Part shown: in pieces, positions 1 to 64,000 of the stretch | Layout of the letters: the number at the start of each line of letters is the position of its first letter | Numbering within the stretch: position 1 is the first letter of the stretch | Virus record (IMG/VR): IMGVR_UViG_3300020198_000009 | Span: 1 to 64,000 of that record | Strand: one strand, 5' to 3' | Source of the DNA: a virus | Length of the DNA stretch: 64,000 nucleotides | Translations under genes and position numbers: made by a program | Notes under the pieces: model-generated | Databases searched by the model: none | What the model saw: the letters and a program-made list of their open reading frames with translations, nothing else | What the model was told of the DNA's origin: nothing

Positions 1-125
1 GTTGTCCGTGATCCGGCAGTACATCGAGCAACAGGAGGCACCCGAATGAGCCGCTCACGCAGCTATCGCGCTTCACCTCCCGCCAACCGTCCCGGTATGG
101 CGGGCGCACTGCGCGATTCTTTGGT
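1..125 (+). mobile_element. End of an IS200/IS605-family element with subterminal hairpin
   Basis: tnpA 3' end followed by nested inverted repeats atcgcgc..cccgcc..ggcggg..gcgcgat (about 65-117), typical of IS200/605 ends. Exact end not determined. Confidence 0.6.
2..49 (+). CDS. tnpA: IS200/IS605-family Y1 transposase, C-terminal fragment (cut by window edge)
   Basis: Translates LSVIRQYIEQQEAPE*, matching the conserved TnpA C-terminal helix carrying the catalytic Tyr (..IRQYIEQQ). Confidence 0.75.
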   Translation: MSVIRQYIEQQEAPE

Positions 126-158
126 AGGGGGGGCCCGATCGCACCGGGCCCCATGGAA

Positions 159-1658
159 TCAGTCGTCGTCTCCGTAGTCGTTGCTGGCCCTCTTGCGGCC
201 ACCCCATTCCTTGGTAAGCTTGGCCAGGAGCTTGAGGTGCTCGATGGGGAAAGCGTGATCGACGCCGAACATGCGATCGACGTCTTCCAGGAAGGCCCGG
301 TGGAATTCCTCGGAATGCCGCTCGCCGGCCCGGTGCGCCCGCTCGTGAAGCACCGTGGTGAGGGCCTTCGAGAACGGTCCTGCGAAGAGCTCCTCGTTGA
401 GGGCGACCTCGTTCTCCTCGTAAACGCCCAGGAGCTTGATGTCCGCCTCGTTGTGCGCCTTGAAGACCTTGATCCGGGGCATCGGGATGCCGGCCGACTG
501 GAAGGCCTGGGTCAGGAGCATTATTTTGCGGGCATGACGTGAGCCGTCGGTGATCTTGATGGCGCTCGACCGGGTGATGGCGTCACGCTTGGCCTCCAGG
601 GACTCGACCCCCTCGTCCCTGAGGATGTCGATGAGCATGGGATCGGTGACCTGCTGGACGCCGAAGCGCCCCAACTTGTCGTACTCCCACTGGTTGCCGG
701 GCTCGTGCTCGCTGTAGCTGAAGCGCTTGAGGTTGAAGCTGTTCACTTCGCGCCAGATCTCGTGCCAGTTGTCGAGCCGCTTGAAGGCGGCGATTTCCGG
801 ATTGCCGGCGTAGTGCTGGATCATGTCGCCGCCGCGCTTCTCGATGAGGGTGGTGAACACCGACTTGGGGCAGAACGGCGAGGCGTAGCACTTGTGGATG
901 GCCGTGACCAGGGCCTCGAAGGACAACGTCTTGCGGTCGCGATCGTTGTCCTCGGGAAGCTTGTCGTCAATGCGGTAGATGAAACTAAGCCGGTAGTCCT
1001 CGCCGCGGTCGATGCCGGCCAGGAAGACCCGGCCGTAGGGCTGCCCTTCCGGTCGGGCATAGATCCCCGCGCCGATCGGTTGGGCCAGGAAGGGATTCCG
1101 GGATCCCGCGAAGAACGTGTCGACCGAGATGTCGTAGAATTCGCCGATGCGATCGATCGACCCGACCAATTCGACCTCCGAGAAGGTCGGGCCGTCGTAG
1201 CGATCCTCCTTGCTGATCTCGAAATGCAGGATCTTGGTGGGATGGTCGTCGATGTCGCGCTCGACCCAGACGGCCCTGGCCTCCCACTGACCGTCATATC
1301 GACCGGACCGATAGGTCACGTCGATGCCGAAATCCCGCAGCAGGAGCAGGGCGCAGATCTTGAGGCCTTCGCCCTTGTCGCCAATCTGTCCCTGGACACC
1401 CGCCTTGTCGGTAGCACCCAGGATGAGCACGTAGTCCAGGTTGAAGGCCGAGGGCCCGCGAACCACCAGGCGCTTGCGCCCGTCCGGGAGGTATTCGCTC
1501 CGCACGACGATTTGCGCCAGGGGATCGGCGATCCCTAGCTTGGTCATACCATCGAAGAAATTCTGGTAGAGGTCGCGCTTGACCCAGGTCAAGCTGTTCT
1601 TGACCCCGTAGGTCTCGGCGATGTTGGCGCTTTCGCGCAAGGTGGTCACACCCGACAT
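159..1658 (-). CDS. GHKL (HATPase-like) ATPase fused to C-terminal HEXXH zincin metallopeptidase domain
   Basis: N-terminal LGATDK...IGDKGEGLK (GHKL lid motifs). C-terminal VLHERAH..HSEEF (SprT/WLM-like). RBS GGAGG before ATG 1658. Confidence 0.65.
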   Translation of the reverse strand: MSGVTTLRESANIAETYGVKNSLTWVKRDLYQNFFDGMTKLGIADPLAQIVVRSEYLPDGRKRLVVRGPSAFNLDYVLILGATDKAGVQGQIGDKGEGLKICALLLLRDFGIDVTYRSGRYDGQWEARAVWVERDIDDHPTKILHFEISKEDRYDGPTFSEVELVGSIDRIGEFYDISVDTFFAGSRNPFLAQPIGAGIYARPEGQPYGRVFLAGIDRGEDYRLSFIYRIDDKLPEDNDRDRKTLSFEALVTAIHKCYASPFCPKSVFTTLIEKRGGDMIQHYAGNPEIAAFKRLDNWHEIWREVNSFNLKRFSYSEHEPGNQWEYDKLGRFGVQQVTDPMLIDILRDEGVESLEAKRDAITRSSAIKITDGSRHARKIMLLTQAFQSAGIPMPRIKVFKAHNEADIKLLGVYEENEVALNEELFAGPFSKALTTVLHERAHRAGERHSEEFHRAFLEDVDRMFGVDHAFPIEHLKLLAKLTKEWGGRKRASNDYGDDD

Positions 1659-1669
1659 GATTCCTCCCA

Positions 1670-1703
1670 AACAAAAAGGACCACGATCCGGCTTGATCGG
1701 GTC
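1670..1703 (-). terminator. Intrinsic terminator/attenuator upstream of the GHKL-zincin gene
   Basis: Minus strand ggacccgatc-aagccg-gatcgtggtcc hairpin followed by TTTTTGTTT. Confidence 0.55.
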
Positions 1704-1720
1704 CGGAACTGGGGTTGTCC

Positions 1721-1879
1721 TTATCGAGCCTTGGTCAGGTTACCGGCAGCCCACATGCACTTGAGGGCCAACGGCGAAAGAGGCGGCACGGCTGCGAGAT
1801 CGCGACCCTTGGGTGGTTGCACGATCACGACCTCGTGCATGACCCGCGCCTGTTCGATCTTGATCTCTTTGTCGCTCAT
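1721..1879 (-). CDS. Small hypothetical protein
   Basis: MSDKEIKIEQ...; RBS AGGAGG; ATGA overlap with upstream gene. Confidence 0.55.
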   Translation of the reverse strand: MSDKEIKIEQARVMHEVVIVQPPKGRDLAAVPPLSPLALKCMWAAGNLTKAR

Positions 1880-2190
1880 GCCAGCACCTCCTGCTGGAAT
1901 CCGGCCTGCTTGAGGATGTCCCAGACAAACCCGGGCACCGGATCGCTCTTTCCGAACTGGGCGATCAGCCCCTCGGGGGTATCGGCCACCATGACCGACG
2001 TGTGATCGATGGCGTGTTCGATCCGTGTCCTCTCGTGGATCTCCAGAACCAGCCGACCGTAGTCGGTCTCGTACAGTGTGGCCTCTATCCACTTGGGATT
2101 ATCGGGGGTCCGGGTATCGAGGCTGGCCAGCTGGCGACCCCGGAAGGTCATGGGCCATTTGGCGCTGGGGCGGACGGTATACTTGGGCAA
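1876..2190 (-). CDS. Hypothetical phage protein
   Basis: TTG start after AAGGAG; protein-like sequence (..TFRGRQLAS..W.E..LYET..G..). Confidence 0.6.
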   Translation of the reverse strand: MPKYTVRPSAKWPMTFRGRQLASLDTRTPDNPKWIEATLYETDYGRLVLEIHERTRIEHAIDHTSVMVADTPEGLIAQFGKSDPVPGFVWDILKQAGFQQEVLA

Positions 2191-2204
2191 GGCGAGGACT
2201 CCTT

Positions 2205-2321
2205 TCAAGTGCGCTGCATTTCGCCCGGCGGCCTGACCGGCACGGGCCTGGCGCCGCAATGGGGGCAGGCCGTCGCCAGCACGTCGTAACGGCGCCGGCA
2301 ATTTGGACAAGGCTTCTTCAT
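2205..2321 (-). CDS. Small zinc-ribbon protein
   Basis: MKKPCPNC...CPHCG; coupled to the dam stop (ATGA). Confidence 0.55.
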   Translation of the reverse strand: MKKPCPNCRRRYDVLATACPHCGARPVPVRPPGEMQRT

Positions 2322-3205
2322 GTGTGGTAATTCCTGATCGCCAGCTCCCGGCGCACGCCGCGCTTGTCCTTGCTGGCGGCAATCGGCTGGCGCGCGGTTA
2401 CTTCGGTTAGATTCCAGATCGGCTCCTGGTAGAGTTCGCGCACCAGCGGCACATCGCTGTTGCTCAAGAAGATCCTGGCTCCCTGCCCGTGCCAATCCGT
2501 GAGCACCCTGGCGAGCGCGATGTGCTCGGCGTAGCCGAAGGCGTCCTGCTGGTAGCGGGTGAAGCTGGTCTCGTTGGCCGGCGCGTAGGGGGGATCGACC
2601 ACGATCAGGTAGTCCGGGAACTCCAGGGCGCCCATGACCGGATCGTCGTGACGCATCGTCCGCAACTCGACACCCTGGAGGGCCGCCGAGCAGGCGCGCA
2701 GGTTGTCGACATCGAACAGCCCGGCCCCGGGGTAGATAGCGCCATGCGAATTGCGACCGATCGGGACGTTGTGCCGCCCCCGGAAGTTGACCCGCCAGAG
2801 CCCGTTGTAACCAGCCCGGCACAGATACAGGAAGCGGGCGGCCCGCTCGATATCGGTCATCTCCCCGGGATCGAGGGCGCGGATTTCATAGTAGTACGGC
2901 TCCGAGTGCAGCCCTGCGATGCACTCCAGCTTGCCAAGCAACGCGCCGGGCCGATCGCGCAGCGCCCGGTAGGTACACATGAGATCGGTGTTGACATCCG
3001 AAATGATGGGGTGGCCGGTGATGCGCGGCCGCAGGCACCAGAAGACCGCAGCCCCTCCCGCCATGGGTTCCCAGTAATGTGTTATCTCCCGAGGAAGCAA
3101 CGGCTCGTACTGCCCCAGCAGTTGCCGCTTGCCGCCGGCCCACTTGACGAACGGGTGCGCCAGGGGGGCGACTTGCCCCACTTCCGGGGCGGGTTGGCAA
3201 GTCAT
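2318..3205 (-). CDS. dam: DNA adenine methyltransferase, Dam (D12) family
   Basis: PFVKWAGGKRQL, EPMAGGAAVF, SDVN, AARFLYL..GYNGLWRVN..G..NVP.G, DPPY, FTRY, LSNSD. Confidence 0.9.
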   Translation of the reverse strand: MTCQPAPEVGQVAPLAHPFVKWAGGKRQLLGQYEPLLPREITHYWEPMAGGAAVFWCLRPRITGHPIISDVNTDLMCTYRALRDRPGALLGKLECIAGLHSEPYYYEIRALDPGEMTDIERAARFLYLCRAGYNGLWRVNFRGRHNVPIGRNSHGAIYPGAGLFDVDNLRACSAALQGVELRTMRHDDPVMGALEFPDYLIVVDPPYAPANETSFTRYQQDAFGYAEHIALARVLTDWHGQGARIFLSNSDVPLVRELYQEPIWNLTEVTARQPIAASKDKRGVRRELAIRNYHT

Positions 3206-4044
3206 GGCTGGCCGATTCTCGCCGCGCGGCGTGCCAGGAAGTCGGCCGGCTCGGGGATCGACGGAGTCTGCATCCCGAAACCGCGCATCTGCTGATACAC
3301 GGCTTCGAGAGCCGCCTTGGCATGGCGCGGATCCCGGATCTGGTTGCGCGGGCGACCGCCGGCCGCCGCCTTGGCGATCTTGTTGATCTGATGGAACTCG
3401 ACCGTGCGCTTCTGCTTCCAGGTGACCAATCTCCCGGGATCGTTGGGGCGCGGTCCTACCAGACGATCGACCAGCTCGGAAACCGCGTGCGAAGTCCGGA
3501 AGTTGAGAGCCTGGGTGAGGGTCTCGCGCTCCTCCCAGGCAACCATGCCCTCGTTGACCTTGGTCTCGACGGTCTGTTCGAGGTTGTCGGTGACCGCCTC
3601 GGCCTTCTGCTCGACCAACGCCACCCGCTCCTCGATGGCCGACTGCCGGGCCTCGATAGCGGGCACGTACCGGCCGATCAGGATGGCCAGCTTGTCCACT
3701 TCGGTCATCGGCCGAACCGAATAGGAGCCGGTCTTCCGGATGCTCGGCATGACCTCGCCGGCCACCTTCTTCTGGTAAGACAGGGCGCCCGGCTTGTCGC
3801 TCCTACCCAGGAAGAAGTACAAGCCCTGCTCGGAAAGCGTCAACATCTCCTGGTCTCCCGAGGGGGTCTGAACGGAATAGACCCCCCGCCACTCCTCTGG
3901 TACATGGCCGATCGTGGCGACGCCCTTCCAGGCATAGCCCAGGGCCTCGGCGACGTCTTTGGCGACGAACCAGTACTCGTCATCGATCATGAGGATACGG
4001 TTCTCGCGACCCTCGAATTCGAACGGGACGATGGCATTGCTCAT
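3202..4044 (-). CDS. Bro-N domain protein (phage antirepressor-like)
   Basis: FEFEGRENRIL...WFVAKDVAEALGY...TPSGDQEM..LSEQGLY....RSDKP.A......EVMPSIRKTGSY. Start at 4044 after AGGAG. Confidence 0.88.
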   Translation of the reverse strand: MSNAIVPFEFEGRENRILMIDDEYWFVAKDVAEALGYAWKGVATIGHVPEEWRGVYSVQTPSGDQEMLTLSEQGLYFFLGRSDKPGALSYQKKVAGEVMPSIRKTGSYSVRPMTEVDKLAILIGRYVPAIEARQSAIEERVALVEQKAEAVTDNLEQTVETKVNEGMVAWEERETLTQALNFRTSHAVSELVDRLVGPRPNDPGRLVTWKQKRTVEFHQINKIAKAAAGGRPRNQIRDPRHAKAALEAVYQQMRGFGMQTPSIPEPADFLARRAARIGQP

Positions 4045-4214
4045 GTTGCGACTTCTCCTTGTATGGCAACTTCCTCGATCTGGATCTCGCCACGCACGAC
4101 TACCCGCTTGTCGCCAGACAGCGTGATGACCAGGTTGTGGATCGCGCCCGGGTGGCCGTCGTAGCTGGCCTGGACGATCTTTCGGCCGACCAGCGACCCG
4201 AACGGCGCAATCAT
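4041..4214 (-). CDS. Small hypothetical protein (57 aa, not in ORF track)
   Basis: MIAPFGSLVGRKIVQASYDG...; ATGA overlaps with both neighbours. Confidence 0.55.
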   Translation of the reverse strand: MIAPFGSLVGRKIVQASYDGHPGAIHNLVITLSGDKRVVVRGEIQIEEVAIQGEVAT

Positions 4215-4390
4215 GCGGACTTCGCATCGGCCTGGAGATCGGCCAACTGGTCCTCGATGGCGTTGATCGCCGCAAAGTCGAGGACGTTATGGGCATGGCG
4301 CAGGGCGCGCTTGAGTCCGGCGGCGGCCATGAAGTAGCCGTGCCTCCAGGCATGGAAGCACGCGCGGTCCTGGACGATGTCGTCGGCCAT
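4211..4390 (-). CDS. Small hypothetical protein (59 aa, not in ORF track)
   Basis: MADDIVQDRACFHAWRHGYF...; RBS GAGGAG; AT-rich promoter-like region upstream (about 4420-4475). Confidence 0.55.
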   Translation of the reverse strand: MADDIVQDRACFHAWRHGYFMAAAGLKRALRHAHNVLDFAAINAIEDQLADLQADAKSA

Positions 4391-4559
4391 GGATGACTCC
4401 TCGTTATGTTCGCTTGGCTGATACTACCATTCTCGGCGAGACCTAAAGGTAATACCAATGAAAAACTTTACAATCCCGCCATGCCGGGCACCGCTTGTCG
4501 GTAGGACCAACCTGGTCCCAGACGAGAAGCGATGCCCTGCACGGCAGGACTCTTTGACG

Positions 4560-5048
4560 CTAAGCGAGCAGCAGCGACTCGAACCAGCGCAGCAGCCGGC
4601 GCTTGTCCGGTTGGGGCTGACAGAGCGGCTCGACCAGGACCGTGTAGGCCCCGATCAACTTGCCGCCCAGGATGTCGGCCGTGAGGCGGTCGCCGATGAC
4701 GGCCACCTCATTGGCCCCTAACGAGATCATCCCGAGCGCCTTGCGAAACCCCCACGGCCCTGGCTTGTAGGCCAGGTGGACGTAAGGGCACCCCAGGCGC
4801 TCGGCCAAGCGCCGGGCCCGCCCCTCATTCCTGGTGTTGCTGACGATCGCCAACCGCAAGGTGTTGCTGGCGATCGTCAACCAGGCCGCGATGCGCGGCG
4901 ATACAACGTCGTCGCGACCATTTCCCCCGGGGTCCGGCAGGATGGTGTCATCGATGTCGATGAGCACCCCCTTTACGCGAGTCGCCAGATCTCCGACGTC
5001 GATGTCGGCGACCGAGGCGGCCCGCATGTCGGGCCTGATTATTGACAT
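4560..5048 (-). CDS. YqeG-like HAD-IIIA phosphatase
   Basis: DIDDTI (motif I), IVSN (II), KP (III), VIGDRLTADILGG (IV). Confidence 0.88.
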   Translation of the reverse strand: MSIIRPDMRAASVADIDVGDLATRVKGVLIDIDDTILPDPGGNGRDDVVSPRIAAWLTIASNTLRLAIVSNTRNEGRARRLAERLGCPYVHLAYKPGPWGFRKALGMISLGANEVAVIGDRLTADILGGKLIGAYTVLVEPLCQPQPDKRRLLRWFESLLLA

Positions 5049-5057
5049 ACCCCTGCC

Positions 5058-5255
5058 TCACTTGATGGGGATCTGCGCCCCCAGGGCGGCCCCCAGGGCG
5101 AAGAGATCCCCCTTGAGGGGGACCTCCACGTAACCCTCCGAGCGCCCCACCCGGACCGGGACAGCCAGATCCCGGCCCGAGCTCGGATGGGTGCCGACCA
5201 AGGTCAGCGACCCATCCGCATGGATGCGCAGCGCATTGGCACCCTTAGAGGCCAT
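5058..5255 (-). CDS. Hypothetical protein
   Basis: RBS GGAGG; part of a tightly packed minus-strand operon. Confidence 0.55.
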   Translation of the reverse strand: MASKGANALRIHADGSLTLVGTHPSSGRDLAVPVRVGRSEGYVEVPLKGDLFALGAALGAQIPIK

Positions 5256-5520
5256 GGCGACCTCCCAGGAGCGCCACCAGGCGCTCGCGCATCCGCCCGA
5301 ACCCTACCGGATCCGGATCGTAGGGGCGGTAAGGGGGGTATGGTAAGCCGCCTGCCGGCCGGGCGCAGATCGCCACCTCCGCGCCAAAGGCCAGGCCCTC
5401 GCCATACACCCATGTCCGAGCCAGTTCCTTGCAAACCAGATCAGGGTCGGCCGCCTCGACGATCCCGGCGAGGATCGGCGTGGGCTGGGCGCTGGAGATG
5501 ATCTCATACTCTACGCGCAT
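5245..5520 (-). CDS. Hypothetical protein
   Basis: MRVEYEIISSAQ...; RBS AGGAGGAG. Confidence 0.55.
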   Translation of the reverse strand: MRVEYEIISSAQPTPILAGIVEAADPDLVCKELARTWVYGEGLAFGAEVAICARPAGGLPYPPYRPYDPDPVGFGRMRERLVALLGGRHGL

Positions 5521-6488
5521 GGGATCTCCTCCTGCCAGGCCAGGCCCCGGTCGAGGAACCGGGAATCCGGCCGCAGTCCCAGCAGCTGCATCACCTCGCA
5601 GTGAAGCAGCTTGATGCCGGGGTGCGCCGCCCGCAGCGCCGGGTGGCCGACCAGCAAGCGAACCCGGTACTCGATCAACCGGGCCGCCCGGGCATCCCCC
5701 GGCCCGGGATCCTCGACGTCCAGCAACAACCCAGCCAGGTCGTCGACGGCGTCGAGGACGGCCATGCCGGTTCCCTGCCGCTCCAGGGTGCCGAGGACCC
5801 GGCCCAGGGCCGAGAGGTCGACATGACCCGCGAGGGCCGAGTCGGCCGGGTTGCCATGGGCCTCGTCCCAGGTCCCGCCCTTGCGGACGTGGGCGTGGCT
5901 GACCGCCACCCCGAAGGCCGAGGCCGCCCTGGAGACCATGGAATGGCACTGCGGCGACCGCCAGGTCTCCGGGTGCTCCCCCAGCAGGGCCACCCGGTTG
6001 CGGAGCCATATGAGCATCTTGCGATGCTCATCCGACCCCCCGAGCAGGGCCGTAATCCGATCGGCGTTGGCCAGCACGACGGCCAGCCAGGCCGCAATCA
6101 GGCCGCCATCCCAGGCCTCGATGGCCGGCAGTCGCCGGTTGGCCGGCCGGTAGCTGCGGTCGCAATGCGCCCGAGCTGCCACCACCCGATCGGCGTTGAC
6201 GCCGACCAGGTATAACCAGGCGGCGACCTGGTCGATGTCCCAGGTCTCGACCTGGGAGTCGCCCAGAAAGGCCGACAGGTCGGCCATTCTGGGGTTGATG
6301 ATGACCCCCGGGGCGGTAATCTGTGCCTGGACAATCGGCACGCCGCCGATGATGGCGGCCTGCGACCGGCAGGCGCCGATCGGGAGCACCCGGCCGGCCC
6401 GGGCCGTGGTGTCCATGAGCGTCTGCCCGAGCCGGGCGAGACGCTCGACCTGGTCGGTCGTGGGCTTGGTCCTGACAACTGTGGCCAT
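5511..6488 (-). CDS. Hypothetical protein
   Basis: MATVVRTKPTTDQ...; RBS AAAGGAGG. Confidence 0.6.
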   Translation of the reverse strand: MATVVRTKPTTDQVERLARLGQTLMDTTARAGRVLPIGACRSQAAIIGGVPIVQAQITAPGVIINPRMADLSAFLGDSQVETWDIDQVAAWLYLVGVNADRVVAARAHCDRSYRPANRRLPAIEAWDGGLIAAWLAVVLANADRITALLGGSDEHRKMLIWLRNRVALLGEHPETWRSPQCHSMVSRAASAFGVAVSHAHVRKGGTWDEAHGNPADSALAGHVDLSALGRVLGTLERQGTGMAVLDAVDDLAGLLLDVEDPGPGDARAARLIEYRVRLLVGHPALRAAHPGIKLLHCEVMQLLGLRPDSRFLDRGLAWQEEIPCA

Positions 6489-6523
6489 GGGGGACTGCCT
6501 CCTTTCAAGAGACGCGACGGGGT

Positions 6524-6961
6524 CTACGGGAACTGGCACTGGCGTTCGAGATCCGCCAGTGTGGTCTTGAGCAGCGCGACCCCCTGCGTCAGCTCAAGCA
6601 CGAAGAATGCCGCCGTGAAGGTCAACCGGGGGCGATCGCCCACGATCTCGGCCAGGATCGCGGGCTCCTGGCGGTCCATGGCGACATGGATACCGCCAGA
6701 GCCCTGAATGATTCGCCACCAGAACAGCTCCCGCACCGAGAGTCGATGCACAACCCCCAGTAGCTGGATCTCGGGGGCGCGGACGCCGTCGGGAACGGCG
6801 TCCATTACCGAGGGTGGCCCCTTGTGGCCGGAATAACCACGGGGCTTGGTGGCAACCCGTGCCTTGGCGGCCGGTGCGGCCGCCCCCGGCTGCTGGCGGC
6901 CGAGCAGATGCACGCCGACGCCCGCCGCCAGGGCACCGACGACTACAATCAGGGGAAGCAT
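6524..6961 (-). CDS. Hypothetical protein with N-terminal membrane anchor
   Basis: MLPLIVVVGALAAGVGVHLL hydrophobic N-terminus; TGATG coupling to upstream gene. Confidence 0.6.
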   Translation of the reverse strand: MLPLIVVVGALAAGVGVHLLGRQQPGAAAPAAKARVATKPRGYSGHKGPPSVMDAVPDGVRAPEIQLLGVVHRLSVRELFWWRIIQGSGGIHVAMDRQEPAILAEIVGDRPRLTFTAAFFVLELTQGVALLKTTLADLERQCQFP

Positions 6962-7233
6962 CAGTCGATCCGGTTCAGCAATTGCCAGACCGACATACCG
7001 GTCCCGAGCCGGCCGCCTACCCCCCGAATGGGCGACAGGAATATCGCCGCGACCGAGAGCGCCACCCTGATGGCATTCTTCTGGTCGGGAGACAAACTCC
7101 TAAACGCCTTGGTGACGGTCATACCGGCCGCCACCAGATTTTCCAGGGCGTCGACTGCGCCCTTCACTACGGGTTCCCAGTCCGTTCGCCGCACGCGGCT
7201 GACGAATGAGACCAGGTTGCTCCTCATGCTCAT
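6961..7233 (-). CDS. Hypothetical protein (possible membrane association)
   Basis: MSMRSNLVSF...; RBS AGGAGG. Confidence 0.55.
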   Translation of the reverse strand: MSMRSNLVSFVSRVRRTDWEPVVKGAVDALENLVAAGMTVTKAFRSLSPDQKNAIRVALSVAAIFLSPIRGVGGRLGTGMSVWQLLNRID

Positions 7234-7269
7234 GGGCAATCCTCCTGTGGGGTGTCTTGATGGAGAGAC

Positions 7270-7800
7270 GTGGAAAACCGCCCGCTGATCGGGAGGGGCT
7301 GGCCCCGGGCACCTAAAATCGAACCAGCACATCCGCCACGGATAACCCGCGCCGGCACGAGGCACCAGACGAGACCCGAAGGTCGTCAGGTGCCCCGCAC
7401 CGGCGCGGGACCCGAGAAGGAGGTGCCGGTCCTTGTGATTGCTGGGAAGTTACCAGCCCGGACGCCCTTGGCTGCCGTGAACGGGATGGGTTGCCAATCC
7501 CATCCCGCAGCACGCCTCCGGCGTCCGGTGACTGTCATTGCGGCGGGGTTCAAGCGCTCCAGGCTGTGGGCCCACCTGGAGACGGGCGGTCGTCATCCGC
7601 TCTCGCTAACCCCTTCGGCGGGTCGGGGCCCGCTATGCAATTCTGGGCGAACCGTCGCCCAGGAGGGGCGCCCCGTTCTTGCCACGGGGCCACAGCGCGC
7701 CCGCCAGTCGGGAACCGGCTGGGTGCGCGTCGTGAGACGCCACGAATCTCTCGCCATAACCGCAGGTTTGGCGGGAGAGGTTCAACGGCCGCCGGGATCA
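7270..7800. ncRNA. Candidate large structured non-coding element (about 530 nt, more than 10 hairpins)
   Basis: No credible CDS. Stems include cccgcgccgg/ccggcgcggg, ccggacgcc/ggcgtccgg, cgggatggg/cccatcccg, ctgggcga/tcgcccag, gccccgt/acggggc, tctctcgcca/tggcgggaga. Confidence 0.5.
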
Positions 7801-7801
7801 C

Positions 7802-8107
7802 CTAGCTCCGGATGAGGCAGCGGCAGCCGATGACGGCGCCCGCCTCGTCCCGGACCAGCTCTCCGGGAGCCAGGAGATCACCCCGGCCGCCCGCCGCCGC
7901 GGCGACGAGGGCGGAAACGACGAAGAACGTGTCGGCCTGCGGCTCCGGCAGGTCGACCACGGCGCCGAATTCCCGGCGCTGGCAGGGGATGCCGCCGACC
8001 GACCCGGCGTCGGTCAGCTCGGCGGCGACCCGCGCCACCCGCCCGGAGGGCGGAATGGGCGGGAAGCCAACGACCTGGATCTGGTGAGGGGTTAAATTTA
8101 CGATCAC
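7802..8107 (-). CDS. Conserved phage hypothetical protein (NLTPH family)
   Basis: IVNLTPHQI...PPSG.VARV...LPEP......VVS.LVA.....R.DL..P..LVRD..G..IGC; GTG after GGAGGAGG. Confidence 0.75.
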   Translation of the reverse strand: MIVNLTPHQIQVVGFPPIPPSGRVARVAAELTDAGSVGGIPCQRREFGAVVDLPEPQADTFFVVSALVAAAAGGRGDLLAPGELVRDEAGAVIGCRCLIRS

Positions 8108-8402
8108 TGGGACACCTCCTCCCGCCTGATGCGGGGCAGATTGAGGGGATCCGCGGCCGGTATGTTTAACGTCCCCCGGCCGGGACGGGGCGCATACCCT
8201 CACGAGGTGGCGAGCCTCGCTACGCTTTGCGCTGAATGACCTCCGGCATCACCACGCCGGCCGCCGGGATCACGCCACGTACTGGAGCCTCTTGCGAGAC
8301 CTTTCCTGGCGTGCACCCCGGCGGAATAAGCGCTGGATATTCTCCCACCCTCCAGCGTGGCGGCCACCGCGCCCCCGGTGGCCAGGTGGGGGGGGTAGCT
8401 AG

Positions 8403-8705
8403 CTAGAGAATCGTACCCCCCTGGCAGAACCCGGAGCCGAAGCGCCGGGCTGCCTTGGCGTACCGCCCCTTGCGCCAGGGGCGGTGGGCGGCGGCCTGGC
8501 CCATCCTGACCCGGCCGACCAATTCGGCCAGGGTCAGGACGACCCCGGCCATCTCGACGGCGACCCCGGCCCCGCCCCGCAGGGCGGAGAACGCGGCCTT
8601 CGCCATGTCCTGGGCCTTGGCCCAAGACATGCCGGCTTCGGCGGGGTCGGCGGCTTCGGCGGCTTCGGCGGCGGCGGGGTCGGCGTTGGTGTTGGGATCC
8701 TGCAT
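8403..8705 (-). CDS. Hypothetical Ala-rich protein
   Basis: MQDPNTNADPAAAEAAEAADPAEAG...; RBS GGAGG. Confidence 0.55.
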   Translation of the reverse strand: MQDPNTNADPAAAEAAEAADPAEAGMSWAKAQDMAKAAFSALRGGAGVAVEMAGVVLTLAELVGRVRMGQAAAHRPWRKGRYAKAARRFGSGFCQGGTIL

Positions 8706-8909
8706 GTAGCACCTCCGTGGGCCGCCCCCTGTAAGGGCGGCAGACTTGACCGGGCCCCCAGCGCGTCCCATCCACGGCCCCCGAGGGGACCATGGCTAGA
8801 GGACCGACCCTTACGGCTCAGGCTGCAACCATTCCTGGTCTGTGCCGAGCCTCGGGGGCCGTTTGCCCTGGGGCGGGGAAACTTGCGAGAACCCAAAGGG
8901 GTTCTCAAA

Positions 8910-8925
8910 GATATTTAACAGAAAA
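8910..8925 (-). promoter_or_regulatory. Candidate early promoter motif TTTTCnGnTAAATATC (copy 2)
   Basis: 14/16 identical to 12226-12241; AT-rich, intergenic, oriented into the minus-strand genes. Confidence 0.4.
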
Positions 8926-8936
8926 CGCCGCTACCT

Positions 8937-9233
8937 TTACGGGTCGCAGCGGACCATTTCGGCGGCCACCTGGTCCCGGGCGAGAGCGTCCGACGCCGCC
9001 CACTCGGGAACCCGGTTCTCCCGGACGGCCTCCTTGCAGAGGGTCTTCCGGGTCACGAAGAGCACCGCCATCTCCTCGCGGGCACAGGAATACTCGTCGT
9101 AGGCAGCCTGGGCCAGCGCCCAGGCGCCTGACGACCTGGCATCGGACTCGGCGGTTTCGTAAGCCAGGCGCGCCAGCCTGACCCACCACCAGGTCCGGTG
9201 AAATAGCGTCAAGAACTCCAGGTAGTCCTTCAC
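8937..9233 (-). CDS. Hypothetical protein
   Basis: GTG start overlapping the upstream stop (GTGA); VKDYLEFLTLFHRTWWW... Confidence 0.55.
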   Translation of the reverse strand: MKDYLEFLTLFHRTWWWVRLARLAYETAESDARSSGAWALAQAAYDEYSCAREEMAVLFVTRKTLCKEAVRENRVPEWAASDALARDQVAAEMVRCDP

Positions 9234-9640
9234 GCGCCGCGGCCCCCCCGCGGGGCCTGGTAGTGCCGCCGGCGCTCGGCCAGCTGCGCGCGGATGAGCG
9301 CGCGCAGCCGATCCGCGTGATACCCGAGCCGGTCGGCCCACCAGGCCAACGAGCCCGGGGCCGCCCCTGTGGCGCCGAGCCAGGCCCACGTCTCTCCCCG
9401 GTCGCTCCGGAGGTCGGCGATGGCCTGCCGGACGACCGCCCAGGCGATCGTCCGCTCGGCGCCGGCGGCCAGATCGAGGGGCCGGCCGACCGTGGCCCTG
9501 GCCCGGTCGAGGACCTCCATGGCCTCGACCAGGTGGGCCTGGGCGTAGTCCCGGCCCTCGGGGGTGCGGCAACGCCGCGCGGCCCGTCGCCAGAAGGCGA
9601 CCAGGCGCTCGGCGTTGCCGAGGTAGAGCAGGTCCTGCAT
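9230..9640 (-). CDS. Hypothetical protein
   Basis: RBS AAAGGAGG directly after the tRNA-like RNAs. Confidence 0.6.
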   Translation of the reverse strand: MQDLLYLGNAERLVAFWRRAARRCRTPEGRDYAQAHLVEAMEVLDRARATVGRPLDLAAGAERTIAWAVVRQAIADLRSDRGETWAWLGATGAAPGSLAWWADRLGYHADRLRALIRAQLAERRRHYQAPRGGRGA

Positions 9641-9662
9641 GTGGACCTCCTTTCGACCTTAG

Positions 9663-9740
9663 TGGAACCACCGGGACTCGAACCCGGCTCCCTCCTGTGC
9701 GCTTTGGCTTTCGGGAGGGAGGGCACCTGCGACTGGTCCC
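9663..9740 (-). ncRNA. tRNA-like RNA with alanine acceptor identity, no D-stem and no canonical anticodon loop
   Basis: GGGACCA/TGGTTCC acceptor stem (G3:U70), discriminator A73, T-arm CCGGG-TTCGAGT-CCCGG, 8-bp stem CTCCCTCC/GGAGGGAG closing an 18-nt loop. CCA not encoded. Confidence 0.7.
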
Positions 9741-9741
9741 A

Positions 9742-9806
9742 TGGTGGAGCCGGCGGGTACTGACCCCGCGTGCCAGGCTTGCGCCCGGTCGACCCTTTAC
9801 GGCCCC
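9742..9806 (-). ncRNA. Minimal tmRNA-like RNA (tRNA-like domain only, 65 nt)
   Basis: GGGGCCG TAAAGGGTCGA CCGGGC GCAA GCCTGG CAC GCGGG GTCAGTA CCCGC CGGCTCC ACCA. G3:U70, A73, encoded CCA, ssrA-type stemless D-loop ending TCGAC, P2 capped by a GNRA loop. GATAAT box 5 nt upstream. Confidence 0.78.
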
Positions 9807-9844
9807 ATGAAATTATCGCCAGGGTGGCGCCTGGACTTCCAGTG

Positions 9845-10322
9845 ATGGGGACGGGCTGCTCATACTGCCCGTCGCTCCCGGATCCCGGCTTGGTGTTTTG
9901 GGCCGCAAACCACAATCGGCCTCTTGCACCGGGAGCAAAACTTGGCGAGTGCCCGTCAGCGCTGCACGCAGTACCCCTGGAAACGGGGCAGATCCCGAAG
10001 GACCAGGACGGGTTTCTCGCCAGTATGGAGTATACCAGCCGACCCGGGGTTGGGTCAAGCTGGGGTTGCCCCTCGGCCTCCGGCCCCGGGCCGGGGGTCA
10101 TCGGACGCGACCGAAATCCCGGCGCCTCCCGTCCTCTGCGCCTGCCGGTCTATGGCTGCGCCGACGAGGACGGGAGTCGCCGAAAAGCCCTCGCGCGCTG
10201 TGTCGATGTTGTCGTTACGCGAGATGCGAGGGCCCGGGGGAGATCCCACCCGAGCGCCTGCTGCATGCTGCGCCGAGTGGGTGGGATCTCCTCGTAGCTG
10301 GCATCAGATCTCGATGCCAGCC
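9845..10322. ncRNA. Candidate large structured non-coding element (about 480 nt)
   Basis: Stems gacgggc/gcccgtc, gctcccgg/ccgggagc, tggcgag/ctcgcca, ctcccgtcctc/gaggacgggag, gccctcgc/gcgagggc, ggagatcccaccc/gggtgggatctcc, gctggcatc/gatgccagc. Confidence 0.5.
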
Positions 10323-10422
10323 TCCTCATGACTACCCCTTCCTGTCCCTCGCGGGACGGTCGCGGCGCAGTGGCGGCGGCTCGATGCCAGGCCTTGCGCC
10401 AGGTGGTGGTGGTGGGGGGGGG

Positions 10423-10782
10423 CTACTCGGCGCGGTAGGTGGGGTCCCCCGGCCTCTGGTTGCAGAGGCCCGGGGGCACCCCGGCCGCCTGCGCCACGGC
10501 CGACGCGGCCAGGGCGGCGTCCAGCGCCACCTGCGGGCCGACCGTGTCCCGCGCCACGCGGGCGGCCGCCCGCGCGGACAAACCCTTCGTGGCGGCCTCC
10601 CACGCCTGCCACGACGCCTCCTCGGCGTCGTTAGCGGCGGCGAAGGCCGCCCGTGCCGCCTCGACGAGCACTACTTGCGTCGCGCTCAGGACGATGCGCC
10701 CGTCGGGCGCTATGGTCCGGGGCCGTGGGTCGTCGAGGTGGCGGCCGGACCCGCCGCCGATGTGCTCCCAGATCCCGCTCAT
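10423..10782 (-). CDS. Hypothetical Ala-rich protein
   Basis: RBS AAAGGAGG before ATG. Confidence 0.55.
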   Translation of the reverse strand: MSGIWEHIGGGSGRHLDDPRPRTIAPDGRIVLSATQVVLVEAARAAFAAANDAEEASWQAWEAATKGLSARAAARVARDTVGPQVALDAALAASAVAQAAGVPPGLCNQRPGDPTYRAE

Positions 10783-11099
10783 GCCCCCTCCTTTCTTCGC
10801 CCGTACTGGGCGTCCTTGTCCTCGGAACGGCCGGGAGCCGGGGAGTATTTCGCCACCCCCATGGCGCCCGCCCGAGATGGCGGGAAAAATCTTCGGCCGG
10901 AGCGGGCTTTGCCAGCAGCATGCCAGCGCCAGCCACCCGTACTACCCAGCCCTTCCGGACCGGGGTTCCTCGTGTTGGCAGCCCCTAGAACCACGCCGGC
11001 CCGCTGGATAGAAACCAGCAAGCCAGCGCCATGCCAAGCGCCCCAAGAATGTACCTGACGACCGGCGGCTGGCGCCCGAGCCACCGGTCGAGGAGGGCC

Positions 11100-11291
11100 T
11101 CAAGCCGACGCATGAAACCCTCCCACCAGTTGCCGCAGCGACATGGTGGCCAGCGGGCCGACCAGCCGCTGCGGCGGCGGGGTCGTCGGGGGCGGTGTGG
11201 TGGTCCTGGCCTCGACGACGGCCACCCGGCGCTCCAGGGCGCCGAGGGCCGCCAGGACGACCAGGGCGGCGGAGAGGTCTCCTGCGCTCAC
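11100..11291 (-). CDS. Small hypothetical protein
   Basis: GTGA overlap with upstream gene; hydrophobic N-terminus. Confidence 0.45.
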   Translation of the reverse strand: MSAGDLSAALVVLAALGALERRVAVVEARTTTPPPTTPPPQRLVGPLATMSLRQLVGGFHASA

Positions 11292-11614
11292 GAGCCCAGG
11301 AGGTCCACCGCCTGGTCGTCGAGCTGGCCGGCGGCATAGTGCCGCCCCTGCTCCCTGAGGCGGTCCGCCATCGCCCGGAGCTCTCGGCTCCGGGCGATCT
11401 TGTCGCTGACCGGGGTCGTGTCGCTCGGCGGCGCGGCCATATCGGCCTCGGCCGCGAGGCGGTCGCGCTCGGCCCTATCGGCCTCGGCCTGCTCGGCCGC
11501 CTCGACCGAGGCCGCAGCCGCGCCGACGATGGCCAGGCCGGTGAGCACGGCCAAGCCGATGACGCCCAGGACGTTACCGGCGATCTCGCCGGCCTTCTTC
11601 GAATCAAAACCCAT
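11288..11614 (-). CDS. Hypothetical membrane-anchored protein
   Basis: MGFDSKKAGEIAGNVLGVIGLAVLTGLAIVGA; RBS AGGAGG. Confidence 0.6.
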   Translation of the reverse strand: MGFDSKKAGEIAGNVLGVIGLAVLTGLAIVGAAAASVEAAEQAEADRAERDRLAAEADMAAPPSDTTPVSDKIARSRELRAMADRLREQGRHYAAGQLDDQAVDLLGS

Positions 11615-11851
11615 TTTACACCTCCTGGAAAGGGAGGCCGGATGCCCAAAGGGCCGGCACCTGTCGATCGGCGCGGCCACCAAGATGGTGTAGCCGTCCG
11701 ACCTACCGGGTGCCGTTGCTCGGCCCATCTTGACGAAATGGCGGCAGCGGGGCATTGAACCCCGCTCGGGACCTTCAGACGACCGCGACACCCCGGAGGG
11801 GCTCGTTTGATCGCCTCTATGCCAGGCTGACACCCGGCATGTCCTTCAGCC

Positions 11852-11960
11852 CTCGCAGCCTGTCAGAGCCGCTTCCGCTTGCCGCTTGCTAAATAAATGA
11901 ATAACCCCTCCTAAGTAAAATTACTCGCAGCCTGTCAGAGCCGCTTCCGCTTGCCGCTTG
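11852..11960. repeat. Perfect 37-bp direct repeat x2 flanking a 35-bp AT-rich spacer (possible mini-CRISPR-like unit)
   Basis: CTCGCAGCCTGTCAGAGCCGCTTCCGCTTGCCGCTTG at 11852-11888 and 11924-11960; spacer CTAAATAAATGAATAACCCCTCCTAAGTAAAATTA. Confidence 0.9.
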
Positions 11961-12225
11961 GGATCCCCATGGCAGACGAGCATGGCCCGCCTGCCATGGG
12001 GATGCCGGGGAAGCTTCCCCGGCAAAAGGCGACCTGCCCGTGGACGACACGGCCTACGCCGTACCGGGGCCGATACGAGGTTCGCCACGCCCCGACCCCT
12101 TCACATCGCTACCCACGGGCACTTTTCTCGAAGCGCCGCGAAACACCGCCTTTCCGCCCGGCGGCAGGGGCATCGCTTAATTCATGGCGATCCTCCCTTC
12201 AACGAGCCCAAAAGCGCGTTTCAGG

Positions 12226-12241
12226 GATATTTAGCCGAAAA
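12226..12241 (-). promoter_or_regulatory. Candidate early promoter motif TTTTCnGnTAAATATC (copy 1)
   Basis: Sits at the head of the whole leftward accessory region; near-identical copy at 8910-8925. Confidence 0.4.
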
Positions 12242-12301
12242 ACACGGCTTTTTTAGGTGCGCGTTAGCACCACAATGGCGCGATTTTTGGCGCGATTCGG
12301 G

Positions 12302-13765
12302 CTATTGGGATAGGGCCGTGAGCAGGATGCCCTCGTTGATGTACCGCGAGATTCGCGCCGTGAAACTGATCTCGGGCCGGGCGGGCACCGTCAGGAACGT
12401 GTCTGACTCCCGCTCGATCAGCGACCCGTCAGGCAGGAAGACCTGGGCGCCGATCATGAAGTCCTGGTGGACCAATCGTACTCCGGCCGCATGGATGGCC
12501 TCGGTGATCTTCGAGACGACGATGCCGTCCTGGCCCGAGACCGAGTTGACGTAGGCGTCCATCAGCCGACCGGCCTCGACGATCTGCCCGTCGGCGCCGT
12601 CCACGAAGATGTTGCCGTACAGCCAGACCGGCACGAAGTGGCGCACCAGGACGTTGGCCATCGACAACCGGTTGTCGGCGCCGTTGACCCAGTCGTTGAT
12701 GAGCACGACGTCCGGAGCGTAGGAGATGTCGAGCACCAGCACCCGATCGGCCAGGCCGGGGTCGACCGCCAAGGCCACTGGATCTACTGCCGAAAAACGG
12801 TAGCGCGGATCGCAGTTGACCAATTCGGTGTAGGGCGTGACGCCGTCCTGGCCCTTGACGGTCGCGCCGTGGATCTTGAGCAGCGCCCGGTACGGAGAGA
12901 GATCGACCGTCAGCGCGCCGGCGGGCACCGGGATTTCGACGGCCCGGCGCGTGATGGGGGTCCGGACATAGATGTCCGAATGGTTGCCCAGGTGGATGAG
13001 CATCTCGCCCAGCTCGGCATCGACGATGCGCTTGAGATCCCGGCGCATCTCGGGATCGGACATACCCACCGTGAGCAGGTCCTGGATGGTCTGACCGAAG
13101 ACCTCGCGCAGCAGGAAGTCCACCGACGGCGCATTGACGAGGTTGCGGGTGTAGCGGGCCTTGCGCGTGCGCTCGAAGAGCTCCTGGTTCCCCTCGCGAT
13201 CGAGACCACCCTGGATCGCCGAAACCACCAGGGCCTCGATGAAGTTGGCGTCCGAGGCGAGATCGGCAATCTCGGCCACCGCCCCCACGGCCACATCGAA
13301 GGCGGCGCCGACGTCTTCGGCCTCGATCGGGATGTCGACGAAGTAGTGGCCCAGGGTGCCGTCGCGGGAGAAGTCGAATTCCTCAAGGGCCACGGCCACC
13401 TGGGGGTGGTAGACGTTCTCGCCGATGCCGATGACGGCCTGCGCGTCGAGCGAGACGTCGCCGGGGGCCACGTACTTCAAGCGCAGGGTCCCGCGGCTCT
13501 TGGCGCCCTCGCTGCGAACGGCGAAGTTCTGGTAGGCCAGGGCGTCCGCCTGTTCGTCGCTGAAGTCGAGCCAGTTCGAGGCGTTGCGCGCCACCTCGGC
13601 ATCGTTGAGTTTCTCGACGATGCTGGCCACCATCGGCACATGGGGGGCGACAAGGGCGCTGTACTGCGGCGTGCCCTCACGCAAATCGAGGGAGGGATCG
13701 GCCTCGGTCATCGCCGCGATGATGAGATCCTTGGCCTGGCTGTAGATGATATCGCCAGCTGACAT
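12302..13765 (-). CDS. Baseplate J-like wedge protein
   Basis: DLREGT...LV.P; R.EG.K.RG.L; IPIEAEDVG..FDV..G; IQGGLDRE.N.EL..R. Confidence 0.8.
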   Translation of the reverse strand: MSAGDIIYSQAKDLIIAAMTEADPSLDLREGTPQYSALVAPHVPMVASIVEKLNDAEVARNASNWLDFSDEQADALAYQNFAVRSEGAKSRGTLRLKYVAPGDVSLDAQAVIGIGENVYHPQVAVALEEFDFSRDGTLGHYFVDIPIEAEDVGAAFDVAVGAVAEIADLASDANFIEALVVSAIQGGLDREGNQELFERTRKARYTRNLVNAPSVDFLLREVFGQTIQDLLTVGMSDPEMRRDLKRIVDAELGEMLIHLGNHSDIYVRTPITRRAVEIPVPAGALTVDLSPYRALLKIHGATVKGQDGVTPYTELVNCDPRYRFSAVDPVALAVDPGLADRVLVLDISYAPDVVLINDWVNGADNRLSMANVLVRHFVPVWLYGNIFVDGADGQIVEAGRLMDAYVNSVSGQDGIVVSKITEAIHAAGVRLVHQDFMIGAQVFLPDGSLIERESDTFLTVPARPEISFTARISRYINEGILLTALSQ

Positions 13766-13766
13766 C

Positions 13767-14231
13767 CTAGAAACTCCCCGTTATCACCGCGGTGGGCACT
13801 TCGAGTCCGACGGCCTGTTCGAGCTGGTTCACGATGGCGATTCGCAACGTAGCCTCGGCCTGCTCGCCATCCACCTCGACCTCGTCGAGCACGATGCGCG
13901 CGAGCTTCTCGGAAGGTGGTAGGGCCGCGGCGGCCTGCCTGAACTTGATGCGAGATTCTGCCTTATGGACTTCGATCGCCAACAAGGAGGCGATCTCCTT
14001 CTCGCTTCCGCCTATGGGCAACGTCCCGATGTAGGTACCGAGCAGCGTGCCACAGGTCGGATCGTCATGAATCGATCCCTCGGTCGTCAACAGGAAGAAG
14101 AGGACTTCCGACGCCAGCTTTTCCAGGCCGGTCGCACGACGTACGCTCAACGCGGCCGACTTGTCGAATTTGAGCCGGAACAGCCCGGCGCTGATGCGCT
14201 CGAAGGTCCCGATCGAGAATCCGACCGACAT
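13767..14231 (-). CDS. gp25-like baseplate wedge / sheath initiator
   Basis: GLEKL...V...LLT..GS..DDP..GT.L; LPPSEKL; adjacent to baseplate J. Confidence 0.7.
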   Translation of the reverse strand: MSVGFSIGTFERISAGLFRLKFDKSAALSVRRATGLEKLASEVLFFLLTTEGSIHDDPTCGTLLGTYIGTLPIGGSEKEIASLLAIEVHKAESRIKFRQAAAALPPSEKLARIVLDEVEVDGEQAEATLRIAIVNQLEQAVGLEVPTAVITGSF

Positions 14232-14232
14232 A

Positions 14233-14583
14233 TCAGAGCAGGAAACTCTCGAACCGCTGCAAGCGACGGGCTTCGTAGGCGTCCTGGAAGCGCCTGGCCT
14301 CCATGTATCGCCGAGCATGATCACGGAAGGACAGTTTCCGCATATCTACCGCTCGCTTGGTTGCCATGATCAGATCCGAGGCCTGCTGAATGACGCCATG
14401 GACGCGGCCCGGCTCCCCCAGTCGTGGCAACATCGCCTTGAGACCGTCGATCCGGAACAACCCCGGATCGTCCGGAAACGCGGTGAACTTCCGGCTGGCT
14501 ACATCGTCCCGATAACGCTTGCGAAGCACCAGTAGGCGCGACAAGGCCTGATCGGTCGGTACTTTGTTTCCCATCATGGACAT
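14233..14583 (-). CDS. Hypothetical protein
   Basis: Protein-like ORF coupled to the gp25-like gene. Confidence 0.5.
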   Translation of the reverse strand: MSMMGNKVPTDQALSRLLVLRKRYRDDVASRKFTAFPDDPGLFRIDGLKAMLPRLGEPGRVHGVIQQASDLIMATKRAVDMRKLSFRDHARRYMEARRFQDAYEARRLQRFESFLL

Positions 14584-14600
14584 GATAGACTCAAGCAAGG

Positions 14601-17039
14601 ATGGCGAGCAGGAAGCCAGGCACAAAAAATGAGAAGTTGGCCCGCGCCGACTTCGGTACCGTGCTGGCCGTCGATCCCGTACGGCAAACGGCCACTGTCG
14701 AGAGCGACCAGGGGAAACCCTACCCGGATTGTGGAATCGGCCTGGGGGGCCCGGCCAACTTCTCGACACCAGAGCCGGGCTGGCTCGCAGAAGTATCCGA
14801 ACATTTCGGCCTGGCGCAGATAGAGCGCTATCTTACCGGTTCAGGATCTCCGGAGTATCCGGAGCGGGATCCGGCAGGCCAGATAGACAGTTTCGTGACC
14901 ATGACGGGTGGCATCGACCTGTACCGACAGATTGCAGGCAAGCGCCTGAATTTCCGCGACAACAGACCCGTCGATCTGATCGCTGGCGATCAGGGATTCC
15001 GCTCGTCCGACGGCGCCATGGTGTTCGCCGGCCGGGGCCCCATCGCCGGCATGAAGGTCTCCGACCTCTGCCAGCTGCTGCTCAACGCGGTCGACGACCA
15101 TGCACGTCTGATCGGGCGCAATCTGGAAATAATGACCGACTGGGGGCAATTGCGGTTCGAGAACGCCAAGGGCCAGACGCGCCTGATCCTGCGCGGCGCC
15201 GGACAGGCCGACAAGACCTACGACGAAAGGCTTGACTTCGAGCTCAAGCTGGGCGGGCCAGATACGGCGGACGATCCCTTCCTGCAACTGGCGCTCTACG
15301 ACCGGAAAGGCAGGGCCGAGGGCGCCGGGGATGGCGACATCGCACTGGCGGTTCGTGCCGATCAACGCGGCCAGATCAGCCTGTTCTCTGCCGGCGATCG
15401 CTGGGACACGGTCCACGGCCAATCCGTCGCGACCGTGACACGGAGCGAAAAGCGCATCATCGGCGACTCGGCAAGTCATGAGATCGACGGAGATCTCGAA
15501 ACGATCGTCGGCAACGAGCACCAGCTGAGGGCCAGAAACTCGATCGAGACCCTCGCGGGCCACGCGTCGCCATCCGGAAAGATGCAGGGGAAAGTCATCA
15601 ACGCCCCGGCGGTCGCCCTGGGTAGTGAGGAGGGGCAAGCGGCCCCCATGGGAGAGACGCTCAAGGGCTTTCTGGAGTCGCTGGTCGACTGTATCCAGAG
15701 CCAGATCCTGGTGATCCAGGGCAAGCCGGGAACGCTGCTGCCCGTGCCGGGCGTGCCGGGAGATCTCCTGAGCGACGTCGTAACCTACCCGCAAAAACCA
15801 CGACCGGCCGGCGAACTCCGCGACGTGGTCCCGAGCCCCGCCACCCGCGTCGCCGCGCCAGCGGCGCCCATCAAGTGGCGGTCACTGGAGCCCACGGTGG
15901 TAATACCATCAAACGTCTTTCGGATGCTGATCAGTGCCTGGGCGATTCAATCAAACCTGGGATATGGCCAACTGTTTCCGGCCGAGCACCTCAAACCCGT
16001 CACCGCCCTGCGACGAGACATCTCGAAGAATTTCGGCGGCACCTTCGATCCCGAGGCAACCGAACTCCTGCGACAGATAGCCACCCAGATCAACGACAAG
16101 CTTCGAACTCTCGGTTGGTCATTCCGGATGGCGCGCGACATCCATGTCTTCACGATCAAAAAGATGCCGGCCGGCTTCGAGGCCTTCGCCAATCCGGGAG
16201 AGCGCTGGATCATGGCGACCCCGCAAGGGGCGTTCCGCACCGATGGTCGGGCCACATCCTGGCCAATGTTGCAAAATCAACTCAAGAACAAGCCGCAAGA
16301 TGTCATTCCGCTCCTGAATACCCTCGTGCACGAATTGGTCCACTGCTCGATGTCGATTGTGTTGACCAACTGGCTGTACCACGAAAGCACTTGGGCGGAT
16401 CTCGGCATCATCCCCGGGGTGCTCCCGTTGCCCTCCGGCCATGCGGGGACCCTGTGGGGCCGCGTGTTCCGGGAAAACCAGATGGAATCCCTAACGGACT
16501 ACCTATCCTTCATCCTCACCGGCCTCCTGGTCGGCGACGACGAGACGGCGTACGCGACTCGCAAGACGAGGCGCGGAGGCTACACGCTGTGGCCGAACGC
16601 CTTTTTCGCGCGCAACTGGGGGTATCTGGTCAACGAAATCCTAGCCAGCCACGCCGGCAACTCGACATCGGTCGGCCACAAGTTGCTGGGCATGTTGTCG
16701 AAATGGGGCATCCGGGATACCGATCTAGGTGCCGCACGGGCCTCTCATACCGTCAGGCCCGGCACGCGCATCATCCTGGTCGAGGAACTCCCGGCCACCA
16801 CTCTGGTAGAAGATCCCGGAGGCCGGGGCCTGGTTGCAGCCGGCGGCACCATGTACCTCGACCAGAACGGCGACCCGGGCCGCGGACCCGACAAGCTTGG
16901 CGCCGGTACTGATAGTTACGACCTGCCTTACGGCCTGGTCGATCTGCCCCAGGAAATGATCGAGACAATCGCAGACACGGATGTCGAGACCTTCGCGGTA
17001 CTGGCGGCCTTCGCCAAGCCCGGGGAGGGAATCGCCTGA
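14601..17039 (+). CDS. gp5/VgrG-like baseplate spike with C-terminal HEXXH (zincin-like) extension
   Basis: N-terminal OB-like GTVLAVDP..TATV; beta-helix-type repeats (TVHGQS..IIGDS..EIDGDL..IVGNE); V.LGSE...APMGE.L..FL; then LVHELVH at about 16329-16343. Confidence 0.6.
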   Translation: MASRKPGTKNEKLARADFGTVLAVDPVRQTATVESDQGKPYPDCGIGLGGPANFSTPEPGWLAEVSEHFGLAQIERYLTGSGSPEYPERDPAGQIDSFVTMTGGIDLYRQIAGKRLNFRDNRPVDLIAGDQGFRSSDGAMVFAGRGPIAGMKVSDLCQLLLNAVDDHARLIGRNLEIMTDWGQLRFENAKGQTRLILRGAGQADKTYDERLDFELKLGGPDTADDPFLQLALYDRKGRAEGAGDGDIALAVRADQRGQISLFSAGDRWDTVHGQSVATVTRSEKRIIGDSASHEIDGDLETIVGNEHQLRARNSIETLAGHASPSGKMQGKVINAPAVALGSEEGQAAPMGETLKGFLESLVDCIQSQILVIQGKPGTLLPVPGVPGDLLSDVVTYPQKPRPAGELRDVVPSPATRVAAPAAPIKWRSLEPTVVIPSNVFRMLISAWAIQSNLGYGQLFPAEHLKPVTALRRDISKNFGGTFDPEATELLRQIATQINDKLRTLGWSFRMARDIHVFTIKKMPAGFEAFANPGERWIMATPQGAFRTDGRATSWPMLQNQLKNKPQDVIPLLNTLVHELVHCSMSIVLTNWLYHESTWADLGIIPGVLPLPSGHAGTLWGRVFRENQMESLTDYLSFILTGLLVGDDETAYATRKTRRGGYTLWPNAFFARNWGYLVNEILASHAGNSTSVGHKLLGMLSKWGIRDTDLGAARASHTVRPGTRIILVEELPATTLVEDPGGRGLVAAGGTMYLDQNGDPGRGPDKLGAGTDSYDLPYGLVDLPQEMIETIADTDVETFAVLAAFAKPGEGIA

Positions 17040-17623
17040 TGCCAATCGTCAAGGGCACGGAACTCGTTGCCTGGCTCAGCACTGACCAGACGCGCAGGAA
17101 GCTGGCCGACGCCATCGAGAATGCGCTCAAGCCGGAAACCGACCTCACCGGCTCGCAGGACCTGTTCTTGCCGGGCGGCTTCCTGCCGAATCCCGCATAC
17201 AACAAGAACTACGGCAACCCAATCCTGACGCGCCCGGATCCGCTGAGGCACATCGACGAACGAACCGGTCGGGCTGTCGAAGCCGGCAAGGCGGATGAAC
17301 AACGCCCGCATGCCGCCGCCGATCTGACGACCGCCCTGCTGGACACCCTTAAAACCGCGTTGACGACGTTCGCACAAGAGACCGAGGTGCAGTTCAACGC
17401 CCTGGAGAACAGACACAACGAACTAGAGGCCAGACACAACGCCCTGCGCGCGGAGCACGACGCCCTCAAGGTGGCGTTCGACGAATTGGCCGCGAGACAC
17501 GGCGGGCATGTCCATACCTCGCTGGTCATCGACTGGCCCGGCGGCTTGCCGGTCCCGCACATTATCACGCCACTCGATATCTTGTGCCTGTTCCCGACCT
17601 CGCCACCGGTCGCTGCCGACTAA
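17039..17623 (+). CDS. Spike-tip-like structural protein with coiled coil and HxH motif
   Basis: PIVKGTELVAWL start, heptad repeat LENRHNELEARHNALRAEHDAL, GHVH and PTSPP at the C-terminus. Confidence 0.5.
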   Translation: MPIVKGTELVAWLSTDQTRRKLADAIENALKPETDLTGSQDLFLPGGFLPNPAYNKNYGNPILTRPDPLRHIDERTGRAVEAGKADEQRPHAAADLTTALLDTLKTALTTFAQETEVQFNALENRHNELEARHNALRAEHDALKVAFDELAARHGGHVHTSLVIDWPGGLPVPHIITPLDILCLFPTSPPVAAD

Positions 17624-17625
17624 CG

Positions 17626-20037
17626 ATGGCGTTTCGTTTCGCCCTCAAGGGGACGCTCAAGCAAGCGTTCCCTGGCTTCGCGCCCGTGGTCAACATCCTC
17701 GAACTGATCGCTGTACCGCTCGCGGCAATCGGCAGTGTCGCCGGTGCCGCAATCGCCGTCGTGGACACGGTTCTGGCCGTCGTTGGCTTCATCCTGAAAT
17801 TGGCTCTTGCCCTGGTCTCGGGAGCCGGTGACGCCCTGGCCGGCATGCGCACGCCCATCACGGCGCTCGCCGACGAGATCTTCCGGCTCAAGGACATGGC
17901 CGCCAACGGTGCGGTCAGCCAGTACAAGTTCGAGGGTCCCATTACCAGACTGACCGCCGAGCTGCGTCACTTCTTCCAGAAGGGCATTCCCAACTCCCGC
18001 GGCACCCCGGCGCAACCCATCAGGGCCATGATGGTAATTGCAACGGCCCGCGCATCCTTCCAAGGACTTGGCGGACTGCTCGGCAGCCAGAAGGCCCAAG
18101 GCAAGATGATCATCCGCGCACCGCTGGGAATGACCATGGTCTTCCCCAAGGGCGCCACCTTCACCCGCGGAACCGGCGGCAACCTCCGGAAATACCGGCT
18201 GGTCAACGAGAATGCCGCACCGCTCAAATTCGATCCGATCGGCAAGCAGATCAGAATCGACGCGGACGATATGCTGGAACTGATGGACCAGCGCGCCGTC
18301 GCAGCCGGATCCGTTCGGCTCACCGTGCATCAGAAGAGGGATCTGTACTTCGATCCGGCCTGGTACCTGAAGACCGATCGCCAGGTAGGTCAAGCCCGTG
18401 CCGGTGCCCGGGTGGACTTTGCCTTCGAGCAGGCACCGTTCGCCAGGCCAGCGGGAGAGATGGCGCATCCCGCCTTTGGCGCCTTTCATCGGATTCCCGC
18501 TGAAACCTTGCTTGACAACCCCGAGGCCGCCGGACAGTTCTACGTCGACCTGCCGGTACGCGCCGGACGCCCGGGTGCCAAGTACAACTTCCCGATCGGC
18601 ACTGGCACCGTCCTGCAAGAAAGCAAGGTAGGCACCCCACGGCTCGCCAGGCCGTCGACCGTCAAGGCACGCGGCAAGGCGCAAATCATCCTGAACCGCC
18701 ATACGGATGTCCACCTACACAAATGGCGAACGCTCCTGTTCAGCGGGGAGCAGATCTACCGCCTGGAAGCCCCAGAGTACGACGATGGGTTCATTGCGCC
18801 CGGATCGGCGCTCACCGAGATCCTCACGGCTTCGGGGGCGCGTTACGGCCTGGAAGTCGACATCGTCGCCACGCAGCCGGGCGCGAGCGCCAATCGCGCG
18901 GCTGGGGCCATGTTCAGCCATATCGACATCACACCGGTCCAGGAGGCGCGCGTGCTGGCCATCGTCGCCAGCTCCCCCATCGCGGGCGGCCAGGACGTTC
19001 CGGTCCCCGGCTTCGAGGAGGGCAACGCGATCTCCTGGGGCCTGCTGGGCCTGGCGGGCGGAATGGATCCCGAATACCCGGAGGCCTTCATCGAGCTGGA
19101 TATCGTCGCCTTCAGCGACAACCCGGAAATCCCCGACACCGACGAGAGTTTCAATTGCCCCAAGGGTGCCGAGTTCCGGTTCGGGTCGTCCTCGGAGCTG
19201 ATCAAGATGGAAGCCTCTACCGATATCGGCGGGGGAAGGCCGGCGCTGGCCAACAAGCCAAGCCCGCCCGTCGAGGGGACGGACTACGGCTGGGACCCGG
19301 CAAGGAAGCCCCCGCCGAGCAACCCGAGCTCCGCGGCGCAGCACGCGGCGATCGGCGACCTGCTCGGCCAGCTCGAATGGACCGAGGCGCGACTCCTGCT
19401 GCCGGGGCGTACCTGGATTTACCCGGATCAGCCGATTTCCGGCCTCGATCGCATCGAGGCCGACATCGTCCTGGGTAAGCTCCGGACCTACCTCAGGAAG
19501 GCACCGCGCAAGCCGTCGGAGCCGGATCTCATCCCGGTACCCAGGGCCAGCCAACCCCAGGCCTTCAAGATGGACTTCGAGGGTCGGGTGGCCATGGGGG
19601 TAGCCTTCTCGTTCCTGAACGCAGCCGTATCCGTACTCGACAACCTCCGTGGCTTCATGGACGAGGCTGTAACGATGCTGGCCGCCTGGGTCAACAAGAT
19701 GCTGAACTTCAAGATCCAGATAGAGCGAGTCATCTGGGGCTTCGACCAACTGAGGGCCGAAGTGCTCTTCACGGTCGCCCTGGCCTCCTGGCACCTGGAG
19801 CAGGTCAACTTCTTCCTGGGCTTCTCGACCGGCCTGTTCGAGCTGGGCGACTACTGGATCTTCAAATACGAGGGTCCGGCCTGCGATTTCGCGGACGACG
19901 CGGAATTCCTGCTTGGCAACGGCCTGCCCGATGATCCCGAGGGCGCCGCGCAAAAGGTCTTCGGCAAGATCATCGTGGCGGAGGACAAGGCCAGCTGGGC
20001 CATCATCTCGGCCCTGGTGGTAGGGGGCGATGCCTGA
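17626..20037 (+). CDS. Putative baseplate/tail structural protein
   Basis: Internal baseplate-J-like segments (V.IVATQPGASAN...PIAGGQD; LAGGMDPE); operon context. Confidence 0.5.
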   Translation: MAFRFALKGTLKQAFPGFAPVVNILELIAVPLAAIGSVAGAAIAVVDTVLAVVGFILKLALALVSGAGDALAGMRTPITALADEIFRLKDMAANGAVSQYKFEGPITRLTAELRHFFQKGIPNSRGTPAQPIRAMMVIATARASFQGLGGLLGSQKAQGKMIIRAPLGMTMVFPKGATFTRGTGGNLRKYRLVNENAAPLKFDPIGKQIRIDADDMLELMDQRAVAAGSVRLTVHQKRDLYFDPAWYLKTDRQVGQARAGARVDFAFEQAPFARPAGEMAHPAFGAFHRIPAETLLDNPEAAGQFYVDLPVRAGRPGAKYNFPIGTGTVLQESKVGTPRLARPSTVKARGKAQIILNRHTDVHLHKWRTLLFSGEQIYRLEAPEYDDGFIAPGSALTEILTASGARYGLEVDIVATQPGASANRAAGAMFSHIDITPVQEARVLAIVASSPIAGGQDVPVPGFEEGNAISWGLLGLAGGMDPEYPEAFIELDIVAFSDNPEIPDTDESFNCPKGAEFRFGSSSELIKMEASTDIGGGRPALANKPSPPVEGTDYGWDPARKPPPSNPSSAAQHAAIGDLLGQLEWTEARLLLPGRTWIYPDQPISGLDRIEADIVLGKLRTYLRKAPRKPSEPDLIPVPRASQPQAFKMDFEGRVAMGVAFSFLNAAVSVLDNLRGFMDEAVTMLAAWVNKMLNFKIQIERVIWGFDQLRAEVLFTVALASWHLEQVNFFLGFSTGLFELGDYWIFKYEGPACDFADDAEFLLGNGLPDDPEGAAQKVFGKIIVAEDKASWAIISALVVGGDA

Positions 20038-21506
20038 TGCCCGGTGTCAAGCCGTTCTGGATGAGCAGCGAGCTCGGTCGACTGGAAATCGAGAACGCCC
20101 CGATCGGCGGCCTGGCCACCGCGATCGAGAAGAAGGTGGCCGAAGCCGCCAAGCCGCTCAAGCTCGACCAGGCCAAATTGGCGGACATCCTGGAACGGGC
20201 GGGCGCCTGGTATGACGCCCAGGTCGACAACACCGCGCAGCCAATCGTCGACCTGCTCGACGCCAGCGCAGGGTACCTCGACGACACCTGGACGACGGGG
20301 ATTCACCTGTTCCTACCCTACCCGGACTACGGCGGCTTCGGCTATCTCCGCTCGGCCCTGCTCGAAGCCATGGATCGCCAGACGGATCCGAACCGACCGC
20401 TGTTCAGCGACGACCTGTACGCCGGCGGAATCCTCCTGGTCTTTGCCGGCAGCGAGCTTACCGTACTGTCGGCCATGGCCGCCGTCGCATCCCTTTATGG
20501 CGGCAGTCCGCAGGTAATCATGGAGGTCATCGGCGAACTCCTGCTCACCAGCGCCCCCATGGCCAAGCTCGCGGACGGCTTCATCGAACTGGCCAACACC
20601 CCGGCACAGCTCTGGTCCCAGGGCACCAGGGCGCTCGATGGCTGGTATCGGGGCTCGGTGATCTCGAAGATCGCATCAGGCGGCTTCCCGGCGGATTTGC
20701 TAGCCGCGGCGACAGCCCCGCCCGATCCGGTCACTCCGTCCCAGCTCCAGGAAGGCCGAACGGCCAACGTCACCCTGCGGGGCAAATTTCCGCCCAACCT
20801 GGTGCTGTTCTATGGCAATACCGGCTTGCGACCCTATTCGCAGGACACCGAACGCATCGAGATTTCGGTGCCGGGTCGACTCATCAAGGCCGGCAGGGGG
20901 CAGTTCATCGGGCGAACGCTTGACGGGGCGGGCAACCTTTCCCAGGAACGCGTCCTGCTCGGCGAAGTGAGCGTCTCGCCAAAGAACCCGTACGATGCCC
21001 TGCCAGATCCTGGCGATGACAAGGTCTTCGATTTCTGGCGGGCCATGTCGGTCGGGACGGCCGTCGGAAGCGCCTTCCCGGGATCGATCAGCTTGGTCAG
21101 GATGGCCGTCAATGCCATCGATCAAGCCGGCCAGGCCCTCACTGAAACCGGAAACATGGTCAAGAGCTCCGTACGGTCCATCGGCCAGGCGGCAAACGGC
21201 ATCACGGGCAAAGTCAATTCCTTGATCGACCAGGTCCCGCCCGCAGCGGCCAGCCTGGTCTCGAATCTGGGCACCGCGGCAGCCGCCACCCTGATCATTC
21301 CACCCGAGAAGGGCGGTATCCACCAACTGGGCTTCGCGCTCGGGCAGGGATTGTCCGACCACGCCCTCAACGCCCCGGACATCAGCGAATCCGATGTGGT
21401 CGGGGCGGTATTCCTGTGCGCGGGCGCCGCGACGACCGAAGAGGTCTACCGGGCCATGCGGCAGTTCGGCCAATCGTTCGGCATCACCGCGCTCGCCAAC
21501 CTTTAG
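20037..21506 (+). CDS. Putative virion structural protein
   Basis: Coupled operon in the baseplate cluster; internal duplicated GG..L...L....RP...VG.V motif. Confidence 0.45.
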   Translation: MPGVKPFWMSSELGRLEIENAPIGGLATAIEKKVAEAAKPLKLDQAKLADILERAGAWYDAQVDNTAQPIVDLLDASAGYLDDTWTTGIHLFLPYPDYGGFGYLRSALLEAMDRQTDPNRPLFSDDLYAGGILLVFAGSELTVLSAMAAVASLYGGSPQVIMEVIGELLLTSAPMAKLADGFIELANTPAQLWSQGTRALDGWYRGSVISKIASGGFPADLLAAATAPPDPVTPSQLQEGRTANVTLRGKFPPNLVLFYGNTGLRPYSQDTERIEISVPGRLIKAGRGQFIGRTLDGAGNLSQERVLLGEVSVSPKNPYDALPDPGDDKVFDFWRAMSVGTAVGSAFPGSISLVRMAVNAIDQAGQALTETGNMVKSSVRSIGQAANGITGKVNSLIDQVPPAAASLVSNLGTAAAATLIIPPEKGGIHQLGFALGQGLSDHALNAPDISESDVVGAVFLCAGAATTEEVYRAMRQFGQSFGITALANL

Positions 21507-21519
21507 GAGGGAACGACCC

Positions 21520-21909
21520 ATGGAGACCATCACGCAGCGGGACATCGTCGAGAAGCTCACCCGCAAGGACAAGCCCCTGATTGGGCCGACCACCCAGTTC
21601 GTCCTGATCCGGCCGGACGCGAACTTCCCCTCGCCACGCGACGGCTTGCTCACCGTGCAAATCAACCAGAGCGAATCGGCCAAGACCACGCGCTTCGAAA
21701 CCGACGGCCAATGGACCGACGGCGTGGCCGTCAGCTGGAGTGACGGCTGGACCAAGCAGCGTACCGTCGCCGACTGGTCCTACGTGGTCATCGAAAACGC
21801 CGTCAAACAGCAGGATGGCCGCAAGCTCGTGCAGACCTGCTACGCCAACGACAAGCCCCTGCTGCTGGCGTTGCGCGAAGCGGTAGGACTCCCACGAAGT
21901 CTGCGGTAG
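21520..21909 (+). CDS. Hypothetical protein
   Basis: RBS AGGAGG; METITQRDIVEK... Confidence 0.55.
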   Translation: METITQRDIVEKLTRKDKPLIGPTTQFVLIRPDANFPSPRDGLLTVQINQSESAKTTRFETDGQWTDGVAVSWSDGWTKQRTVADWSYVVIENAVKQQDGRKLVQTCYANDKPLLLALREAVGLPRSLR

Positions 21910-21931
21910 GACCCACCCGCCCGCCGCGAGC

Positions 21932-21938
21932 CTATAAT
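21932..21938 (+). promoter_or_regulatory. Putative late promoter CTATAAT
   Basis: One of 8 CTATAAT(T/C) boxes pointing into structural genes. Confidence 0.6.
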
Positions 21939-21978
21939 TTCCATGGAGGGCGCCCGGGCGTCCCACTTGGAGAGCTGC

Positions 21979-23109
21979 ATGGCGATCGACTTCTACGACG
22001 ACACGACCGGCGACATCCTGCGCCTCATCCTGGAAGAAAAGGGCGCCGCAGTCATTCCTGACTACGTGCGCGGCGACGACGCGCTGTATCCGGCCGAGGA
22101 GATCCGGCAATCCAAGGTCGCCTTCGCCTGGCCAGAGCGTAAGAAGTTCGCCCTCGACACCCGCGGGGACGTCTGGTTCTCGTGCATGTACTTCGAGAAG
22201 ACCGCCAGCCGCATCCCGTTCCAGCACCGCGAAGCCATCAGGGAGCGCATCGCCAAGGCTGCCGATCTTTTCGGGGTCGAACTACCGGCCGAGGAAGTCA
22301 AGGTCGCCATGATTCCCGACGAGGCATTCCTGGTGGTCCATCAGGTGGCCGGCGGCCACGAACTGGCCAAACGCGCCCACGACGCCATCGAGCATGACGA
22401 CCAGACCGTGACGCTGCGCCTGTACCCCGTCCACGACCGCGAGCATGCCGAGAAGTCCGCCATATGGTTCCCGCGCGACCTCTCGGGCGAGCTGGCAGGC
22501 TACCGCAAGAAAGTCGCCAACGGCCTGATGCAGGCCTGCGAACGATTCGCCCTCAACGCGCCCCTGGTCCTGGTCGACGAACTGGCGCCCATCAAACTCT
22601 CGACCCTGCTCTCGCACATCGAGGGGCGCATCAACATCCTGGCCGAGCAGGATCGCCGTGCCCAGAAGGCCGCGCGCTACACCGCGGGCGCCCAGGCGCG
22701 CGGCGTGACCTTGCCATACCCGATGCCCGATCAGCCGGCCGATCAGCGGCTGGCGGCCGGCTACCGGGAGCTCTTCAAGCAGGCGCAAGCCGACCCGCTA
22801 CCGGCCGGGTTCTGGGAAGCCTTCTGGCGCCTGGACAAGCTCGCCGGCTTCGACCTGCGCCCCGACGTGATGCCGGTAAGCGCCCTCGATCGGCCCATCT
22901 GCGACGACCAGCGCGTCAAGCTCTGCAAGGTGGCCGGCACCTTCCTGCCCATCAGCCAGGTCATCGACAAGGTTCCGGGCGAGACCTGGTCGGACATCGC
23001 CCCGGGGCTGGCCGGCAACCTCGCGGACCGGGCCAAGGTCGCCTCGGTCGTCGAGAGCCTCGACGACACGAGCCAGCGCATCATCCTCGCCAAGGTCCGG
23101 GGGTTCTAG
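21979..23109 (+). CDS. Putative head-associated protein with KxA motifs
   Basis: KVAFAWPERKKFAL and KVAMIPDEAFL...RLYPVHD repeats; many KxA sites; upstream of portal. Alternative start 21943. Confidence 0.5.
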   Translation: MAIDFYDDTTGDILRLILEEKGAAVIPDYVRGDDALYPAEEIRQSKVAFAWPERKKFALDTRGDVWFSCMYFEKTASRIPFQHREAIRERIAKAADLFGVELPAEEVKVAMIPDEAFLVVHQVAGGHELAKRAHDAIEHDDQTVTLRLYPVHDREHAEKSAIWFPRDLSGELAGYRKKVANGLMQACERFALNAPLVLVDELAPIKLSTLLSHIEGRINILAEQDRRAQKAARYTAGAQARGVTLPYPMPDQPADQRLAAGYRELFKQAQADPLPAGFWEAFWRLDKLAGFDLRPDVMPVSALDRPICDDQRVKLCKVAGTFLPISQVIDKVPGETWSDIAPGLAGNLADRAKVASVVESLDDTSQRIILAKVRGF

Positions 23110-23114
23110 TCGCC

Positions 23115-23873
23115 ATGGCGGATCCCCGCCAGGATGCCCCGCCGCCGACCGAGCGCGAGCGGCAGATTCGCCTGGTGGTCGGCACGCTCAACAACCTGGC
23201 CAACGCGGCAGAAGGCCGCAACCCGCGGCGGGCGCTCGAACGCGCGGTGTCCAAGTCGCTGGCGATGGCCACCGATCGCCATATCAAGCAGGAAGTCGAG
23301 GAAATCACCAAGGACGCCAATCTACCGGACGATGCCCTGGCGATTGCCACGCGCATCGAGGGCACCCTGGGGTCGGACTGGGTCGACTTCGAACCAGAGA
23401 CTCTCGTCGAGGCCGGCTTCTCACTCCAGGAGGCCGGCCTGGCCCTGTGCGCCAAGCTCGTGCTCTATTCCTGGGCGCCCTTTGCCTACTGGCATGTCTT
23501 CGAGAAGATAGCCGTAGCGCTCGCCGGGCGCCACCCGGACTTCACCCTCCCCCAGGAGCTGACCCTCGAAGAGCTGGCCTGGGCCGTCGACGTCATCCGC
23601 CTCATCGATCCGGCCACACCGTTCTCGGATGAAATCAATAGCTACGTCGCGTGCGTGGCCATCAACCAGGGCTGGGCGGTCCTGCCGGACGCCCTGGGCT
23701 TCGCCGGATCGGCCCTGCGGCGCTTCCAGAGCGATCATGGCCGCCAGGTCGCCGACCAGGTCCGGCGAGGCGAGGAGACCGACGTGGCCGAAATCCAACG
23801 CGAGCGGCTCGGGGTGCTGGACCGATACCTGATAGAGCGCCATAAGCGCCTGGCAGCGGCGCTGGTGACCTAG
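23115..23873 (+). CDS. Conserved phage protein upstream of portal
   Basis: DWVDFEPETL...W.PF..W.VFEK...AL...PDF..Q; real start is inside the listed ORF 22464. Confidence 0.6.
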   Translation: MADPRQDAPPPTERERQIRLVVGTLNNLANAAEGRNPRRALERAVSKSLAMATDRHIKQEVEEITKDANLPDDALAIATRIEGTLGSDWVDFEPETLVEAGFSLQEAGLALCAKLVLYSWAPFAYWHVFEKIAVALAGRHPDFTLPQELTLEELAWAVDVIRLIDPATPFSDEINSYVACVAINQGWAVLPDALGFAGSALRRFQSDHGRQVADQVRRGEETDVAEIQRERLGVLDRYLIERHKRLAAALVT

Positions 23874-23874
23874 C

Positions 23875-25989
23875 ATGTGGCCCGAGAGCACCCGCGGCGA
23901 CACCTGGGAGAGCACGGCGCTCTTCTCGCGCTCGGCCTTCCAGCGAACCATGCTGGCCGAGAGCCAGTTCCAGATGTTCGAGCTGCTCAATCTGCCGCGC
24001 TCGCTGAAGGACGGCTTCCGCTGGGCTCACTACGCGTTCTCGACCAACGACACGGTCAACCCGGCCATCGAGAAGCTGGCCGAGTACCCCATCACCGAGT
24101 GGTTGTTCACACCCGAGCTCGACATCGATCCCACCGACAAGAACTACCAGCAGAACCTCAAGAGCCGCGAGGCGGCCGTCAAGAGCTGGCGTGAACTGTT
24201 CAACATCCAGATCCAGGCTAAAACCTTCGCCATCAGTCGCGCGATGGATTTCCTGCTCTACGGCAACAGTTTCGTCAGCGTCTACCAGCCATTTGATCGC
24301 ATCCTGGTCTGCGGCCGCAAGGGCTGCCGCGAGCAGGTCCTGATCCAGAAGGCCGACTACGAGTGGGACAGGGCTCGACTGGAATTCAAGCTCAAGTGCA
24401 AGAAATGCAGTCATCGCGGCTTTGCCAAGGTCATCGACCGGCCGGTACGCGACTGGCGGCGCATCAATCTCATCCACTTCTATCCGGGCAACATCGACAT
24501 CGACTTCGATCCCTACTCGGGCGAGCGGCAATACTACTACCACATCCCCCAGGAAGAGGCCGACAAGCTGCGCGAGGGTAACAAGCTCAAGCTCCAGTTC
24601 ACGCCCTGGGAAATCATCCAAGCCGTCAAGATTGGCGGGCGTGGGCGCTCGGCCAGCCCCAAGATCCGGTTGCACAAGCACAACGTCTTCCACCTGGTCC
24701 GCCAGGGGCCGTCGCGGCCCGGAACCGAGAGCCCCTGGGGGGCCTCGACGGTCACGCCGGTGTTGCGCAGCCTCCTGTACCTGAACATGATGCGCCGGGC
24801 GCAGACCAGTTTGCTCATGGATCATGTCATCCCCTTCCGCTGGATCTTCCCGGCGCACGATACCGGCCCGCAGAGCACCATCGGGGCCGTGGACCTGGGG
24901 TCGTGGTCCCGGCGCATGAAGGGCGAGATCGAGAAGTGGAAGCGCGATCCGCTCTACATCATGATCGCGCCGGTCGCCGTCGGACAGGGACAGATGGGCG
25001 GAGACGGCAAGGCGCTGATGCTCTTCCCGGAGATGGACCAGGTCAGGCTCGACATCACCAGCGGCCTCAACGTCCCCCAAGAGTTCATTCGTGGCGGTTT
25101 GCAGTACACCGGCAGCTCGGTTTCCCTGCGCATGCTCGAAAACAGCCTCCTGAACATGGTCGAGCAGGTCGAGAAGTGCTTCAACTGGGTGGCCGGCCGC
25201 ATCAGCCAGATAACCGGCCTGGCCGCCATGAACGTCTCGCTCAAGCGCTTCAAGATGGCCGACGACGTCCAGATGCGCCAGCTCGCCGTGACGATGTGGC
25301 AATTGCGGGCGATCTCCGGCCAGGCGCTGGGGCAGATCATGGACTTCGACTACCTGTCCGAGATGCGCCAGCGCAATGCCGAGGACGTCGACGCGGCCGT
25401 CGCGACCGCCCGGGCCCAGGCCGAGGCTGCCGCCAAGCTCATGAGTCTCCAATTCCTGCTCCAGAACATCCTGCCCCCCGAGGCCCAGGCGACGGTCAAC
25501 CAGGCCGACCCCATGGCCGTCGATCAGGTCTACCAGGGCATCCGCCAGATGAAGCCCATGGACCAGGCCTTCGCTATCGGCCAGATAGTCCAGCAGAACC
25601 CCGAGATGGCCCGCATGCTCCAACAAAAAGCCATGTCCGACACCGGTAACTGGGCGTCGCAGTTCCAGGCCCTGGCTGCGATGAACCCCCAGCAGCAGCA
25701 GGACTACATGGCCCAGCTCAAGGCAAACAGTCCCATCATGGCCATGCTGATGGCCAACCTGGCCCGGCAGTTCGGCCTCGACAACCTCATCGGCGGCCAG
25801 GATCCCACCGGAGCCAAGGCCCAAGCCCAACCCGGCCAGCCGGCCATGCTACCCTCGGTGCAGGCCCAGCTGATGCCGCAAGGCCCCGCCTTACCGCCGG
25901 GGATGGGCGGACCACCGGCCACGCCAGGAGTCGAACCGCCCATGCCAGAGCAGAAGCCGCCGCGCCGCCAGGGCGGCAGCCCCATGTAG
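23875..25989 (+). CDS. Portal protein (Zn-finger insertion, Gln/Pro-rich C-tail)
   Basis: LP.SLK..FRW..Y; I.KL.EYPIT; D..LYGN.FVS; CxxxxC/CxxC insertion; WG......L; GLNVP.EFI.GG..Y.GSSVSLRMLEN. Confidence 0.75.
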   Translation: MWPESTRGDTWESTALFSRSAFQRTMLAESQFQMFELLNLPRSLKDGFRWAHYAFSTNDTVNPAIEKLAEYPITEWLFTPELDIDPTDKNYQQNLKSREAAVKSWRELFNIQIQAKTFAISRAMDFLLYGNSFVSVYQPFDRILVCGRKGCREQVLIQKADYEWDRARLEFKLKCKKCSHRGFAKVIDRPVRDWRRINLIHFYPGNIDIDFDPYSGERQYYYHIPQEEADKLREGNKLKLQFTPWEIIQAVKIGGRGRSASPKIRLHKHNVFHLVRQGPSRPGTESPWGASTVTPVLRSLLYLNMMRRAQTSLLMDHVIPFRWIFPAHDTGPQSTIGAVDLGSWSRRMKGEIEKWKRDPLYIMIAPVAVGQGQMGGDGKALMLFPEMDQVRLDITSGLNVPQEFIRGGLQYTGSSVSLRMLENSLLNMVEQVEKCFNWVAGRISQITGLAAMNVSLKRFKMADDVQMRQLAVTMWQLRAISGQALGQIMDFDYLSEMRQRNAEDVDAAVATARAQAEAAAKLMSLQFLLQNILPPEAQATVNQADPMAVDQVYQGIRQMKPMDQAFAIGQIVQQNPEMARMLQQKAMSDTGNWASQFQALAAMNPQQQQDYMAQLKANSPIMAMLMANLARQFGLDNLIGGQDPTGAKAQAQPGQPAMLPSVQAQLMPQGPALPPGMGGPPATPGVEPPMPEQKPPRRQGGSPM

Positions 25990-25992
25990 CGC

Positions 25993-26181
25993 GTGGGCCG
26001 CAAGAACCGCTTCAAGGCCGCAACCAGTTTATCCCGGGAACCTTCCCCCGCCTGCCAACACCTCTGGCAGACACACCAAACCATCAACGGCACCAAGTAC
26101 CAGTACTGCACGAAGAATTGCGGGGAATGGCGCTGGGTCCACACGCTCGATCCGCTTGAGGATGAGCCGGACTCCTGCTAG
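25993..26181 (+). CDS. Small Cys/His protein
   Basis: CQHLW...CTKNCG; fills the gap between portal and methylase. Confidence 0.45.
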   Translation: MGRKNRFKAATSLSREPSPACQHLWQTHQTINGTKYQYCTKNCGEWRWVHTLDPLEDEPDSC

Positions 26182-26195
26182 ACTGGTAGGACCAA

Positions 26196-27272
26196 TTGAA
26201 CTACATCGGCAGCAAGGCGGGCCTGGTGGGACCACTCATCACCCGGGCCATGGCCGAACTCGGTATCGCCCCGCCCGGGATCTTCGTCGACGCCCTGGCG
26301 GGTACCCATGCGGTCGGGCGCGCCATGCAACACGCCGGCTGGTCGGTCATCGCCAACGACCAGATGCGCTACAGTGAAGTCGTCGGCCGGGCCCTGCTGG
26401 GCACCAAGGTGTTGCCCTTCTCGGAGCTCGCCGGCAAGATCTTCCTGGCGGGCCTGCCGGGCGGAGCCCGCTCGCAGGCCGTCATCGCTCACCTGGCCGA
26501 GCAACTGGCAGACCCTGAAGCCCATTACATCGCGCGCATCCATGGCTCCTGGTTCCTTGACAAGTACTGCGAGGGCGGCTCCGGGGGGAGGCTGTACTTC
26601 TCGCGCGATAACGGCAAGCGCATCCAGATAGCCCGCTGGCTCATCGACGAGTGGCCCCTGACGGCTTACGAGCGCGACACGCTCATCTACGCGGTCATGC
26701 GCGGGGCCGACAAGGTAGCCAACACGGCCTCGGTGTTCTACACCTTCCTCAAGCAGCTGAAACCCAGCGCACGCAAGCCCCTGAAACTGGAGGCACCCTC
26801 GCTGGCCACCGGCCCGGAAGCCACGGTCCGCAAGATGGAGCTCATAGACTTCCTGCAAAACCTCGACGGGGCCACGGTGGTCTACATCGATCCGCCCTAC
26901 AACGCGCGTCAATACGCCCCCAACTACCACCTACTCGAAACCATCTGCTGCTGGGATGATCCGGTGGCCTTCGGCCGCGGCGGGTTGCGCGACTACTCGA
27001 CCCAGAAGAGCAACTGGTGTTACCGCTCGGCGGTCCACGACGAACTCGACACGGCGTGTTTACTGGCCCCTGCCCACTGGGTACTCCTGAGCTACTCGTC
27101 CGAGGGCCTCATGGAACGCCGGGAAATCGCCGACATCATGGGCCGCCACGGACCGGTGCGTATCTTCGAGCACGAGCACCCGCGCTTCCGGGCCGACAAC
27201 GACGGGCCACATCGGCAATATGCCCGGAACCGGACCGTCGTCGAGTACCTGTTCGCCCTCAGGAAACTCTGA
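26196..27272 (+). CDS. Adenine-specific DNA methyltransferase (D12 class, FokI-like)
   Basis: MNYIGSK, DALAGT..VG, IAND, RLYFS..N...I, YIDPPYN.RQY..NYHLLETI, LSYSSEG, EYLF. Confidence 0.88.
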   Translation: MNYIGSKAGLVGPLITRAMAELGIAPPGIFVDALAGTHAVGRAMQHAGWSVIANDQMRYSEVVGRALLGTKVLPFSELAGKIFLAGLPGGARSQAVIAHLAEQLADPEAHYIARIHGSWFLDKYCEGGSGGRLYFSRDNGKRIQIARWLIDEWPLTAYERDTLIYAVMRGADKVANTASVFYTFLKQLKPSARKPLKLEAPSLATGPEATVRKMELIDFLQNLDGATVVYIDPPYNARQYAPNYHLLETICCWDDPVAFGRGGLRDYSTQKSNWCYRSAVHDELDTACLLAPAHWVLLSYSSEGLMERREIADIMGRHGPVRIFEHEHPRFRADNDGPHRQYARNRTVVEYLFALRKL

Positions 27273-27285
27273 AAGGAGCCAAGCC

Positions 27286-27909
27286 ATGAGCATCGGGAAG
27301 ACCGTCGCATGCCGACGCTGCCGCGAGCGCGGCAAGGACTGGGAGGGCGGCGATCCGGTCTGCGGCTTCGACCAGGGTGGGCTGTTCAGCGCAAGCAACT
27401 GGATGTGTGCGACGCTCTGCGACTTGCGCGAGCGCATCGAAGCGAGCGGCCAGGTGAGCTGGTGCAACGACACGTACTTTGGCACCGTCGGCTTCGAGTT
27501 CGAAGACGAGGACTTCGGCTTCCTGACCATGGCGTGGTACAAGCACCACGGCGAGACCTACTGGGCCGGCGTGGTCTTCGATGGCCGCACGCCCAAGCCG
27601 TTGACGCTGGACGTCGCCGAACGCATCCTGGGCGCCCTGCCGGCGCCAGACGGTCAATCTCCTGGCGCGGTCGGGACGTTGAACACCATCAAGGCCGACG
27701 AACCCCCCGTCAGGCTCCCGGTCGGCCAGACCCCTCTGCGCGTCGATGCCTGGGCGGTTTTGTCCCGCTGCGTCGAGGAAGGTATCGCCTACGGTTGGCG
27801 GCGCGCCCGCAAACACGTCGACAACCCCAGCGAGGACGCCGTCAAGGTCGAGATCGAAAACGCGGTGATGAACGCCGTCTGCGAGTACTTCCGCTTCTCG
27901 GACGACTAG
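27286..27909 (+). CDS. Hypothetical Cys-rich phage protein
   Basis: RBS AAGGAG; CxxC..R..DW.G.DP.C.F....F...NW.C.T...LR; W YK..G. Confidence 0.6.
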   Translation: MSIGKTVACRRCRERGKDWEGGDPVCGFDQGGLFSASNWMCATLCDLRERIEASGQVSWCNDTYFGTVGFEFEDEDFGFLTMAWYKHHGETYWAGVVFDGRTPKPLTLDVAERILGALPAPDGQSPGAVGTLNTIKADEPPVRLPVGQTPLRVDAWAVLSRCVEEGIAYGWRRARKHVDNPSEDAVKVEIENAVMNAVCEYFRFSDD

Positions 27910-29414
27910 CGGTACACGAAGACGAACTTGTCGTCTGCCTTGACCGGCACACGCGGGTCGAGGTAACGGAAGACGTCGTCGAGGATCAGGAACTGGGCAG
28001 TCGGCCGCAACCGCAGGCCGTTCATGAGCACCAGGGCCTGCCCGGGATCATGCGGTGGTCGGGACAGACGGTAGCCCAGCGAAGTGCCGACATCGTCCAT
28101 GCCCGCCACGTAGTAGTCGTATTCGAGCGCTCCCGCCACGAAGGCGTCCTTCCAAAAGAGCACGACGGCCTTGTCGGTATTCTTGAGATCGAAGGCCCCG
28201 TTCCAGGTGATGTGCGAATCGTCGGGGAACAGCAGGTAACGCTCGCCGGCAAACCATTGACCGCCGAAGCTGCCGTCGGCCGACAGGAACAGGAGAGACT
28301 TGTGGATCTCGGGCACGCGTTCCCTCAGGTTCCAGGTCGGCTTGCCCGCCGAAACCGACAATTCCTTGATCTTGACCCCGACCCCGACCCGCTCGGACAG
28401 AAAGCCGATGAGTTCGAGGGTCTCGCCGGCCCGCAACGCCAGATCGTCCCAGGTCAGACCCCCGAGTGTCTGCTCGAAGCCATGGCCCTGGGCATAGCCA
28501 AGACCGTTCAGGGACACCATTGCCGCATGGCGGTAGGGCGGACGATCTCCGCCCAGCGCGAAGGCGACCTGGTCGTCCTCGGCGACCGGCACGTCCAGCC
28601 GGGTCAGGAAATGCTGGGGCACCCAGAGATCGTCGCGGGTCCGGTCCAGGTAGCCCCGAGCCGGCAGCGAGCTGATCGTGAGTACCGATCCGTGATCGAA
28701 CGGCACCGCCGAGCCCACCGTGAGCCGAAACTCTCCCAGAGCCCACTGATCGGTACCCTGGCCTTCGAAGTAACGCAGGCCATCGACATGGACTCGCACG
28801 TCACCTGCCCGACTGGGCACGACCGACAGTGTAAAGGTGCGGTTGCGACCAGGCCTGAGGGCGAAACTCTGCTGGGCGCATAGCCCGGCGCTGTCGCGCG
28901 TGCGCGGGTAAACCGCCACGATGCTCGCCCCGGCGCGCAGCCGGACCGACGGGTGGGTAAACGTCAGTCGATTGCCCGCTACACGCAAGAAGCCAGCCGC
29001 CTGCGGATAACACGATCCTTCGTAGTAGAGCTCAGCCCGGTCGCCCACGGGTATCCCGTCGAGCCGGAAATCGACCTGACCGGTCGCGGTGACGACGTGA
29101 CGCTCGGCGTGCAGTTGACCGGCAGCGGTCGACTGACCCAGGACCTCGACGACCACCTGTTTGCCCGGCGGCAAGGGCGGGAGGTGCCAGGATAGCGTCG
29201 AGCCCCTGACCGAGACGTCGGGCATAAAATAGGTCTTGCGATCGACGATGGCCGTCAGAATACCGGCCGGATTCGGAGTGAATCCGAGCGCAAAGGTCGC
29301 CTGGCCTGACGTGGCCACTGTGACCGTCACGCGCTGATGCGCGAAGCCTTGGTTCTCAGCCGGGACGGGCAGCGACGCGAACGGGATGTCGGACGCCCCA
29401 CGGTTGATGGCCAT
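27906..29414 (-). CDS. Putative tail/baseplate structural protein with repeated small beta domains
   Basis: Repeated G...F.L...P.....V..NG units; tail-fibre operon. Confidence 0.55.
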   Translation of the reverse strand: MAINRGASDIPFASLPVPAENQGFAHQRVTVTVATSGQATFALGFTPNPAGILTAIVDRKTYFMPDVSVRGSTLSWHLPPLPPGKQVVVEVLGQSTAAGQLHAERHVVTATGQVDFRLDGIPVGDRAELYYEGSCYPQAAGFLRVAGNRLTFTHPSVRLRAGASIVAVYPRTRDSAGLCAQQSFALRPGRNRTFTLSVVPSRAGDVRVHVDGLRYFEGQGTDQWALGEFRLTVGSAVPFDHGSVLTISSLPARGYLDRTRDDLWVPQHFLTRLDVPVAEDDQVAFALGGDRPPYRHAAMVSLNGLGYAQGHGFEQTLGGLTWDDLALRAGETLELIGFLSERVGVGVKIKELSVSAGKPTWNLRERVPEIHKSLLFLSADGSFGGQWFAGERYLLFPDDSHITWNGAFDLKNTDKAVVLFWKDAFVAGALEYDYYVAGMDDVGTSLGYRLSRPPHDPGQALVLMNGLRLRPTAQFLILDDVFRYLDPRVPVKADDKFVFVYR

Positions 29415-29416
29415 GG

Positions 29417-32400
29417 CTAGACCTGCATGCGCGCGTGCGGGTAGGTCAGGAAGGCCTTGGCGGGATCGTCGGCCGTGAACGCCCCCTCGTTGCTGACGAC
29501 CGATAGGCCATAGAGCGCCCCGTCGAGTTCGACCAGGCTCATCCAGGCCATGAAGCCGCCATTGGGCACCACCACGCCCGCGCCCAGGGTGATGGTGCCA
29601 TCGAGCGCAAGGTCCATGCCTTCGAGCGGTATGGGTCCGCTCTGAGGCAGGGTGAGGATGTCCCGGAAGGTCGTCTCGGGGTCCTCGTCGACGCCGACCA
29701 GCTCACCGGCCATGGACGGGAACTTCTCGGTAACCGGATCGACATAGGCCTCCGGAGTGTTGGCGATGCTCGAATTCGAGGCCAGCAGGTAGCCCCTGGC
29801 CGCCAGCTTGAAACTGTCGTCGGCCGTCACGGGCAGGGATGGCATCCCGGCGTAGTCGTAGGTCAGCAGGAGCGTCTCCTGCGCGCCCAGCGAACTGGCC
29901 CGCAGCAAGGGGAGCTTGAGACCGTAGGCCCCCGCCCGCAACTGGTAGACCTGGCCACCGAGAGTCTCCCACTTGGTCTGTTCGGGCGCCGGCAACGCCA
30001 GGTACTCGGCGCTGGAAATCGTCAGATCGATCTGGACGCGGTTACGATCGAAGCCGCCGTAGGTGCATGGGTATAGCCGATCGTCGACATAGACGCCACC
30101 CACCTTGTTGCCGCCGCTCTGGTGGACGAATCCCAGCGCGCCCAGCAGGACCGAGTTGGCTGGCAGTGCCAGGCCGTAGCCGGTCGCGCCGCCCGCGATT
30201 TCCAGTTCCTGCCAGCTGGCGATTGCCAGATCGTCGAGACTGCGATTGCGCGGCCGGTAGTTGGCCACCTGGCCGCCCAGCGCCAGCACGACCTTGACCT
30301 GCCGGCCAGCCACGATCACGTCGGCGAATTCCAGGGAATGATTCTGCTCTCCGAGCTTGAAGGTCTGTATACCGACCACGTCCCCGAGGATCTCGGCCGA
30401 GATGGGCCCGAGCACCGCCCGGCCAGCCAAGGACAGCGGGATACTGATGGCATTGGTGCCGTTGGCCACGAAGACCTTCTCGATGGCGACCGCGTCCCCC
30501 TTGGTCGTCGCACCGACGGGTGTACGCAGCTCGGTGCCGTCGGCCACCACGACCCGCGTCTCGGGCACGGCGCCGTCGACCAGTTGAACGTCAGTAGCCC
30601 CGCGGATCGCGCCGTAGACCGTGACGGGCACATGGGCCAGGAAACTTCCAGCACTCTGCCGGACCCGGTACGAAACGCAGACCGTGCCGGCTGGATCGTA
30701 GTCGGGATCCTCGATGTCGAACAGGATGGATGCCGAATCCGGGCTCTCGCCCACCGACCAGGGGCCCAGGACCCCGACCGGCCCGCCGCTGCCCAACCAG
30801 GTAAGGGCAGTGACGGGCTGATCCGATCCGGGGCCGCCAAGGTAGAGATGGCCGTCGACGGGCGCGTTGATGATCAAGGTCTTGGACCCGTCCTCGTAGG
30901 TCACCAGGGCGTCGGTGTAATCGCCTGAAACCGCAAAGTGCGTACCCACCCAGTAAGGATCGGCGCCCGGCGTCCAGCGCCGGCGTATGCCATCGGCCGC
31001 TCCCAGCCAGTTGGCGCCATCAACCGCCTCGGGAGCGATGGCCTCGACCTGGAGCGGCCGCTTCGAATAGTGGCCAGCCACCAGGCTCGACGCGCCCATC
31101 TGGTTGGGGTGATTGGCACGCAGGACACTGTCGACGACCTGGCCGAGCAGCATGGAGTAGTTGAGGCTGCCGAAATGCAACACCGGGGCGACCACCTCGA
31201 TTTCATCCTGGTGGAAACGATCGTGGCGCTTGTCGTCCGGGCGCGTGGGATTGCCGTTGTTCAGGCCGCCACCGGCCAGGTTGGAAACCAGGTAGGGATC
31301 GCGATTGAAGCGCGAGACCAGAGCGACCGGAACGGCCCAACTCTCGCCGTCCGACGACGCCCCATACGCGCTCTTGTAGTAACCGCCCTCGGCGAGCGCG
31401 TAGGCGCCGCCGCCGATCGCCACGACTGCCGGATTGGCCATGAGCTTCTCGGCCCGATCGTAGGCAACCCCGGCTGCCACTGTGACGCGCACGCGGGTGG
31501 CTACATAGCCCACGCCCGTCAGCGGCACGTAGAACGATCCGTCGGTGGGCGGCGCGGCCAGGATCACCCGCCAGGCCTCCAGGAACAGGAGATCCGTGCG
31601 CACTCCAGCAAGCGGTGCCTCGGGTAATACGACATGCTGGGTAGGGACCGGGAACATCACGCCATTGAGTATGGCCAGGTTGGCCGCGATGTCGAGCTGA
31701 TTGGCCGCCTCGGCGCCCGAGACCGCCAACGGCCGCGCAAACCCCGAGCGGCGCGCCTTGCGGTGCAACTCGACCTCGGCGCCGGTCTGGATGTTCGCCT
31801 GGGCGATTTCGTTGGCCAGGATCCACAGCAGATCCTGGCAGCCGGCCATGCCGTCTGTCACGTCGGCATAAGCCGCCAGTACGCCCAGTTCGGTCGAATA
31901 GGCCGTGCCCGAGCCTACCGCGCCGGTATCCTGATTGACCCAGACGTAGATCCGCTCATCGACCAACTGCGTGACATCGTAGCTGAACGTCGCCTCGGCC
32001 AGAGTCTGGAGCACACGGTAATGCTCCCTGCCTCCCGAGACCAGGCGCAGGAAGACCTTGAAGGGCGCCACCGCAACCTGTTGCCCAAGACCGTTGATGT
32101 CGCCCGCATTGATGAGCACGACATTGTACTGGGCTCCGCCGCGCAACCGCAGCTCGGCCTGAAGGACTTCCGAGAGGACGGACATCGAGACCAGCGGACC
32201 GTTAAAGGCCGCGTCCCCGAAGTCCATGCCCGCATCGTACAGATCGCCGGGCGCCAGGGGGTCTGGTGTGTCTATGACCCGGCTCTGGGTGCGCTCGTCG
32301 GTTGCCAGGGATAGGTCGGCCATGGCGTCGGAATTAGCCCCCCAACTGACCTTGGCCAGCACGATGTGGGTATTGGCCGCCTGGGGTACGACAGTGACTT

Positions 32401-32674
32401 CCCGGGTGTCGTCGGGCTCGAAGACCACATAGGCCGACCCGGCGGTCGCCGGCAAGTCGAGCCCGAAGATGGGCGGATCCAGATCGCTGGGGCGGTAGAC
32501 CGTCGCGGCGAAGCCCGCTTGCCCGAAGCGCACCGAGATCTCGCGATCGCCGATCGCCAGGTTGTCGCCGCCCTTGTCGCGCATGATGGCCGCACCCACC
32601 ACGAGCTTGTCGGCACTGGGATGCTTGCTGACGACCCCGCCTGCATAGACCCCGTAGGTCCCGTTGACCGGCAT
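29417..32674 (-). CDS. Large tail fibre/baseplate structural protein
   Basis: 1085 aa, beta-rich; LP.AP..G.R.DL.FLEAWR and A.P.A.V.R.N...RPD motifs of myophage baseplate/fibre proteins. Confidence 0.55.
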   Translation of the reverse strand: MPVNGTYGVYAGGVVSKHPSADKLVVGAAIMRDKGGDNLAIGDREISVRFGQAGFAATVYRPSDLDPPIFGLDLPATAGSAYVVFEPDDTREVTVVPQAANTHIVLAKVSWGANSDAMADLSLATDERTQSRVIDTPDPLAPGDLYDAGMDFGDAAFNGPLVSMSVLSEVLQAELRLRGGAQYNVVLINAGDINGLGQQVAVAPFKVFLRLVSGGREHYRVLQTLAEATFSYDVTQLVDERIYVWVNQDTGAVGSGTAYSTELGVLAAYADVTDGMAGCQDLLWILANEIAQANIQTGAEVELHRKARRSGFARPLAVSGAEAANQLDIAANLAILNGVMFPVPTQHVVLPEAPLAGVRTDLLFLEAWRVILAAPPTDGSFYVPLTGVGYVATRVRVTVAAGVAYDRAEKLMANPAVVAIGGGAYALAEGGYYKSAYGASSDGESWAVPVALVSRFNRDPYLVSNLAGGGLNNGNPTRPDDKRHDRFHQDEIEVVAPVLHFGSLNYSMLLGQVVDSVLRANHPNQMGASSLVAGHYSKRPLQVEAIAPEAVDGANWLGAADGIRRRWTPGADPYWVGTHFAVSGDYTDALVTYEDGSKTLIINAPVDGHLYLGGPGSDQPVTALTWLGSGGPVGVLGPWSVGESPDSASILFDIEDPDYDPAGTVCVSYRVRQSAGSFLAHVPVTVYGAIRGATDVQLVDGAVPETRVVVADGTELRTPVGATTKGDAVAIEKVFVANGTNAISIPLSLAGRAVLGPISAEILGDVVGIQTFKLGEQNHSLEFADVIVAGRQVKVVLALGGQVANYRPRNRSLDDLAIASWQELEIAGGATGYGLALPANSVLLGALGFVHQSGGNKVGGVYVDDRLYPCTYGGFDRNRVQIDLTISSAEYLALPAPEQTKWETLGGQVYQLRAGAYGLKLPLLRASSLGAQETLLLTYDYAGMPSLPVTADDSFKLAARGYLLASNSSIANTPEAYVDPVTEKFPSMAGELVGVDEDPETTFRDILTLPQSGPIPLEGMDLALDGTITLGAGVVVPNGGFMAWMSLVELDGALYGLSVVSNEGAFTADDPAKAFLTYPHARMQV

Positions 32675-32678
32675 CAGG

Positions 32679-33194
32679 CTACCTCACGAAGACGATTTGC
32701 CAGGAGACCGTCAGGCGCAACCGGGCGAACTTGTCGAGGGGCGGGAAGGTGAAGCGCGCGAACAGCTTACCGTTGCCGCTCTTGAGCCCCACCTCGCTGA
32801 ACTGCTGGCCGGTTCCCACTCCAGGAGCCATCGTACTGGTGAAGACCACGCTGTCGACCGTCGGATAGGCCGCCGGGCTGATGACCTCGGTGGCCAGCAC
32901 TTCGTTTTCGAGGGCCTCGTCGGTGGCGGCCGGCTCGGTGGCGCCATCCCCCCAGCCGACGCTCGTGACGAACCCGCCCTCGTCGCCGGCCAGGGCCCGG
33001 GCCAGGATGCCGCGTGCGTCGTTGACGATGGTATTGTACGCGTAGCAGTAGGCGACCTGGCCGTGATCGGGGGAAAAAATGTCGTCGACCACGCCCTTGA
33101 TCTCGACCCGGCCGAAGACGGGCCGGCGCAAGCGGCTGATGTGCTTGATGAGGCCGCCAACGGCGCCGATAGCACGTTGTAACCAGTCGCGCAC
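32679..33194 (-). CDS. Baseplate/tail-fibre attachment protein
   Basis: NTIVN..R..LA; GWGDG..P...D..L..E; FSEVGL....G.LFAR..F....K......V.WQI. Confidence 0.7.
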   Translation of the reverse strand: MRDWLQRAIGAVGGLIKHISRLRRPVFGRVEIKGVVDDIFSPDHGQVAYCYAYNTIVNDARGILARALAGDEGGFVTSVGWGDGATEPAATDEALENEVLATEVISPAAYPTVDSVVFTSTMAPGVGTGQQFSEVGLKSGNGKLFARFTFPPLDKFARLRLTVSWQIVFVR

Positions 33195-33230
33195 GCTGCC
33201 TTACTCCATGAATGTGGTCCTACCAGTTGA

Positions 33231-33237
33231 ATTATAG
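33231..33237 (-). promoter_or_regulatory. Putative late promoter CTATAAT followed by TGGTAGGACC
   Basis: ctataattcaactggtaggacc; nearly identical to 40442-40463. Confidence 0.6.
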
Positions 33238-33249
33238 AATCGCCGCCGG

Positions 33250-34365
33250 TCAGGCCAGATGACCCAGGTCGGGCCGGTACTTCTCGATGATGGCGCGAAA
33301 ACGCGTCCTGGTGCGATCTATCAGCTTCTTGATGGCCGCCGGAGTCTTGCCCACCTCCAGCCCGAAACCCCGAGATCCAGCGGTCGCGTCCAGCCCGTCG
33401 GGGGTCGCAACGATTTCCGAGACCTCGCCGGCGATGTCGCGCTCGTCGAGGGGCACGGTGTGGTGATAGAGTCCGTGGAATGCCCCGAAGACGCTGCCCT
33501 CCATCGCTGACAGGTGGCTGACCAGCTGATTGAGCGATTCGACCGTCTCGTCGCTGACCAGGTACTCGACCAGATCCGAGCCGATGGGCAGATCGGTGAC
33601 CTGGGCGTAGCCGGTGTCCTCCTTCTGACTGTCGGGGGCATGGCTCACATCGGTCGGGTGAATCGACAATGCCCCGCCCAGCAGTGCCTGAATGTGAATG
33701 GCCTTGGTGGTGCCGAGCATGCGCAACTCGTCATGGAGGGCCGCGGCGCTCTCGGGATCCGGGGCCGAGGTCACCACGACGGCATTTTCTGGGATATCGT
33801 CCTCGGGGCCTATCAACAGCAGCTTGATTTCAGTGGGTTCCGGTTCTTTTTTCAGTTTTTCCGGCTGACCTTCCGGATCTTCCGGGTTTTCCAGGAATTC
33901 CGTACGACTGGGCACGAGCTTGCGGGTCCTGGCCTTCTTGGCGACCGTCACGCGCACGACCTTCCATGGGAGATCCGGGGTGAAGGTCTCGCAGGCGTGC
34001 CGGTTGAGGATCTTCTTGAGCTTCATGATGTCCTGGAAGGGCACCTTGGCGGCATAGCCCATCTCCGAGAGGTACTTGACGATTTCCTTGCGGACATGCC
34101 AACCGGCAAACGTCAGCAACCGGTAGCCCTGGGACATGTCGAAATGCCGGATTCCATGGAGGAGGCCCAGGATGGCCGACTGCTCCAGGTCCGCATGCTC
34201 GACCCAGGTCGGGGCCGTGAAGCGGTTGATCATCGTGGCGACAAAGGGCCGATGCGCCTCGATGAGCTCCTGGACGGCCCACTTGGCTGCCCGCGCATCG
34301 GGCCCCTGGGCAACGGCCAGCAGTTCGTACTCGTGCTTGGCCGTGATGACCTTGTGCGGTTTCAA
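33250..34365 (-). CDS. Phage-encoded sigma70-family factor
   Basis: Region 1.2/2: EYELL..AQ.....A..ELIEAH..FV....RF; DLEQ.A.LGLL..I..FD.SQGYRL.TFA.W.VR..I. Degenerate C-terminal region-4-like HTH. Start probably TTG 34365. Confidence 0.8.
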   Translation of the reverse strand: MKPHKVITAKHEYELLAVAQGPDARAAKWAVQELIEAHRPFVATMINRFTAPTWVEHADLEQSAILGLLHGIRHFDMSQGYRLLTFAGWHVRKEIVKYLSEMGYAAKVPFQDIMKLKKILNRHACETFTPDLPWKVVRVTVAKKARTRKLVPSRTEFLENPEDPEGQPEKLKKEPEPTEIKLLLIGPEDDIPENAVVVTSAPDPESAAALHDELRMLGTTKAIHIQALLGGALSIHPTDVSHAPDSQKEDTGYAQVTDLPIGSDLVEYLVSDETVESLNQLVSHLSAMEGSVFGAFHGLYHHTVPLDERDIAGEVSEIVATPDGLDATAGSRGFGLEVGKTPAAIKKLIDRTRTRFRAIIEKYRPDLGHLA

Positions 34366-34790
34366 GCAGCGGGACTCTTTCCGGCCTTGGCGGCCTCGTA
34401 GGCACGATCGCAACCCAGCGGCAACCCGACGTCATGCCCATGGTGGTAGCCGATCTGGGGATCGCGCCGGTAGCCGACCGCCGCCCGGGCCGGTCGCCAG
34501 GCCTCGCCCCCGAACGGCGACTGCTTGGGATAGCACAAGGTGTAGAGCACGGCCCAGAACGCTTCGAGCTGGTAGTCCGCCGGCACCTGGGGCAAGAAGC
34601 GCACGTGCTCGACCGTCATGCCGCCAGGCGCGAAGGCGAAGACGAGCTCCTCGATGGCAAAACCGCGATCCGCCAGGTCCTTGAGGGCGCATTCGATACC
34701 GATGCAAGCGTCGGCGAACTGGCCACCCCCTTCGCGCAACGCGGCCGCAATGGCCTCTTGGAGGTAGTCGGCTGCGTCGGATTCGGTCAC
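34362..34790 (-). CDS. Hypothetical protein
   Basis: Protein-like ORF coupled to the sigma gene. Confidence 0.5.
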   Translation of the reverse strand: MTESDAADYLQEAIAAALREGGGQFADACIGIECALKDLADRGFAIEELVFAFAPGGMTVEHVRFLPQVPADYQLEAFWAVLYTLCYPKQSPFGGEAWRPARAAVGYRRDPQIGYHHGHDVGLPLGCDRAYEAAKAGKSPAA

Positions 34791-34801
34791 GAGGCCGGCT
34801 C

Positions 34802-34808
34802 CTATAAT
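34802..34808 (+). promoter_or_regulatory. Putative late promoter CTATAAT for the sheath operon
   Basis: Followed by hairpin ggtgggaccg/cggtcctacc and RBS AAGGAG. Confidence 0.6.
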
Positions 34809-34885
34809 CCCAATGGATAGGGTGGGACCGCAGAAAAAACGGTCCTACCACAGAGTTTACCAGTCAACCAAGGAGCTCCGCAACC

Positions 34886-36814
34886 ATGATTGCCAGGTAC
34901 GTCCGGCCAGGCGTCGAGATCCAGCAGGTCTTCCTGTCAGCCAACCCCACGCTGGTAGCCCCCGACCTGCCGACGGTCGTCGTGGGTCCGAACTACCAAA
35001 TCGTCGAGGGCGGCGAGGGCGCGGCCTATGCGGGCGCCGAACTGGCCCTGGCCTACCCGGACCTCGAAGCGGGCGCCATCATCCTGGAAGACGAGGTGGG
35101 CGTCAAGCTCTCGGCCGTGATCAACAAGGTCATGGGCCAGGCCGATTTGACCTGCGACGTGGCAGACGATGCGCTGACCATCGAGCCGGGCGAGAATGAT
35201 CCCACCTTCGAGGCGACGGGCGTGGCGGTGGGCGATAGGATTGCCATCACCAAGGACAACGCGACCTACAGCGTCAAGGTCAAGGCCGTGGTCGACGCCA
35301 CCACGCTGACCATCGACAAGGATCTCGATCTGGCTGGCGCGGCCTTCCTGATCACCCGGCCGCATGCGGCCTTCTACATCCCGGTCGACTCGCTGACGGT
35401 CACGGCCGACGACGTGACCATCGCCGCAGACCTGATGGTCGACGACCTGTCGGTCTACAGCGCGACGGCCACGGTCGATTACCGGGCGTTGCGCACCGGT
35501 ACGGCCAACAAGCTGACGACCGTCAACCGGGCCAGCGACATCACCGCCAAGCTCGGGAAAATCGACGAGCTCAACCCGTTGGCCCTGGGCGCCTCGTTCG
35601 CCAAGGCCAACACGGTCAGCTCGGTGCTGGCCATGGGCATCGAGGGCACCGACGCGGCCGACTGGCTAACGGCCCTCGGCTTCTTGCAGAACGAGGACGT
35701 CTACACGGTGGTCCTGCTCACCCAGGACAGTGCCGTCCAGTCCCAGGTCAAGGCCCATGTCGACGGCATGTCGGTTCCCGAGAAGAGCCGTTTCCGCATC
35801 GGCTTCATCAATCTGGCCCACCCGCGCGAGTCGGTTGCGGCCGAACCGCTCACCCAGGCCTCCCTGGTCCGGGCCGGCGGGGTGGTCAGCGTCTCGCATG
35901 CCCAGGCCAATTTCTCGGGCAACGTCCTGGCCGGCGACTACGTCATCGTCACCAAGCGCACCGCCGCCCCGGCGACCGCCGATCCGACCCTGGAGGGGGC
36001 CTACATGGTCTCCTCGGTCAAGAATGACAGCACGTTGGTCGTCGAGTCCAAGCAGTACACCGGCTCGAATGGCACGTACAGCTTCGTCAAGAATCTCACG
36101 CAGGATTTCGCGGCCAACTCGGTTGACATCAAGGTGGTCCGGGTCCTCGACAAGGACGGCCAGGCGATGGCCATCGCCCGGACCGCCGATTCGTACGGCG
36201 ACCGCCGGATCTTCTACATCACCAACCACGAGTGCGCGGCCACCGTTGGCGGCCAGGACCTGGTGCTGCCGGGCTACTACCTGTGCGCGGGCTTTGGCGG
36301 CATGAACGCCGGCAACCCGCCCCACCAGGGCTTCACCAACCTGGGCCTGCTGGGCTTCAAGAAGGTCCACTACGGGTCGAAGTACTTCAACGAGGATCAG
36401 TGCCAGCTCATCGCGGGATCGGGCGGTTGGCTGGTTATGCAGGAAACCGACGAGGGCCTGCCCTTCGCCTACCTCCAGACCTCGACCGACAACAGCACCA
36501 TCCAGCGCCGGGAGCTGTCCATCACCAAGACCCTCGACTACTACAGCAAGGGCCTCAAGGCAGTGGTGGGTCGCTTCATCGGCCCGTACAACATCGTCGA
36601 CGAGACCCTTACGGCGCTGCACAACGGCATCGAAGGCTTCCATCAGGGTCTCAAGAGCACGCGGTACGACAAGATTGGCGCGGTGCTCCTATCGGCCGAA
36701 ATCGTCGAGATCAAGCAGGACGATCTCGAATCGGATACCACCCGCATCACCACCCAGGTCGACATCCCGACGCCCTTCAACCGTGCCAAGGTGCGGGTCG
36801 AAGTCCAGTCGTAG
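34886..36814 (+). CDS. Tail sheath protein
   Basis: YVRPGVEI.Q; NPL.LG; AL..L....VY.VV.LT; HV..MS.PE; PGYYLCA...G; P.Q..TN; L...G; RELSI.K..DY; P.P.N. Confidence 0.88.
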   Translation: MIARYVRPGVEIQQVFLSANPTLVAPDLPTVVVGPNYQIVEGGEGAAYAGAELALAYPDLEAGAIILEDEVGVKLSAVINKVMGQADLTCDVADDALTIEPGENDPTFEATGVAVGDRIAITKDNATYSVKVKAVVDATTLTIDKDLDLAGAAFLITRPHAAFYIPVDSLTVTADDVTIAADLMVDDLSVYSATATVDYRALRTGTANKLTTVNRASDITAKLGKIDELNPLALGASFAKANTVSSVLAMGIEGTDAADWLTALGFLQNEDVYTVVLLTQDSAVQSQVKAHVDGMSVPEKSRFRIGFINLAHPRESVAAEPLTQASLVRAGGVVSVSHAQANFSGNVLAGDYVIVTKRTAAPATADPTLEGAYMVSSVKNDSTLVVESKQYTGSNGTYSFVKNLTQDFAANSVDIKVVRVLDKDGQAMAIARTADSYGDRRIFYITNHECAATVGGQDLVLPGYYLCAGFGGMNAGNPPHQGFTNLGLLGFKKVHYGSKYFNEDQCQLIAGSGGWLVMQETDEGLPFAYLQTSTDNSTIQRRELSITKTLDYYSKGLKAVVGRFIGPYNIVDETLTALHNGIEGFHQGLKSTRYDKIGAVLLSAEIVEIKQDDLESDTTRITTQVDIPTPFNRAKVRVEVQS

Positions 36815-36827
36815 GAGGAGCAGGTAG

Positions 36828-37598
36828 ATGGGTTCGCTTTCAGAGTTCCTGGCCCAGGAGAACTTCTTCAAGGACACCGCCCTGGTGGGTGGCAGCACTC
36901 CGAACCTCGACTTCGCCAACAAGTTCGTCCAGTTCAACGACGACCCGCTGCGGGTAGCCTCGGGCGAGGCATCCATCCTGTTTGCCGGGCCGCCCATCCT
37001 GGGCAAGCCGGCTGGCGACTTCGCCAGCCTGCTCATGCCCATCGGCGGCGTCCAGGGCATCCAGGACGGGGGCACGGCCAACGTGGTGCCCTATCGCGAG
37101 GTGGGCTCGAAGCTCAAGCGCGCCGCTCGCGCCAGCGCCGACTACCGCATCAGCATCGGCAAGGTCGTGACCTGGCACTCGAACCTGCTCCACGCGTTCT
37201 ACTCCTGGATCCCCAAGCTGACGAGCAAGACCACCACGTCGAAAGAACTGGAGATGCTCCTGGCACCGGGCAGCCCCAACGCGGGCGGCGGCAGCGATTC
37301 GACCGAAAAGAAGGAGGTCGGCCTGGGGCACTGGATCAACCTGGATTCGGACATCTTCGCCGTGCCATTCGGCTGCCTGTTCCTGACCGTCACGGGCGGC
37401 GGCGAGATCCTGTCGCAGGAGTACTGGGAGCGCTGCCTGATCGCCGATCTCGGCAAGACGACCGGCGCGGGCCAACCCATGATCCAGGAGCAGGTCAGCC
37501 TGATCGTGGGCCGGAAGGTCCCGGCCGGCAACATCGCGGTCGGCATGACGGGGGCCAAGTTCAAGATCACGACCGGCAACGTCCCAGCCTCCAGATAG
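36828..37598 (+). CDS. Tail tube-like protein 1
   Basis: Follows sheath; .GPP......L.PIG.VQ; EVGS; INLDSD.F..PFG; Y.E.C. Confidence 0.7.
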   Translation: MGSLSEFLAQENFFKDTALVGGSTPNLDFANKFVQFNDDPLRVASGEASILFAGPPILGKPAGDFASLLMPIGGVQGIQDGGTANVVPYREVGSKLKRAARASADYRISIGKVVTWHSNLLHAFYSWIPKLTSKTTTSKELEMLLAPGSPNAGGGSDSTEKKEVGLGHWINLDSDIFAVPFGCLFLTVTGGGEILSQEYWERCLIADLGKTTGAGQPMIQEQVSLIVGRKVPAGNIAVGMTGAKFKITTGNVPASR

Positions 37599-37607
37599 GC
37601 GGCAGAA

Positions 37608-38417
37608 ATGGCCGGCCTGCGAGATCTCGACGGGCGCCGCTACGACGCCTTCACGAGGCTGGGCGACAGCGAAGCCCCGCCTAATCCGACCTCCAAGGTC
37701 GTCTGGCGAGACGAGCTGGCGGGAGACCTGCCCAACCCGGCCTTCACCTTCCTGCTCTCGGGTCCGCCCGAGGCGGCCATGGCCCATGTCGGGTCCATGA
37801 CCCCCATCGGCATGGTGCAGGGCATCCAGTACGCCACCGCCCGGCAATCGGCCGACATCCCCGAACTGGGCGCCAAGCACTACCACACCTTCGGGTCGCG
37901 GTTCAAGCACAACATCACCATCGGGCGCATCTGGGCGCGATCGGCCAATCTGCTCGGAGCCCTGTACCGCTGGCACATCCGGCAACTCACGACCGATAAC
38001 GTCCAGGGCGGAAGCCCGGGAGCCAGGCTGATGTACGACCCGGCTTACCGGCAGCCCGTCGAGGCCAAGGCGCCCACGGTACCCGCAAGGGATCAGGGGC
38101 GAAGCTACCAGATCATGAGCGTCGATTCCGACCTGCTGGCCATCCCGCTGGGCCTGTACGTGCTCTACCTGACCGACGACGGCCAGGCGATCGCCGGCGA
38201 GTTCTGGGAGCGCTGCATGGTCATGCAGCTCGCCCGGGCGATCGACGTCAACAACCCGCTCATGCTGGAGAACATGCAGCTGGTCGCCCGGCGCGTGGTC
38301 CCTATGCTCTTCGGGGCGCCCTCGGGCGGCTTTGCTCGCCAGAAGGTGATCATCCCGGATCGCTCCGAGGGGCCCGACTTCCGCCCACCCCCGCGCCCCG
38401 CCATGGAATCGGCCTAG
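37608..38417 (+). CDS. Tail tube-like protein 2 (paralogue)
   Basis: Same motifs: SGPP, PIGMVQ, ELG, NLL.ALY, DSDL..IPLGL, E.WERC. Confidence 0.65.
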   Translation: MAGLRDLDGRRYDAFTRLGDSEAPPNPTSKVVWRDELAGDLPNPAFTFLLSGPPEAAMAHVGSMTPIGMVQGIQYATARQSADIPELGAKHYHTFGSRFKHNITIGRIWARSANLLGALYRWHIRQLTTDNVQGGSPGARLMYDPAYRQPVEAKAPTVPARDQGRSYQIMSVDSDLLAIPLGLYVLYLTDDGQAIAGEFWERCMVMQLARAIDVNNPLMLENMQLVARRVVPMLFGAPSGGFARQKVIIPDRSEGPDFRPPPRPAMESA

Positions 38418-38498
38418 GCTTCGAGGCGCGGCAACGGACCGACGTCCGGTGCCAGCCGGGGCAGACCCATGTCGGGCAGGACGGACTCGGACGACGTG

Positions 38499-39443
38499 TC
38501 AGGACCAGACGCCGGTTTCGGGGTTGCGCGTGCCAGGTCCTGCTCCAGTCGCCGAAGGTCGATACCCGGGCCCATCCTCCGCACCGCCGAGCGAATCCTT
38601 TGCCATGGCTGCATCGAGCACCTCCGCGAAGACCGTCTCGAAATCCCGGCCCTCGACCGGATCGAGATACCACATCCGGGATCTGTCTGGAAAGGCGAAG
38701 TCGGGGATGGGCAGGCGCGCCAGCGGCCCACCGATGTCGGCTTCCTTGATCGTGAGGATCTGGCGCACGCCATAGCGCCGGCGCTCGGTGCGCTGGACGC
38801 CCGTGACGTGCCAGACGTGGTTGGGCGGCACCATCTCGACCAGCACATCCTCGGGGGCGATGAGCGTCCAGTTGCTGGTCCAGCAGTTCCCGTTGGAATT
38901 CTCGCTGATGATTTCCTCGCGCACCTCGACCCCCTGGCTCTTGAGGGCCTGGATGCCGATGTAAAAGGGGACCGGTGGGTAGTAGCCGCCCTCCAGGCCA
39001 ACCCCGAAGCACACGGTGCAGTTGCTTCCGGCCGGCCCGCGCACCGGATCGCGCGCGCAGCGCGTACAGCGCTTGCCGCTGCGCCGACGCGCGTAGAGCA
39101 GGGCCGGCACGCCATCGAAACGGGCCAGCTGGAAGCGCTCGCGCCGCCCGAAGCGCAGGGCCGCATCGTCGGGGGCCACCGACAGCGCCGCGACGTTCGA
39201 GACCACCCGCTCGCCCTCGACGATGGCCTCAACCCGGTAGAAAAGTGGATCGAACTTGCCGTGACGCACGATGCGATCGACGTAGGCCAGGGCCTTGACG
39301 GCCCCCACCGGCTCGAAACCCGTGACGGCGCTGCCCGAGCGCTGGACCTCGAAGCGCACGTCGTCCTCGATGTCCTCGGAGGGCTCCCAGCGCAGCGCAA
39401 TGCGATCGTGCGACACGAAGAGCGTCTGGAGCCGGATCTCCAT
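38499..39443 (-). CDS. Neck/head-closure protein (FN3-like N-terminus, CxxC Zn fingers)
   Basis: LRWEP....FEVQRS....GF; RRSGKRCTRC; CTVCFGVG.EGGYY.P. Confidence 0.65.
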   Translation of the reverse strand: MEIRLQTLFVSHDRIALRWEPSEDIEDDVRFEVQRSGSAVTGFEPVGAVKALAYVDRIVRHGKFDPLFYRVEAIVEGERVVSNVAALSVAPDDAALRFGRRERFQLARFDGVPALLYARRRSGKRCTRCARDPVRGPAGSNCTVCFGVGLEGGYYPPVPFYIGIQALKSQGVEVREEIISENSNGNCWTSNWTLIAPEDVLVEMVPPNHVWHVTGVQRTERRRYGVRQILTIKEADIGGPLARLPIPDFAFPDRSRMWYLDPVEGRDFETVFAEVLDAAMAKDSLGGAEDGPGYRPSATGAGPGTRNPETGVWS

Positions 39444-39446
39444 GGC

Positions 39447-39968
39447 CTAGAGCCAGCCCCAGCCGCCGGGCGACCCGACCCCCGACCAGCCGTTGGCGAC
39501 GTTGAGGCGTGCCTTGAGCTTGTTCATGCGATCGTCGTTGCGCGCCTCCTCGTGGCGGGCGATTTGCAGCAATGGCTGCCATTGCTCGTGGATGGGCACC
39601 TGCAAGCCGGCATCCTGGGCCGACCATTGCTGGCGGGCATGCCAGGTGTAGAGCTTCTGGAGGGCGCCCGCGACGGCCATGTCTTCGAGCAGTTTCCGAT
39701 CGGGGAAGTCCTTGGGCCCATACTGGGTGAACATGGGCGGTGCGGCATTGAACTCGGCGATGGCGTCGACCACGCAGTTGCAGTACTCGTCGTCGGTGAG
39801 CTCGTAGCGCACCAGCTCGTTGAGGTGCGGGTAGTCGCGCAACTCGCCCCGCACGTCCTCGATGGTGATGGCCACCTGGTCCATCACGTCGGCCGGAATC
39901 GGCACCTTGGCCTGGTTCTCATCGAGGGTGTAACCCTTGATGAGATCCTTGGCGCCGTAGGTGGGCAT
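39447..39968 (-). CDS. Head-tail adaptor (neck) protein
   Basis: VR..LRDYP.LN.L...E.TD......DA...FN..PP; D.G; K..LN....W.GV.S; lies next to capsid genes. Confidence 0.65.
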   Translation of the reverse strand: MPTYGAKDLIKGYTLDENQAKVPIPADVMDQVAITIEDVRGELRDYPHLNELVRYELTDDEYCNCVVDAIAEFNAAPPMFTQYGPKDFPDRKLLEDMAVAGALQKLYTWHARQQWSAQDAGLQVPIHEQWQPLLQIARHEEARNDDRMNKLKARLNVANGWSGVGSPGGWGWL

Positions 39969-40050
39969 GGTAGGGTCCTTTCACCAGCAGGCGCCCGCGG
40001 CCGAACCGCGAGCGCCGGGCTGTTGTCGGGTGTCTAGGGGGGGGCGTCGG

Positions 40051-40422
40051 TTATCTCTTGCCGCGCCGCCGCGGCTTGGCGCTGACCCGCTCGGGCCCCA
40101 TGGCCTCGGGCTCGGGAGACTGATCGTCGGCGTCGGTGGCCAGCGGGTCGTCGACCAGGATGGCTGGACCTTCCGGGGCCGGCTCGGGCGCCGGTGGCGA
40201 GGCGGCTGCCATGGCCGGCTTAGGCCTGGGCTTGGCCTCGACCTTGACGGGCGCCGGGCCGATGGCAATCCGGGGCGGATTGGCTTCCAGCCAGCGCCGG
40301 CCGTGATGGCGCAGCCAGTGGTCGAACTGGCGCTGCTCGATGTCCCGGCCCTGGCCCGGGCCGATGGACTTGCCGGCCACGACGATCGTGGCGCGATCGA
40401 GCAGATTGGTCACATAGGGCAT
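40051..40422 (-). CDS. Hypothetical protein downstream of capsid, Pro-rich/basic tail
   Basis: Start after CTATAAT promoter and GAGGA RBS. Confidence 0.5.
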   Translation of the reverse strand: MPYVTNLLDRATIVVAGKSIGPGQGRDIEQRQFDHWLRHHGRRWLEANPPRIAIGPAPVKVEAKPRPKPAMAAASPPAPEPAPEGPAILVDDPLATDADDQSPEPEAMGPERVSAKPRRRGKR

Positions 40423-40456
40423 GCCGCTTCCTCGCTCTGTAGGTCCTACCACTTGA

Positions 40457-40463
40457 ATTATAG
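40457..40463 (-). promoter_or_regulatory. Putative late promoter CTATAAT followed by TGGTAGGACC
   Basis: ctataattcaagtggtaggacc. Confidence 0.6.
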
Positions 40464-40513
40464 GCCGCCGCCCTGCGAGGGGCGACGGCCAGACCAGGCT
40501 CGCGGGCGCCGAC

Positions 40514-41443
40514 CTAGGTCAACGTCTGCTTGAGCACGCCGCGCCGGTTCATGATTGACCGACCGATGATTTCGCGCGTATTGGTCGAGAGGATGCCGTC
40601 CTCGAACTTGAGCCACTGCTCGGCGTCGGCGAGCATCTTGGCGACGCCCAGGTACTTCTGGGGGGCCAGGTAGTATAGTATGCCTTCTGGGATGACGTCC
40701 GAATTATTCGTCGTCGCCCAGACAAGGCCGAACCAGGACTTGTAGCTCGTAGCGTCGCCCTTGGCGCCGTGTTCGACGATCGGCTGCATCACCAGCGAGC
40801 CCACTTCGCTGCTATTCCAACGAAGGATGTCTGCGTACGTCGCTTCGTGCAGCGCTACGCTCTGGACCATCAGTCGATTCCGGCTGACGGCCTTGAGCGC
40901 CTCGGACAGGGCGTCCTTGCTGAACGGGGCTGCGCTGGAGATGTCGTTGTCGTCACCGACCGAAGCGACACAGCGCTCGAAAGCGTTCACCAGGAAGATG
41001 TCCTCGACCGCGAGGATGTCATTCTTGGCGACGCTTTCGACAAAAGTTCGTATCGGGTAGTTGTTGGCGAGCAGCTGGGTCTCGGTCAGGCGGATCGTCT
41101 TGGTCTTGATGGGTTTGAAGTACACCGGCGCGACGCTCGACCGGAACCAGAGATCCTTGGACGGCTGCATGAAGTCGACGGCCGTCGCCAAGTACTCGTT
41201 GAACTGAACGGCCACCGGCACGAAAATGACCGGCACGTCGGGATAGTCCTTGTCGGTCGACAGCTGCATGGGCGTCACCGGCTCGAAGGGGAGCAGGCGA
41301 CGGCCGATGCCGTCTTCCCGGAGCAGGGTCAGGACGATGTCCTCGTTGATGGTGTTGGCCACCTTCTCGCGGCCCGCTTCGCCGTTGCGCAATTCGAGCA
41401 AAAGGCCCTGATTGAGCGTCCGGGCGTCTGCCATGTCACTCAT
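40514..41443 (-). CDS. Major capsid protein (HK97-type, inferred)
   Basis: 309 aa; EKVA leader; LREDG..RR.LP..PVT; KNDI...ED..L; P.G..Y..AP.KYLG; REIIG..I.N..GV. Position after protease/scaffold/decoration genes. Confidence 0.75.
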   Translation of the reverse strand: MSDMADARTLNQGLLLELRNGEAGREKVANTINEDIVLTLLREDGIGRRLLPFEPVTPMQLSTDKDYPDVPVIFVPVAVQFNEYLATAVDFMQPSKDLWFRSSVAPVYFKPIKTKTIRLTETQLLANNYPIRTFVESVAKNDILAVEDIFLVNAFERCVASVGDDNDISSAAPFSKDALSEALKAVSRNRLMVQSVALHEATYADILRWNSSEVGSLVMQPIVEHGAKGDATSYKSWFGLVWATTNNSDVIPEGILYYLAPQKYLGVAKMLADAEQWLKFEDGILSTNTREIIGRSIMNRRGVLKQTLT

Positions 41444-41468
41444 TGTTCGTTTCTCCTCGTTGCTGCGC

Positions 41469-41981
41469 TTACAGCGTGATGCGCGCGGCGATTGAGCTCG
41501 CGCCGACCACTGTCGCCGGAGCCAGGACCTGCCCGATGACCGTGTCGTTGTCGCCGGCCACGTCGAGCTTGCCGTTGGTGATGGTGAGGTTGGCGCCGGC
41601 CGTGTAGTCAGCCAGCTGGGTGCCGCCGTCGGCGATGGTGAGCACCGCGCTCGGCCAGACGCCCTCGATGGTGCCGGCCAGGCCGGTGGGAGTGTCGGTG
41701 CGATCCTCGCCCGGGAATGCGCTGTTCTCGTCGACGATCGCGATGATGCGCTCGGAAAACGCCGTGAAGATGAGCACGCGCTTGCCGGCCGCGGTGTCGG
41801 CCGAGACCCACTTGCCCTGGCCGTCCGGCTTGAGGAACATTCCGTCCTTGATCGCGGCCGCCACGTCGACGGTACTCGCGAGCGGGCAGGGCTGCTTGTA
41901 GTAGTTGCCGGCGATCAGATCGAACTTGCCATCGTCGATGGTCTTGCGCAGATCGCCCGGCTTACCGAAACTGATAGGCAT
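41469..41981 (-). CDS. Putative capsid decoration/cement protein
   Basis: 170 aa immediately upstream of the capsid gene; beta-tulip-like Y.AG..LTI..GKL....D.VIG.V. Confidence 0.55.
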   Translation of the reverse strand: MPISFGKPGDLRKTIDDGKFDLIAGNYYKQPCPLASTVDVAAAIKDGMFLKPDGQGKWVSADTAAGKRVLIFTAFSERIIAIVDENSAFPGEDRTDTPTGLAGTIEGVWPSAVLTIADGGTQLADYTAGANLTITNGKLDVAGDNDTVIGQVLAPATVVGASSIAARITL

Positions 41982-41999
41982 GGTCTTTGCGTCTCCTCG

Positions 42000-42887
42000 T
42001 TAGAGCCCGGAATGGCCGCGATAGGCGTCCAGGCACATCTGCTCGAACCCGTTGGTCTGGGGCTTGCCGGGCGTCTCGGCCCCGACGGCCTCGCCCAGTC
42101 CGGCGGTCTTGAGATTCTCCTGACCGCGCAGGAAGGCCGAGAACAGCGTCTGGGCATCCTCGGGGCTGCGTAGGTAGGTGTCCTCGAAGATCCGCGCGTG
42201 CTTGTCGAGCTCGGCATCCGCGATGACCCCGGCGTCGACCAAGTCGCGGGCGTACTTGGCACCATTGGCCATCGCCGGGATGCGTTCGAGCAGGTCGGCG
42301 GCGGCTTGCAGGTGCGCACTGGCACTCATGGACTCGTGACTCCTCTTTTCTTCCAGGTGCCGGGCGATTTCGGTTCCGCCGTAGGCCGCCGCCGCGTCGG
42401 TGGCGATGTTGCGAACGGTCTTACCGGCTTCGCCCGTGAGGCTGGGGACTCGCACCCCGTGGAAAGTCGTGGCGAAATCCCTGTTCTTGCGGGCTTTTGC
42501 CACCAGGCTCCGGATGTCCTCGCTGGGATTATAGTGATTCTCAATGAGATCCCGGAGGTGATCGCGCAGTACTTTTTCACGCCCTGGGTCCGTTTTTCGG
42601 ACGTTTTCGAGTTTTTTCGCGATTCGCTCCCAATCCTCGGCGCGCACCGTGAGATCCTCGCGCCGCACGAAGGCCCGGTGACGTGGCGCCAAGGCGAAAT
42701 CCACCTTCTCGCCCAGGCGCGCCAGGGCCGCCCCCCATTCGCGGGGATCGGCCGCGGCGGGCAGCGATCGGCCCGTGAACTCGCGACTGACGGCCGAGAT
42801 GGGCCGGTACAGCACATGATGGCCGATGTCGGCCAACAGGCTGCCGTTCTCGGGCCGGACCAGCAGGTCGTGGATGTCGGCCCGCAT
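42000..42887 (-). CDS. Putative scaffold/internal head protein; probable in-frame internal start at 42329
   Basis: C-terminal part MSASAHLQAAADLL..DKHA..KTAGLG has its own RBS (AAGAGGAG) and an internal CTATAAT at 42528-42534. Confidence 0.5.
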   Translation of the reverse strand: MRADIHDLLVRPENGSLLADIGHHVLYRPISAVSREFTGRSLPAAADPREWGAALARLGEKVDFALAPRHRAFVRREDLTVRAEDWERIAKKLENVRKTDPGREKVLRDHLRDLIENHYNPSEDIRSLVAKARKNRDFATTFHGVRVPSLTGEAGKTVRNIATDAAAAYGGTEIARHLEEKRSHESMSASAHLQAAADLLERIPAMANGAKYARDLVDAGVIADAELDKHARIFEDTYLRSPEDAQTLFSAFLRGQENLKTAGLGEAVGAETPGKPQTNGFEQMCLDAYRGHSGL

Positions 42888-42904
42888 CGCGGGACCCCCG
42901 GGGC

Positions 42905-43108
42905 CTAGGCCAATGGAGGCTGGTTGCAGAGCTCCATGAAGATCAGGTCCTCATAGATGCCGGCCAGCTTCTCGGTGTAGATCGGGTCGAACCCGGCGGC
43001 CGCAGCGCCCGGCACCGTGCCGGCGGCCTTCTCGGCGCCCAGCTGCATGGCCGCGGCGCGGAGTTCGGCGGCGACCTTGCCCAGCGCTTCTTCGATCTTG
43101 GGATCCAT
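42905..43108 (-). CDS. Small KxA-motif head protein
   Basis: KVA, KAA, KLA in 67 aa. Confidence 0.55.
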   Translation of the reverse strand: MDPKIEEALGKVAAELRAAAMQLGAEKAAGTVPGAAAAGFDPIYTEKLAGIYEDLIFMELCNQPPLA

Positions 43109-43120
43109 GGGGATGATCTC

Positions 43121-43402
43121 CTAAGAGGCGGCGTAGCCGGCGTTGAAGGCGGCCTGCTTGTCGAGTTCGAACAGGATGGCGTCGAACTCGGGATCGGCGG
43201 CGGCGAGTTTGTCGAGCTGGTCGTAGAAGGCCGTGTTGAAGAGATCGGAAGCCGCGTCGTCCTGGGCATAGGCGCTCTTGACGGCCAGTTCTTCCCAGTA
43301 GGCGTTGTTCCAGGCGATCTCGGCGGCCGATTTGGTCTGCTGGAGCTCGGGGACCGCGCCCTGATTGGCCAGCAGGTTCTGGTAGGCGGTGTAGGGATCC
43401 AT
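43121..43402 (-). CDS. Putative internal head/scaffold protein with MDPYTAY leader
   Basis: MDPYTAYQ; KSA x2, KLA, KQA. Confidence 0.6.
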   Translation of the reverse strand: MDPYTAYQNLLANQGAVPELQQTKSAAEIAWNNAYWEELAVKSAYAQDDAASDLFNTAFYDQLDKLAAADPEFDAILFELDKQAAFNAGYAAS

Positions 43403-43543
43403 GTCTTCCTCCTACTGGACGGAACCAGCGGCGTAGCCGGCGTTGAAGGCGGCCTGCTTCTGCTGCTCGAACAAGAGGGCGTCGAACTCGGGGTCGGCCG
43501 CAGCGAGCTTGTCTATCTGATCGAAGAAGGCCTCGTTGAAGAG
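43128..43543. repeat. Diverged direct repeat of about 116 bp (43128-43243 and 43428-43543) encoding paralogous C-termini
   Basis: LFNxAFxDQxDKLAAADPEFDAxLFExxKQAAFNAGYAA in both genes; first 32 bp identical. Confidence 0.85.
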
Positions 43544-43861
43544 GGCCTGCTTGGTCTGGGGATCGAAATCGTACTCGGCGGCCTCTTTGGCGACCAGGTC
43601 GCCCAGCAGCAGGTTGCGCTCGGCCAGGGCCGCGTTGTAGCGGGTGATGGCCGCGGTCGCGTACGCCGCCTTGATGTGATCGGGCAGATTCGCGATGTCC
43701 TGCGCGATCTTCTCGGCCGGGACTTCCGGATTGCCCTGGCCGGCCGCCTTGATCTCCGGGGCGGCCGGGTCGATCGCCGGAGTCTCGGCGGGTGCCGCCG
43801 CAGCGGCCTTGGTGACCTGTTCCTGCTCCATTGCGGTCAGGAGATCGTCGAGGTAGCTCAT
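43412..43861 (-). CDS. Putative internal head/scaffold protein, KxA-rich
   Basis: KAA, KIA, KEA, KQA, KLA; CTATAAT promoter at 43888-43894. Confidence 0.6.
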   Translation of the reverse strand: MSYLDDLLTAMEQEQVTKAAAAAPAETPAIDPAAPEIKAAGQGNPEVPAEKIAQDIANLPDHIKAAYATAAITRYNAALAERNLLLGDLVAKEAAEYDFDPQTKQALFNEAFFDQIDKLAAADPEFDALLFEQQKQAAFNAGYAAGSVQ

Positions 43862-43888
43862 GGTTTTTCGCAGGGCCTCCTGTTCGAA

Positions 43889-44128
43889 TTATAGAGTGGT
43901 GGTATTACCAACGCCGGTGGCGGACTCGATGCCGCCCGCCAGCGCCCGCACGGCCGGCGGGAAGAGTGCGTAGTCGACGACCGCTCCGGCCCCCTGACCG
44001 ATCAGACCGGCCGGCCCGCGGCCCGGGTAGGTGAAGAAACCCACCAGCGCAGGGATGGCCGACGGATGCCGCTCATCGCCTTCGGCCGCGGCCTTGGCGC
44101 GGGCCATGTACAGCTCGTAGGGCGTCAT
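43889..44128 (-). CDS. Small MTPYE-leader protein
   Basis: MTPYELYMARAKAA followed by a Gly/Ala hydrophobic segment; ATGA coupling to the protease gene. Confidence 0.55.
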   Translation of the reverse strand: MTPYELYMARAKAAAEGDERHPSAIPALVGFFTYPGRGPAGLIGQGAGAVVDYALFPPAVRALAGGIESATGVGNTTTL

Positions 44129-45477
44129 GGCAGGGCGATCCCCAGGCTGCCGTACCCGCACGATCCGGTCGCCGCCTTGTAGAGCCCGTGGTAGATCCCG
44201 AGCCATCGGGCCTGCTCGGCCGAGACCGCCGCGGGTTCTGGATGACGCGCGCCGCTCTTGAGCAATCGGGCCGACAGATGCGGCTCGCGGTAGCTACGGG
44301 CCCAGGCATAGGGTTCTAGCCAGCCGTGGGCCAGGGCAATCTTGGTCCGGTCGGTATCGAGCAGGGGGGTCTGGGCCAGCTTGGCAATGCCCGGCACGTC
44401 GCAATCCGGCCGGGGCGGCGTCGAGACGACCAGTTCGTCGAGATCCAGTGCTGCCACCTTGGCCGCGGGCCCGAAGACCACCCCGAGCAGCTCCGAGGGC
44501 CGCAGGGCCATCCCGAGCTGCTCGCAAGCCGCCAGCGCGTTGCCCAGGCCCAAGCCGGCCAACTTGTCCAGCACGAAGCCCGGCAGGGCCGGCTCGCGAT
44601 CGTAGAGCCCCACCAGGTGGTCCAGGGCGATGTCGGCCGGCAGGTCGAGATCCTTCTTGACGATGGTGGCGTCCTTGGAGTTGCGACCTGTATTCTCAGA
44701 AGCGACCTTCATGAGCAGCATGGCCTCGGGCGCGGCCGGACTCTCGACGAGGCTCTCGTCGAAAAAGTCCGGGAAATCATTTATCATCACGACAGCAACG
44801 CCGTCGGGACGTATCTGACGCAGGGCATAGTCGGGAGAGCCTGGGCGCAGATGACCGCAGTATTGCCGGCGTGTCGGGGCCAGGTTGCCGCAGAGCGGGC
44901 AGCGATCGTAAGGCACACGCGCCGCCATTGATGTTGCGACGTTAAGTCCTCGGTCTGCCCGCTCGGCCCACTTGCGCCCCCGGGTGCGATCGAAGCTGAT
45001 GAGGTTCTCGACCCGGTGCATGCGCGGGTTCCAGAAGGTGTCAAGCACGTTACCCAGGGCCGTCCTGGGGTCCTTGTTGCGGTGCTCCTCGAAGACGTGG
45101 GCCTTGCGGAAGGTCGTATAGCCCCAGGTCTTGGGCAGGCGATGGGCGTAGCGATCGAAGAAGCTCATGGGCACGTCGGCTGGTGGCCGGCCCAGGAGGG
45201 CATTCTCGGGCCACGCGTCGCCGTTGTTGTTGGGCCCCCAGTGCTCGGTCGACCCCAGGCCGATGACCAGCAGGTAGCACTTGCCCTTCTCGGGCACCAC
45301 CTCGCTGGCGGCCTTGACGGCTTCTTCGGCCGCGGCGGTCTTGACCTTGCCATGGCCCAGGCGATCGTCGACCTCCAGGCGGCCACGGCACTCGACCAGG
45401 GGCACGCTGTGCTGCTCGCCCTCGCCCAGGTAGTCGTGCTCGCCGGGCGTGACGAACTTGACGAGATCGTCGCTCAT
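44125..45477 (-). CDS. Prohead (capsid maturation) protease with Zn-ribbon insertion
   Basis: GPNNNGDAWP, TF..AHVFEEH.NKD, TSMAARV.YD.CPLCG...C.HL, FFDESLV..PA...A..LMKVA. Confidence 0.75.
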   Translation of the reverse strand: MSDDLVKFVTPGEHDYLGEGEQHSVPLVECRGRLEVDDRLGHGKVKTAAAEEAVKAASEVVPEKGKCYLLVIGLGSTEHWGPNNNGDAWPENALLGRPPADVPMSFFDRYAHRLPKTWGYTTFRKAHVFEEHRNKDPRTALGNVLDTFWNPRMHRVENLISFDRTRGRKWAERADRGLNVATSMAARVPYDRCPLCGNLAPTRRQYCGHLRPGSPDYALRQIRPDGVAVVMINDFPDFFDESLVESPAAPEAMLLMKVASENTGRNSKDATIVKKDLDLPADIALDHLVGLYDREPALPGFVLDKLAGLGLGNALAACEQLGMALRPSELLGVVFGPAAKVAALDLDELVVSTPPRPDCDVPGIAKLAQTPLLDTDRTKIALAHGWLEPYAWARSYREPHLSARLLKSGARHPEPAAVSAEQARWLGIYHGLYKAATGSCGYGSLGIALP

Positions 45478-47510
45478 CGTTGGGAGCCAACCGGCCCGAG
45501 GGCAATCGGCTTTGGCGTGGGGCGACCCAATGGTCCCCCCATCCCCCAGTCGGCCCGCGTCGGCCGGGCATAGTGCTGCGGCAACAGCGCCGCTAAATCG
45601 CCGCGGGCGCGAAGTGACGCCCTGCCATCTGCCATGATGGCCATTCCTTCATCCCATCCCAAGGGCGCCCCGGGAAGGGAGGGGTGTGGCATGCGGCCGC
45701 TATTGAAGAGCCTGGTAATTCGCTCGGCCTTGGGGTTGATCTGGGCCTTGGCGGCCATTACCTGGCTGACAGCCCGCTGGCGAGCCGCGGGGTAGACGCG
45801 ATCCAATGCCCGAAATTCGTCGGCCTTCCTGGCGTAACCGACAGCATGTCCTACCCCCCGAAGGGCACTGTCCAGGAAGCCGGCCTCCTTGACCTGCTCG
45901 CGCGCAAACGCAAACCCCTCCCAGTAGAGCCTTCCGAGTTCAGCCTGCTTGACGACCCGGGCCGGAGAATCGGCGGGCACGGGGCGACCTTTCAACTTGG
46001 CCAGGGCGGCCGCCACGGCTTCGAGGCCGCGGCCCAAGTGGTCCTTGCCGATGATTTCCTGGGCGATTGGCCAGAGCGGATCGTCGGGACCGACCGGTCG
46101 CAAGGTACCGGGCGGCAGGAAGCCGGCGGCACGCTTGACGCGGCGGCCCGACCAGGCCAGGCGGTTCATCACCTGGGGTGATTGTGCAGCGCTGGCCTGC
46201 GCGGAAGCCATAGCCGCGGCGAACGTATCACGGTTCGTGCGATCCAGGGCGATCGGCAACCTGGCCGACCAGCGACCTCCGGCGTCGCCATGCAAGGCGT
46301 CGATGTGCGCGAAGGCATCGCTCAAAATGGGTCGACGAAACGTTCCATCGCCCGCCTCGGCAGCTGGCACGACTTGGGGTGTCTTTTGCCAGGCGCGCGT
46401 CAGCAAATCACGACTCTGTTGCGTGCGCACGGCGGCTTGTTGGGCCTTCTCGGCCCGCCGTGCCGCCTGGGTGGTGGGCATGTACTTGGCGATATCTCGC
46501 GCCGCCTCGGCCCCGAAAAGATGCTCATTAGCCCGGGCGCCCATCTGATGCACCAGCGTGTCCTGGCCCATCTGCATGAGTTTTGACCCCTGGGGGCCAC
46601 TCGCGAACTCGAATACTTTCTCGAAAATCTGCGCCTGGCGTTGCGGATCGTTGCGCGCCGTGAGGCCATGGACCACCCCGAAGCCGTTCGCGGTGGTAAG
46701 GGCATGCATTTCGGTCGCCTTGCGCGCCGCGAGTAGATCAAGGACGGGCTCATGAGGAACGGGTTGCCCGGTCCGTAACTCGTCGCCCCGGATTTGCAGC
46801 CGATTAGCGACAGCATGGGGATCGACTCGCCGCAACGACCGAGACAAGCCCTCGACACCCTCGGCCCGATAAGGCGCGATGGCCTGCCCGATGCGATGCG
46901 CCCGCAGCAGCTGGGCCGGAGTGTCGGCCGTACGCAGGATTTGCGCCAAGCGCGTCGCGGCCACCTTCTCGGGCACCCCGGCGCCGAACTTGGGTGGCAG
47001 ATGCTCCAGCAGATTGCCGGCCGGACGAAAAAGGCCAGCGGCTGGTCCATGGCTCGCCGGCAACGGCTCGAACAACGGCATGCCAGCCGAAAGGCGCCCC
47101 TTCTGCCGCATGTCTCTCGGATCGGCGGCGCCGAGCCCTAACTTCCTGGGGGGCGCCAAGCGCAGCGCGCCGTCCGGCAATCTCTCCACCAGCGGCGTGT
47201 TGAATTGCCGCATTTCATTCCGCTGACGCGCGTAAGACGCCTCCAGGGCCTCCTCGATGTCATCGGCCGCGCTCTTGTACCCCAGCTGCATGAGCAAGGC
47301 GTCCCGGTGCATGTTGGCCCGGTTGAACCCCGAGGCCGCCCCTACCAATCCGCCGATTGCCGATCCCGCCCCCATGGCCTCCAGGTTCCGCCTGAAGACC
47401 AACCCCGCCAGAGCCCCCAAACCCAGGCCCTTGACCGAGTCCTTGGCCACCTCACCGCCGGTGTAGGCAATGGGGTTGGTCAGGGGTTCGTTGGGGTCGC
47501 CGTAGCTCAT
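45474..47510 (-). CDS. Large putative internal head polyprotein (glycine-zipper N-terminus, multiple KxA sites)
   Basis: GLGLGALAG..GAGSAIGGLVGAASG; KSA, KVA, KRA, KQA, KEA punctuate the protein. Confidence 0.5.
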   Translation of the reverse strand: MSYGDPNEPLTNPIAYTGGEVAKDSVKGLGLGALAGLVFRRNLEAMGAGSAIGGLVGAASGFNRANMHRDALLMQLGYKSAADDIEEALEASYARQRNEMRQFNTPLVERLPDGALRLAPPRKLGLGAADPRDMRQKGRLSAGMPLFEPLPASHGPAAGLFRPAGNLLEHLPPKFGAGVPEKVAATRLAQILRTADTPAQLLRAHRIGQAIAPYRAEGVEGLSRSLRRVDPHAVANRLQIRGDELRTGQPVPHEPVLDLLAARKATEMHALTTANGFGVVHGLTARNDPQRQAQIFEKVFEFASGPQGSKLMQMGQDTLVHQMGARANEHLFGAEAARDIAKYMPTTQAARRAEKAQQAAVRTQQSRDLLTRAWQKTPQVVPAAEAGDGTFRRPILSDAFAHIDALHGDAGGRWSARLPIALDRTNRDTFAAAMASAQASAAQSPQVMNRLAWSGRRVKRAAGFLPPGTLRPVGPDDPLWPIAQEIIGKDHLGRGLEAVAAALAKLKGRPVPADSPARVVKQAELGRLYWEGFAFAREQVKEAGFLDSALRGVGHAVGYARKADEFRALDRVYPAARQRAVSQVMAAKAQINPKAERITRLFNSGRMPHPSLPGAPLGWDEGMAIMADGRASLRARGDLAALLPQHYARPTRADWGMGGPLGRPTPKPIALGPVGSQR

Positions 47511-47592
47511 GGGGTCCTTTACGGCCGATCGGCGGTCGGCCTTGGGAGACCGCCGCCGATCGGGCTTGCCTTGCTTGCGTAAGGGGAGGTTG

Positions 47593-48261
47593 TCAGGAAA
47601 CCTGGAACCCGGCCGCCTTGAAGGCCGTGCCTTCCTGGTAGAGGGCCTCCAGGATGGCCTGGCGTTCGGCGGCTACGTCGTGGGCAGCCTTCCCGAAGAG
47701 CGCCCCGGCGCCCACCTGGGCGGCATCCATCGGGTACTGGGCGGCCAGCTGCTGCGCCCGGATGAGGGCAAGCTGCTTGGCGTTCGCGGCGCCCTGGGCG
47801 GCCAGCGGCAGGGCCGGCACCGGCGCCCCGGCGGCCATCGCGGCCGCGGTGGGCTGCCCGGCGTTCATGGCTTCCTTGGCTACCTGGCCGGGAAAGGGGG
47901 CATCCACGGCGCCTGCCGCCCCCTTGACCTCCAGGTACCAGGCGTTGGCGAACTCGCGCGCCTCGTTCTCGATCGCCGCGGCCTTGACATCCGCGAACAT
48001 CTGGAGGCTGGGCGAGGTGCCGGGCGCCGGGTTCGACCAGCCGGCCCCGCCGTCGGCGCTGGGGTTCTGCATGATCGGTGCGGCTCCCTGCGCGGCGCGC
48101 TGGAGTGCGATCTGCGTGTTGGTGGCCATGGCCGGATTCGAGTCCATCGAACCGGTGGTCCCCGGGTTGGGGCCCGCACCGACCTGGCCGGGCACCAGAG
48201 CATCGACCGCCTGCTTCTGGCTCTGGGCCAGCAGCTGCTGATAGGCCGTGTACGGATCCAT
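47593..48261 (-). CDS. Putative internal head protein with MDPYTAY leader
   Basis: MDPYTAYQQLLAQSQKQA; KAA, KGA, KEA; promoter CTATAAT at 48304-48310. Confidence 0.6.
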   Translation of the reverse strand: MDPYTAYQQLLAQSQKQAVDALVPGQVGAGPNPGTTGSMDSNPAMATNTQIALQRAAQGAAPIMQNPSADGGAGWSNPAPGTSPSLQMFADVKAAAIENEAREFANAWYLEVKGAAGAVDAPFPGQVAKEAMNAGQPTAAAMAAGAPVPALPLAAQGAANAKQLALIRAQQLAAQYPMDAAQVGAGALFGKAAHDVAAERQAILEALYQEGTAFKAAGFQVS

Positions 48262-48327
48262 TAGTCGTCGTCCTCCTGGAAAAGTGATCTGACCTTCGAA
48301 GGAATTATAGAGATTACCCTCTTGGTC

Positions 48328-48858
48328 CTACGGCCTCCCATAGGCGTGAGCCAATGAGAGCCCGTGGTGGATGAAATTGATGGCATTGGACTCGGCCCCA
48401 CGCGCCGCGGCGTCGATGGTGCCCTGGGCACTGATGAGATCCTTGAAGGCCCCGTGATCGACCCCGTCGTAGGCGATGAAGCGCTTGATCAGGTTGCCGA
48501 CCACCAGCGGGTTCTCGGCGGTGCTCGGCGAGCCCTGGGCGATCGAGTCGAAGTAGAGCCGGACCTTCTCGGGCTTCTCGCGCTGGAGCTCGGGATAGAC
48601 TTGAAGCATCTTGGAGTAGGACTGCTGGAGCTTGATCGAATCCGACAGCATCCCCACGCCCTTGAGGGCCAGCGCCCCGCCGGCCAGCATGCCGGCATGC
48701 TGGGCCAGCGCCCCGAAGCCCAGGGGCTTGGGCCGGGTGGCATACTCCAGACCCTTGAACGCCAGGCCCCCCAGAGTGCCGATGGCACCAACCGCGGCAT
48801 TGGTTCGCCCCATCCAGTCGGGCCTGAAGATGCGCTGAGCATCGGTATACCAGGGCAT
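48328..48858 (-). CDS. Putative virion protein with Gly-rich hydrophobic helices
   Basis: MPWYTD..; Y..M....PEL....E.V..YF.SI....P....NPLV.G..I. Confidence 0.55.
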   Translation of the reverse strand: MPWYTDAQRIFRPDWMGRTNAAVGAIGTLGGLAFKGLEYATRPKPLGFGALAQHAGMLAGGALALKGVGMLSDSIKLQQSYSKMLQVYPELQREKPEKVRLYFDSIAQGSPSTAENPLVVGNLIKRFIAYDGVDHGAFKDLISAQGTIDAAARGAESNAINFIHHGLSLAHAYGRP

Positions 48859-48859
48859 A

Positions 48860-49618
48860 TTACCCCTCCTGGAGCTGGACCAGATGGTCCCGGACATTGC
48901 GGCGCCGCGCCCGCAGATCGATCACCGCGGCCATCCGGGCGGCTGCGGTCTTGGCGAGTTCGACCAGGTCGGTGGCGTGCCGCTGGGTCTCGGGCACCAG
49001 GATGCGCAGTTGCCCGCGAGTAAACGCGTGCTTCTCGATCGCCGTAGCCTCGAAGACCCGATCGACCAGCTGGCGCTCGAAAGGAGAGAGTGTCTCGAAC
49101 TGCTGCTGGTAGACCCCCAGCTTCTCGATGCCGAGCTCCTTGGCGCGAGCCACCCGGGACTCCATGGTGGCGAGCAGGTCGCGAATTTCGGCCATGGCCA
49201 CCTTGATCTGCGAATCGAGCTGGCTACGACGGGCGGCGAGTTTTTGCAGGAGTGCCGGCGTGTCGTCGAAGGCGATGCCGCCCGGGCGGGCGCTGGAGTA
49301 CCCAGACCCCGAGCCGAGCGTCGTACGCACGGCCAGGCCGGGACTTGCCGACGCGGCCTTGACGGCCTGTTTTTCGCCATGCATGGCCAGTAGCACCCTT
49401 TCGGCGTAAGCGGGCGGGAACTCGTCGCACTTGTCGAGCTCCATGGCCTTCTTGAAGGCATGGCGGTTCACCAGCTGCGTCAGGCTCCGGACGGTATGGT
49501 CGTTGTAGCCGAGCGCCGAGGCGTGCTTGGCGATGGCCTCATGGATATCGGCGCCCTGGCGGACCGACTCGACGATTTGCTGGGCCTCGGCATCCAGCTT
49601 GGGCTTGATGTTTCCCAC
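48860..49618 (-). CDS. Putative virion/head protein, KxA-rich; possibly leaderless
   Basis: KHA x2, KQA, KLA, KVA, KTA; GTG start 6 nt after CTATAAT (49625-49631). Confidence 0.55.
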   Translation of the reverse strand: MGNIKPKLDAEAQQIVESVRQGADIHEAIAKHASALGYNDHTVRSLTQLVNRHAFKKAMELDKCDEFPPAYAERVLLAMHGEKQAVKAASASPGLAVRTTLGSGSGYSSARPGGIAFDDTPALLQKLAARRSQLDSQIKVAMAEIRDLLATMESRVARAKELGIEKLGVYQQQFETLSPFERQLVDRVFEATAIEKHAFTRGQLRILVPETQRHATDLVELAKTAAARMAAVIDLRARRRNVRDHLVQLQEG

Positions 49619-49732
49619 GCTGGGATTATAGATGTCGCCCGCCGAGCACCGCGGAGGACGGTTCCGGCCCAGCGCAAGAGGCGCCCGAGGACCCCCGGCC
49701 GCAGCCGGAGGCCGAGGAGCCAGCCCGGGAGC

Positions 49733-50104
49733 CTAGCCCCCGATGGCCATGGCCGAGGCGTTGGGATCGGTGATGCGGCTGTTGTCGAACTTGGGCATGT
49801 TGAGGACCCGCTGGCGCATGTCGTCATCGGCGGCGAACTTGGCCTTGCCATCCTGCCGGTAGTAGTTCTCGATGAACCGCTCCATGTCGGGCAGCTGATG
49901 AGCGCAGCCTGGCTCGATGCGGAAGATCAGGGGCTTGCGGTCGTCCTTGAAATGCCACTCGCTCTCGTCGTCCGAATTCACGACGATGTCGAAGTCGTCG
50001 TATGGATAGATGGTGCCCTTGTAGGTCAGGCCGTCACGAATGAGCTCGGGAACGGGAACTTGGGTGTTGACGGTGGCGCCGCGCAACGGCAGTCGAAAAC
50101 CCAT
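49733..50104 (-). CDS. Hypothetical protein, divergent from terminase
   Basis: MGFRLPLRG...; protein-like composition. Confidence 0.5.
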   Translation of the reverse strand: MGFRLPLRGATVNTQVPVPELIRDGLTYKGTIYPYDDFDIVVNSDDESEWHFKDDRKPLIFRIEPGCAHQLPDMERFIENYYRQDGKAKFAADDDMRQRVLNMPKFDNSRITDPNASAMAIGG

Positions 50105-50160
50105 CTTTTCACGATCTCCTTGTATCTGAGTGTCTGGTGGTATTACCATACTAGCACAGG

Positions 50161-53058
50161 ATGTCGAGCGAGACCTTCATCGAGGACGGCGAAACCGGAC
50201 GCCGCGTCATCGTCACGGACCGAAAGAAGATTGCCGAGGCGGTACTGCATCTCAAGGGCAGGCCCCTCAAGCTCGACAACTACCGGCCCTTCCATGCCAT
50301 CTACCGCACTTCGGCACAAAACCTTGTGATACAGGCGGGACGGCAAGTGTCAAAATGTGGCACCGGCGAGAACATGATCCCCATGTTCAACGGCATGCCG
50401 GCCAGGCTCGGCGCCCTCCGGCCAGGCGATAAGGTTTTGTCTCTGGCATCTGGCTACCGCCTGGTGACTGGACAGGTGAGCGACACCATCCAAGCCGGCA
50501 GGAAGCCATGCGTGCGCCTGACGACCCGCTTGGGGCACGAGCTGGAGGTCGCCCGGAGTCATCCGATTCGCGGTCTGTTCGACTACTATCCGGCGGGCGA
50601 ACTCAAGATTGGCGACCGAGTGGCGGCTGTGCGTCGCGGCGGCTCCTTCACAGACCTGAACCCCATAACGCCGACCGAGGCCATGGTGCTCGCCTACATG
50701 ATTGGCGACGGCAGCGCTCAGGGTAAGCAGAACTTCGGCTTCACGAACTCCAAACCGGAGATCTTGGCCGAGTTCCGGTCATGCTGCGCCATGCTGGGCC
50801 AGGTCGCGCCACGAGAGTACGAACGCAAGGGCTCCTTGACGCTTCGGCTCTCGCTGGCATCGGATGCCCCGGTTCGTCGTCTCCTGGAACATCAGGGTAT
50901 CTATGGCAAGACCTCGGAAACGAAGTTCATCCCAGCCGAGGTATTCGACCTCGATCGCGAGCGCACGGCGCTCTTCCTGAATCGACTCTGGGCGTGCGAT
51001 GGCCATGCCAAGCAACTCAATCCTGGGAAATATGAAATCCACTACGCCACAATCTCGAAAAAACTGGCCCATGGCGTTCAAGCGCTCCTGTGGAAGTTCG
51101 GAATCCCGGCCTCGGTATCCCGGAGTCAACCGAAAGTCTATATAGGCACCAACAAATTCGCCTACAAGGTGCGAATTGAAACCCAAGAAGGTATCCGCCG
51201 CTTCTTGACCGAGATCGGCGCTTTCATGAAGAGCGAGAGCATCCCACTTCCGGCAGCCGAGAGTAACAATAACCGCGATACCATCCCGCAGGACGTGCAA
51301 AAGCTCATCACGGCACTCTACGAGCGCGCCCTGGCCCGGGATGCCCTGTGCGGACCCGGGCGTGCGGGGCGGCCTAGGGCTAGCATCACGGATCACGGCC
51401 TGCGCGCCACCCTAAAATACCCCCCCTCGCCACGAAAGATCGCCCAATACGTCGAGTTCTTTCAGCAGATCGGGCTCGGAGACGAACCGGAAACCATTAC
51501 CCTCGAATCACTGATCAACAACGACGTGATCTGGGATAAGATTATTGCGATCGAAGACATCGGCATGCAGGATTGTTACGACATCGAAGTCGATGTTCTG
51601 CACAACTACATCCTGGGCGGCGTTGTCACCCATAACTCGACCACCCTGGGAAACTGGTCCATCACCGACGCCATCGGCGTGCCCCATTCCGAGCAGTTGA
51701 TCGTCCTGCCCTCGATCATGCAGATGCGCCGCTTCTCATCGGACAAAGTGGGAAAAATCGTCGCCACCAGCCCGCTTGTCAAGAAATGGTTCGTCGACCA
51801 CACCTGCGAGCGCGCCATCTACAAACGCAGCTTCCTCAACGGCTCGACCATGGAATTCGCCGCCATGACCCAGATGGAATCCATACGCGGCGGCGCCAAG
51901 AACCGGGTGTCGGAAGACGAAGTGCAGGACATGGACCTGGACGCGCTTGCCATAGTGGAGGAGGTGCTAAGCGGACAAGCAAGTGACAAGATAGCAATTG
52001 CCCGCACCGGCACGGCCAAGACCGTCGGCAACACGCTGGATGTGACGTTCAAGAAATCGAGCCAGTGCGAATGGATAGTGCCATGCCCAAGCGGTCACCA
52101 CAACGTCCCGAGCCCGGACAACATCGGCGATCGGGGCTTCATTTGCAAGAAATGCCGCAGCCTCTGCGACGTGCGCGGTGGCTACTGGCGCTCCATGGCG
52201 GGCCTCGACGCCGAGTGGATGGGCTTCCACATCCCCCAGATCATCCTGCCGCTCCATACCGAGGACCAAGGAAACTGGCGCAAGCTCCTGCGAAAGCGCA
52301 ACGGCGGCGTCAGCCCGGTCGTCTTTCTCAACGAGGTCATGGGCATTCCTGCCGGCTCGGGCATCACCGCCCTGACCGAAGAGGACCTGATCAAGTGCTG
52401 CGAACCGGTCTACGAGATAGACCCCCACTACTTCCGCGGCAAGGACCACGACATCGCCGTGGTATTCGGTACCTGCGACTGGGGCCTGATGGCCATCAAG
52501 AGCTTCACGATTGCCAGCATCTGGGGGATCACCAAGGCCGGGCGCATCAAGCTGCTGTTTGCCTATCGCTTCCTGGACCCCGATCCCTACAAGCAGGTCG
52601 AGCAGATCATCCGGCTCTTCACGAACGCGGGGGTCGAGCTGGTCGGCTGCGACTGGGGCATGGGCATGATCCAGAGCCGCATCATCGAGGAGCAGATGCC
52701 CCAGGTCCCGGTCCATCGCTTTATGTACGTCGGCGAGCAGCGGGCCCTGATGAGCTGGTACAAGGAGGGCAAGCTCTGGCGGGTGAACCGTACCCAGGCC
52801 ATGACCGAAGCTTTCGTCTGGATGAAGCGCCAGCGTTTCTGGTTCCCGAACTGGTCATGGTTCAAGGAATACATCGCGCCGGATATATTATGTATTTACG
52901 AAGAGGCAGTAAATCAAGTCACATTCAAGAACGATGTCATACGGTACGCACACCCCGATTCCCAGGCCGATGACGCCACTCACACCTGCGTCTACGCCCT
53001 GCTGCTCCTTTGGATCCTTTATGACCGCGGCCGTACGGAGTTCCATCTGGCAGGCTAG
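50161..53058 (+). CDS. terL: Terminase large subunit (GpA-like) interrupted by an intein
   Basis: Walker A AGRQVSK|STT, Walker B IRG....RVSEDEVQD, GTAKT, SSQ.EW...C, GFHIPQ, NEVMG, nuclease G.DWG and HPD...DD..H. Confidence 0.9.
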   Translation: MSSETFIEDGETGRRVIVTDRKKIAEAVLHLKGRPLKLDNYRPFHAIYRTSAQNLVIQAGRQVSKCGTGENMIPMFNGMPARLGALRPGDKVLSLASGYRLVTGQVSDTIQAGRKPCVRLTTRLGHELEVARSHPIRGLFDYYPAGELKIGDRVAAVRRGGSFTDLNPITPTEAMVLAYMIGDGSAQGKQNFGFTNSKPEILAEFRSCCAMLGQVAPREYERKGSLTLRLSLASDAPVRRLLEHQGIYGKTSETKFIPAEVFDLDRERTALFLNRLWACDGHAKQLNPGKYEIHYATISKKLAHGVQALLWKFGIPASVSRSQPKVYIGTNKFAYKVRIETQEGIRRFLTEIGAFMKSESIPLPAAESNNNRDTIPQDVQKLITALYERALARDALCGPGRAGRPRASITDHGLRATLKYPPSPRKIAQYVEFFQQIGLGDEPETITLESLINNDVIWDKIIAIEDIGMQDCYDIEVDVLHNYILGGVVTHNSTTLGNWSITDAIGVPHSEQLIVLPSIMQMRRFSSDKVGKIVATSPLVKKWFVDHTCERAIYKRSFLNGSTMEFAAMTQMESIRGGAKNRVSEDEVQDMDLDALAIVEEVLSGQASDKIAIARTGTAKTVGNTLDVTFKKSSQCEWIVPCPSGHHNVPSPDNIGDRGFICKKCRSLCDVRGGYWRSMAGLDAEWMGFHIPQIILPLHTEDQGNWRKLLRKRNGGVSPVVFLNEVMGIPAGSGITALTEEDLIKCCEPVYEIDPHYFRGKDHDIAVVFGTCDWGLMAIKSFTIASIWGITKAGRIKLLFAYRFLDPDPYKQVEQIIRLFTNAGVELVGCDWGMGMIQSRIIEEQMPQVPVHRFMYVGEQRALMSWYKEGKLWRVNRTQAMTEAFVWMKRQRFWFPNWSWFKEYIAPDILCIYEEAVNQVTFKNDVIRYAHPDSQADDATHTCVYALLLLWILYDRGRTEFHLAG
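50356..51636 (+). mobile_element. Intein with LAGLIDADG homing endonuclease (427 aa) in the terminase Walker A
   Basis: Begins C(GTGE), ends VVTHN before Ser; block B T..G.EL.V...HP; LAYMIGDGS and FLNRLWACDG; YDIEV..HNY. Confidence 0.92.
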
Positions 53059-53204
53059 GCCCGATGCGTCGCCCCGCAGTCCCGGCAAATCACGACCTGC
53101 TCGCTCTGGGCCAACGCACCGTCCGAGCCGCGCTTTTCGAGTTCCTGGGTATCGACGTTGCCCGACTCGCAGACCTGGCAGTGGAGGCGTCCGTCCTTGA
53201 TCAT
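53055..53204 (-). CDS. Small zinc-ribbon protein
   Basis: MIKDG..CQVC...EKRG...CRDCG. Confidence 0.5.
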   Translation of the reverse strand: MIKDGRLHCQVCESGNVDTQELEKRGSDGALAQSEQVVICRDCGATHRA

Positions 53205-53206
53205 GG

Positions 53207-53698
53207 CTAGGCCGCCAGATTGAGGTAACGCAGCGCGTAGCGCTTGTCGAGGGATATCAGATGGCGTGAATACGCTGGGTCGGTGGCGTACCCGCACTCG
53301 CGCAGCCCGTTGGCCCAGCCCTCGAAATCCCCCTTGGCCAGCTTGAAGAGCGGTCGATACCGCTTGCCCAGTAGGAACTTGGCGTGATCCACGAAGGACT
53401 CGACCATGCTAGGGTAGGCCCGGAAGTAGTGGTACTCGGTCACGTAGCGGCCATGGCGCCACTCCTTGGTGCGTCGCAGGACCTTGGGGCCGGCCCAACG
53501 CTCGTCGGCCTTGACCCCGAAGTAGTTCTTGGCGCCGCCGGCATCGCTCTTGCCGCCGTTGGATTCGAGTAGCCACTGGGCGAACGTGATGCCGGCCGGC
53601 ACCCCGAAGAGCCGCTCGGTGGCCTGGGAGGCCTTGGCGGCCTCGTCCCAGAGGGCCCGGGCGGACGTGCCGGGCTTGGGCCAGTTGCTATTGGGCAT
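53207..53698 (-). CDS. GH73/FlgJ-like glucosaminidase (endolysin or virion muramidase)
   Basis: AQWLLES.GGKS...NYFGVKA...W.G...T.E....FRAY.S..ES..DH..FL...RY; GYATDPAY. Confidence 0.9.
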   Translation of the reverse strand: MPNSNWPKPGTSARALWDEAAKASQATERLFGVPAGITFAQWLLESNGGKSDAGGAKNYFGVKADERWAGPKVLRRTKEWRHGRYVTEYHYFRAYPSMVESFVDHAKFLLGKRYRPLFKLAKGDFEGWANGLRECGYATDPAYSRHLISLDKRYALRYLNLAA

Positions 53699-54137
53699 CC
53701 GATGTTCCCTCTATCGCGGCGACGTAAGCCTGACGGGAGACCTTCTCGAAGGTCTTGTTGAGCGAAATCGTCCAACAGTCGGCCTTCATCACCAGGACCA
53801 GGGTGGCACCTGGCAAGACGCCAACCCATTGCGACGATTGCTCGTGGAGAATGGACATTCGAACACCGCGCAAAGCGGCCTCAAGCTTGAGGGTTTGCTT
53901 CCGATCGCTGGTGTCGTCAATCAGCACGAAGCTGAACGCGTCATCCTGGTTGACCCCGCTCCAGCGGGCCAGTTTCCCCTGCACATCGACGTACTCGAAC
54001 TCGCAGCCCACCTGGGGGATCTGGGGCTCGTAGTAGAGCTGGAAGGCGATCAGGTTGCCGGGATCGATGGCCTGGCCATCGAGATCGATCCGGGTGGTCG
54101 CGAGCGTGCCTTCCGAGGTGGCCTTGACGACGCTCAT
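53688..54137 (-). CDS. Hypothetical protein
   Basis: MSVVKATSEG...; RBS GGAGG. Confidence 0.5.
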   Translation of the reverse strand: MSVVKATSEGTLATTRIDLDGQAIDPGNLIAFQLYYEPQIPQVGCEFEYVDVQGKLARWSGVNQDDAFSFVLIDDTSDRKQTLKLEAALRGVRMSILHEQSSQWVGVLPGATLVLVMKADCWTISLNKTFEKVSRQAYVAAIEGTSDAQ

Positions 54138-54427
54138 GGGGTAGCCTCCCCGGACGGCTCCTGCGCCTCCATGAAGTCCGGAAGCAAGCGCCGACTGATG
54201 CCGCTCTCCGAGAGAATGTTCCAGACGACACCGCCATTGACGAGCCGAGCAGCCTGGTCTTCGAGGACGTCGACACCGACCCATGCCTCCTCGTCGGTCT
54301 CGAACTGCGAACGGATGGACCGGAAGACCTCCTGGCGCTCGGCGGCGGGCTTGCGCATGGCGAGCGGATTTGCGCGCAGCGCCGCCAGAAAGCCCTGGTC
54401 GAGTTGGCGCGCCTCGTCTATTCCCAT
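54134..54427 (-). CDS. Hypothetical protein
   Basis: MGIDEARQLDQGFL...; overlaps a short upstream ORF (54418-54528). Confidence 0.45.
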   Translation of the reverse strand: MGIDEARQLDQGFLAALRANPLAMRKPAAERQEVFRSIRSQFETDEEAWVGVDVLEDQAARLVNGGVVWNILSESGISRRLLPDFMEAQEPSGEATP

Positions 54428-54568
54428 GGATCGATCTCGCTCTCGAACTCCTTGTCGGCCAGCGCCTGGCGCAACCAGGGATCGATCGGGGCCACCTCGC
54501 CCGGGATGGTCTGACTGGTCTCGTCCATGAATAATAAGGATAGCAGGTAGGACCAGCAGGAGCAACCA

Positions 54569-55123
54569 TTGGATCGAGCCTGGGAAATCGCCGCCGCCCT
54601 CGACTTCGTGGCCGAGTGCCGGGGCAAGGCGGCCGCCATCCACATCGGCCCCAACTCGGAGCGCCTGGCCGAGAAACTCCTGGTCATGCGCCGCATTCCT
54701 ACCGAACGCGCCCCGCTCGACGCAATCGGCAAGCAGCGATTTGCGCGGGCATTCGAGAATCTTTCCGAAGAAGGGAAAGACCGCCTGTCGGTGCGCGTCC
54801 AGCCCTTCAAGCAGGCCAGCGAGTTCGCCTACATCTCCGAAGTGCCCATCGCCGGCGAGCACTTCTCGAACCAGCGCCTGGAAAACGACTACATGTTCAA
54901 GCATCCGGTCATCAGCACGCTCCATCCAGCCCCCTGGGTCGGGGCGGCGCTGGGGGCCGTCGTGGGCCGACGGTTACACAAGAACCTCCTGGGCTCGGCC
55001 ATGATCGGCGGCTCCGCCGGCCTGCTCGCCGAGGGCGCCCATCGCCTGAATTTCCTGCTCGGGGCCCGCAAACAGCTCCAGGCAGGCAAGAACCCGCTCG
55101 ATCGCAGGTTCGCCAAGCTGTGA
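54569..55123 (+). CDS. Putative virion protein with glycine-zipper C-terminus
   Basis: KAA, KQA; GAALGAVVG..GSAMIGGSAG; RBS AGGAG. Confidence 0.5.
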   Translation: MDRAWEIAAALDFVAECRGKAAAIHIGPNSERLAEKLLVMRRIPTERAPLDAIGKQRFARAFENLSEEGKDRLSVRVQPFKQASEFAYISEVPIAGEHFSNQRLENDYMFKHPVISTLHPAPWVGAALGAVVGRRLHKNLLGSAMIGGSAGLLAEGAHRLNFLLGARKQLQAGKNPLDRRFAKL

Positions 55124-55314
55124 CCAGCGAGTTCCTGGTGAACTGGCACCACGTCGCCCTGGCGGGATTGTTCGCCGTCAGCCCCCTCCTGCTCGCCGGC
55201 CTCATCATCCTGGCCAGCATCCTCCAGGGCCGCTGTACGGCCTGCGCCGGGAAGCTCGCCGGCAGGCACTTCCCCTGGTGGCTGTGCGCGGCATGCAAGG
55301 CGGGCAGACCATGA
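55120..55314 (+). CDS. Small membrane protein with CxxC pairs
   Basis: Hydrophobic VALAGLFAVSPLLLAGLIILA; CTAC, CAAC; GTGA/ATGA overlaps. Confidence 0.45.
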   Translation: MTSEFLVNWHHVALAGLFAVSPLLLAGLIILASILQGRCTACAGKLAGRHFPWWLCAACKAGRP

Positions 55315-56426
55315 TCCGCACCACCAAGTCGCTCTACCTGCGCACGGTCGAACTGGCCAAGGACACGGTACCCGAGCCCTTCCTGAATTACGGCCACGCC
55401 GACGATCTGGGCCTGGGCTGGTTTCCATCGCGCGAGGCGTTCTCGGACAATGCCGATCCGGTCTTTTGGCGTGGGTTGCCACGCTTCTGCGGGGCGGTCT
55501 TCCCCTACCGCCACAACTTCCAGACCCTCTCACACCTGACCATCATCCCCTATACCGAATTCAATCAGCTCGATCGCCAGAAACGCTTCTGTCTGCCCAA
55601 CCGGCGACGCACCGGCAAGACGCCCGCCGGAGTCTTCGGCATCGAGCGCCTGCGCCGCAAACACAAGGTCCTGGTGGTCACCGACGACGAGGCCGCGGTC
55701 TGCAAGGATCCCGACACGATCGCCGTGAGCAACCTCGACGCCACCCTGATTCGCTTCATCTGCCGCGCGGCCCACAACATCGAGGTACAGGGCTCGACCG
55801 CGGGCTGGACGGCCAGGATGTTCGATCTCGCGCGCCATGGCACCCCGGTGAGCGTCAACGGCGTGGACATGGTCGAGCACGTCGCGGGCAAGATCCTGGA
55901 GATGTTCCACCAGCGCGCATCGCTGCCCATCCTGACCCACCGCGCCGTCGAGTACCTCAACTGCCTGCTGCCCATCCAGCGCATGGCCGTCATCGGCATC
56001 CTCAAGCAGGAGCACAACCTCGATCTGTCCCGCACGTTGCCCGACGACTTCCATGTCTTCCGCCGCGAGGGGGATTTCTATGATGCCGTGGGGCAGGCGC
56101 TCCGTGCCAAGCTGGCCGACGCGCGCTTCGAACCGCCTTTCGGGATCCAGGTGACCAGCCGGGACGGCAGGCGCCTGCTGGTGCCCTACGAACGGGGAGT
56201 CCTGGGGGCGGTACTGGCCGAGCTGGTGGGCGCCAGGCTCGACCTGCTCGACTGGGCCTATGATCAATTGCAGGAGCTCCCTCACTTCTATCTCTTCAAG
56301 GAGCACGAGCAGCTGGCCACCCGGGCCGAGGTCTCGCGCAAGGTCGAAGAGGTGGCCCTGGCCGTCTTGAGCCGCATGGCCGCCGAGGCCGACGCCCGCA
56401 AACCGATCGGGAGGATAGCGCAATGA
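55311..56426 (+). CDS. Hypothetical protein (weak, unconfirmed primase/TOPRIM-like look)
   Basis: VFPYR..., GVFGIE.L....VLVVTDD; function not established. Confidence 0.45.
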   Translation: MIRTTKSLYLRTVELAKDTVPEPFLNYGHADDLGLGWFPSREAFSDNADPVFWRGLPRFCGAVFPYRHNFQTLSHLTIIPYTEFNQLDRQKRFCLPNRRRTGKTPAGVFGIERLRRKHKVLVVTDDEAAVCKDPDTIAVSNLDATLIRFICRAAHNIEVQGSTAGWTARMFDLARHGTPVSVNGVDMVEHVAGKILEMFHQRASLPILTHRAVEYLNCLLPIQRMAVIGILKQEHNLDLSRTLPDDFHVFRREGDFYDAVGQALRAKLADARFEPPFGIQVTSRDGRRLLVPYERGVLGAVLAELVGARLDLLDWAYDQLQELPHFYLFKEHEQLATRAEVSRKVEEVALAVLSRMAAEADARKPIGRIAQ

Positions 56427-57883
56427 CCCCCTACGAGCACTACCTGCTGGCCAAGGAAGCGAACTGGCTGGGGAATATCGGCCAGGGGTTTGCGCAAGCC
56501 GGCCGCAACGTCGGCCAGGCCGCCAAGCAGACCTGGACATTCGCGCGCAACCAAGGCCAGGAGCAGTCGGCCAATTGGTTTGGCCGCCAGCTGGGTGAAA
56601 ACGCCATACGGGGCTATCGCAACGAGCCCCTCTCAGCCTGGGGGCAACTCAAGGCCTTCGGGGTCGGCGTCTTGAGTCCGACTGCCGGCCAGGCCATGCT
56701 CGCCAGCCACTCGGGCGGGCGGGCAGTCGGGGGCGCTCAGGCGATCGCCGACTGGGCGCGGCCCCACCTGGCTCGCTTCGGTCGGCCCAAGCCCCAACCG
56801 GTCCATCCGGGGCTGCTGATCGCCGGCGGCCTGGGTGCCGGGGCGGCGGGCTACGGGGCCGCCCGGCTCATCGACGCCAAACAGCAGGAGGCCCAGGCGC
56901 AACGCCAGAACGCCCTGCTATCGCGCCAATTGACGCCCTACGAGGAGGCTCCGTACCAGAAGGTCGCCCAGATCCGGGCCCTGCTGGACACCGAGCGCGA
57001 CCTGCGCGCGGGCCTGATGGCCTCAGCCAAGGCCGCCGCGGCCCGGCGTGCCGAAGCCTGGCGCCACGGATCCCGCGAGGCCGAAGCCGAATCGGAAGGC
57101 GAGCCGGGCGGCGTCAAGCGGGCCGAGCTCGATCGCACCGCCACCAGGCTCCTGCGCGCCATCGAGCCGAAGTATGGCGGCTGCTGCCAGGATCTCGTCG
57201 AAGGCAAGGCGCTCGACAACGCCCATGCCCGTGGTGACCACCTACTAACCGAAAACGATGTCCAGAAAGCCTGGCGGGAGCATGGCCGGCCCTACCTCAT
57301 CCGTGAGAAGCTCGAAAAATCCGAGAGCTTGCCACACAAACTCGCCAGCCGCATCTTCCTGGGCGGGGCGGTCTCGGGCCCGCAGGCCAACTGGCGTGAG
57401 GGGATCAAGCGCAAGCTCTGGGAGAAGGGCCACAGCGTCATCGATCCCCGCAAGCCCTTCGTCAAGTGGAATCCGCTCTCGGACATCTACAAGGAGCTCG
57501 CGGGCATGATGAGGGCCGACAAGGTGTTCTTCTTCCGGCCCGGGGGCTTTTCTGAGCGCGAGAAGGCCGTGCTGGAGGCCGCGAAGAAACCCTACCAGGT
57601 GGTGCGCAAGCCCGAGGAGATCGTCCAGGCCGTCGAACAGAAGCGGGCCTACGATGCTATGCTGCCGGTCGATCTGCGCGGGGCCGGGACCCAGACGCCC
57701 TCGGCCTTCCCGGTCGACCAGCACGGCCAGCCCATGACCACCTTGCGCGGCATGCTCGAAGGCGACCTCGCTATGATCACCCTGGCAAGGTACCTGCGCG
57801 ACAAGAAGCTCAGCGAATTCGATCCCATCCTCTTGTCGCTGCTCGAACAGGCGGGCAAGCGCGCACTGACCAGGAGGCCCTGA
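56423..57883 (+). CDS. MTPYE-leader virion polyprotein containing a nucleoside 2-deoxyribosyltransferase-like domain
   Basis: MTPYEHYLLAKEA; internal LTPYEE..YQKVA; IFLGG......WR..I.......VIDPR....W.....E...M.RAD.V.F (about 57347-57640) bounded by KLA and KRA. Confidence 0.6.
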   Translation: MTPYEHYLLAKEANWLGNIGQGFAQAGRNVGQAAKQTWTFARNQGQEQSANWFGRQLGENAIRGYRNEPLSAWGQLKAFGVGVLSPTAGQAMLASHSGGRAVGGAQAIADWARPHLARFGRPKPQPVHPGLLIAGGLGAGAAGYGAARLIDAKQQEAQAQRQNALLSRQLTPYEEAPYQKVAQIRALLDTERDLRAGLMASAKAAAARRAEAWRHGSREAEAESEGEPGGVKRAELDRTATRLLRAIEPKYGGCCQDLVEGKALDNAHARGDHLLTENDVQKAWREHGRPYLIREKLEKSESLPHKLASRIFLGGAVSGPQANWREGIKRKLWEKGHSVIDPRKPFVKWNPLSDIYKELAGMMRADKVFFFRPGGFSEREKAVLEAAKKPYQVVRKPEEIVQAVEQKRAYDAMLPVDLRGAGTQTPSAFPVDQHGQPMTTLRGMLEGDLAMITLARYLRDKKLSEFDPILLSLLEQAGKRALTRRP

Positions 57884-57884
57884 C

Positions 57885-58493
57885 ATGACCCCGTACGAGT
57901 GCTACATGGAGCTGATGAAGACGGCCCATTCGGCCGAGATGGATCGCCTATCGGACCTGGAAAAGGAAGCTTTCTTCGGGGCGCTGGCAGCGGGACTTGG
58001 TCGCGGTTTCGCGGGGGCGGGCGCGGCGATGCGCGCGGGTGGCGGATTGGGGCAAACCCTCGGCGCTTTTACCAGCCGGTTCAGCCGGGGATGGAGATCC
58101 GCCACGCAGCCGCGAGTAGCGAGCCGGGGCCTCGGCACCAACCAAACCTTCAGACGGCCCCCAAGACCGGCAGCGCCCACTTCAACCGCCACGGCGAGTG
58201 GCCAGACGTCTTCGGGAGTCGCCAGCGGCAACGCCCCGGGCTTCATGGGCACGCCCATCGGAACGACCATGAAGAACTGGAAACAGATGACCCCGGCTGA
58301 GATGATGCAAGGGGCAGGATCGGTCCTGGCGGGCGCCGGCGGCCTGCTCACCGGCCTGGGGCTCATGCGGCCGGCCGCCAAGGCGCGCAGCCTCATGGGT
58401 CCGGCCGCGACGGTCGCCACCGGCCTGGCCATCGGCGGTGGCCTCTCGGGAGCGGGCAAGGCCCTGGCGGGTCCGGGATACACCAACTACTAG
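57885..58493 (+). CDS. MTPYE-leader Gly/Ala-rich putative ejection protein
   Basis: MTPYECYMELMKTA..EKEA then FFGALAAGLGRGFAG. Confidence 0.6.
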   Translation: MTPYECYMELMKTAHSAEMDRLSDLEKEAFFGALAAGLGRGFAGAGAAMRAGGGLGQTLGAFTSRFSRGWRSATQPRVASRGLGTNQTFRRPPRPAAPTSTATASGQTSSGVASGNAPGFMGTPIGTTMKNWKQMTPAEMMQGAGSVLAGAGGLLTGLGLMRPAAKARSLMGPAATVATGLAIGGGLSGAGKALAGPGYTNY

Positions 58494-58506
58494 GAGGGCA
58501 GGCACC

Positions 58507-58929
58507 ATGACCCCATACGAGCTGTACATGGCCAGGCAGAAGGAAGCGGCCTGGTCCGACTTCACCGATGCGTTCGTGAACGCCAAGAACTACTTCGGCG
58601 GTCGCAATCCCCAGGGGCTCAGGCAGGCCGCCACCGCCGCCAAGTTCGGCTTGGGCGATCTCGGCCGAGGGGCCGCCAATGTCTTGGGGCACATCCCCCA
58701 GGCCTATCCCCACCTGGCCGGCGCCGCCACCGCCGCCAGCCTCGGCAGCATGGCCCTGGGGGGTCTGCGGGCCCTGCGCGAAGACCGCATGGCCGCCCAG
58801 GCCGGCCAGGAAGTCACCAGGGCCTTCAAGCCGCAGGCCACCAGACTGACCGACAGCGGCAAACTCGCCCTGGTAGGGGCTGCCGGCGTCGGCGGCGGCT
58901 ACCTGCTCGGCCGGGCCGGCAACCAGTAG
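58507..58929 (+). CDS. MTPYE-leader Gly/Ala-rich putative ejection protein
   Basis: MTPYELYMARQKEA; RBS AGGAGG; C-terminal GAAGVGGGYLLG. Confidence 0.6.
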   Translation: MTPYELYMARQKEAAWSDFTDAFVNAKNYFGGRNPQGLRQAATAAKFGLGDLGRGAANVLGHIPQAYPHLAGAATAASLGSMALGGLRALREDRMAAQAGQEVTRAFKPQATRLTDSGKLALVGAAGVGGGYLLGRAGNQ

Positions 58930-58936
58930 GCACGCC

Positions 58937-59341
58937 ATGTCTCCCTACGGCCTGTACATGGCGCAAAAACGCGGCAGTATCCACGGCGTGTTTCCCGAAC
59001 TCGCCGCCGGGCCCGGGGTGCTCGACGCCATGGCCACGGCCTGGCGAGACATGCGCCATACCCGCATCCGCTCGCAGCGCGACGCACTCCTGGCCCAGGC
59101 CGATACGGCCGCCAGCCCCGCCCAGGCCAGCCGCCTGCGCGTCCAGGCCAACCAGCTGAGAGCCAAGCTGCCACTTCCGCCGCGACACGGACCGGCAGCC
59201 CCCGCGCGGGCCGATAGCCGGCATCACCCCGCCTTCGATCCGCCGCCGATTCCCGAATCGCCCGGCTCCTACGAGGAGCTGGCGGCCATGCGCGATCGGG
59301 CACGCCAGCTCGCCCAGGGCCAGACACCAGCCAAGCGATAA
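58937..59341 (+). CDS. MSPY-leader small protein
   Basis: MSPYGLYMAQKRG; directly precedes the RNAP gene. Confidence 0.5.
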   Translation: MSPYGLYMAQKRGSIHGVFPELAAGPGVLDAMATAWRDMRHTRIRSQRDALLAQADTAASPAQASRLRVQANQLRAKLPLPPRHGPAAPARADSRHHPAFDPPPIPESPGSYEELAAMRDRARQLAQGQTPAKR

Positions 59342-59345
59342 GGCC

Positions 59346-62300
59346 ATGCGCGCGCCAGCCGAGACCCACCAGGCGATGACCCGGGCGCTGGAAGCCGGCC
59401 TCAAGCAGGTATTCCCGGTTGCGGCCGGCAACCGCATGCTCGATCTGGTCGCGGTCCATGCCCCCGACCTGCCGGATCCCCATGACTGGAACGGCCAGAA
59501 GGACGCGGTCATGGATGGTAGGACCTGGGGCAGCCCACTGCGCGCCACCCTGGCGCTCAAGGATGCACAGGGCAAGGTGCTCGACCAGAAGGCCGTGAGG
59601 CTGGCCACCATACCGGCTCCGACCAATCGCCACACGTTCATCGTCGATGGCCGGGAGTACCAGGTCAACTACCAGCGCCGGCTGAAACCCGGGATCTACA
59701 CCAAGGTCGATCGCACCGGCGCACCGGTGGCCGACTTCAACCTCGGACATGGCCGCAACTTCGCCGTCACGCTCGACCCGGAACGGAACCAGTTCCATCT
59801 GCGCCTGGGCAACGCCCACATCCCCCTGGGCCATGTCCTGGCTGGCCTGCGCGAATCGGGAGATCCCTCCCTGGGGCTGGGCAAGGCCTTCGAGCACCCG
59901 GCGGGCCCGGAGGAGACCGAGCGCGCCTTGCGGGAATTCTATGTCCAGACCCACCGCAACAAACCCATCCCTGCCGACCTGGCAGGCCTCAAGGCCGCCG
60001 TCCGCACCTGGTTCGACCACGCTACGCTCTCGCCCGAGACCACCCGGCTCACGGTCGGCGAATCCTACGGCCATGTCACCGACCAGGCGTTGCGGACTGC
60101 CGCGAGGCATGTCCTGGAAATCCACCGCGGCGATCGTCATCCGACCCACAAGGATCAGCTGGCTTACCAGGAGATCCACGGGGTCGAGGACTTCCTCAAG
60201 GAACGCCTGGTCAAGAACAAGCTGGGGCTGCACGGCCGGTTGCGCCAGACCCTCGATCGGGCCGACAAGCTCGCGGACCTCAACCTACCGGCGACCTTCG
60301 GGCCGTCAGTGCACCACTTCTTCACCCAGAGCTCGCTCTCGAACCATCCCATGCAGGTCAACCCGCTGGAAATGGCCGAGAACGCCCACAAGATCACCTC
60401 GATGGGCGAAGGCGGCATCGGAGACGCCAACGCCATCCCGATCGAGGTCAGGAACATCCATCCATCCACGTTGGGCTTCATCGACCCGGTCCGCACGCCC
60501 GACAACGCCCATGCCGGCGTGGATGTCCGCACCACCGTGCGCTCCCGCAAGGTCGGGAACCAGCTGGCGATTCCCGTCCGCGATGCCAGGACCGGCCGGG
60601 AGGTCTTCAAGACCCCTGGCGAGCTGTTCGACACGCACGTCGCCCACGACAGGGAGCCCGCCGAGAACGGCGTGGTACGCGCCATCCACCAGGGCCATGT
60701 CGTCTGGGCAAAGCCAGAGCAGATAGACTACCACCTCCCGACCGAGCACCAGTTCACGGTCAGTACGGCCCTGGTGCCCTTCATCCCCAACAGCCACGCC
60801 CACCGGGTGGCCATGGGCGCCAAGATGCTGGGCCAAGCCGTCAGTCTCGACGACCGCGAGGCGCCGATCGTGCGGACCGCCCATGCAAATACCGCGATCT
60901 CGGGCCTGTTGCCGCGCAGCCCGGTCGACGGGACCGTGGCCACGATCGTGAACGGAGCCATCAAGATCCAGGACAAGGACGGCAAGAGTCACCTCGCGCA
61001 CTATCCGCACGAGTTTCCGCTCAACGGCGGCTCGTTCCTGCATGCAGACCTGCATGTCAAGCCCGGCGACCGGGTCTCGCAAGGGCAGGTCCTCGGCGAC
61101 TTGAACTTCACCCGCGACGGCAACCTTGCACTTGGAAAAAATTTAACCGTTGCTTATCTGCCGTATCGTGGCCATAACTTCGAAGACGGCCTGGTGGTTA
61201 CCGAACAGGGTGCCCGCAAGCTTACCAGCAGCCACCTGCATACCGAAGTCGCCCTCAAGGACGGCCGCAACGTCTACGATCTCAAGCAGTTCAAGGGCCA
61301 CTTCCCCTCGACCTACACCCACGAGCAGCTCGGCAAACTCGATCCCCATGGCGTGGTACGCGTGGGCCAGGAGGTCGTCGAGGGCGACCCGCTGGTCGCG
61401 GGCCTGCGCAAGCGCGTGGTCGATCCCGAGCAGCTCATCCTGGGTAAGGCCCACAAGGGCCTCATGGAGCCCTACCGGGACGCCAGCCTGACCTGGGACA
61501 AGCCCTACGCCGGCAAGATCACGGCCGTATCCAAGACCGGCGACCAAATAAAGGTGACCATCCAGGCCAAGGCGCCGCTCCAGTTGGCCGACAAAATCTC
61601 TAATTTGTACGGCGCGAAGGGCGTCGTGACAACGATCATCCCCGACCACGAGGCGCCCCGGACAGCCAGCGGTGAGATCCCCGACGTCATCCAGAACTCG
61701 GCGGGCCTGATCAGCCGCATGAACAACGGCCAGCTCTACCACCTGACCGCCGCCAAGGCCGTCAAGGCCCTGGGGCTCGATCACATGGTCTTCCCGCAGT
61801 TCCTGGGCCAGGACGCCCACGAAGTGGTCTCGCGCCTGGCCGAAAAGGCCGGCATCGCCCCGGAAGAAGAGCTGTTCGACCCCAAGACCAATCGCAGTCT
61901 GGGTAAGGTGATGATCGGCCCGCAGTACATGCTCAAGCTCTTCAAACAAGCCGAGACCGGCTTCTCGGCGCGGGCCGGCGGGCGTTATGACGTCGATCTG
62001 CGACCGGCCAAGGGCGGCGAGGAGGGGGCCAAGTCCATCGGCTACCTCGACGTCTTCGGGTTGCTCAGTCACGGCAGCCGTGGCCTGTTGCGCCAGGCGG
62101 CGACCACCAATGCCGAATTCAACCCCGAGGTCTTGCAAGCCATATGGCGGGGCCAGCCCCTGCCGCCCCCCAGGCCCACGTTTGCCTGGCGGAAGTTCGA
62201 GGCCATGTTGCGCGGGGCGGGCGTCAACGTCACCCAGGACGGCCACAAGCTGGTCATGCTGCCGATGACCGACCAGGACACCCTGCGAGTCTCGCAGGGC

Positions 62301-63635
62301 CAGATCCGCAAACCCCTGCTGGTCAACGCCAAGGAGGACCCTCGCACCGGCCTGCCCTTCCGGCCCGAAACGGGCGGTCTGTTCGATCACGAGTCCACCG
62401 GCGGCCTGGTCGGCAACAAGTGGTCGCATATCACGTTGCCCGAGCCCGTGGTGAGCCCGCTGTTCGCCCGGCCGGCCCGCATCCTGCTCGGAATGAGCCA
62501 GCAGGCTTTCGGTGAGACGATGGCCACCGAGGGCGGGGCGGGTATCGCCAAGCGCCTGGCCGGGATCGATCCGAAGACGCGCATCGCCGAACTCGGCGAG
62601 CGGCTCAAGACGACCAGCGCGGCGGCCAAGCGCGACCAGATCCACAAGCAGCTCAAGTACCTCAAGCCGCTGGCCGCCCACGGCATCAGCCCGGCCGACG
62701 CGTACGTCGTGCGCCATGTGCCGGTCATCCCTCCCGCGATGCGGCCCATCTACCCGGACGCCGACACCGGCAAGCTGGTCAACTCGGATGCCAACCTGCT
62801 CTACCAGCACCTGCTGCTCATCGGGGATCAGCTGGCCCACCACCAGCACGAGGGCGATCCCGACACCGTGCGCGAATTGCGCCTGGGGCTGCATGACGCC
62901 CTGGCCAAGGTGCAGGGCCTCGACCCGACCACTGAATCCATGGGCAAGGGCTACGAGCCGCAGGGCTTCCTCAAGCTCATCACGGGCTCGCGCGCCAAGG
63001 AAGGCTTCTTCCAGAGTAAATTGCTCTCGCGGCGCCAGGACATCGCCGGCCGCGGGGTCATCACGCCCAATCCGGCGCTGGGTATCGACGAGCTGGGCTT
63101 GCCTGAGCCGATGGCCTGGAAGCTCTACCGCAACCATGTGGTGGGTGAGTTGACCCGGGCCGGCCTGCCGCTCGAAAGTATCGCCAAGCATGTCGAAGAG
63201 CAGACACCCCTGGCGCGCAAGGCCCTGCAAGCAACCATGGCCGACAATCCGGTGATCATGACCCGGGCGCCCAGCCTGCACCGCTTCAACCTCATGGCCT
63301 TCAAGCCGCAACTGACCAGCGGCAAGCACATCGAGGTTCCAAACCTGGTCGTCAAGGGCTTTAACGCTGACTTCGACGGTGACGCGGTCAACGTCCACAT
63401 CCCCATCACCCCGGAGGCCAAGGCCGACGCCTGGCGCGTGCTGCCATCGAAGAACCTATTCTCGACGCTCAACAAGAGCCCGATGCACACGCCCAGCCAG
63501 GAGGTCACCATGGGGCTCTGGAAGCTCGGCCAGCCCAATGGTAAGGCCACCCGGACCTTCAAGAGCCGCGCCGAAGCCATCGCCGCCTACAAGAAGGGCG
63601 ACATCGGCATCGCCGACCCGATCGAAATAGGTTGA
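59346..63635 (+). CDS. Multisubunit RNA polymerase: beta fused to the N-terminal half of beta'
   Basis: beta: FIVDGRE.....PG, NPLE..., EVRNIHP...IDPV.TP, LVPF...RV.MGAKM.GQAV, LALGKN...Y.P..G.NFED, DKI...G.KGV, SRMN.GQ, YMLKL. beta': GLFD, HI.L, VPVIPP..RP, D.N.LY, K.G.F...LL.RR.D..GR.VI, RAPSLHR, FNADFDGD, PSQE...GL. Confidence 0.95.
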   Translation: MRAPAETHQAMTRALEAGLKQVFPVAAGNRMLDLVAVHAPDLPDPHDWNGQKDAVMDGRTWGSPLRATLALKDAQGKVLDQKAVRLATIPAPTNRHTFIVDGREYQVNYQRRLKPGIYTKVDRTGAPVADFNLGHGRNFAVTLDPERNQFHLRLGNAHIPLGHVLAGLRESGDPSLGLGKAFEHPAGPEETERALREFYVQTHRNKPIPADLAGLKAAVRTWFDHATLSPETTRLTVGESYGHVTDQALRTAARHVLEIHRGDRHPTHKDQLAYQEIHGVEDFLKERLVKNKLGLHGRLRQTLDRADKLADLNLPATFGPSVHHFFTQSSLSNHPMQVNPLEMAENAHKITSMGEGGIGDANAIPIEVRNIHPSTLGFIDPVRTPDNAHAGVDVRTTVRSRKVGNQLAIPVRDARTGREVFKTPGELFDTHVAHDREPAENGVVRAIHQGHVVWAKPEQIDYHLPTEHQFTVSTALVPFIPNSHAHRVAMGAKMLGQAVSLDDREAPIVRTAHANTAISGLLPRSPVDGTVATIVNGAIKIQDKDGKSHLAHYPHEFPLNGGSFLHADLHVKPGDRVSQGQVLGDLNFTRDGNLALGKNLTVAYLPYRGHNFEDGLVVTEQGARKLTSSHLHTEVALKDGRNVYDLKQFKGHFPSTYTHEQLGKLDPHGVVRVGQEVVEGDPLVAGLRKRVVDPEQLILGKAHKGLMEPYRDASLTWDKPYAGKITAVSKTGDQIKVTIQAKAPLQLADKISNLYGAKGVVTTIIPDHEAPRTASGEIPDVIQNSAGLISRMNNGQLYHLTAAKAVKALGLDHMVFPQFLGQDAHEVVSRLAEKAGIAPEEELFDPKTNRSLGKVMIGPQYMLKLFKQAETGFSARAGGRYDVDLRPAKGGEEGAKSIGYLDVFGLLSHGSRGLLRQAATTNAEFNPEVLQAIWRGQPLPPPRPTFAWRKFEAMLRGAGVNVTQDGHKLVMLPMTDQDTLRVSQGQIRKPLLVNAKEDPRTGLPFRPETGGLFDHESTGGLVGNKWSHITLPEPVVSPLFARPARILLGMSQQAFGETMATEGGAGIAKRLAGIDPKTRIAELGERLKTTSAAAKRDQIHKQLKYLKPLAAHGISPADAYVVRHVPVIPPAMRPIYPDADTGKLVNSDANLLYQHLLLIGDQLAHHQHEGDPDTVRELRLGLHDALAKVQGLDPTTESMGKGYEPQGFLKLITGSRAKEGFFQSKLLSRRQDIAGRGVITPNPALGIDELGLPEPMAWKLYRNHVVGELTRAGLPLESIAKHVEEQTPLARKALQATMADNPVIMTRAPSLHRFNLMAFKPQLTSGKHIEVPNLVVKGFNADFDGDAVNVHIPITPEAKADAWRVLPSKNLFSTLNKSPMHTPSQEVTMGLWKLGQPNGKATRTFKSRAEAIAAYKKGDIGIADPIEIG

Positions 63636-63689
63636 ATTAGAACACCCTTTCGATTGCAACCAACCAAGGAAGCGTCGTATCGTGGTTGC

Positions 63690-64000
63690 ATGTCCGAGAA
63701 GCGCTACAAGCCCTACGTCTGGGTCACCTGGATCACCAAGCTGCTGGCTGGCGAATCGCATTGTCGCTGGTCGGCCTGGTTCCGGGCCAACTACAAGTAC
63801 AGCAAGCTGCCGAGCGATTTCTCGTTCGCCAAATGGAAGGCCGAGCACTCGGAACTGGTCAGCAGGCGCGCCAAGGAGCTGCGCGACGCGGGCTACACGG
63901 TCAAGCTGGAAGACCAGAACGCCTTCAAGCTCGACGGCCGAAACGGCGTGACACTCGCGGGCAAGCCCGATCTGATCGCCTTCCGGACGGCCGTCGAGAA
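63690..64000 (+). CDS. PD-(D/E)XK nuclease (RecB/Cas4-like), cut by window edge
   Basis: YVWVTWITKLLAGE..C.W.AWF...; E.QN.F.L.G..G.TLAGKPDLIA. Preceded by TTGCAA-18-TATCGT promoter-like sequence. Confidence 0.7.
   Translation, partial: MSEKRYKPYVWVTWITKLLAGESHCRWSAWFRANYKYSKLPSDFSFAKWKAEHSELVSRRAKELRDAGYTVKLEDQNAFKLDGRNGVTLAGKPDLIAFRTAVE

Follow-up and report, generated by a model that had tools for sequence, protein, structure and literature searches.

In phage T7, RNase III processing hairpins lie between the early genes (R0.3–R1.3), with one conserved hairpin of about 25 bp in the short spacer at each junction. The early promoters of phage N4 are a conserved short hairpin (5–7 bp stem, 3-nt loop) with shared flanks, placed upstream of early genes, and the N4 RNA polymerase is a virion-packaged, single-subunit (T7-like) enzyme. 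In the giant Pseudomonas phages 201phi2-1/phiKZ, 132 terminators, with long-stem variants among them, and 11 small RNAs, mostly 5' UTR-derived and one adjoining a tRNA, have been reported (PMC11512511). The mycobacteriophage DS6A encodes a tmRNA that consists of the tRNA-like domain only and is thought to titrate SmpB; a tRNA-like-domain-only molecule of this kind inhibits tmRNA (PMC4131195; PMC11915505). Plastid tmRNA forms without a CDS, roughly 65 bp long, are also described (PMC11915505).

The DNA considered here (the window, 64,000 nucleotides) is a genome fragment from a lake-water jumbo phage, uncultured and with high GC. Part of it resembles the T7 early region in having small same-strand genes in a row, with long imperfect sense-strand helices at the junctions: by analogy, these helices would end up at mRNA 3' ends once processed. 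It differs from T7 in that the spacers are 200–780 nt long and contain several unrelated helices, which are also found inside ORFs, and in that cleavage is only putative. Neither the phage's own record nor three related records yielded a phage RNase III gene, so the host enzyme would act. The terminators and small RNAs of 201phi2-1/phiKZ match the kinds of element proposed below; however, those genomes are densely coding and show no sequence relationship to this region, and no 55% non-coding block with a hairpin excess in its ORFs has been described in them (PMC11512511).

Extent and gene content of the block

Genes were placed with a gene caller based on codon usage and GC3, and with a GC frame plot. 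Between 7234 and 12301 the coding fraction is 0.43–0.46, compared with 0.963 across the rest of the window, and the gaps measure 568, 295, 231, 782, 202–317 and 687 nt; elsewhere in the window, only two gaps exceed 200 nt. The gaps are identical in contigs from four other lake sequencing runs. ORFs inside them show no GC3 periodicity and had no match in Pfam and PHROG searches, and these family searches detected no pseudogene remnants. The gaps are thus non-coding, as had been proposed for 7270–12300 from the letters alone (the sequence-only reading), together with the near absence of intergenic space in the rest of the window, which the gene calls bear out. The structured block begins at about 4.4 kb, outside that interval; the interval is only the core of an accessory block that is larger (~4.4–12.3 kb), lies just downstream of the baseplate genes and consists of small, mostly orphan minus-strand genes.

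Features are on the minus strand unless otherwise stated. The gene caller places ORFs at 4560–5048, 5058–5255, 5245–5520, 5511–6488, 6524–6961, 6961–7233, 7802–8107, 8403–8705, 8937–9233, 9230–9640, 10423–10782, 11100–11291 and 11288–11614; a doubtful membrane-like ORF of 42 aa (10985–11113) has a GC3 of 0.85 in its frame and a codon score under the caller's threshold. The only block ORF with relatives is 7802–8107, a member of a widespread phage family of ~105 aa (5673 matches); for 9230–9640 there was no relative among 5.8 billion proteins. Compared with core genes, those of the block have lower codon scores and are richer in GC, and G-runs and C-runs are enriched in the block.

Hairpins in spacers and genes

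The hairpin excess in the block is real. Perfect stems of at least 7 bp number 19 in the gaps (8.3 expected from shuffles) and 51 in the block ORFs (19.4 expected), an energy-free count giving ~2.3–2.6 times the shuffled expectation, compared with ~1 in control regions (44 observed, 43 expected). Folding z-scores against shuffles on both strands, which had been suggested as a check, agree: in 120-nt windows the mean z is −1.4 to −2.7 in the block and ~−0.3 elsewhere (minus strand, block vs. rest of window, Mann-Whitney p 2e-15), and the best single elements reach −7.3 and −7.6. The excess is not, however, specific to the gaps. The ORFs are equally enriched, coding windows in the block show no less structure than gap windows, and excess structure is absent from the gap 10783–10984 (no stems, 0.7 expected; z ~0) and from parts of 9641–10000, 11680–11900 and 12040–12300. 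The description of the gaps as dense hairpin arrays therefore stands as regards the excess over shuffles, but not as something that sets gaps apart from genes. Since the same density is found inside ORFs, hairpins are no marker of RNA genes here, and structured mRNAs or a region-wide process fit better than discrete RNA genes.

Polarity had been considered unclear by eye; for the largest helices it can be decided, and minus-strand (sense) RNA is favored. Inside the block, z-scores are lower for the minus than for the plus strand (mean difference −0.52, Wilcoxon p 0.006), with no strand difference outside it; the largest helices lose 7–21 kcal/mol when folded as plus strand, and the five most asymmetric elements have 29 G:U pairs as minus strand and 12 as plus. 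Pooled G:U counts (78 vs. 64) do not differ significantly and wobble counts in perfect-seed stems (5 vs. 6) show no bias; only some of the elements carry the preference for the sense strand.

Two very long helices abut ORF ends and are followed, as read from the sequence, by U-tracts that are only short. In the spacer 4391–4559, a hairpin of 33 pairs (~4474–4549) begins 11 nt past the stop codon of 4560–5048, and is followed by UUGUAAAGUUUUU and then by a one-mismatch TGGTATTACC operator-like site; 4400–4549 folds to −74.0 kcal/mol as minus strand (z −7.0; 10 G:U pairs) and −55.8 as plus (z −4.2; 3 G:U pairs). In the 568-nt spacer 7234–7801, a compound hairpin of ~45–52 pairs (~7296–7432; 7 G:U pairs minus, 3 plus) has a cUUCGg cap and is followed by GAUUUUAG; 7292–7436 folds to −95.9 kcal/mol as minus strand (z −7.3) and −74.6 as plus (z −4.4). 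This spacer, whose ORFs have neither GC3 periodicity nor a family match, is predicted to form a second hairpin at ~7459–7528 and resembles the mraW hairpin, though below threshold (33 bits, cut-off 50). Both long helices are of RNase III type by length (at least about 20 bp); further candidates of this type are 10117–10185 (~23 pairs) and 11960–12006 (~19 pairs).

The other spacers are more varied. The 295-nt spacer 8108–8402, with a C-run directly 3' of the upstream stop codon, has four perfect stems of 7–8 bp where 1.0 is expected, a count matched in 2 of 100 shuffles. In the 231-nt spacer 8706–8936, a motif, GTTTTCTGTTAAATATC, lies 20 nt past the stop codon of 8937–9233, then comes a hairpin (8887–8906), then a 13-bp pair (8774–8786/8850–8862); the z-score of 8765–8870 is −4.1 as minus and −1.8 as plus strand. 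The upstream part of the 782-nt spacer (9807–10422) has a C-run after the stop codon at 10422 and long helices at 10117–10185, 10239–10291 and 10297–10321 whose stability is the same on both strands (z −4.5 to −5.4). In the 687-nt spacer 11615–12301, twin hairpins at 11960–12006 and 12003–12024 give 11955–12030 a z of −7.6 on the minus and −5.1 on the plus strand. Also in this spacer are the motif GTTTTTCGGCTAAATATC, a plus-strand intrinsic terminator (12233–12249), a possible acceptor/T-arm minihelix (11741–11786; only 18.9 bits, E 3.5) and a hairpin occluding the Shine-Dalgarno sequence ahead of the AUG at 11614. The individual stems named in the sequence-only reading are present: 8774–8786/8850–8862 and 10239–10251/10279–10291 are perfect over 13 bp, and 12003–12024 is a palindrome.

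The 687-nt spacer also contains a 37-nt perfect direct repeat (11852–11888 and 11924–11960) around a 35-nt AT-rich segment, and the block contains a 16-nt exact repeat. Read as a CRISPR mini-array (37-35-37 unit, 11852–11960), the former was rejected: its 23-nt repeat core is unmatched in GTDB species genomes and JGI metagenome contigs by exact matching, which diverged repeats could escape. An integron attC array was likewise rejected, with 0 RYYYAAC...GTTRRRY pairs on either strand of 4391–12301.

Two tRNA-like elements

The remainder of the largest spacer contains two adjacent tRNA-like elements, placed by Rfam models and folding. The first (element 1, 9742–9806, 65 nt) has the anatomy of a tmRNA tRNA-like domain, with no mRNA-like domain: the acceptor stem GGGGCCG/CGGCUCC includes G3:U70, UAAAGGGUCGAC is the analogue of a D-loop, GCAA closes the P2 helix, the T-arm has an alphaproteobacterial-like T-loop (GUCAGUA), and the ACCA end is encoded. 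Its minimum-energy fold consists of acceptor, P2 hairpin and T-arm. Against the Rfam tmRNA model (RF00023) it scores 29.5 bits (E 4e-9, 5.5 kb scanned), below the curated cut-off of 47, and the Alpha_tmRNA and permuted-tmRNA models align its T-arm and acceptor. It has no tag reading frame and no pseudoknots; the "tag" reported by ARAGORN is an artefact that runs through the second element. A −10-like GATAAT (9812–9817) can be read beside it.

Element 1 is thus like the DS6A RNA in being phage-encoded, about 65 nt long and little more than a tRNA-like domain, with G3:U70 acceptor, D-loop analogue, T-arm and CCA but neither tag frame nor pseudoknots. It differs in phage lineage and probably in host, and in being directly followed by a second tRNA-like element. 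A strict pattern search of IMG/VR found no similar tRNA-like-domain-only element.

This second element (element 2, 9660–9741) is predicted to adopt a tRNA-like four-way fold: the acceptor stem, of 7 bp, carries G3:U70 and A73, the identity marks of alanine; the T-arm is canonical (CCGGG-UUCGAGU-CCCGG); and a further arm of 8 bp has a loop of 18 nt. Its 3' end is 20 nt ahead of the AUG of 9230–9640. The Rfam mascRNA-menRNA (tRNA-like) model gives it 29.6 bits (cut-off 42.5); as a canonical tRNA it has no ARAGORN call, and RF00005 had no hit at E ≤10 in the whole record.

Other signals and related phages

No Rfam family reached its threshold in the block, so the suggested scan for known RNA families came out negative. 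The only sigma-70-like promoter match is TTGACC-18-TATACT (10058–10029, minus strand); one match where 0.6 is expected is not significant alone. The block lacks the TATAAT-type promoters seen elsewhere in the genome. A motif, GTTTTyCkGyTAAATATC, occurs twice. Intrinsic terminators of canonical type are no more frequent than by chance (2 in 6900–12500, 2.6 expected).

In L007, a related phage, the same position is taken by an unrelated block of the same kind, equally gappy and hairpin-rich, with a 4-fold stem excess and a sense-strand z of −2.5, where the tail genes of L007 give −0.07 (p 8e-7); one element of L007 favors the antisense strand. In a second relative, L006, the effect is only weak. 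A complete relative, G001, is 92.7% coding and carries a full tmRNA (72 bits), and its equivalent block is mid-genome, not beside the terminal repeat. Block content is not conserved among the related phages, and no homologous spacers were found.

Possible roles of the spacers

Possibilities for the spacers are best considered against the favored reading, to which a probability of roughly 0.45 is given: that they are structured untranslated parts of sense transcripts, involved in 3'-end formation, processing and stability, together with two small RNA genes. A point against it is that multi-helix spacers of 200–780 nt far exceed what a terminator or RNase III site needs. The equal hairpin density in ORFs is also compatible with a neutral mutational process acting across the region: the block would then be accessory DNA that turns over fast under weak selection, its spacers what is left of lost genes and cassette joints, its inverted repeats products of mutation (e.g., template switching perfecting quasi-palindromes in DNA rich in G- and C-runs), and the tRNA-like pair alone functional. 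Orphan genes with weak codon scores and high GC, the G-/C-run enrichment, the lack of strand bias in perfect stems, the absence of conserved content between relatives, and the 37-nt duplication and 16-nt exact repeat, which point to recent rearrangement, are all consistent with this. It is nevertheless doubtful: no pseudogene remnant is detectable, L007 has the same architecture at the same position, and the sense asymmetry of the largest helices would not be predicted from random decay of DNA palindromes. Phage genomes, moreover, seldom retain 2.8 kb of useless DNA, and G001 is densely coding.

The proposal of the sequence-only reading, a cluster of independent novel structured RNAs (decoys or sponges) with their own promoters and ends among small takeover genes, holds for one spacer, in which the two tRNA/tmRNA-like elements are clear; the other gaps give no sign of independent RNA genes. 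The elements of z −7.3 (7292–7436) and −7.6 (11955–12030) are very stable, the minihelix could be a weak third member, the −10-like boxes and the twice-found motif could be promoters, and the plus-strand terminator suggests a separate transcript. As an account of the whole block it is unlikely, given the lack of a family at threshold, a promoter count near expectation, ORFs of equal hairpin density, no conservation in relatives, and no counterpart to element 1 in IMG/VR under the strict pattern. Its other suggestion, hairpin promoters of N4 type for a virion RNA polymerase, is very improbable, as are cruciform or iteron origin elements, and signals at the DNA level may be regarded as already weakly refuted. 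The perfect palindromes equally stable on both strands (10110–10325, 12003–12024), the direct repeat around an AT-rich segment and the missing TATAAT-type promoters would suit such signals. The resemblance to N4 is limited to the general idea of intergenic hairpins among small genes: the stems range from 7 to ~45 bp and share no sequence motif, the spacers share no repeat family, and the only two perfect-stem hairpins with 3-nt loops (6866–6884, 11330–11346) are both inside ORFs. That the largest helices depend on G:U pairing in the minus-strand RNA, and fold much better as that strand, argues against DNA hairpin promoters, and the mid-genome position in the complete relative speaks against DNA-level signals as well. 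The RNA polymerase encoded in the window, with ~39% of the phage genome covered, is a fused beta/beta' enzyme of multisubunit type rather than the single-subunit type of N4, and may point the same way.

On the favored reading of structured transcript parts plus two small RNA genes, the very long stem-loops 3' of ORFs would generate 3' ends, shield them, or act as double-strand-specific processing sites, and leaders would fold over ribosome-binding sites. The largest spacer would provide two small RNAs, the 65-nt tmRNA tRNA-like domain and the alanine-tRNA-like element, and the 3' end of the latter may also set the 5' end of the next mRNA. Transcription of the block, processing of its RNA, SmpB titration and a benefit to the phage are what we infer from this arrangement; by analogy with DS6A, element 1 probably soaks up host SmpB.

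Gene content of the block and its setting

Between 7234 and 12301 the coding fraction is 0.43-0.46, as against 0.963 in the remaining window, which has only two gaps longer than 200 nt. Genes were called by GC frame plot and by a codon-usage caller for which the long ORFs of the window served as training set, and the agreement of the two maps bears out an earlier impression, formed from the sequence alone, of a gene-poor stretch in otherwise nearly gap-free DNA. The minus-strand genes here, each with a GGAGG-type ribosome-binding site, lie at 6961-7233, 7802-8107, 8403-8705, 8937-9233, 9230-9640, 10423-10782, 11100-11291 and 11288-11614; spacer lengths are 568, 295, 231, 782, 317 and 687 nt, with a doubtful 42-aa ORF inside the 317-nt spacer. 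The 7802-8107 product belongs, over its full length, to a widespread phage family of ~105 aa, and that of 9230-9640 has no relatives among 5.8 billion proteins. Hidden genes or pseudogenes in the gaps are argued against by the ten longest spacer ORFs, which translate to Arg/Pro/Gly-rich strings and have no matches in Pfam or PHROG; nor could stop-codon reassignment rescue such ORFs, since GC3 periodicity is independent of the genetic code.

The window covers positions 1-64,000 of a source record that is 80,429 bp long with an estimated completeness of 39%, suggesting a genome of roughly 200 kb. GC content is ~65%, and among the window's products are a fused beta/beta' RNA polymerase and an intein-carrying terminase. 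In a search of sequencing runs, near-identical sequence was found only in lake-water metagenomes and in no RNA run. An assembly artefact is excluded as the source of the spacers, since contigs from four further lake DNA runs span them and match the window exactly. A DNA methyltransferase (2318-3181) and an Ant/Bro-type anti-repressor (3202-4044) lie just beyond the block of small genes and spacers, which extends from ~4.4 to 12.3 kb; such neighbors fit an accessory-gene neighborhood.

Hairpin excess and strand polarity

The sequence-only reading had described the gaps at 7270-12300 as hairpin arrays whose polarity was not clear. The stems it named are present, and when the entire window was scanned in 120-nt windows scored against dinucleotide shuffles, mean z was -1.4 to -2.4 across ~4.4-12.9 kb, compared with an average of ~-0.3 elsewhere (Mann-Whitney p 2e-15 on the minus strand, 4e-11 on the plus strand). 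An energy-free count of perfect stems (at least 7 bp, loops of 3-30 nt) gave 19 observed versus 8.3 expected in the spacers and 51 versus 19.4 in the block's ORFs, but 44 versus 43 in five control stretches; the enrichment is therefore real, at about 2.3-2.6-fold. Contrary to the first impression, it is not specific to the gaps, coding windows having z of -2.15 (plus) and -2.68 (minus) versus -1.39 and -2.10 for gap windows, and it begins well before 7270, at ~4.4 kb, with a 33-pair hairpin occupying the gap 4391-4559. The gaps are hairpin-dense overall, but 10783-10984, 11680-11900, 12040-12300 and, minus its tRNA-like pair, 9641-10000 are unremarkable. In the suggested Rfam search neither the window nor three related loci gave a hit at gathering thresholds; sub-threshold matches to mraW, miRNA and riboswitch families were dismissed as chance shapes. 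Palindromic restriction-type motifs, and likewise CCWGG, are not enriched.

Polarity proved more tractable than it had seemed by eye. Within the block the minus (gene) strand scores below the plus strand (mean difference -0.52, Wilcoxon p 0.006), and outside it the strands do not differ. As minus-strand RNA the element at 7292-7436 folds at -95.9 kcal/mol (z -7.3) and that at 4400-4549 at -74.0 (z -7.0), compared with plus-strand values of -74.6 (z -4.4) and -55.8 (z -4.2), respectively; minus- and plus-strand z-scores are -7.6 and -5.1 for 11955-12030 and -4.1 and -1.8 for 8765-8870. The helices at 10110-10325 are strand-symmetric. G:U pairs number 29 sense versus 12 antisense in the five most asymmetric elements and 78 versus 64 over all fifteen examined, one of which, in a related phage, favors antisense; in perfect-seed stems wobbles are 5 versus 6, a count that does not discriminate. 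By fold energy, z and G:U pairs, the largest helices can be taken as sense-strand RNA structures; for the remaining helices this is only suggested.

A tRNA-like pair and the tmRNAs of the lineage

A 145-nt "tmRNA" reported by ARAGORN is really two adjacent minus-strand elements. Element 1 (9806 to 9742, 65 nt), directly preceded by a -10-like GATAAT, corresponds to the tRNA-like domain (TLD) of tmRNA: it has a 7-bp acceptor stem with G3:U70, a tmRNA-type D-loop analogue, a P2 helix capped by GCAA, a T-arm loop resembling the alphaproteobacterial tmRNA type and an encoded ACCA end, and it lacks a tag reading frame. Against RF00023 it scores 29.5 bits, under the cut-off of 47. In element 2 (9741 to 9660), whose end lies 20 nt short of the following AUG, G3:U70 and A73 are combined with a canonical T-arm and an 8-bp arm bearing an 18-nt loop; both ARAGORN and a tRNA-model search reject this element as a canonical tRNA. 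A search of GTDB genomes for a host, by the T-arm/acceptor pattern of element 1, gave no matches, and a strict pattern found no other TLD-only tmRNAs in IMG/VR. There is a precedent for such a molecule in mycobacteriophage DS6A, whose tmRNA form has "little more than the TLD"; a similar molecule strongly inhibits tmRNA, perhaps through SmpB titration (PMC4131195). CDS-less tmRNA forms of ~65 bp have also been described (PMC11915505).

Since G001, a complete related phage record, carries a full-length tmRNA, tmRNA genes are in the lineage's repertoire. The G001 gene (C1:124944-125392, + strand; L010:1501-1949 in the corresponding locus) was missed by ARAGORN, scores 72 bits, above the Rfam cut-off, and is preceded by a sigma-70-like TTGCCA-17-TAGGAT; its tag reading frame is apparently unusually long, ending ...PALV. 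Generic TLD features apart, it shares with element 1 only an 11-nt match, and the idea that a residual tmRNA body lies in the spacer was rejected on this comparison. Neither the window's record nor three related records contain phage RNase III or SmpB genes.

Short signals and repeats

TATAAT occurs as a perfect box with conserved flanks (cTATAATyc) at 21933, 33236, 34803, 40462, 42533, 43893, 48309 and 49630; these eight boxes and eight copies of a TGGT-N3-ACCA palindrome (0.4 expected), which adjoins several of them, look like a promoter-plus-operator class. All lie outside the block, and indeed outside 0-20 kb of the window; the block's one sigma-70-like match (10058-10029) is not above chance. 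Canonical terminators are not enriched in the block, the single good one being on the plus strand at 12233-12249. A minus-strand motif, GTTTTyCkGyTAAATATC, occurs at 8917 and 12233, each time shortly past a stop codon, as the near-identical 17-18-mers GTTTTCTGTTAAATATC and GTTTTTCGGCTAAATATC (8909-8925 and 12222-12239); TAAATATC is found nowhere else in the 80-kb record, and the second copy overlaps the plus-strand terminator.

Other oddities stand alone. An exact 16-nt repeat, CGGCCGCCGGGATCAC, lies in neighboring spacers (7786-7801 and 8258-8273) with unrelated flanks, perhaps as a binding site or the scar of a recombination. At 8385-8402 and 10405-10422 (minus strand) two spacers open, directly past the upstream stop codon, with a C-run and then ACC...CCUGGC, perhaps a 3' signal common to both or a C-rich tract of the Rho-loading type. 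In the 687-nt spacer a strong Shine-Dalgarno sequence, AAGGGAGGA, precedes the start-stop mini-ORF AUG AAU UAA (12177-12199, minus strand). The two copies of a 37-nt perfect direct repeat at 11852-11960 enclose an AT-rich segment of 35 nt, a geometry like repeat-spacer-repeat or like a 72-bp tandem unit present in 1.5 copies; a CRISPR-like unit was rejected, since exact matching of a 23-nt repeat core against GTDB genomes and JGI metagenomes returned nothing. No integron attC sites were found in the block.

Related phages

Single-protein searches in IMG/VR yielded no related loci; alignment of homologues of the adjacent baseplate protein yielded four, at 36-44% identity. The closest relative, P0002 (52% identity), is on a 79,290-bp ENA contig. 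Synteny with the four loci spans the baseplate and tail genes, beyond which it breaks; the blocks share no DNA or protein similarity, and the window's block has no DNA match in the phage or plasmid collections searched. The block architecture does recur in one of these phages (L007), where gaps of 617, 229, 192, 173 and 276 nt interrupt the 4 kb past the baseplate module, with a 4-fold stem excess, a sense-strand z of -2.5 versus -0.07 in its own tail genes (p 8e-7), and a helix of ~40 pairs near 14826-14930. Weaker versions occur in L009 and in L006, the latter from G001. That genome (203,733 bp, complete, with terminal repeats, 92.7% coding overall) carries the equivalent block in its middle part, and the term "early region," used in the sequence-only reading, thus finds no backing in position. 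A ~70-nt cassette, AUAUAACCUyACGGGAAACA...GCGGGUCCACCCGCrAGGAGGUUCA, with a -10-like box, two hairpins and a ribosome-binding site, is repeated ahead of two L006 genes (11540-11609 and 12300-12367).

Possible explanations and significance

Phage genomes are normally gene-packed, so 2.8 kb of non-coding DNA in 5 kb needs explanation. The reading favored here, with a probability of roughly 45%, is that the block holds structured untranslated parts of sense transcripts together with two small RNA genes; it is preferred because of the strand asymmetry, the longest helices lying beside ORF ends, the TLD-only precedent and the recurrence in L007. One of the two closest functional analogues of such RNA is the set of RNase III sites in the T7 early region. 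The other is offered by giant phages, whose transcription maps are rich in terminators and sRNAs (PMC11512511). Another possibility is that the hairpins are a neutral by-product of weak selection, which explains both their equal density in ORFs and spacers and their turnover between phages, but leaves the sense-strand asymmetry and the recurrence in a relative unexplained; this seems unlikely, if deserving of some weight.

The cluster of independent novel RNAs first envisaged is rather doubtful: hairpins inside ORFs show that hairpins alone are no marker of RNA genes. Its companion proposal, N4-type hairpin signals acting at the DNA level, is very improbable, the stems having failed motif, loop-size and strand tests. 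More speculatively, and with quite a low probability, the block could be a selected "RNA-structure island," kept in position in a high-GC jumbo-phage lineage with its sequence free to turn over, its transcripts, ORFs and spacers alike, heavily double-stranded, and housing host-translation decoys such as the TLD-only tmRNA; double-strandedness might then resist host RNases or RNA-targeting defenses, or serve as a bulk decoy.

Should the structure prove a neutral by-product, the block clearly illustrates how weakly constrained high-GC DNA gains hairpins, and would be a caution for RNA gene prediction from structure. If it is selected, a phage lineage without a cultured member would here supply a compact natural collection of elements for RNA stability, processing and decoy functions. 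The block would also hold a second phage case of a TLD-only tmRNA, here paired with an alanine-tRNA-like element, and the pair would provide a testable handle on phage interference with ribosome rescue.

Follow-up and report, generated by a model that had tools for sequence, protein, structure and literature searches.

Two small RNAs are encoded back to back in this viral DNA, and the question raised by the locus is what the second one is: a decayed tRNA, a tRNA mimic in a class of its own, or a relative of the mini-tmRNA that precedes it. We analyzed a window comprising the first 64 kb of the 80,429-bp IMG/VR record IMGVR_UViG_3300020198_000009 (G+C approximately 65%; completeness 39% by CheckV), in which both RNAs lie on the minus strand (Table 1). 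The DNA occurs in nine lake-water metagenome runs, with no RNA run listed among them, and contigs from four runs, which did not differ in the parts of the locus that they spanned, revealed no population variation.

The locus and the fold of the second RNA

The initial annotation had described a non-decoding RNA with alanine identity abutting the mini-tmRNA, and this description is supported, as is a layout of the tRNA-operon type. As reported there, the second RNA starts one base (U9741) past the CCA of the first (9744–9742), at G9740. Its acceptor pairs 7/7 and carries the expected G3:U70 and A73, and the absence of a D-stem, the 8-bp stem with an 18-nt A-rich loop, and the perfect T-arm were all recovered from the minus-strand sequence. 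RNAfold agreed, returning the same fold as both the minimum free energy (MFE) and the centroid structure (−34.6 kcal/mol, z = −2.0), with all 20 helix pairs intact. The RNA has neither pseudoknots nor a tag frame, and from the loop GCC the frame is open to the 3′ end without a stop. Directly 3′ of A9663, CUA is encoded, not CCA. The proposed separation of the two RNAs by RNase P, as in tRNA operons, fits the layout, and the U at −1 marks a likely RNase P site.

Table 1. Features of the two-RNA locus; positions are those of the window
Feature	Position	Strand	Evidence or remark
Sigma-70-type promoter, TTGACC-18 nt-TATACT, with TG extension	10029–10058	−	10/12 matches; 0.0 expected from shuffles
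Structured leader, approximately 216 nt, 5′ of the first RNA	9807–10022	−	MFE −94.6 kcal/mol, z = −2.58
First mini-tmRNA, 65 nt, tRNA-like domain only, CCA encoded	9742–9806	−	RF00023, R1
Single U spacer; base −1 relative to the RNase P cut predicted for the second RNA, trailing the first RNA at its 3′ end	9741	−	Sequence; cleavage predicted
Second RNA, very probably a tag-less mini-tmRNA, 78 nt including discriminator A9663, CCA not encoded	9663–9740	−	R1, RNAfold
Acceptor 5′ strand GGGACCA of the second RNA, pairing 7/7 with UGGUUCC (9670–9664)	9734–9740	−	Sequence, RNAfold; G3:U70; discriminator A9663
Stem-less D-loop analogue, 12-nt single strand GUCGCAGGUGCC	9722–9733	−	Family GG-U kept, UCGAC absent
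Helix 2, 8 bp, CUCCCUCC/GGAGGGAG (9721–9714 with 9695–9688), and its loop	9688–9721	−	Abuts the T-stem, without a GGAC-type linker
18-nt helix-2 loop CGAAAGCCAAAGCGCACA	9696–9713	−	CG-AAAGCC-AAAG-CGCACA
T-arm CCGGG-UUCGAGU-CCCGG, canonical T-loop	9671–9687	−	Sequence, RNAfold, R1
Shine–Dalgarno GGAGG, 5 nt 5′ of the ATG (9640) of ORF 9230–9640	9646–9650	−	Sequence
ORF, 136 aa, co-oriented, probably co-transcribed	9230–9640	−	Orphan

The promoter in Table 1 is the sole promoter-like site within 8800–10500, and no terminator-like site was found between it and ORF 9230–9640. Judging from this arrangement, it likely starts a transcript that bears both RNAs and the ORF. An Rfam search with the leader gave no match, and a search for an antisense partner RNA found no inverted repeats involving 9663–9806 within ±600 nt.

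The gap between the two RNAs is 1 nt, and that between the second RNA and the ATG is 22 nt with the GGAGG inside it, in agreement with the earlier observation that the ribosome-binding site of the ORF directly follows the RNA. The accompanying suggestion that the ORF encodes a partner of the RNA was not supported. Its product had no match in Pfam or PHROG, matched itself alone among 5.8 billion proteins, and led to no related IMG/VR loci, nor did the 487-aa neighbor. When co-occurrence was checked, the ORFs downstream of 66 members of the RNA family described below were unrelated to ORF 9230–9640 and to each other, save for one near-identical contig pair. Regarding the wider genome context, no SmpB, PTH2, or Pth is encoded in the 80-kb record (39% complete), so that the neighborhood offers no clue to function, and a blastn search against 50,697 cultured phages yielded only a 36-nt match to a tRNA-Asp T-arm. 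We considered a link to PTH2, which is encoded 2.2 kb from the RNA pair of another contig (L156, see below), and rejected it, as there was one weak match in 40 family records and none in the record of the window. An attP remnant was likewise rejected: each RNA comes with a 5′ half of its own, and the record contains no tyrosine integrase.

Output of standard annotation tools

ARAGORN, from which a pseudo or undetermined tRNA had been anticipated, called no tRNA and merged both units into one 145-nt “tmRNA.” At gathering thresholds, Rfam gave no match in the window. In a permissive search, the sole match of the second RNA was mascRNA (RF01684; 29.6 bits, cut-off 42.5), and we rejected a processing element of the mascRNA/menRNA type, which belongs to the 3′ ends of eukaryotic lncRNAs, because the score is below gathering and the likeness is one of shape only. 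When the search space was reduced to 161 nt, the second RNA still matched neither tRNA nor, with E relaxed to 10, any model of the Rfam tmRNA clan (RF00023, RF01849–51, and RF04321), and the tRNA model RF00005 had no match at E ≤ 1 over the whole 80-kb record. A tRNA was also rejected on structural grounds, since an 8-bp stem with an 18-nt loop is present without a D-stem or a 5-bp/7-nt anticodon arm, in line with the negative RF00005 and ARAGORN results. The difficulty extends beyond this locus: ARAGORN was silent on 59 of the 100 regions tested (the pattern-scan loci described below and the window’s own). As mini-tmRNA genes are missed or mis-annotated by ARAGORN and Rfam, counts of phage “tmRNA” are too low and some calls are artefacts, the 145-nt call at this locus among them.

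A phage family of tag-less mini-tmRNAs

We scanned IMG/VR with a pattern describing a complete tmRNA-type head squeezed into 53–93 nt and obtained 99 loci. Among them were approximately 60 RNAs of 60–88 nt with tmRNA-type ends; some other loci encode tRNA-Ala or correspond to the 3′ ends of complete tmRNAs. The mini-tmRNAs open with the acceptor and GGUUUCGAC, continue through a short helix, a small inner hairpin, and GGAC to the T-arm, and close with the acceptor and ACCA, and in many of them the loop reads UAAAGCC...G(C/U)GC, like that of the second RNA. A second IMG/VR scan, anchored on the AAAGCC loop with the acceptor, UCGAC, and CCA left free, added 28 RNAs of 75–80 nt (22 distinct), all with G3:U70; the encoded CCA is absent in 11 of the 22 distinct members of this AAAGCC-loop subfamily.

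Ten of the RNAs from these scans, all unrelated phage mini-tmRNAs and none from the window, aligned cleanly, with nine covarying pairs, and served to build a covariance model (R1), which was searched against the 64-kb window with filters off (E-values are rough owing to a shortened calibration). The second RNA scored 49.1 bits (E = 1.4e-11) over model positions 1–77 of 77 and the first mini-tmRNA (9806–9745) 39.6 bits, and the next, unrelated match in the window reached 12 bits, which places the second RNA far above chance. Other mini-tmRNAs scored 44–92 bits (126 loci searched), true tRNA-Ala 24–34 bits, and the 3′ ends of full-length tmRNAs 25–41 bits. The “TLD only” element of mycobacteriophage DS6A (JN698994, 28478–28557), which is unannotated in GenBank, scored 51.4 bits. 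In a 69-member alignment, 99.2% of cells were paired, 13 of 18 pairs covaried, and G3:U70 was present in 69 of 69 members; 0 of 500 shuffles reached the observed values, and slid controls paired at 48–57%.

Because of the R1 score and the covariation across the 69 members, we take the second RNA to be a homologue of tag-less mini-tmRNAs and not a decayed tRNA; that it is a divergent member of the DS6A-type phage family is very probable. The covariance search suggested in the initial annotation thus found a full-length match to a model built from other phages’ RNAs, and the relatives lack a cloverleaf, so that decay from a normal tRNA is not supported. Two of the earlier labels stand in part. 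The term “tRNA mimic” is apt with respect to alanine identity and the lack of decoding, but not as a separate class, given the homology to DS6A-type mini-tmRNAs. Similarly, the stem is present but does not replace an anticodon arm: it is helix 2 of tmRNA, with the conserved motif of that helix as its A-rich loop.

The second RNA belongs to the subgroup whose helix-2 loop is AAAGCC-RAW-GYGC. Like the phage TLD-only mini-tmRNAs, it has a helix 2 with an A-rich loop of the UAAAG type; the family loop motif AAAGCCAAAGCGCA is exact in the second RNA and identical in subfamily members L104, L114, L118, L123, and L127. The G-G-U of its D-loop aligns with conserved G-G-U columns of the family. In the Rfam alpha_tmRNA consensus, gUAAAGgc occurs seven bases past GAC, the same spacing as that of AAAGCC in the mini-tmRNAs, and the helix-2 loop of mini-tmRNAs may accordingly be read as a stub of the next tmRNA helix. 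The family is large in phages and is known in print from one example, DS6A; in the literature we found no paper describing a phage mini-tmRNA subfamily with the AAAGCC-RAW-GYGC loop.

Features that set the two RNAs apart

Compared with columns that are at least 85% conserved in 67 other members, the second RNA departs at two acceptor pairs, both compensated, and in the 5′ half of the UCGAC/GGAC junction. Both the G and the A of UCGAC, conserved at 100% and 96% in these 67 members, are replaced in the second RNA. Counted in register from the T-stem, the family’s A.G, G.A, and C.C become C:G, U:A, and C:G, that is, the G.A junction is converted into three new Watson–Crick pairs and helix 2 runs regularly up to the T-stem. 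According to reviews, SmpB occupies the elbow and D-loop of the tmRNA head and depends for its binding on contacts between D-loop and T-loop (PMC3968760). Loss of the junction, next to which SmpB binds, would be expected to weaken this binding. SmpB binding by the second RNA, and any mechanism that depends on SmpB, is therefore doubtful because the G of UCGAC, invariant elsewhere, is missing.

The first RNA departs from the family elsewhere. Its helix 2 is closed by GCAA, its UCGAC/GCAC junction is intact, and its T-loop is GUCAGUA. It aligned end to end with RF00023 (29.5 bits, E = 5.7e-10) with the 312-nt interior absent. It differs from the columns conserved at 85% or more at three T-loop positions only, the otherwise invariant T54 and A58 both being G. 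The T-arm is of the Rfam alpha_tmRNA consensus type (consensus T-loop GGCgGUA), and 28 of 30 bases in the 3′ part match the acceptor piece of a phage two-piece tmRNA (L285). By its sequence, the first RNA thus appears to be a copy of an alphaproteobacterial tmRNA head. The phage host is probably an alphaproteobacterium, considering the T-loop type and the 28/30 match to L285.

The two RNAs do not appear to be redundant: a host-type T-loop with an intact junction in the first contrasts with a canonical T-loop and a junction turned into helix in the second. We therefore expect SmpB to be engaged by the first RNA, whereas its binding to the second should be weak or absent, and the second would act instead on AlaRS, EF-Tu, the ribosome, or another partner.

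The two-RNA unit

All 40 of 40 other phage records with a mini-tmRNA carried exactly one (E ≤ 1e-6). The two RNAs of the window are 41% identical, and each is 57–62% identical to a different subfamily; a recent duplication is excluded for this pair because its identity is only 41%. The same two-RNA unit, in the same order, was present in the AT-rich metagenome contigs L164 (942–1012 and 1018–1093) and L156, which are near-identical and represent a single further, very different lineage. There, the first RNA (43.5 bits) retains the UCGAC/GGAC junction, carries T-loop GGCAGUA, and ends in CCA, with a 2-nt spacer after it. The second RNA (54–55 bits) has the D-loop GCUUGGUGC, with a GGUGC ending as in the window and without UCGAC, and a 9-bp helix 2 that abuts the T-stem and bears the loop UUAAAGCCGAUGUGCCG, of AAAGCCGAUGUGC type.

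When the second RNAs of the window and L164 were compared by hand, helix 2 was wholly different in sequence but fully paired, and three of the five T-stem pairs and two acceptor pairs differed on both sides with pairing kept. The single-stranded GGUGC, AAAGCC-RAW-GYGC, and UUCGANU were retained. Because compensatory differences are combined with kept loops, this comparison indicates selection on a functional second RNA within a conserved two-RNA module, with two lineages known so far.

Further cases were sought by several scans. Exact-pattern scans of metagenome and genome contigs found no close relatives of the second RNA, and a scan of IMG/VR for the GGUGC variant gave two chance matches only. 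A loose tandem-pattern scan returned mostly chance matches in coding DNA, the real pairs being L156 and L164 only. Two candidates were rejected: L196 is a weak look-alike with G3:C70, and L285, the sole product of a tandem-pattern scan, is a true two-piece tmRNA.

Possible function and alternative explanations

In the mechanism we propose, both RNAs and the 136-aa ORF would be transcribed from the promoter at 10058–10029, as their layout suggests. RNase P would cut before G9740, leaving the first RNA with a 1-nt trailer, and an RNase Z-type cut after A9663 followed by CCA addition would complete the second RNA; 11 of 22 subfamily members likewise have no encoded CCA. By established identity rules, AlaRS would charge the second RNA via G3:U70 and A73. 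With no anticodon and no tag frame, it would neither decode nor tag. Both RNAs might then compete with host tmRNA, the first by way of SmpB and the second probably by another route, such that proteolytic tagging is blocked or rescue proceeds without a tag, by analogy with an engineered TLD-only RNA. On these sequence features, we consider the second RNA to be probably expressed and chargeable. Interference with trans-translation, for which that analogy is the guide, is a tentative proposal that we hold to be somewhat improbable. Short of such interference, this account is, on balance, probably the best explanation as a whole.

It is possible, though unlikely, that the second RNA, with alanine identity and a tRNA-like elbow retained but the SmpB platform lost, has an SmpB-independent role, as a decoy or sponge for host or defense factors recognizing the tRNA/tmRNA shape (e.g., systems with SmpB-like domains or nucleases that bind t(m)RNA), as an alanyl donor, or as a sink for AlaRS or EF-Tu, with SmpB being handled by the first RNA. 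Such a role would suit the change of the otherwise invariant G.A junction to Watson–Crick pairs in both pair-bearing lineages, the constant position of the second RNA next to a partner that has the junction, an arrangement suggestive of divided labor, and the sequence-conserved AAAGCC loop, which points to a specific ligand. Defense systems with SmpB-like OB folds (CoCoNuTs, PMC10542128) and a phage anti-CRISPR acting via t(m)RNA fragments (PMC11662646) are also consistent with it. However, no defense or counter-defense gene is linked, the AAAGCC loop is common to 22 distinct members that keep the junction and is thus not specific to the variant, and the loss of SmpB binding through loss of the junction is a prediction from the sequence. 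A more specific form of this idea, to which we likewise assign a low probability, is a two-component module of Alphaproteobacteria phages, in which a head copy would capture SmpB and a junction-less, SmpB-independent alanyl-tRNA mimic would address another target through its AAAGCC loop (the ribosome, host defense, or quality control). If true, the second RNA would be a new functional class of non-decoding aminoacyl-RNA, beyond a tmRNA competitor.

The placement of the second RNA between an RNA gene and an ORF, with gaps of only 1 and 22 nt, would also suit processing punctuation, where RNase P and RNase Z signals free the first RNA and create the 5′ end of the mRNA for ORF 9230–9640, the excised RNA being functionless. 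Approximately 15 of 66 family members have a Shine–Dalgarno sequence and an ORF within 45 nt 3′, and the best Rfam look-alike, mascRNA, is a processing-type tRNA mimic, albeit one whose score (29.6 bits) falls short of the cut-off (42.5). We nevertheless find this quite improbable: punctuation needs an acceptor and a T-arm only, but G3:U70, the D-loop GG-U, and the 14-nt loop sequence are conserved as well; the second RNA of L164 is followed by a non-coding promoter-like stretch and no ORF; and most family members lack a close downstream ORF. A decaying extra copy of a mini-tmRNA or tRNA that has lost selection is disfavored more strongly, and we judge it very improbable. It could account for the absence of family-invariant junction bases and encoded CCA, and one copy suffices in 40 of 40 other phage records. 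However, no helix has a mismatch, the junction has changed in a coordinated way that creates three new Watson–Crick pairs, the same derived features recur in L156 and L164 with many compensatory differences, half of the subfamily also lacks an encoded CCA, and no tRNA model matches.

A single 145-nt tmRNA (9806–9662) with the tag peptide AGSTMGPVAGALPPESQSAQEGAGFESRWFH, as called by ARAGORN, or a permuted two-piece tmRNA is disfavored to the point of being extremely improbable. Pairing of GGGGCCG with UGGUUCC is indeed possible, and the energy of the joint fold practically equals that of the separate folds (−68.7 vs −68.6 kcal/mol). Nevertheless, the 31-residue “tag” would be read straight across helices and T-arms, crossing the first acceptor strand, helix 2, the T-arm, and the acceptor of the second RNA; moreover, pseudoknots are absent, and each half is complete and scores end to end alone. 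As for the permuted form, Rfam tmRNA_permuted gave 30.5 bits, under its cut-off of 47, in a spurious alignment that lays the start of the coding piece on the second T-arm, and each unit has its own 5′ and 3′ acceptor strands. By comparison, L285, the genuine two-piece phage case, reaches 115 and 110 bits and encodes a proper tag (ANDNF...).

With the second RNA taken as a tag-less mini-tmRNA, the natural pair provides a contrast for the parts of the tmRNA head that are needed in alanylation, in binding of SmpB and EF-Tu, in entry into the ribosome, and in inhibiting tagging. With it, one can also examine whether host ribosome rescue is switched off, or replaced, by phages.

Comparison with known systems

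Tag-less tmRNA heads in print are those of one phage (DS6A) and a few organelles. The “TLD only” (CDS-less) tmRNA of DS6A (Hudson, Lau and Williams 2014, PMC4131195; PMC11915505) shares with the second RNA a phage gene of approximately 80 nt, a G3:U70 acceptor, a stem-less D-loop, a T-arm, and a short helix 2 with an A-rich internal loop and a small hairpin, and neither has pseudoknots or a tag frame. They differ in that DS6A has UCGAC...GGCAC (a G.A junction), an encoded CCA, and the loop GAAAACC..., whereas the second RNA has Watson–Crick pairs, no encoded CCA, and a loop of the AAAGCC type. In addition, the model finds one copy in the DS6A genome, whereas the window element is the second of a pair. 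The AAAGCC-RAW-GYGC subfamily (L101–L127, e.g., L104, L109, L116, and L124) is closer in length (75–80 nt), part order, the 14-nt loop motif, G3:U70, and A73; unlike the second RNA, 22 of 22 keep the G at UCG(A/C)C and a 3–4-nt G-N-A-C linker before the T-stem, and each record has one copy.

The alphaproteobacterial two-piece tmRNA (RF01849/RF04321) resembles the first RNA in its T-loop (GNCAGUA vs the consensus GGCgGUA) and the second in the UAAAG-gc motif after helix 2a. However, the real alpha tmRNA is permuted into two pieces with pseudoknots and a tag, whereas each of the two RNAs in the window consists of a single piece without a tag, the second one with a canonical T-loop. An engineered TLD-only RNA is reported to inhibit E. 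coli tmRNA strongly, possibly through titration of SmpB (Mao et al. 2009, cited in PMC4131195 and PMC11915505), which is the one experimental clue to function in print; other CDS-less forms include plastid (approximately 65 bp) and mitochondrial tmRNA (PMC11915505). These engineered and organellar RNAs are likewise tmRNA heads without a message, but they retain the region that binds SmpB, and in the organellar case the tmRNA is the organelle’s own and not viral. With tRNA-Ala, the second RNA shares G3:U70, A73, the 7-bp acceptor, and a canonical T-arm; in contrast to tRNA-Ala, it lacks a D-stem, an anticodon stem of 5 bp with its 7-nt loop, and the anticodon itself. Set against these systems, the second RNA is, by its sequence, a distinct variant: junction-less, with a GGUGC D-loop and a fixed place after a host-type copy.

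In several phages, an ordinary tRNA gene lies 3-5 nt after a single mini-tmRNA (loci L037/L038/L053/L069, L047, L072/L096 and L056 from our pattern scans), and thus mini-tmRNAs are often units of tRNA operons. The tRNAs directly 3' of single mini-tmRNAs had His or Asp identity, or an anticodon loop of 8 nt.

Features discussed in this part
Feature	Sequence	Positions	Strand	Remark
Leader, 216 nt, between promoter and first mini-tmRNA	window	9807-10022	-	
Weak third tRNA-like piece	window	11739-11792 (to 11834)	-	
PTH2 peptidyl-tRNA hydrolase gene	L156	606-1010	-	E = 1.2e-16
Tandem of two tRNA-like units	L196	169-315	-	
Complete alphaproteobacterial two-piece tmRNA, phage-encoded	L285	7120-7470		IMGVR_UViG_3300047560_000667

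A strong fold is predicted for the leader (-94.6 kcal/mol, z = -2.58), with a closed multi-hairpin domain in the first 80 nt; neither an Rfam match nor a convincing ORF was found in it. The third tRNA-like piece, with the 37-bp repeats of the initial annotation just upstream, has a T-arm (CGGGG-UUCAAUG-CCCCG) followed by CUGCCGCC-A and a poor 5' partner strand. It scored 12.4-17.1 bits (E 0.03-0.6) against R1, our covariance model of phage mini-tmRNAs, and may be a relic or a chance resemblance. The L196 tandem likewise scored low with R1 (17-20 bits); its second unit has the AAAGCC loop, but also G3:C70, and therefore lacks alanine identity.

In L156, an AT-rich contig carrying the same RNA pair as the window, the PTH2 gene shares the strand of the pair and lies 2.2 kb downstream of it. 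The mini-tmRNA family shows no general link to PTH2, however, with one weak match among 40 family records.

Short contigs at depths of 36-74 in two lake metagenomes matched the window only over 9741-9771 (31 bases, 1-4 differences), where the first RNA has its T-arm, acceptor and CCA. The likely source of these contigs is the tmRNA genes of bacteria that are abundant and may belong to the host lineage.

ARAGORN made no call in 59 of the 100 regions (L002-L100 set) holding a tmRNA-type head of 53-93 nt, and the element of mycobacteriophage DS6A is unannotated in GenBank; ARAGORN-based counts of phage tmRNAs therefore miss the mini-tmRNA class. The two-piece tmRNA of L285 matched the Rfam families RF01849 (115 bits) and RF04321 (110 bits), and its tag starts with ANDNF.

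Follow-up and report, generated by a model that had tools for sequence, protein, structure and literature searches.

Two abutting, tag-less predicted mini-tmRNA genes of different subclasses in a large uncultured lake-water phage

The window analysed here, which is the whole stretch of 64,000 nucleotides, covers the first 64 kb of an IMG/VR virus record of 80,429 bp, whose estimated completeness is about 39% and whose GC content is about 65%. On its minus strand lies a locus that, as judged from sequence and predicted fold, consists of two abutting genes for tag-less mini-tmRNAs of different subclasses, called here elements 1 and 2. The features of the locus, from the promoter downstream, are:

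10029-10058, minus strand: sigma-70-type promoter, TTGACC-18 nt-TATACT with TG before the -10 box (consensus scan)
9807-10021, minus strand: leader of about 215 nt from the promoter to element 1, of presumed extent (sequence)
9742-9806, minus strand: element 1, putative mini-tmRNA of the short class with the tRNA-like domain (TLD) only, 65 nt (covariance model R1, 47.9 bits; Rfam RF00023, 29.5 bits; RNAfold)
9741, minus strand: single base (U) that separates the CCA of element 1 from G1 of element 2
9660-9740, minus strand: element 2, putative mini-tmRNA of the loop subclass, 77 nt plus an ACUA tail (R1, 34.0 bits; covariance model R2, 68.6 bits; loop identity; fold)
9230-9659, minus strand: downstream gene for the 136-aa protein P0001 (GGAGG at 9646-9650, ATG at 9638-9640)

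The window also encodes a baseplate-J/wedge protein and a Dam-type methylase. The large terminase (50161-53058, plus strand), which has a gpA ATPase domain, is split by an intein that contains a homing-endonuclease domain of the LAGLIDADG type. A chain of 1429 amino acids (59346-63635, plus strand) has signatures of RNA polymerase beta (Rpb2 domains 3 and 6) and beta' (Rpb1 domain 2) and is a predicted fused beta-beta' phage RNA polymerase subunit. Sigma-70 region 2 is found in a 387-aa protein (33250-34413, minus strand), so that a sigma-like factor, like the RNA polymerase, is probably supplied by the phage itself. The record is taken as that of a large phage because of its baseplate gene, intein-bearing terminase, own RNA polymerase and sigma-70-like protein; the phage is a large, orphan, myovirus-like lineage, uncultured and from lake water.

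Identical copies of the phage sequence are present in several lake-water metagenome runs, and contigs from four lake-water DNA runs agree with zero variants, so they provide no covariation data; no RNA run is found among the sequencing runs listed as holding the locus. In two lake-water runs (X3 and X4), the depth rises from 2-5 on the flanks to 40-50 at window positions 9718-9791, a region that extends from P2 of element 1 to nucleotide 23 of element 2. This excess indicates that a more abundant organism or phage carries sequence resembling this junction region (at least 80% alike). No relatives of the baseplate protein or of P0001 were found in IMG/VR, no homologues of P0001 among 5.8 billion proteins, and no blastn match of positions 9400-10200 among 50,697 phage records. 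Queries with the 3' half as an exact sequence and with a strict pattern modelled on DS6A matched mycobacteriophage DS6A alone. A metagenome scan for a mini-tmRNA followed after 0-3 nt by a GGG...UUCGAGU T-arm returned 13 loci and zero relatives of this phage, and those 13 loci are tRNA-tRNA, tmRNA-tRNA or mini-tmRNA-tRNA pairs.

Element 1 occurs a single time in the window, with 0 occurrences expected in shuffled sequences. Its acceptor stem, GGGGCCG/CGGCUCC, has 7 bp with G3:U70, and is followed by A73 and an encoded CCA. The D-loop is UAAAGGGUCGA and the D-stem is absent. P2 is formed by CCGGGC/GCCUGG, which makes 6 bp including one G.U and is capped by GCAA, and CAC precedes the T-arm GCGGG-GUCAGUA-CCCGC. 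The minimum-energy structure from RNAfold is this fold, with all four helices intact. The original prediction had described this 65-nt minus-strand element at 9742-9806, and all the features that it listed are present in the sequence and in the RNAfold structure.

The bacterial tmRNA model RF00023 aligns to element 1 end to end, over model positions 1-374, with 312 internal positions deleted. As had been anticipated, only the 5' and 3' ends are aligned, to model positions 1-25 and 338-374. The score of 29.5 bits (E 5.7e-10) was obtained at permissive thresholds and the gathering score of the model is 47 bits; at gathering thresholds Rfam reports nothing over the window. The covariance model R1, which was built from 31 other phage mini-tmRNAs with the window excluded, matches element 1 over its full length with 47.9 bits (E 2e-9), at the low end of the family scores (42-98 bits), and this match is far beyond chance. 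Both models support, at the level of sequence, the proposed identity of element 1 as a mini-tmRNA encoded by a phage, with the tRNA-like domain retained and a tetraloop in place of the mRNA-like domain. The element has no tag frame and no pseudoknots, as predicted.

The T-loop GUCAGUA of element 1 is unique among the 99 family sequences in the matches listed, 95 of which have UUCRAUU. U55 and C56 are kept, as is the GG of the D-loop, and positions 54 and 58 are both G. The canonical U54-A58 pair is therefore broken, and element 1 may be structurally impaired at the elbow. The tRNA-like domain had been called intact, which holds for the acceptor, P2 and T-stem helices but not for this T-loop. 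A comparable NUCRNUA variant, AUCGUUA, is found in one other locus (L057). The junction of element 1 reads UAAAGGGUCGAC ... GGCAC, with CAC rather than GAC before the T-stem, and CAC is also found in DS6A and about 10 other family sequences among the matches listed. By its sequence, element 1 is grouped with the short members of the family (L047, L071, L093, L102, L107, L108 and L118; 64-68 nt), in which a small loop closes P2.

The element at 9742-9806 had been taken as a single one, but a second mini-tmRNA, overlooked at that time and better conserved, begins 1 nt after its CCA. The acceptor stem of element 2, GGGACCA/UGGUUCC, also has 7 bp with G3:U70, and is followed by A73 and the tail CUA, so CCA is not encoded. 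The D-loop is GUCGCAGGUGCC. P2, formed by CUCCCUCCCG and CAGGAGGGAG, spans 10 positions with one C.A, the other helix pairs being unbroken, and encloses the conserved 14-nt loop AAAGCCAAAGCGCA (9681-9694, minus strand). The T-arm CCGGG-UUCGAGU-CCCGG is canonical. Element 2 keeps GG and lacks the UCGAC...GAC junction and the linker; Watson-Crick pairs flush on the T-stem replace the G.A/A.G pairs. Model R1 gives element 2 34.0 bits, which is above its non-family hits in tRNA-rich loci (at most 28 bits) and below family members (at least 42 bits).

The resemblance of AAAGCCAAAGCGCA to the loops of a few family members prompted a scan of IMG/VR for AAAGCCNANGCGCA followed by a T-arm. The scan returned 16 loci, and 12 of them, on contigs of 32-64% GC, are distinct full mini-tmRNAs. 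Every one of the 12 has G3:U70 in an acceptor stem of 7 bp, a feature on which the pattern placed no constraint. Model R2, made of these 12 sequences with the window left out, gives element 2 68.6 bits (E 6e-20), family members outside the training set 44-64 bits and element 1 38.3 bits, and its best other scores in tRNA-rich loci, presumably tRNA genes, are at most 34.5 bits. Judged by these matches, element 2 is a clear member of the loop-bearing subclass (L020, L100 and L147-L160). The 14-nt loop AAAGCCNANGCGCA is invariant in these loci, which lie on phage contigs of about 32-65% GC, and the very AAAGCCAAAGCGCA of element 2 is found in L147, L149, L152 and L157-L159, on contigs of 32-52% GC. 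Such strict conservation of an apical loop suggests that it has a sequence-specific partner. In L148, L153, L155 and L160, the frame GCC GAA GCG CAC GGC GGG reaches an in-frame UGA; a role of this frame as a tag was rejected, since the other members of the subclass have no stop. Binding of SmpB by element 2 is open to doubt because the UCGAC...GAC junction, which is invariant in tmRNA TLDs, is absent.

Other repeated or tRNA-like sequences were also seen. A third tRNA-like match (11736-11834, minus strand), with the T-arm CGGGG-UUCAAUG-CCCCG, was rejected: R1 gives it 17.5 bits, the Rfam tRNA and tmRNA models do not back it, and it overlaps the start of an ORF. A 37-nt unit, CAAGCGGCAAGCGGAAGCGGCTCTGACAGGCTGCGAG, is found twice in exact copies on the minus strand between 11852 and 11960 (at 11924-11960 and 11852-11888); the copies flank an AT-rich stretch with GGAGG and lie within a hairpin-rich gap of 460 nt after the baseplate gene, a short way upstream of this third tRNA-like match. 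The repeat CTGGCATCGAG (at 10310, 10380 and, with one mismatch, 11815) is not above chance, being equalled in 12 of 100 shuffles.

The family to which these elements are compared comes from a scan of IMG/VR with the loose pattern GGGGNNG...TCGAC...AC-T-arm-CTCCAC, in which at most 38 nt are allowed in between. At least 119 loci were found; their distinct sequences number at least 98 and are 64-88 nt long when two bases beyond the match are included. Among the matches listed, G3:U70 is present in 99 of 99 sequences, where it is partly imposed by the pattern (GGGG...CTCC), and A73 is likewise strict. Acceptor positions 5 and 6, which are free in the pattern, are paired in 98 and 99 of these 99 sequences, with 4-5 pair types, and the equally free T-stem positions 1-4 are paired in all 99. 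At E ≤ 0.001, R1 finds exactly one match per locus over 100 loci and none of their tRNA genes; its non-family scores in tRNA-rich loci, presumably from tRNA genes, are at most 28 bits. In the 83 distinct rows of the model-fitted alignment, 98.4% of the cells are paired. Covariation scores 0.652, compared with 0.126 for shuffled alignments (0 of 500 reach 0.652) and 0.05-0.08 with slid partners, and both sides change in 14 of 21 pairs. The mini-tmRNA family is a real structured RNA. Homologues with covarying stems, proposed as a check, are found in the IMG/VR family; no relatives of this phage lineage were found.

ARAGORN misses 117 of 120 mini-tmRNA copies, and all three copies that were scored with the Rfam tmRNA model fall below the gathering score. 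About a quarter of the family in the matches listed lies in or beside tRNA arrays, and several members have a tRNA 1-7 nt after them, a setting that fits tRNA-type processing. In L140-L145 AGGGA comes straight after the CCA of the mini-tmRNA, and ATG follows 7-9 nt later, so that the 3' end of the RNA abuts the ribosome-binding site of the next gene. The T-loops of these six are UUUGAAU or UCCGAUU, which means that the T-loop varies where the search pattern leaves it free. The unannotated IMG/VR family (L004-L123 and L140-L160) has the same architecture and invariant nucleotides as the elements described here. Elsewhere in the family, however, a direct neighbour is an ordinary tRNA, whereas here it is a second mini-tmRNA. 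Across 129 loci (about 1.1 Mb) there was no second case of two abutting copies; two-copy contigs are limited to L142, with copies 3.5 kb apart, and one contig with the separate loci L034 and L054.

RNAs of this kind had been reported before, contrary to the novelty implied by the original prediction. Mycobacteriophage DS6A is listed as carrying a "TLD only" tmRNA (Hudson, Lau and Williams 2014, in a passage of PMC4131195), which corresponds to tmID 11587, or Phage__Mycobacterium.9, in the tmRNA Website. A passage of PMC4131195, citing Mao et al. 2009, states that a DS6A-like TLD molecule, whether chargeable or not, strongly inhibits tmRNA, perhaps by titration of SmpB, and this inhibition is reported on expression in E. 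coli in passages of both PMC4131195 and PMC11915505. The latter, in the part that repeats the DS6A account, adds CDS-less tmRNA genes of about 65 bp from Mallomonadaceae plastids. The two roles that had been proposed for element 1, an SmpB decoy and a tag-less ribosome-entry RNA, are already discussed for the DS6A RNA in passages of the same two sources (PMC4131195, PMC11915505).

The DS6A gene was located at positions 28478-28560 of JN698994 (L002), with 43.2 bits for RF00023, below the gathering score. It has no feature in the GenBank record JN698994 and sits between gp33 and gp34 (DNA polymerase III), 11 nt past the stop codon of gp33. The RNAs of DS6A and element 1 are both phage-encoded and TLD-only and have the identical acceptor GGGGCCG/CGGCUCC; they also have in common GGTCGACCG, GGCACGCG, CGCCGGCTCCAC, GGUCGACCG and CGCCGGCUCCAC, the GGCAC junction (A.C, not A.G) and a similar 5' flank. 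The tail ACUA of DS6A is that of element 2. The DS6A RNA has 83 nt, an inner AAAACCGCACGCGG loop and a canonical UUCGAUU T-loop, whereas element 1 has 65 nt, a bare GCAA cap and an aberrant T-loop. DS6A is a 60-kb temperate siphovirus with a single copy, while the present large myovirus-like phage has two abutting genes of different subclasses.

Bacterial ssrA, as represented by RF00023, shares with element 1 the acceptor, the GG-UCGAC of the D-loop, P2a, the T-arm and ACCA. It differs by its mRNA-like domain, which takes 312 of the 374 model positions and comprises the resume codon, the tag frame and four pseudoknots; without this domain, element 1 cannot act as a template. The organellar CDS-less tmRNAs, which are found in jakobid and oomycete mitochondria and in Mallomonadaceae plastids, are likewise of about 65 nt, with a tRNA-like domain and no tag frame. 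They co-occur with nucleus-encoded SmpB and are presumed to help in rescue, whereas the gene described here is viral and is presumed to act on the system of a host. The kind is already published and common in phage metagenomes; distinctive of this locus are the abutting of two subclasses and the unusual T-loop of element 1.

The promoter TTGACC-18-TATACT at 10058-10029 (minus strand) is the sole promoter-like site in the region 9000-10700, with 10 of 12 matches to the consensus and 0.0 expected in shuffles, and it is likely the start of a transcript that contains both RNAs. A promoter of its own had been assigned to element 1 on the basis of a GATAAT box. This box lies at 9812-9817, 5 nt before G1, and has no -35 partner; the likely promoter is the strong one about 215 nt upstream. 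No Rfam family was found in the leader (9807-10021), and the fold z-score for 9641-10022 is only -1.6. A possible ORF of 16 codons, MSSPSPSLEVQAPPWR, is found in the leader (9813-9863, minus strand), with its stop TAA inside the GATAAT box and a weak Shine-Dalgarno sequence, GGGAG, 11 nt upstream. The downstream gene, which probably shares the transcript with both elements, has its ATG 20 nt past the end of element 2 (ORF 9230-9640). The gene has a GC3 of 0.95, and its 136-aa product belongs to no known family and gave no usable lead in a protein-atlas look-up.

The most likely function of both RNAs would be interference with trans-translation by the SmpB-tmRNA system of the host. According to this interpretation, both elements are probably transcribed from the promoter 10058-10029 as the mRNA leader of the ORF 9230-9640 and would be excised like tRNAs, by RNase P at each G1 and by 3' trimming, with CCA added to element 2. 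The host AlaRS would then charge both with alanine by way of G3:U70 and A73. The two RNAs would compete with the host tmRNA for SmpB and for stalled ribosomes, since they keep the part recognised by SmpB and EF-Tu and have no resume codon. Trans-translation and ssrA tagging would be inhibited or diverted during the infection, as for the DS6A-like RNA in E. coli. An SmpB gene was not found in the 80-kb record (about 39% complete). By analogy with the known systems, we favour on balance this joint reading, in which two tandem mini-tmRNAs are processed, alanylated and compete with the host tmRNA. A more speculative extension, to which we give little credence, is that the two unlike RNAs have a division of labour, element 1 acting through its SmpB-type junction and element 2 docking another conserved host partner through AAAGCCAAAGCGCA, and that they jointly reprogram ribosome rescue, for example by tag-less release of phage nascent chains.

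Inhibition is not the only outcome that would follow from the same structural evidence. The alanyl-mini-tmRNAs could enter stalled ribosomes with SmpB and EF-Tu, take over the nascent chain and release it untagged, by drop-off and peptidyl-tRNA hydrolase, so that phage proteins made from broken mRNAs escape ssrA proteolysis and the ribosomes are freed. The alanine identity set (G3:U70 and A73), which would be needless for a pure SmpB sponge, is strict in both elements and in the 99 family sequences of the matches listed, although in these G3:U70 is partly imposed by the search pattern. The case is made in a passage of PMC11915505 that mitochondrial tmRNAs remain of help with incomplete mRNAs although they lack a CDS. 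However, inhibition by the TLD-like molecule is independent of its chargeability, as stated in a passage of PMC4131195, and no mechanism of release is known. We regard this account as rather unlikely, although it comes next after inhibition of the host system.

One or both elements might instead be decaying relics of a captured tmRNA end that have no function now, element 1 being the likelier relic. The unique T-loop of element 1 among the 99 sequences of the matches listed and its low-end score (47.9 bits in a range of 42-98) point in this direction, as do the loss of the UCGAC/GAC junction in element 2 and the fact that no relatives of the lineage support purifying selection. Decay is nevertheless hard to reconcile with the helices of both elements, in which one C.A is the sole broken pair, or with a 14-nt loop in element 2 that is identical in distant phages. 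Element 1, moreover, keeps U55, C56 and the D-loop GG, has a T-loop similar to that of L057, and the locus lies directly behind a strong promoter. We consider it improbable that the elements are relics.

Still less probable is that the tRNA-like folds are mainly signals for processing or stability of the downstream mRNA, either as RNase P sites or as a 5' structure that protects the ORF 9230-9640, and do not act in trans. The distance of 20 nt from the end of element 2 to the next ATG would suit such a role, and so would L140-L145, where CCA is directly followed by the Shine-Dalgarno sequence and ATG. Among the matches listed, however, an ORF start preceded by a Shine-Dalgarno sequence lies within 30 nt in only 6 of 98 cases and within 100 nt in 21 of 98, many family members sit in tRNA arrays, and the strict tmRNA-specific features and the 14-nt loop would be left unexplained.

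Two readings in which the locus is one molecule are very unlikely. ARAGORN, from which hits to the ends alone had been expected, calls instead a 145-nt tmRNA at 9662-9806 with an implausible tag of 31 residues, and GGGGCCG of element 1 does pair with UGGUUCC of element 2 by means of G.U. In both elements, though, the tag frame crosses the acceptor and T stems; the mini-tmRNA models match each half completely and over its full length, and the minimum-energy fold of the 145 nt has two domains. The tags of ssrA usually end in alanine-rich, non-polar residues, and the 31-residue frame does not. A permuted two-piece tmRNA is suggested by RF04321 at 9678-9771, with 30.5 bits (E 2.8e-4), which is below the gathering score of 47 bits. 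It would need the acceptor GGAGCCG/CGGCUCC, in which A3-U70 takes the place of the alanine identity pair; a coding piece, an ORF and a P2 partner are all absent downstream, in agreement with the earlier statement that the order is not permuted.

An attP or integration remnant made of copied 3' ends of host ssrA or tRNA genes, which might be thought of because tmRNA and tRNA genes are often integration sites and DS6A is temperate and encodes an integrase, is hardly credible here: both elements have the 5' halves that att fragments lack, their 3' ends of 28 nt (element 1) and 25 nt (element 2) have 0 exact matches in 185,579 species-representative genomes, and no tyrosine integrase (PF00589) was found in the 80-kb record (about 39% complete). 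A tRNA-Ala, including forms without a D-stem, was also rejected, as ARAGORN finds no tRNA in the window and the P2 loops have 4 nt in element 1 and 14 nt in element 2, not the 7 nt with an alanine anticodon of an anticodon arm.

The locus adds a mini-tmRNA case from a large orphan phage of lake water, and among about 130 loci examined no other has two different subclasses directly side by side. Through element 2, a subclass whose 14-nt loop is invariant came to notice. This copy by itself leaves the overall picture unchanged. DS6A is the one phage for which a TLD-only tmRNA is in print, yet such RNAs are frequent in uncultured phages. If these RNAs disable or divert trans-translation, phages would widely be using them against a quality-control system that nearly all bacteria possess.
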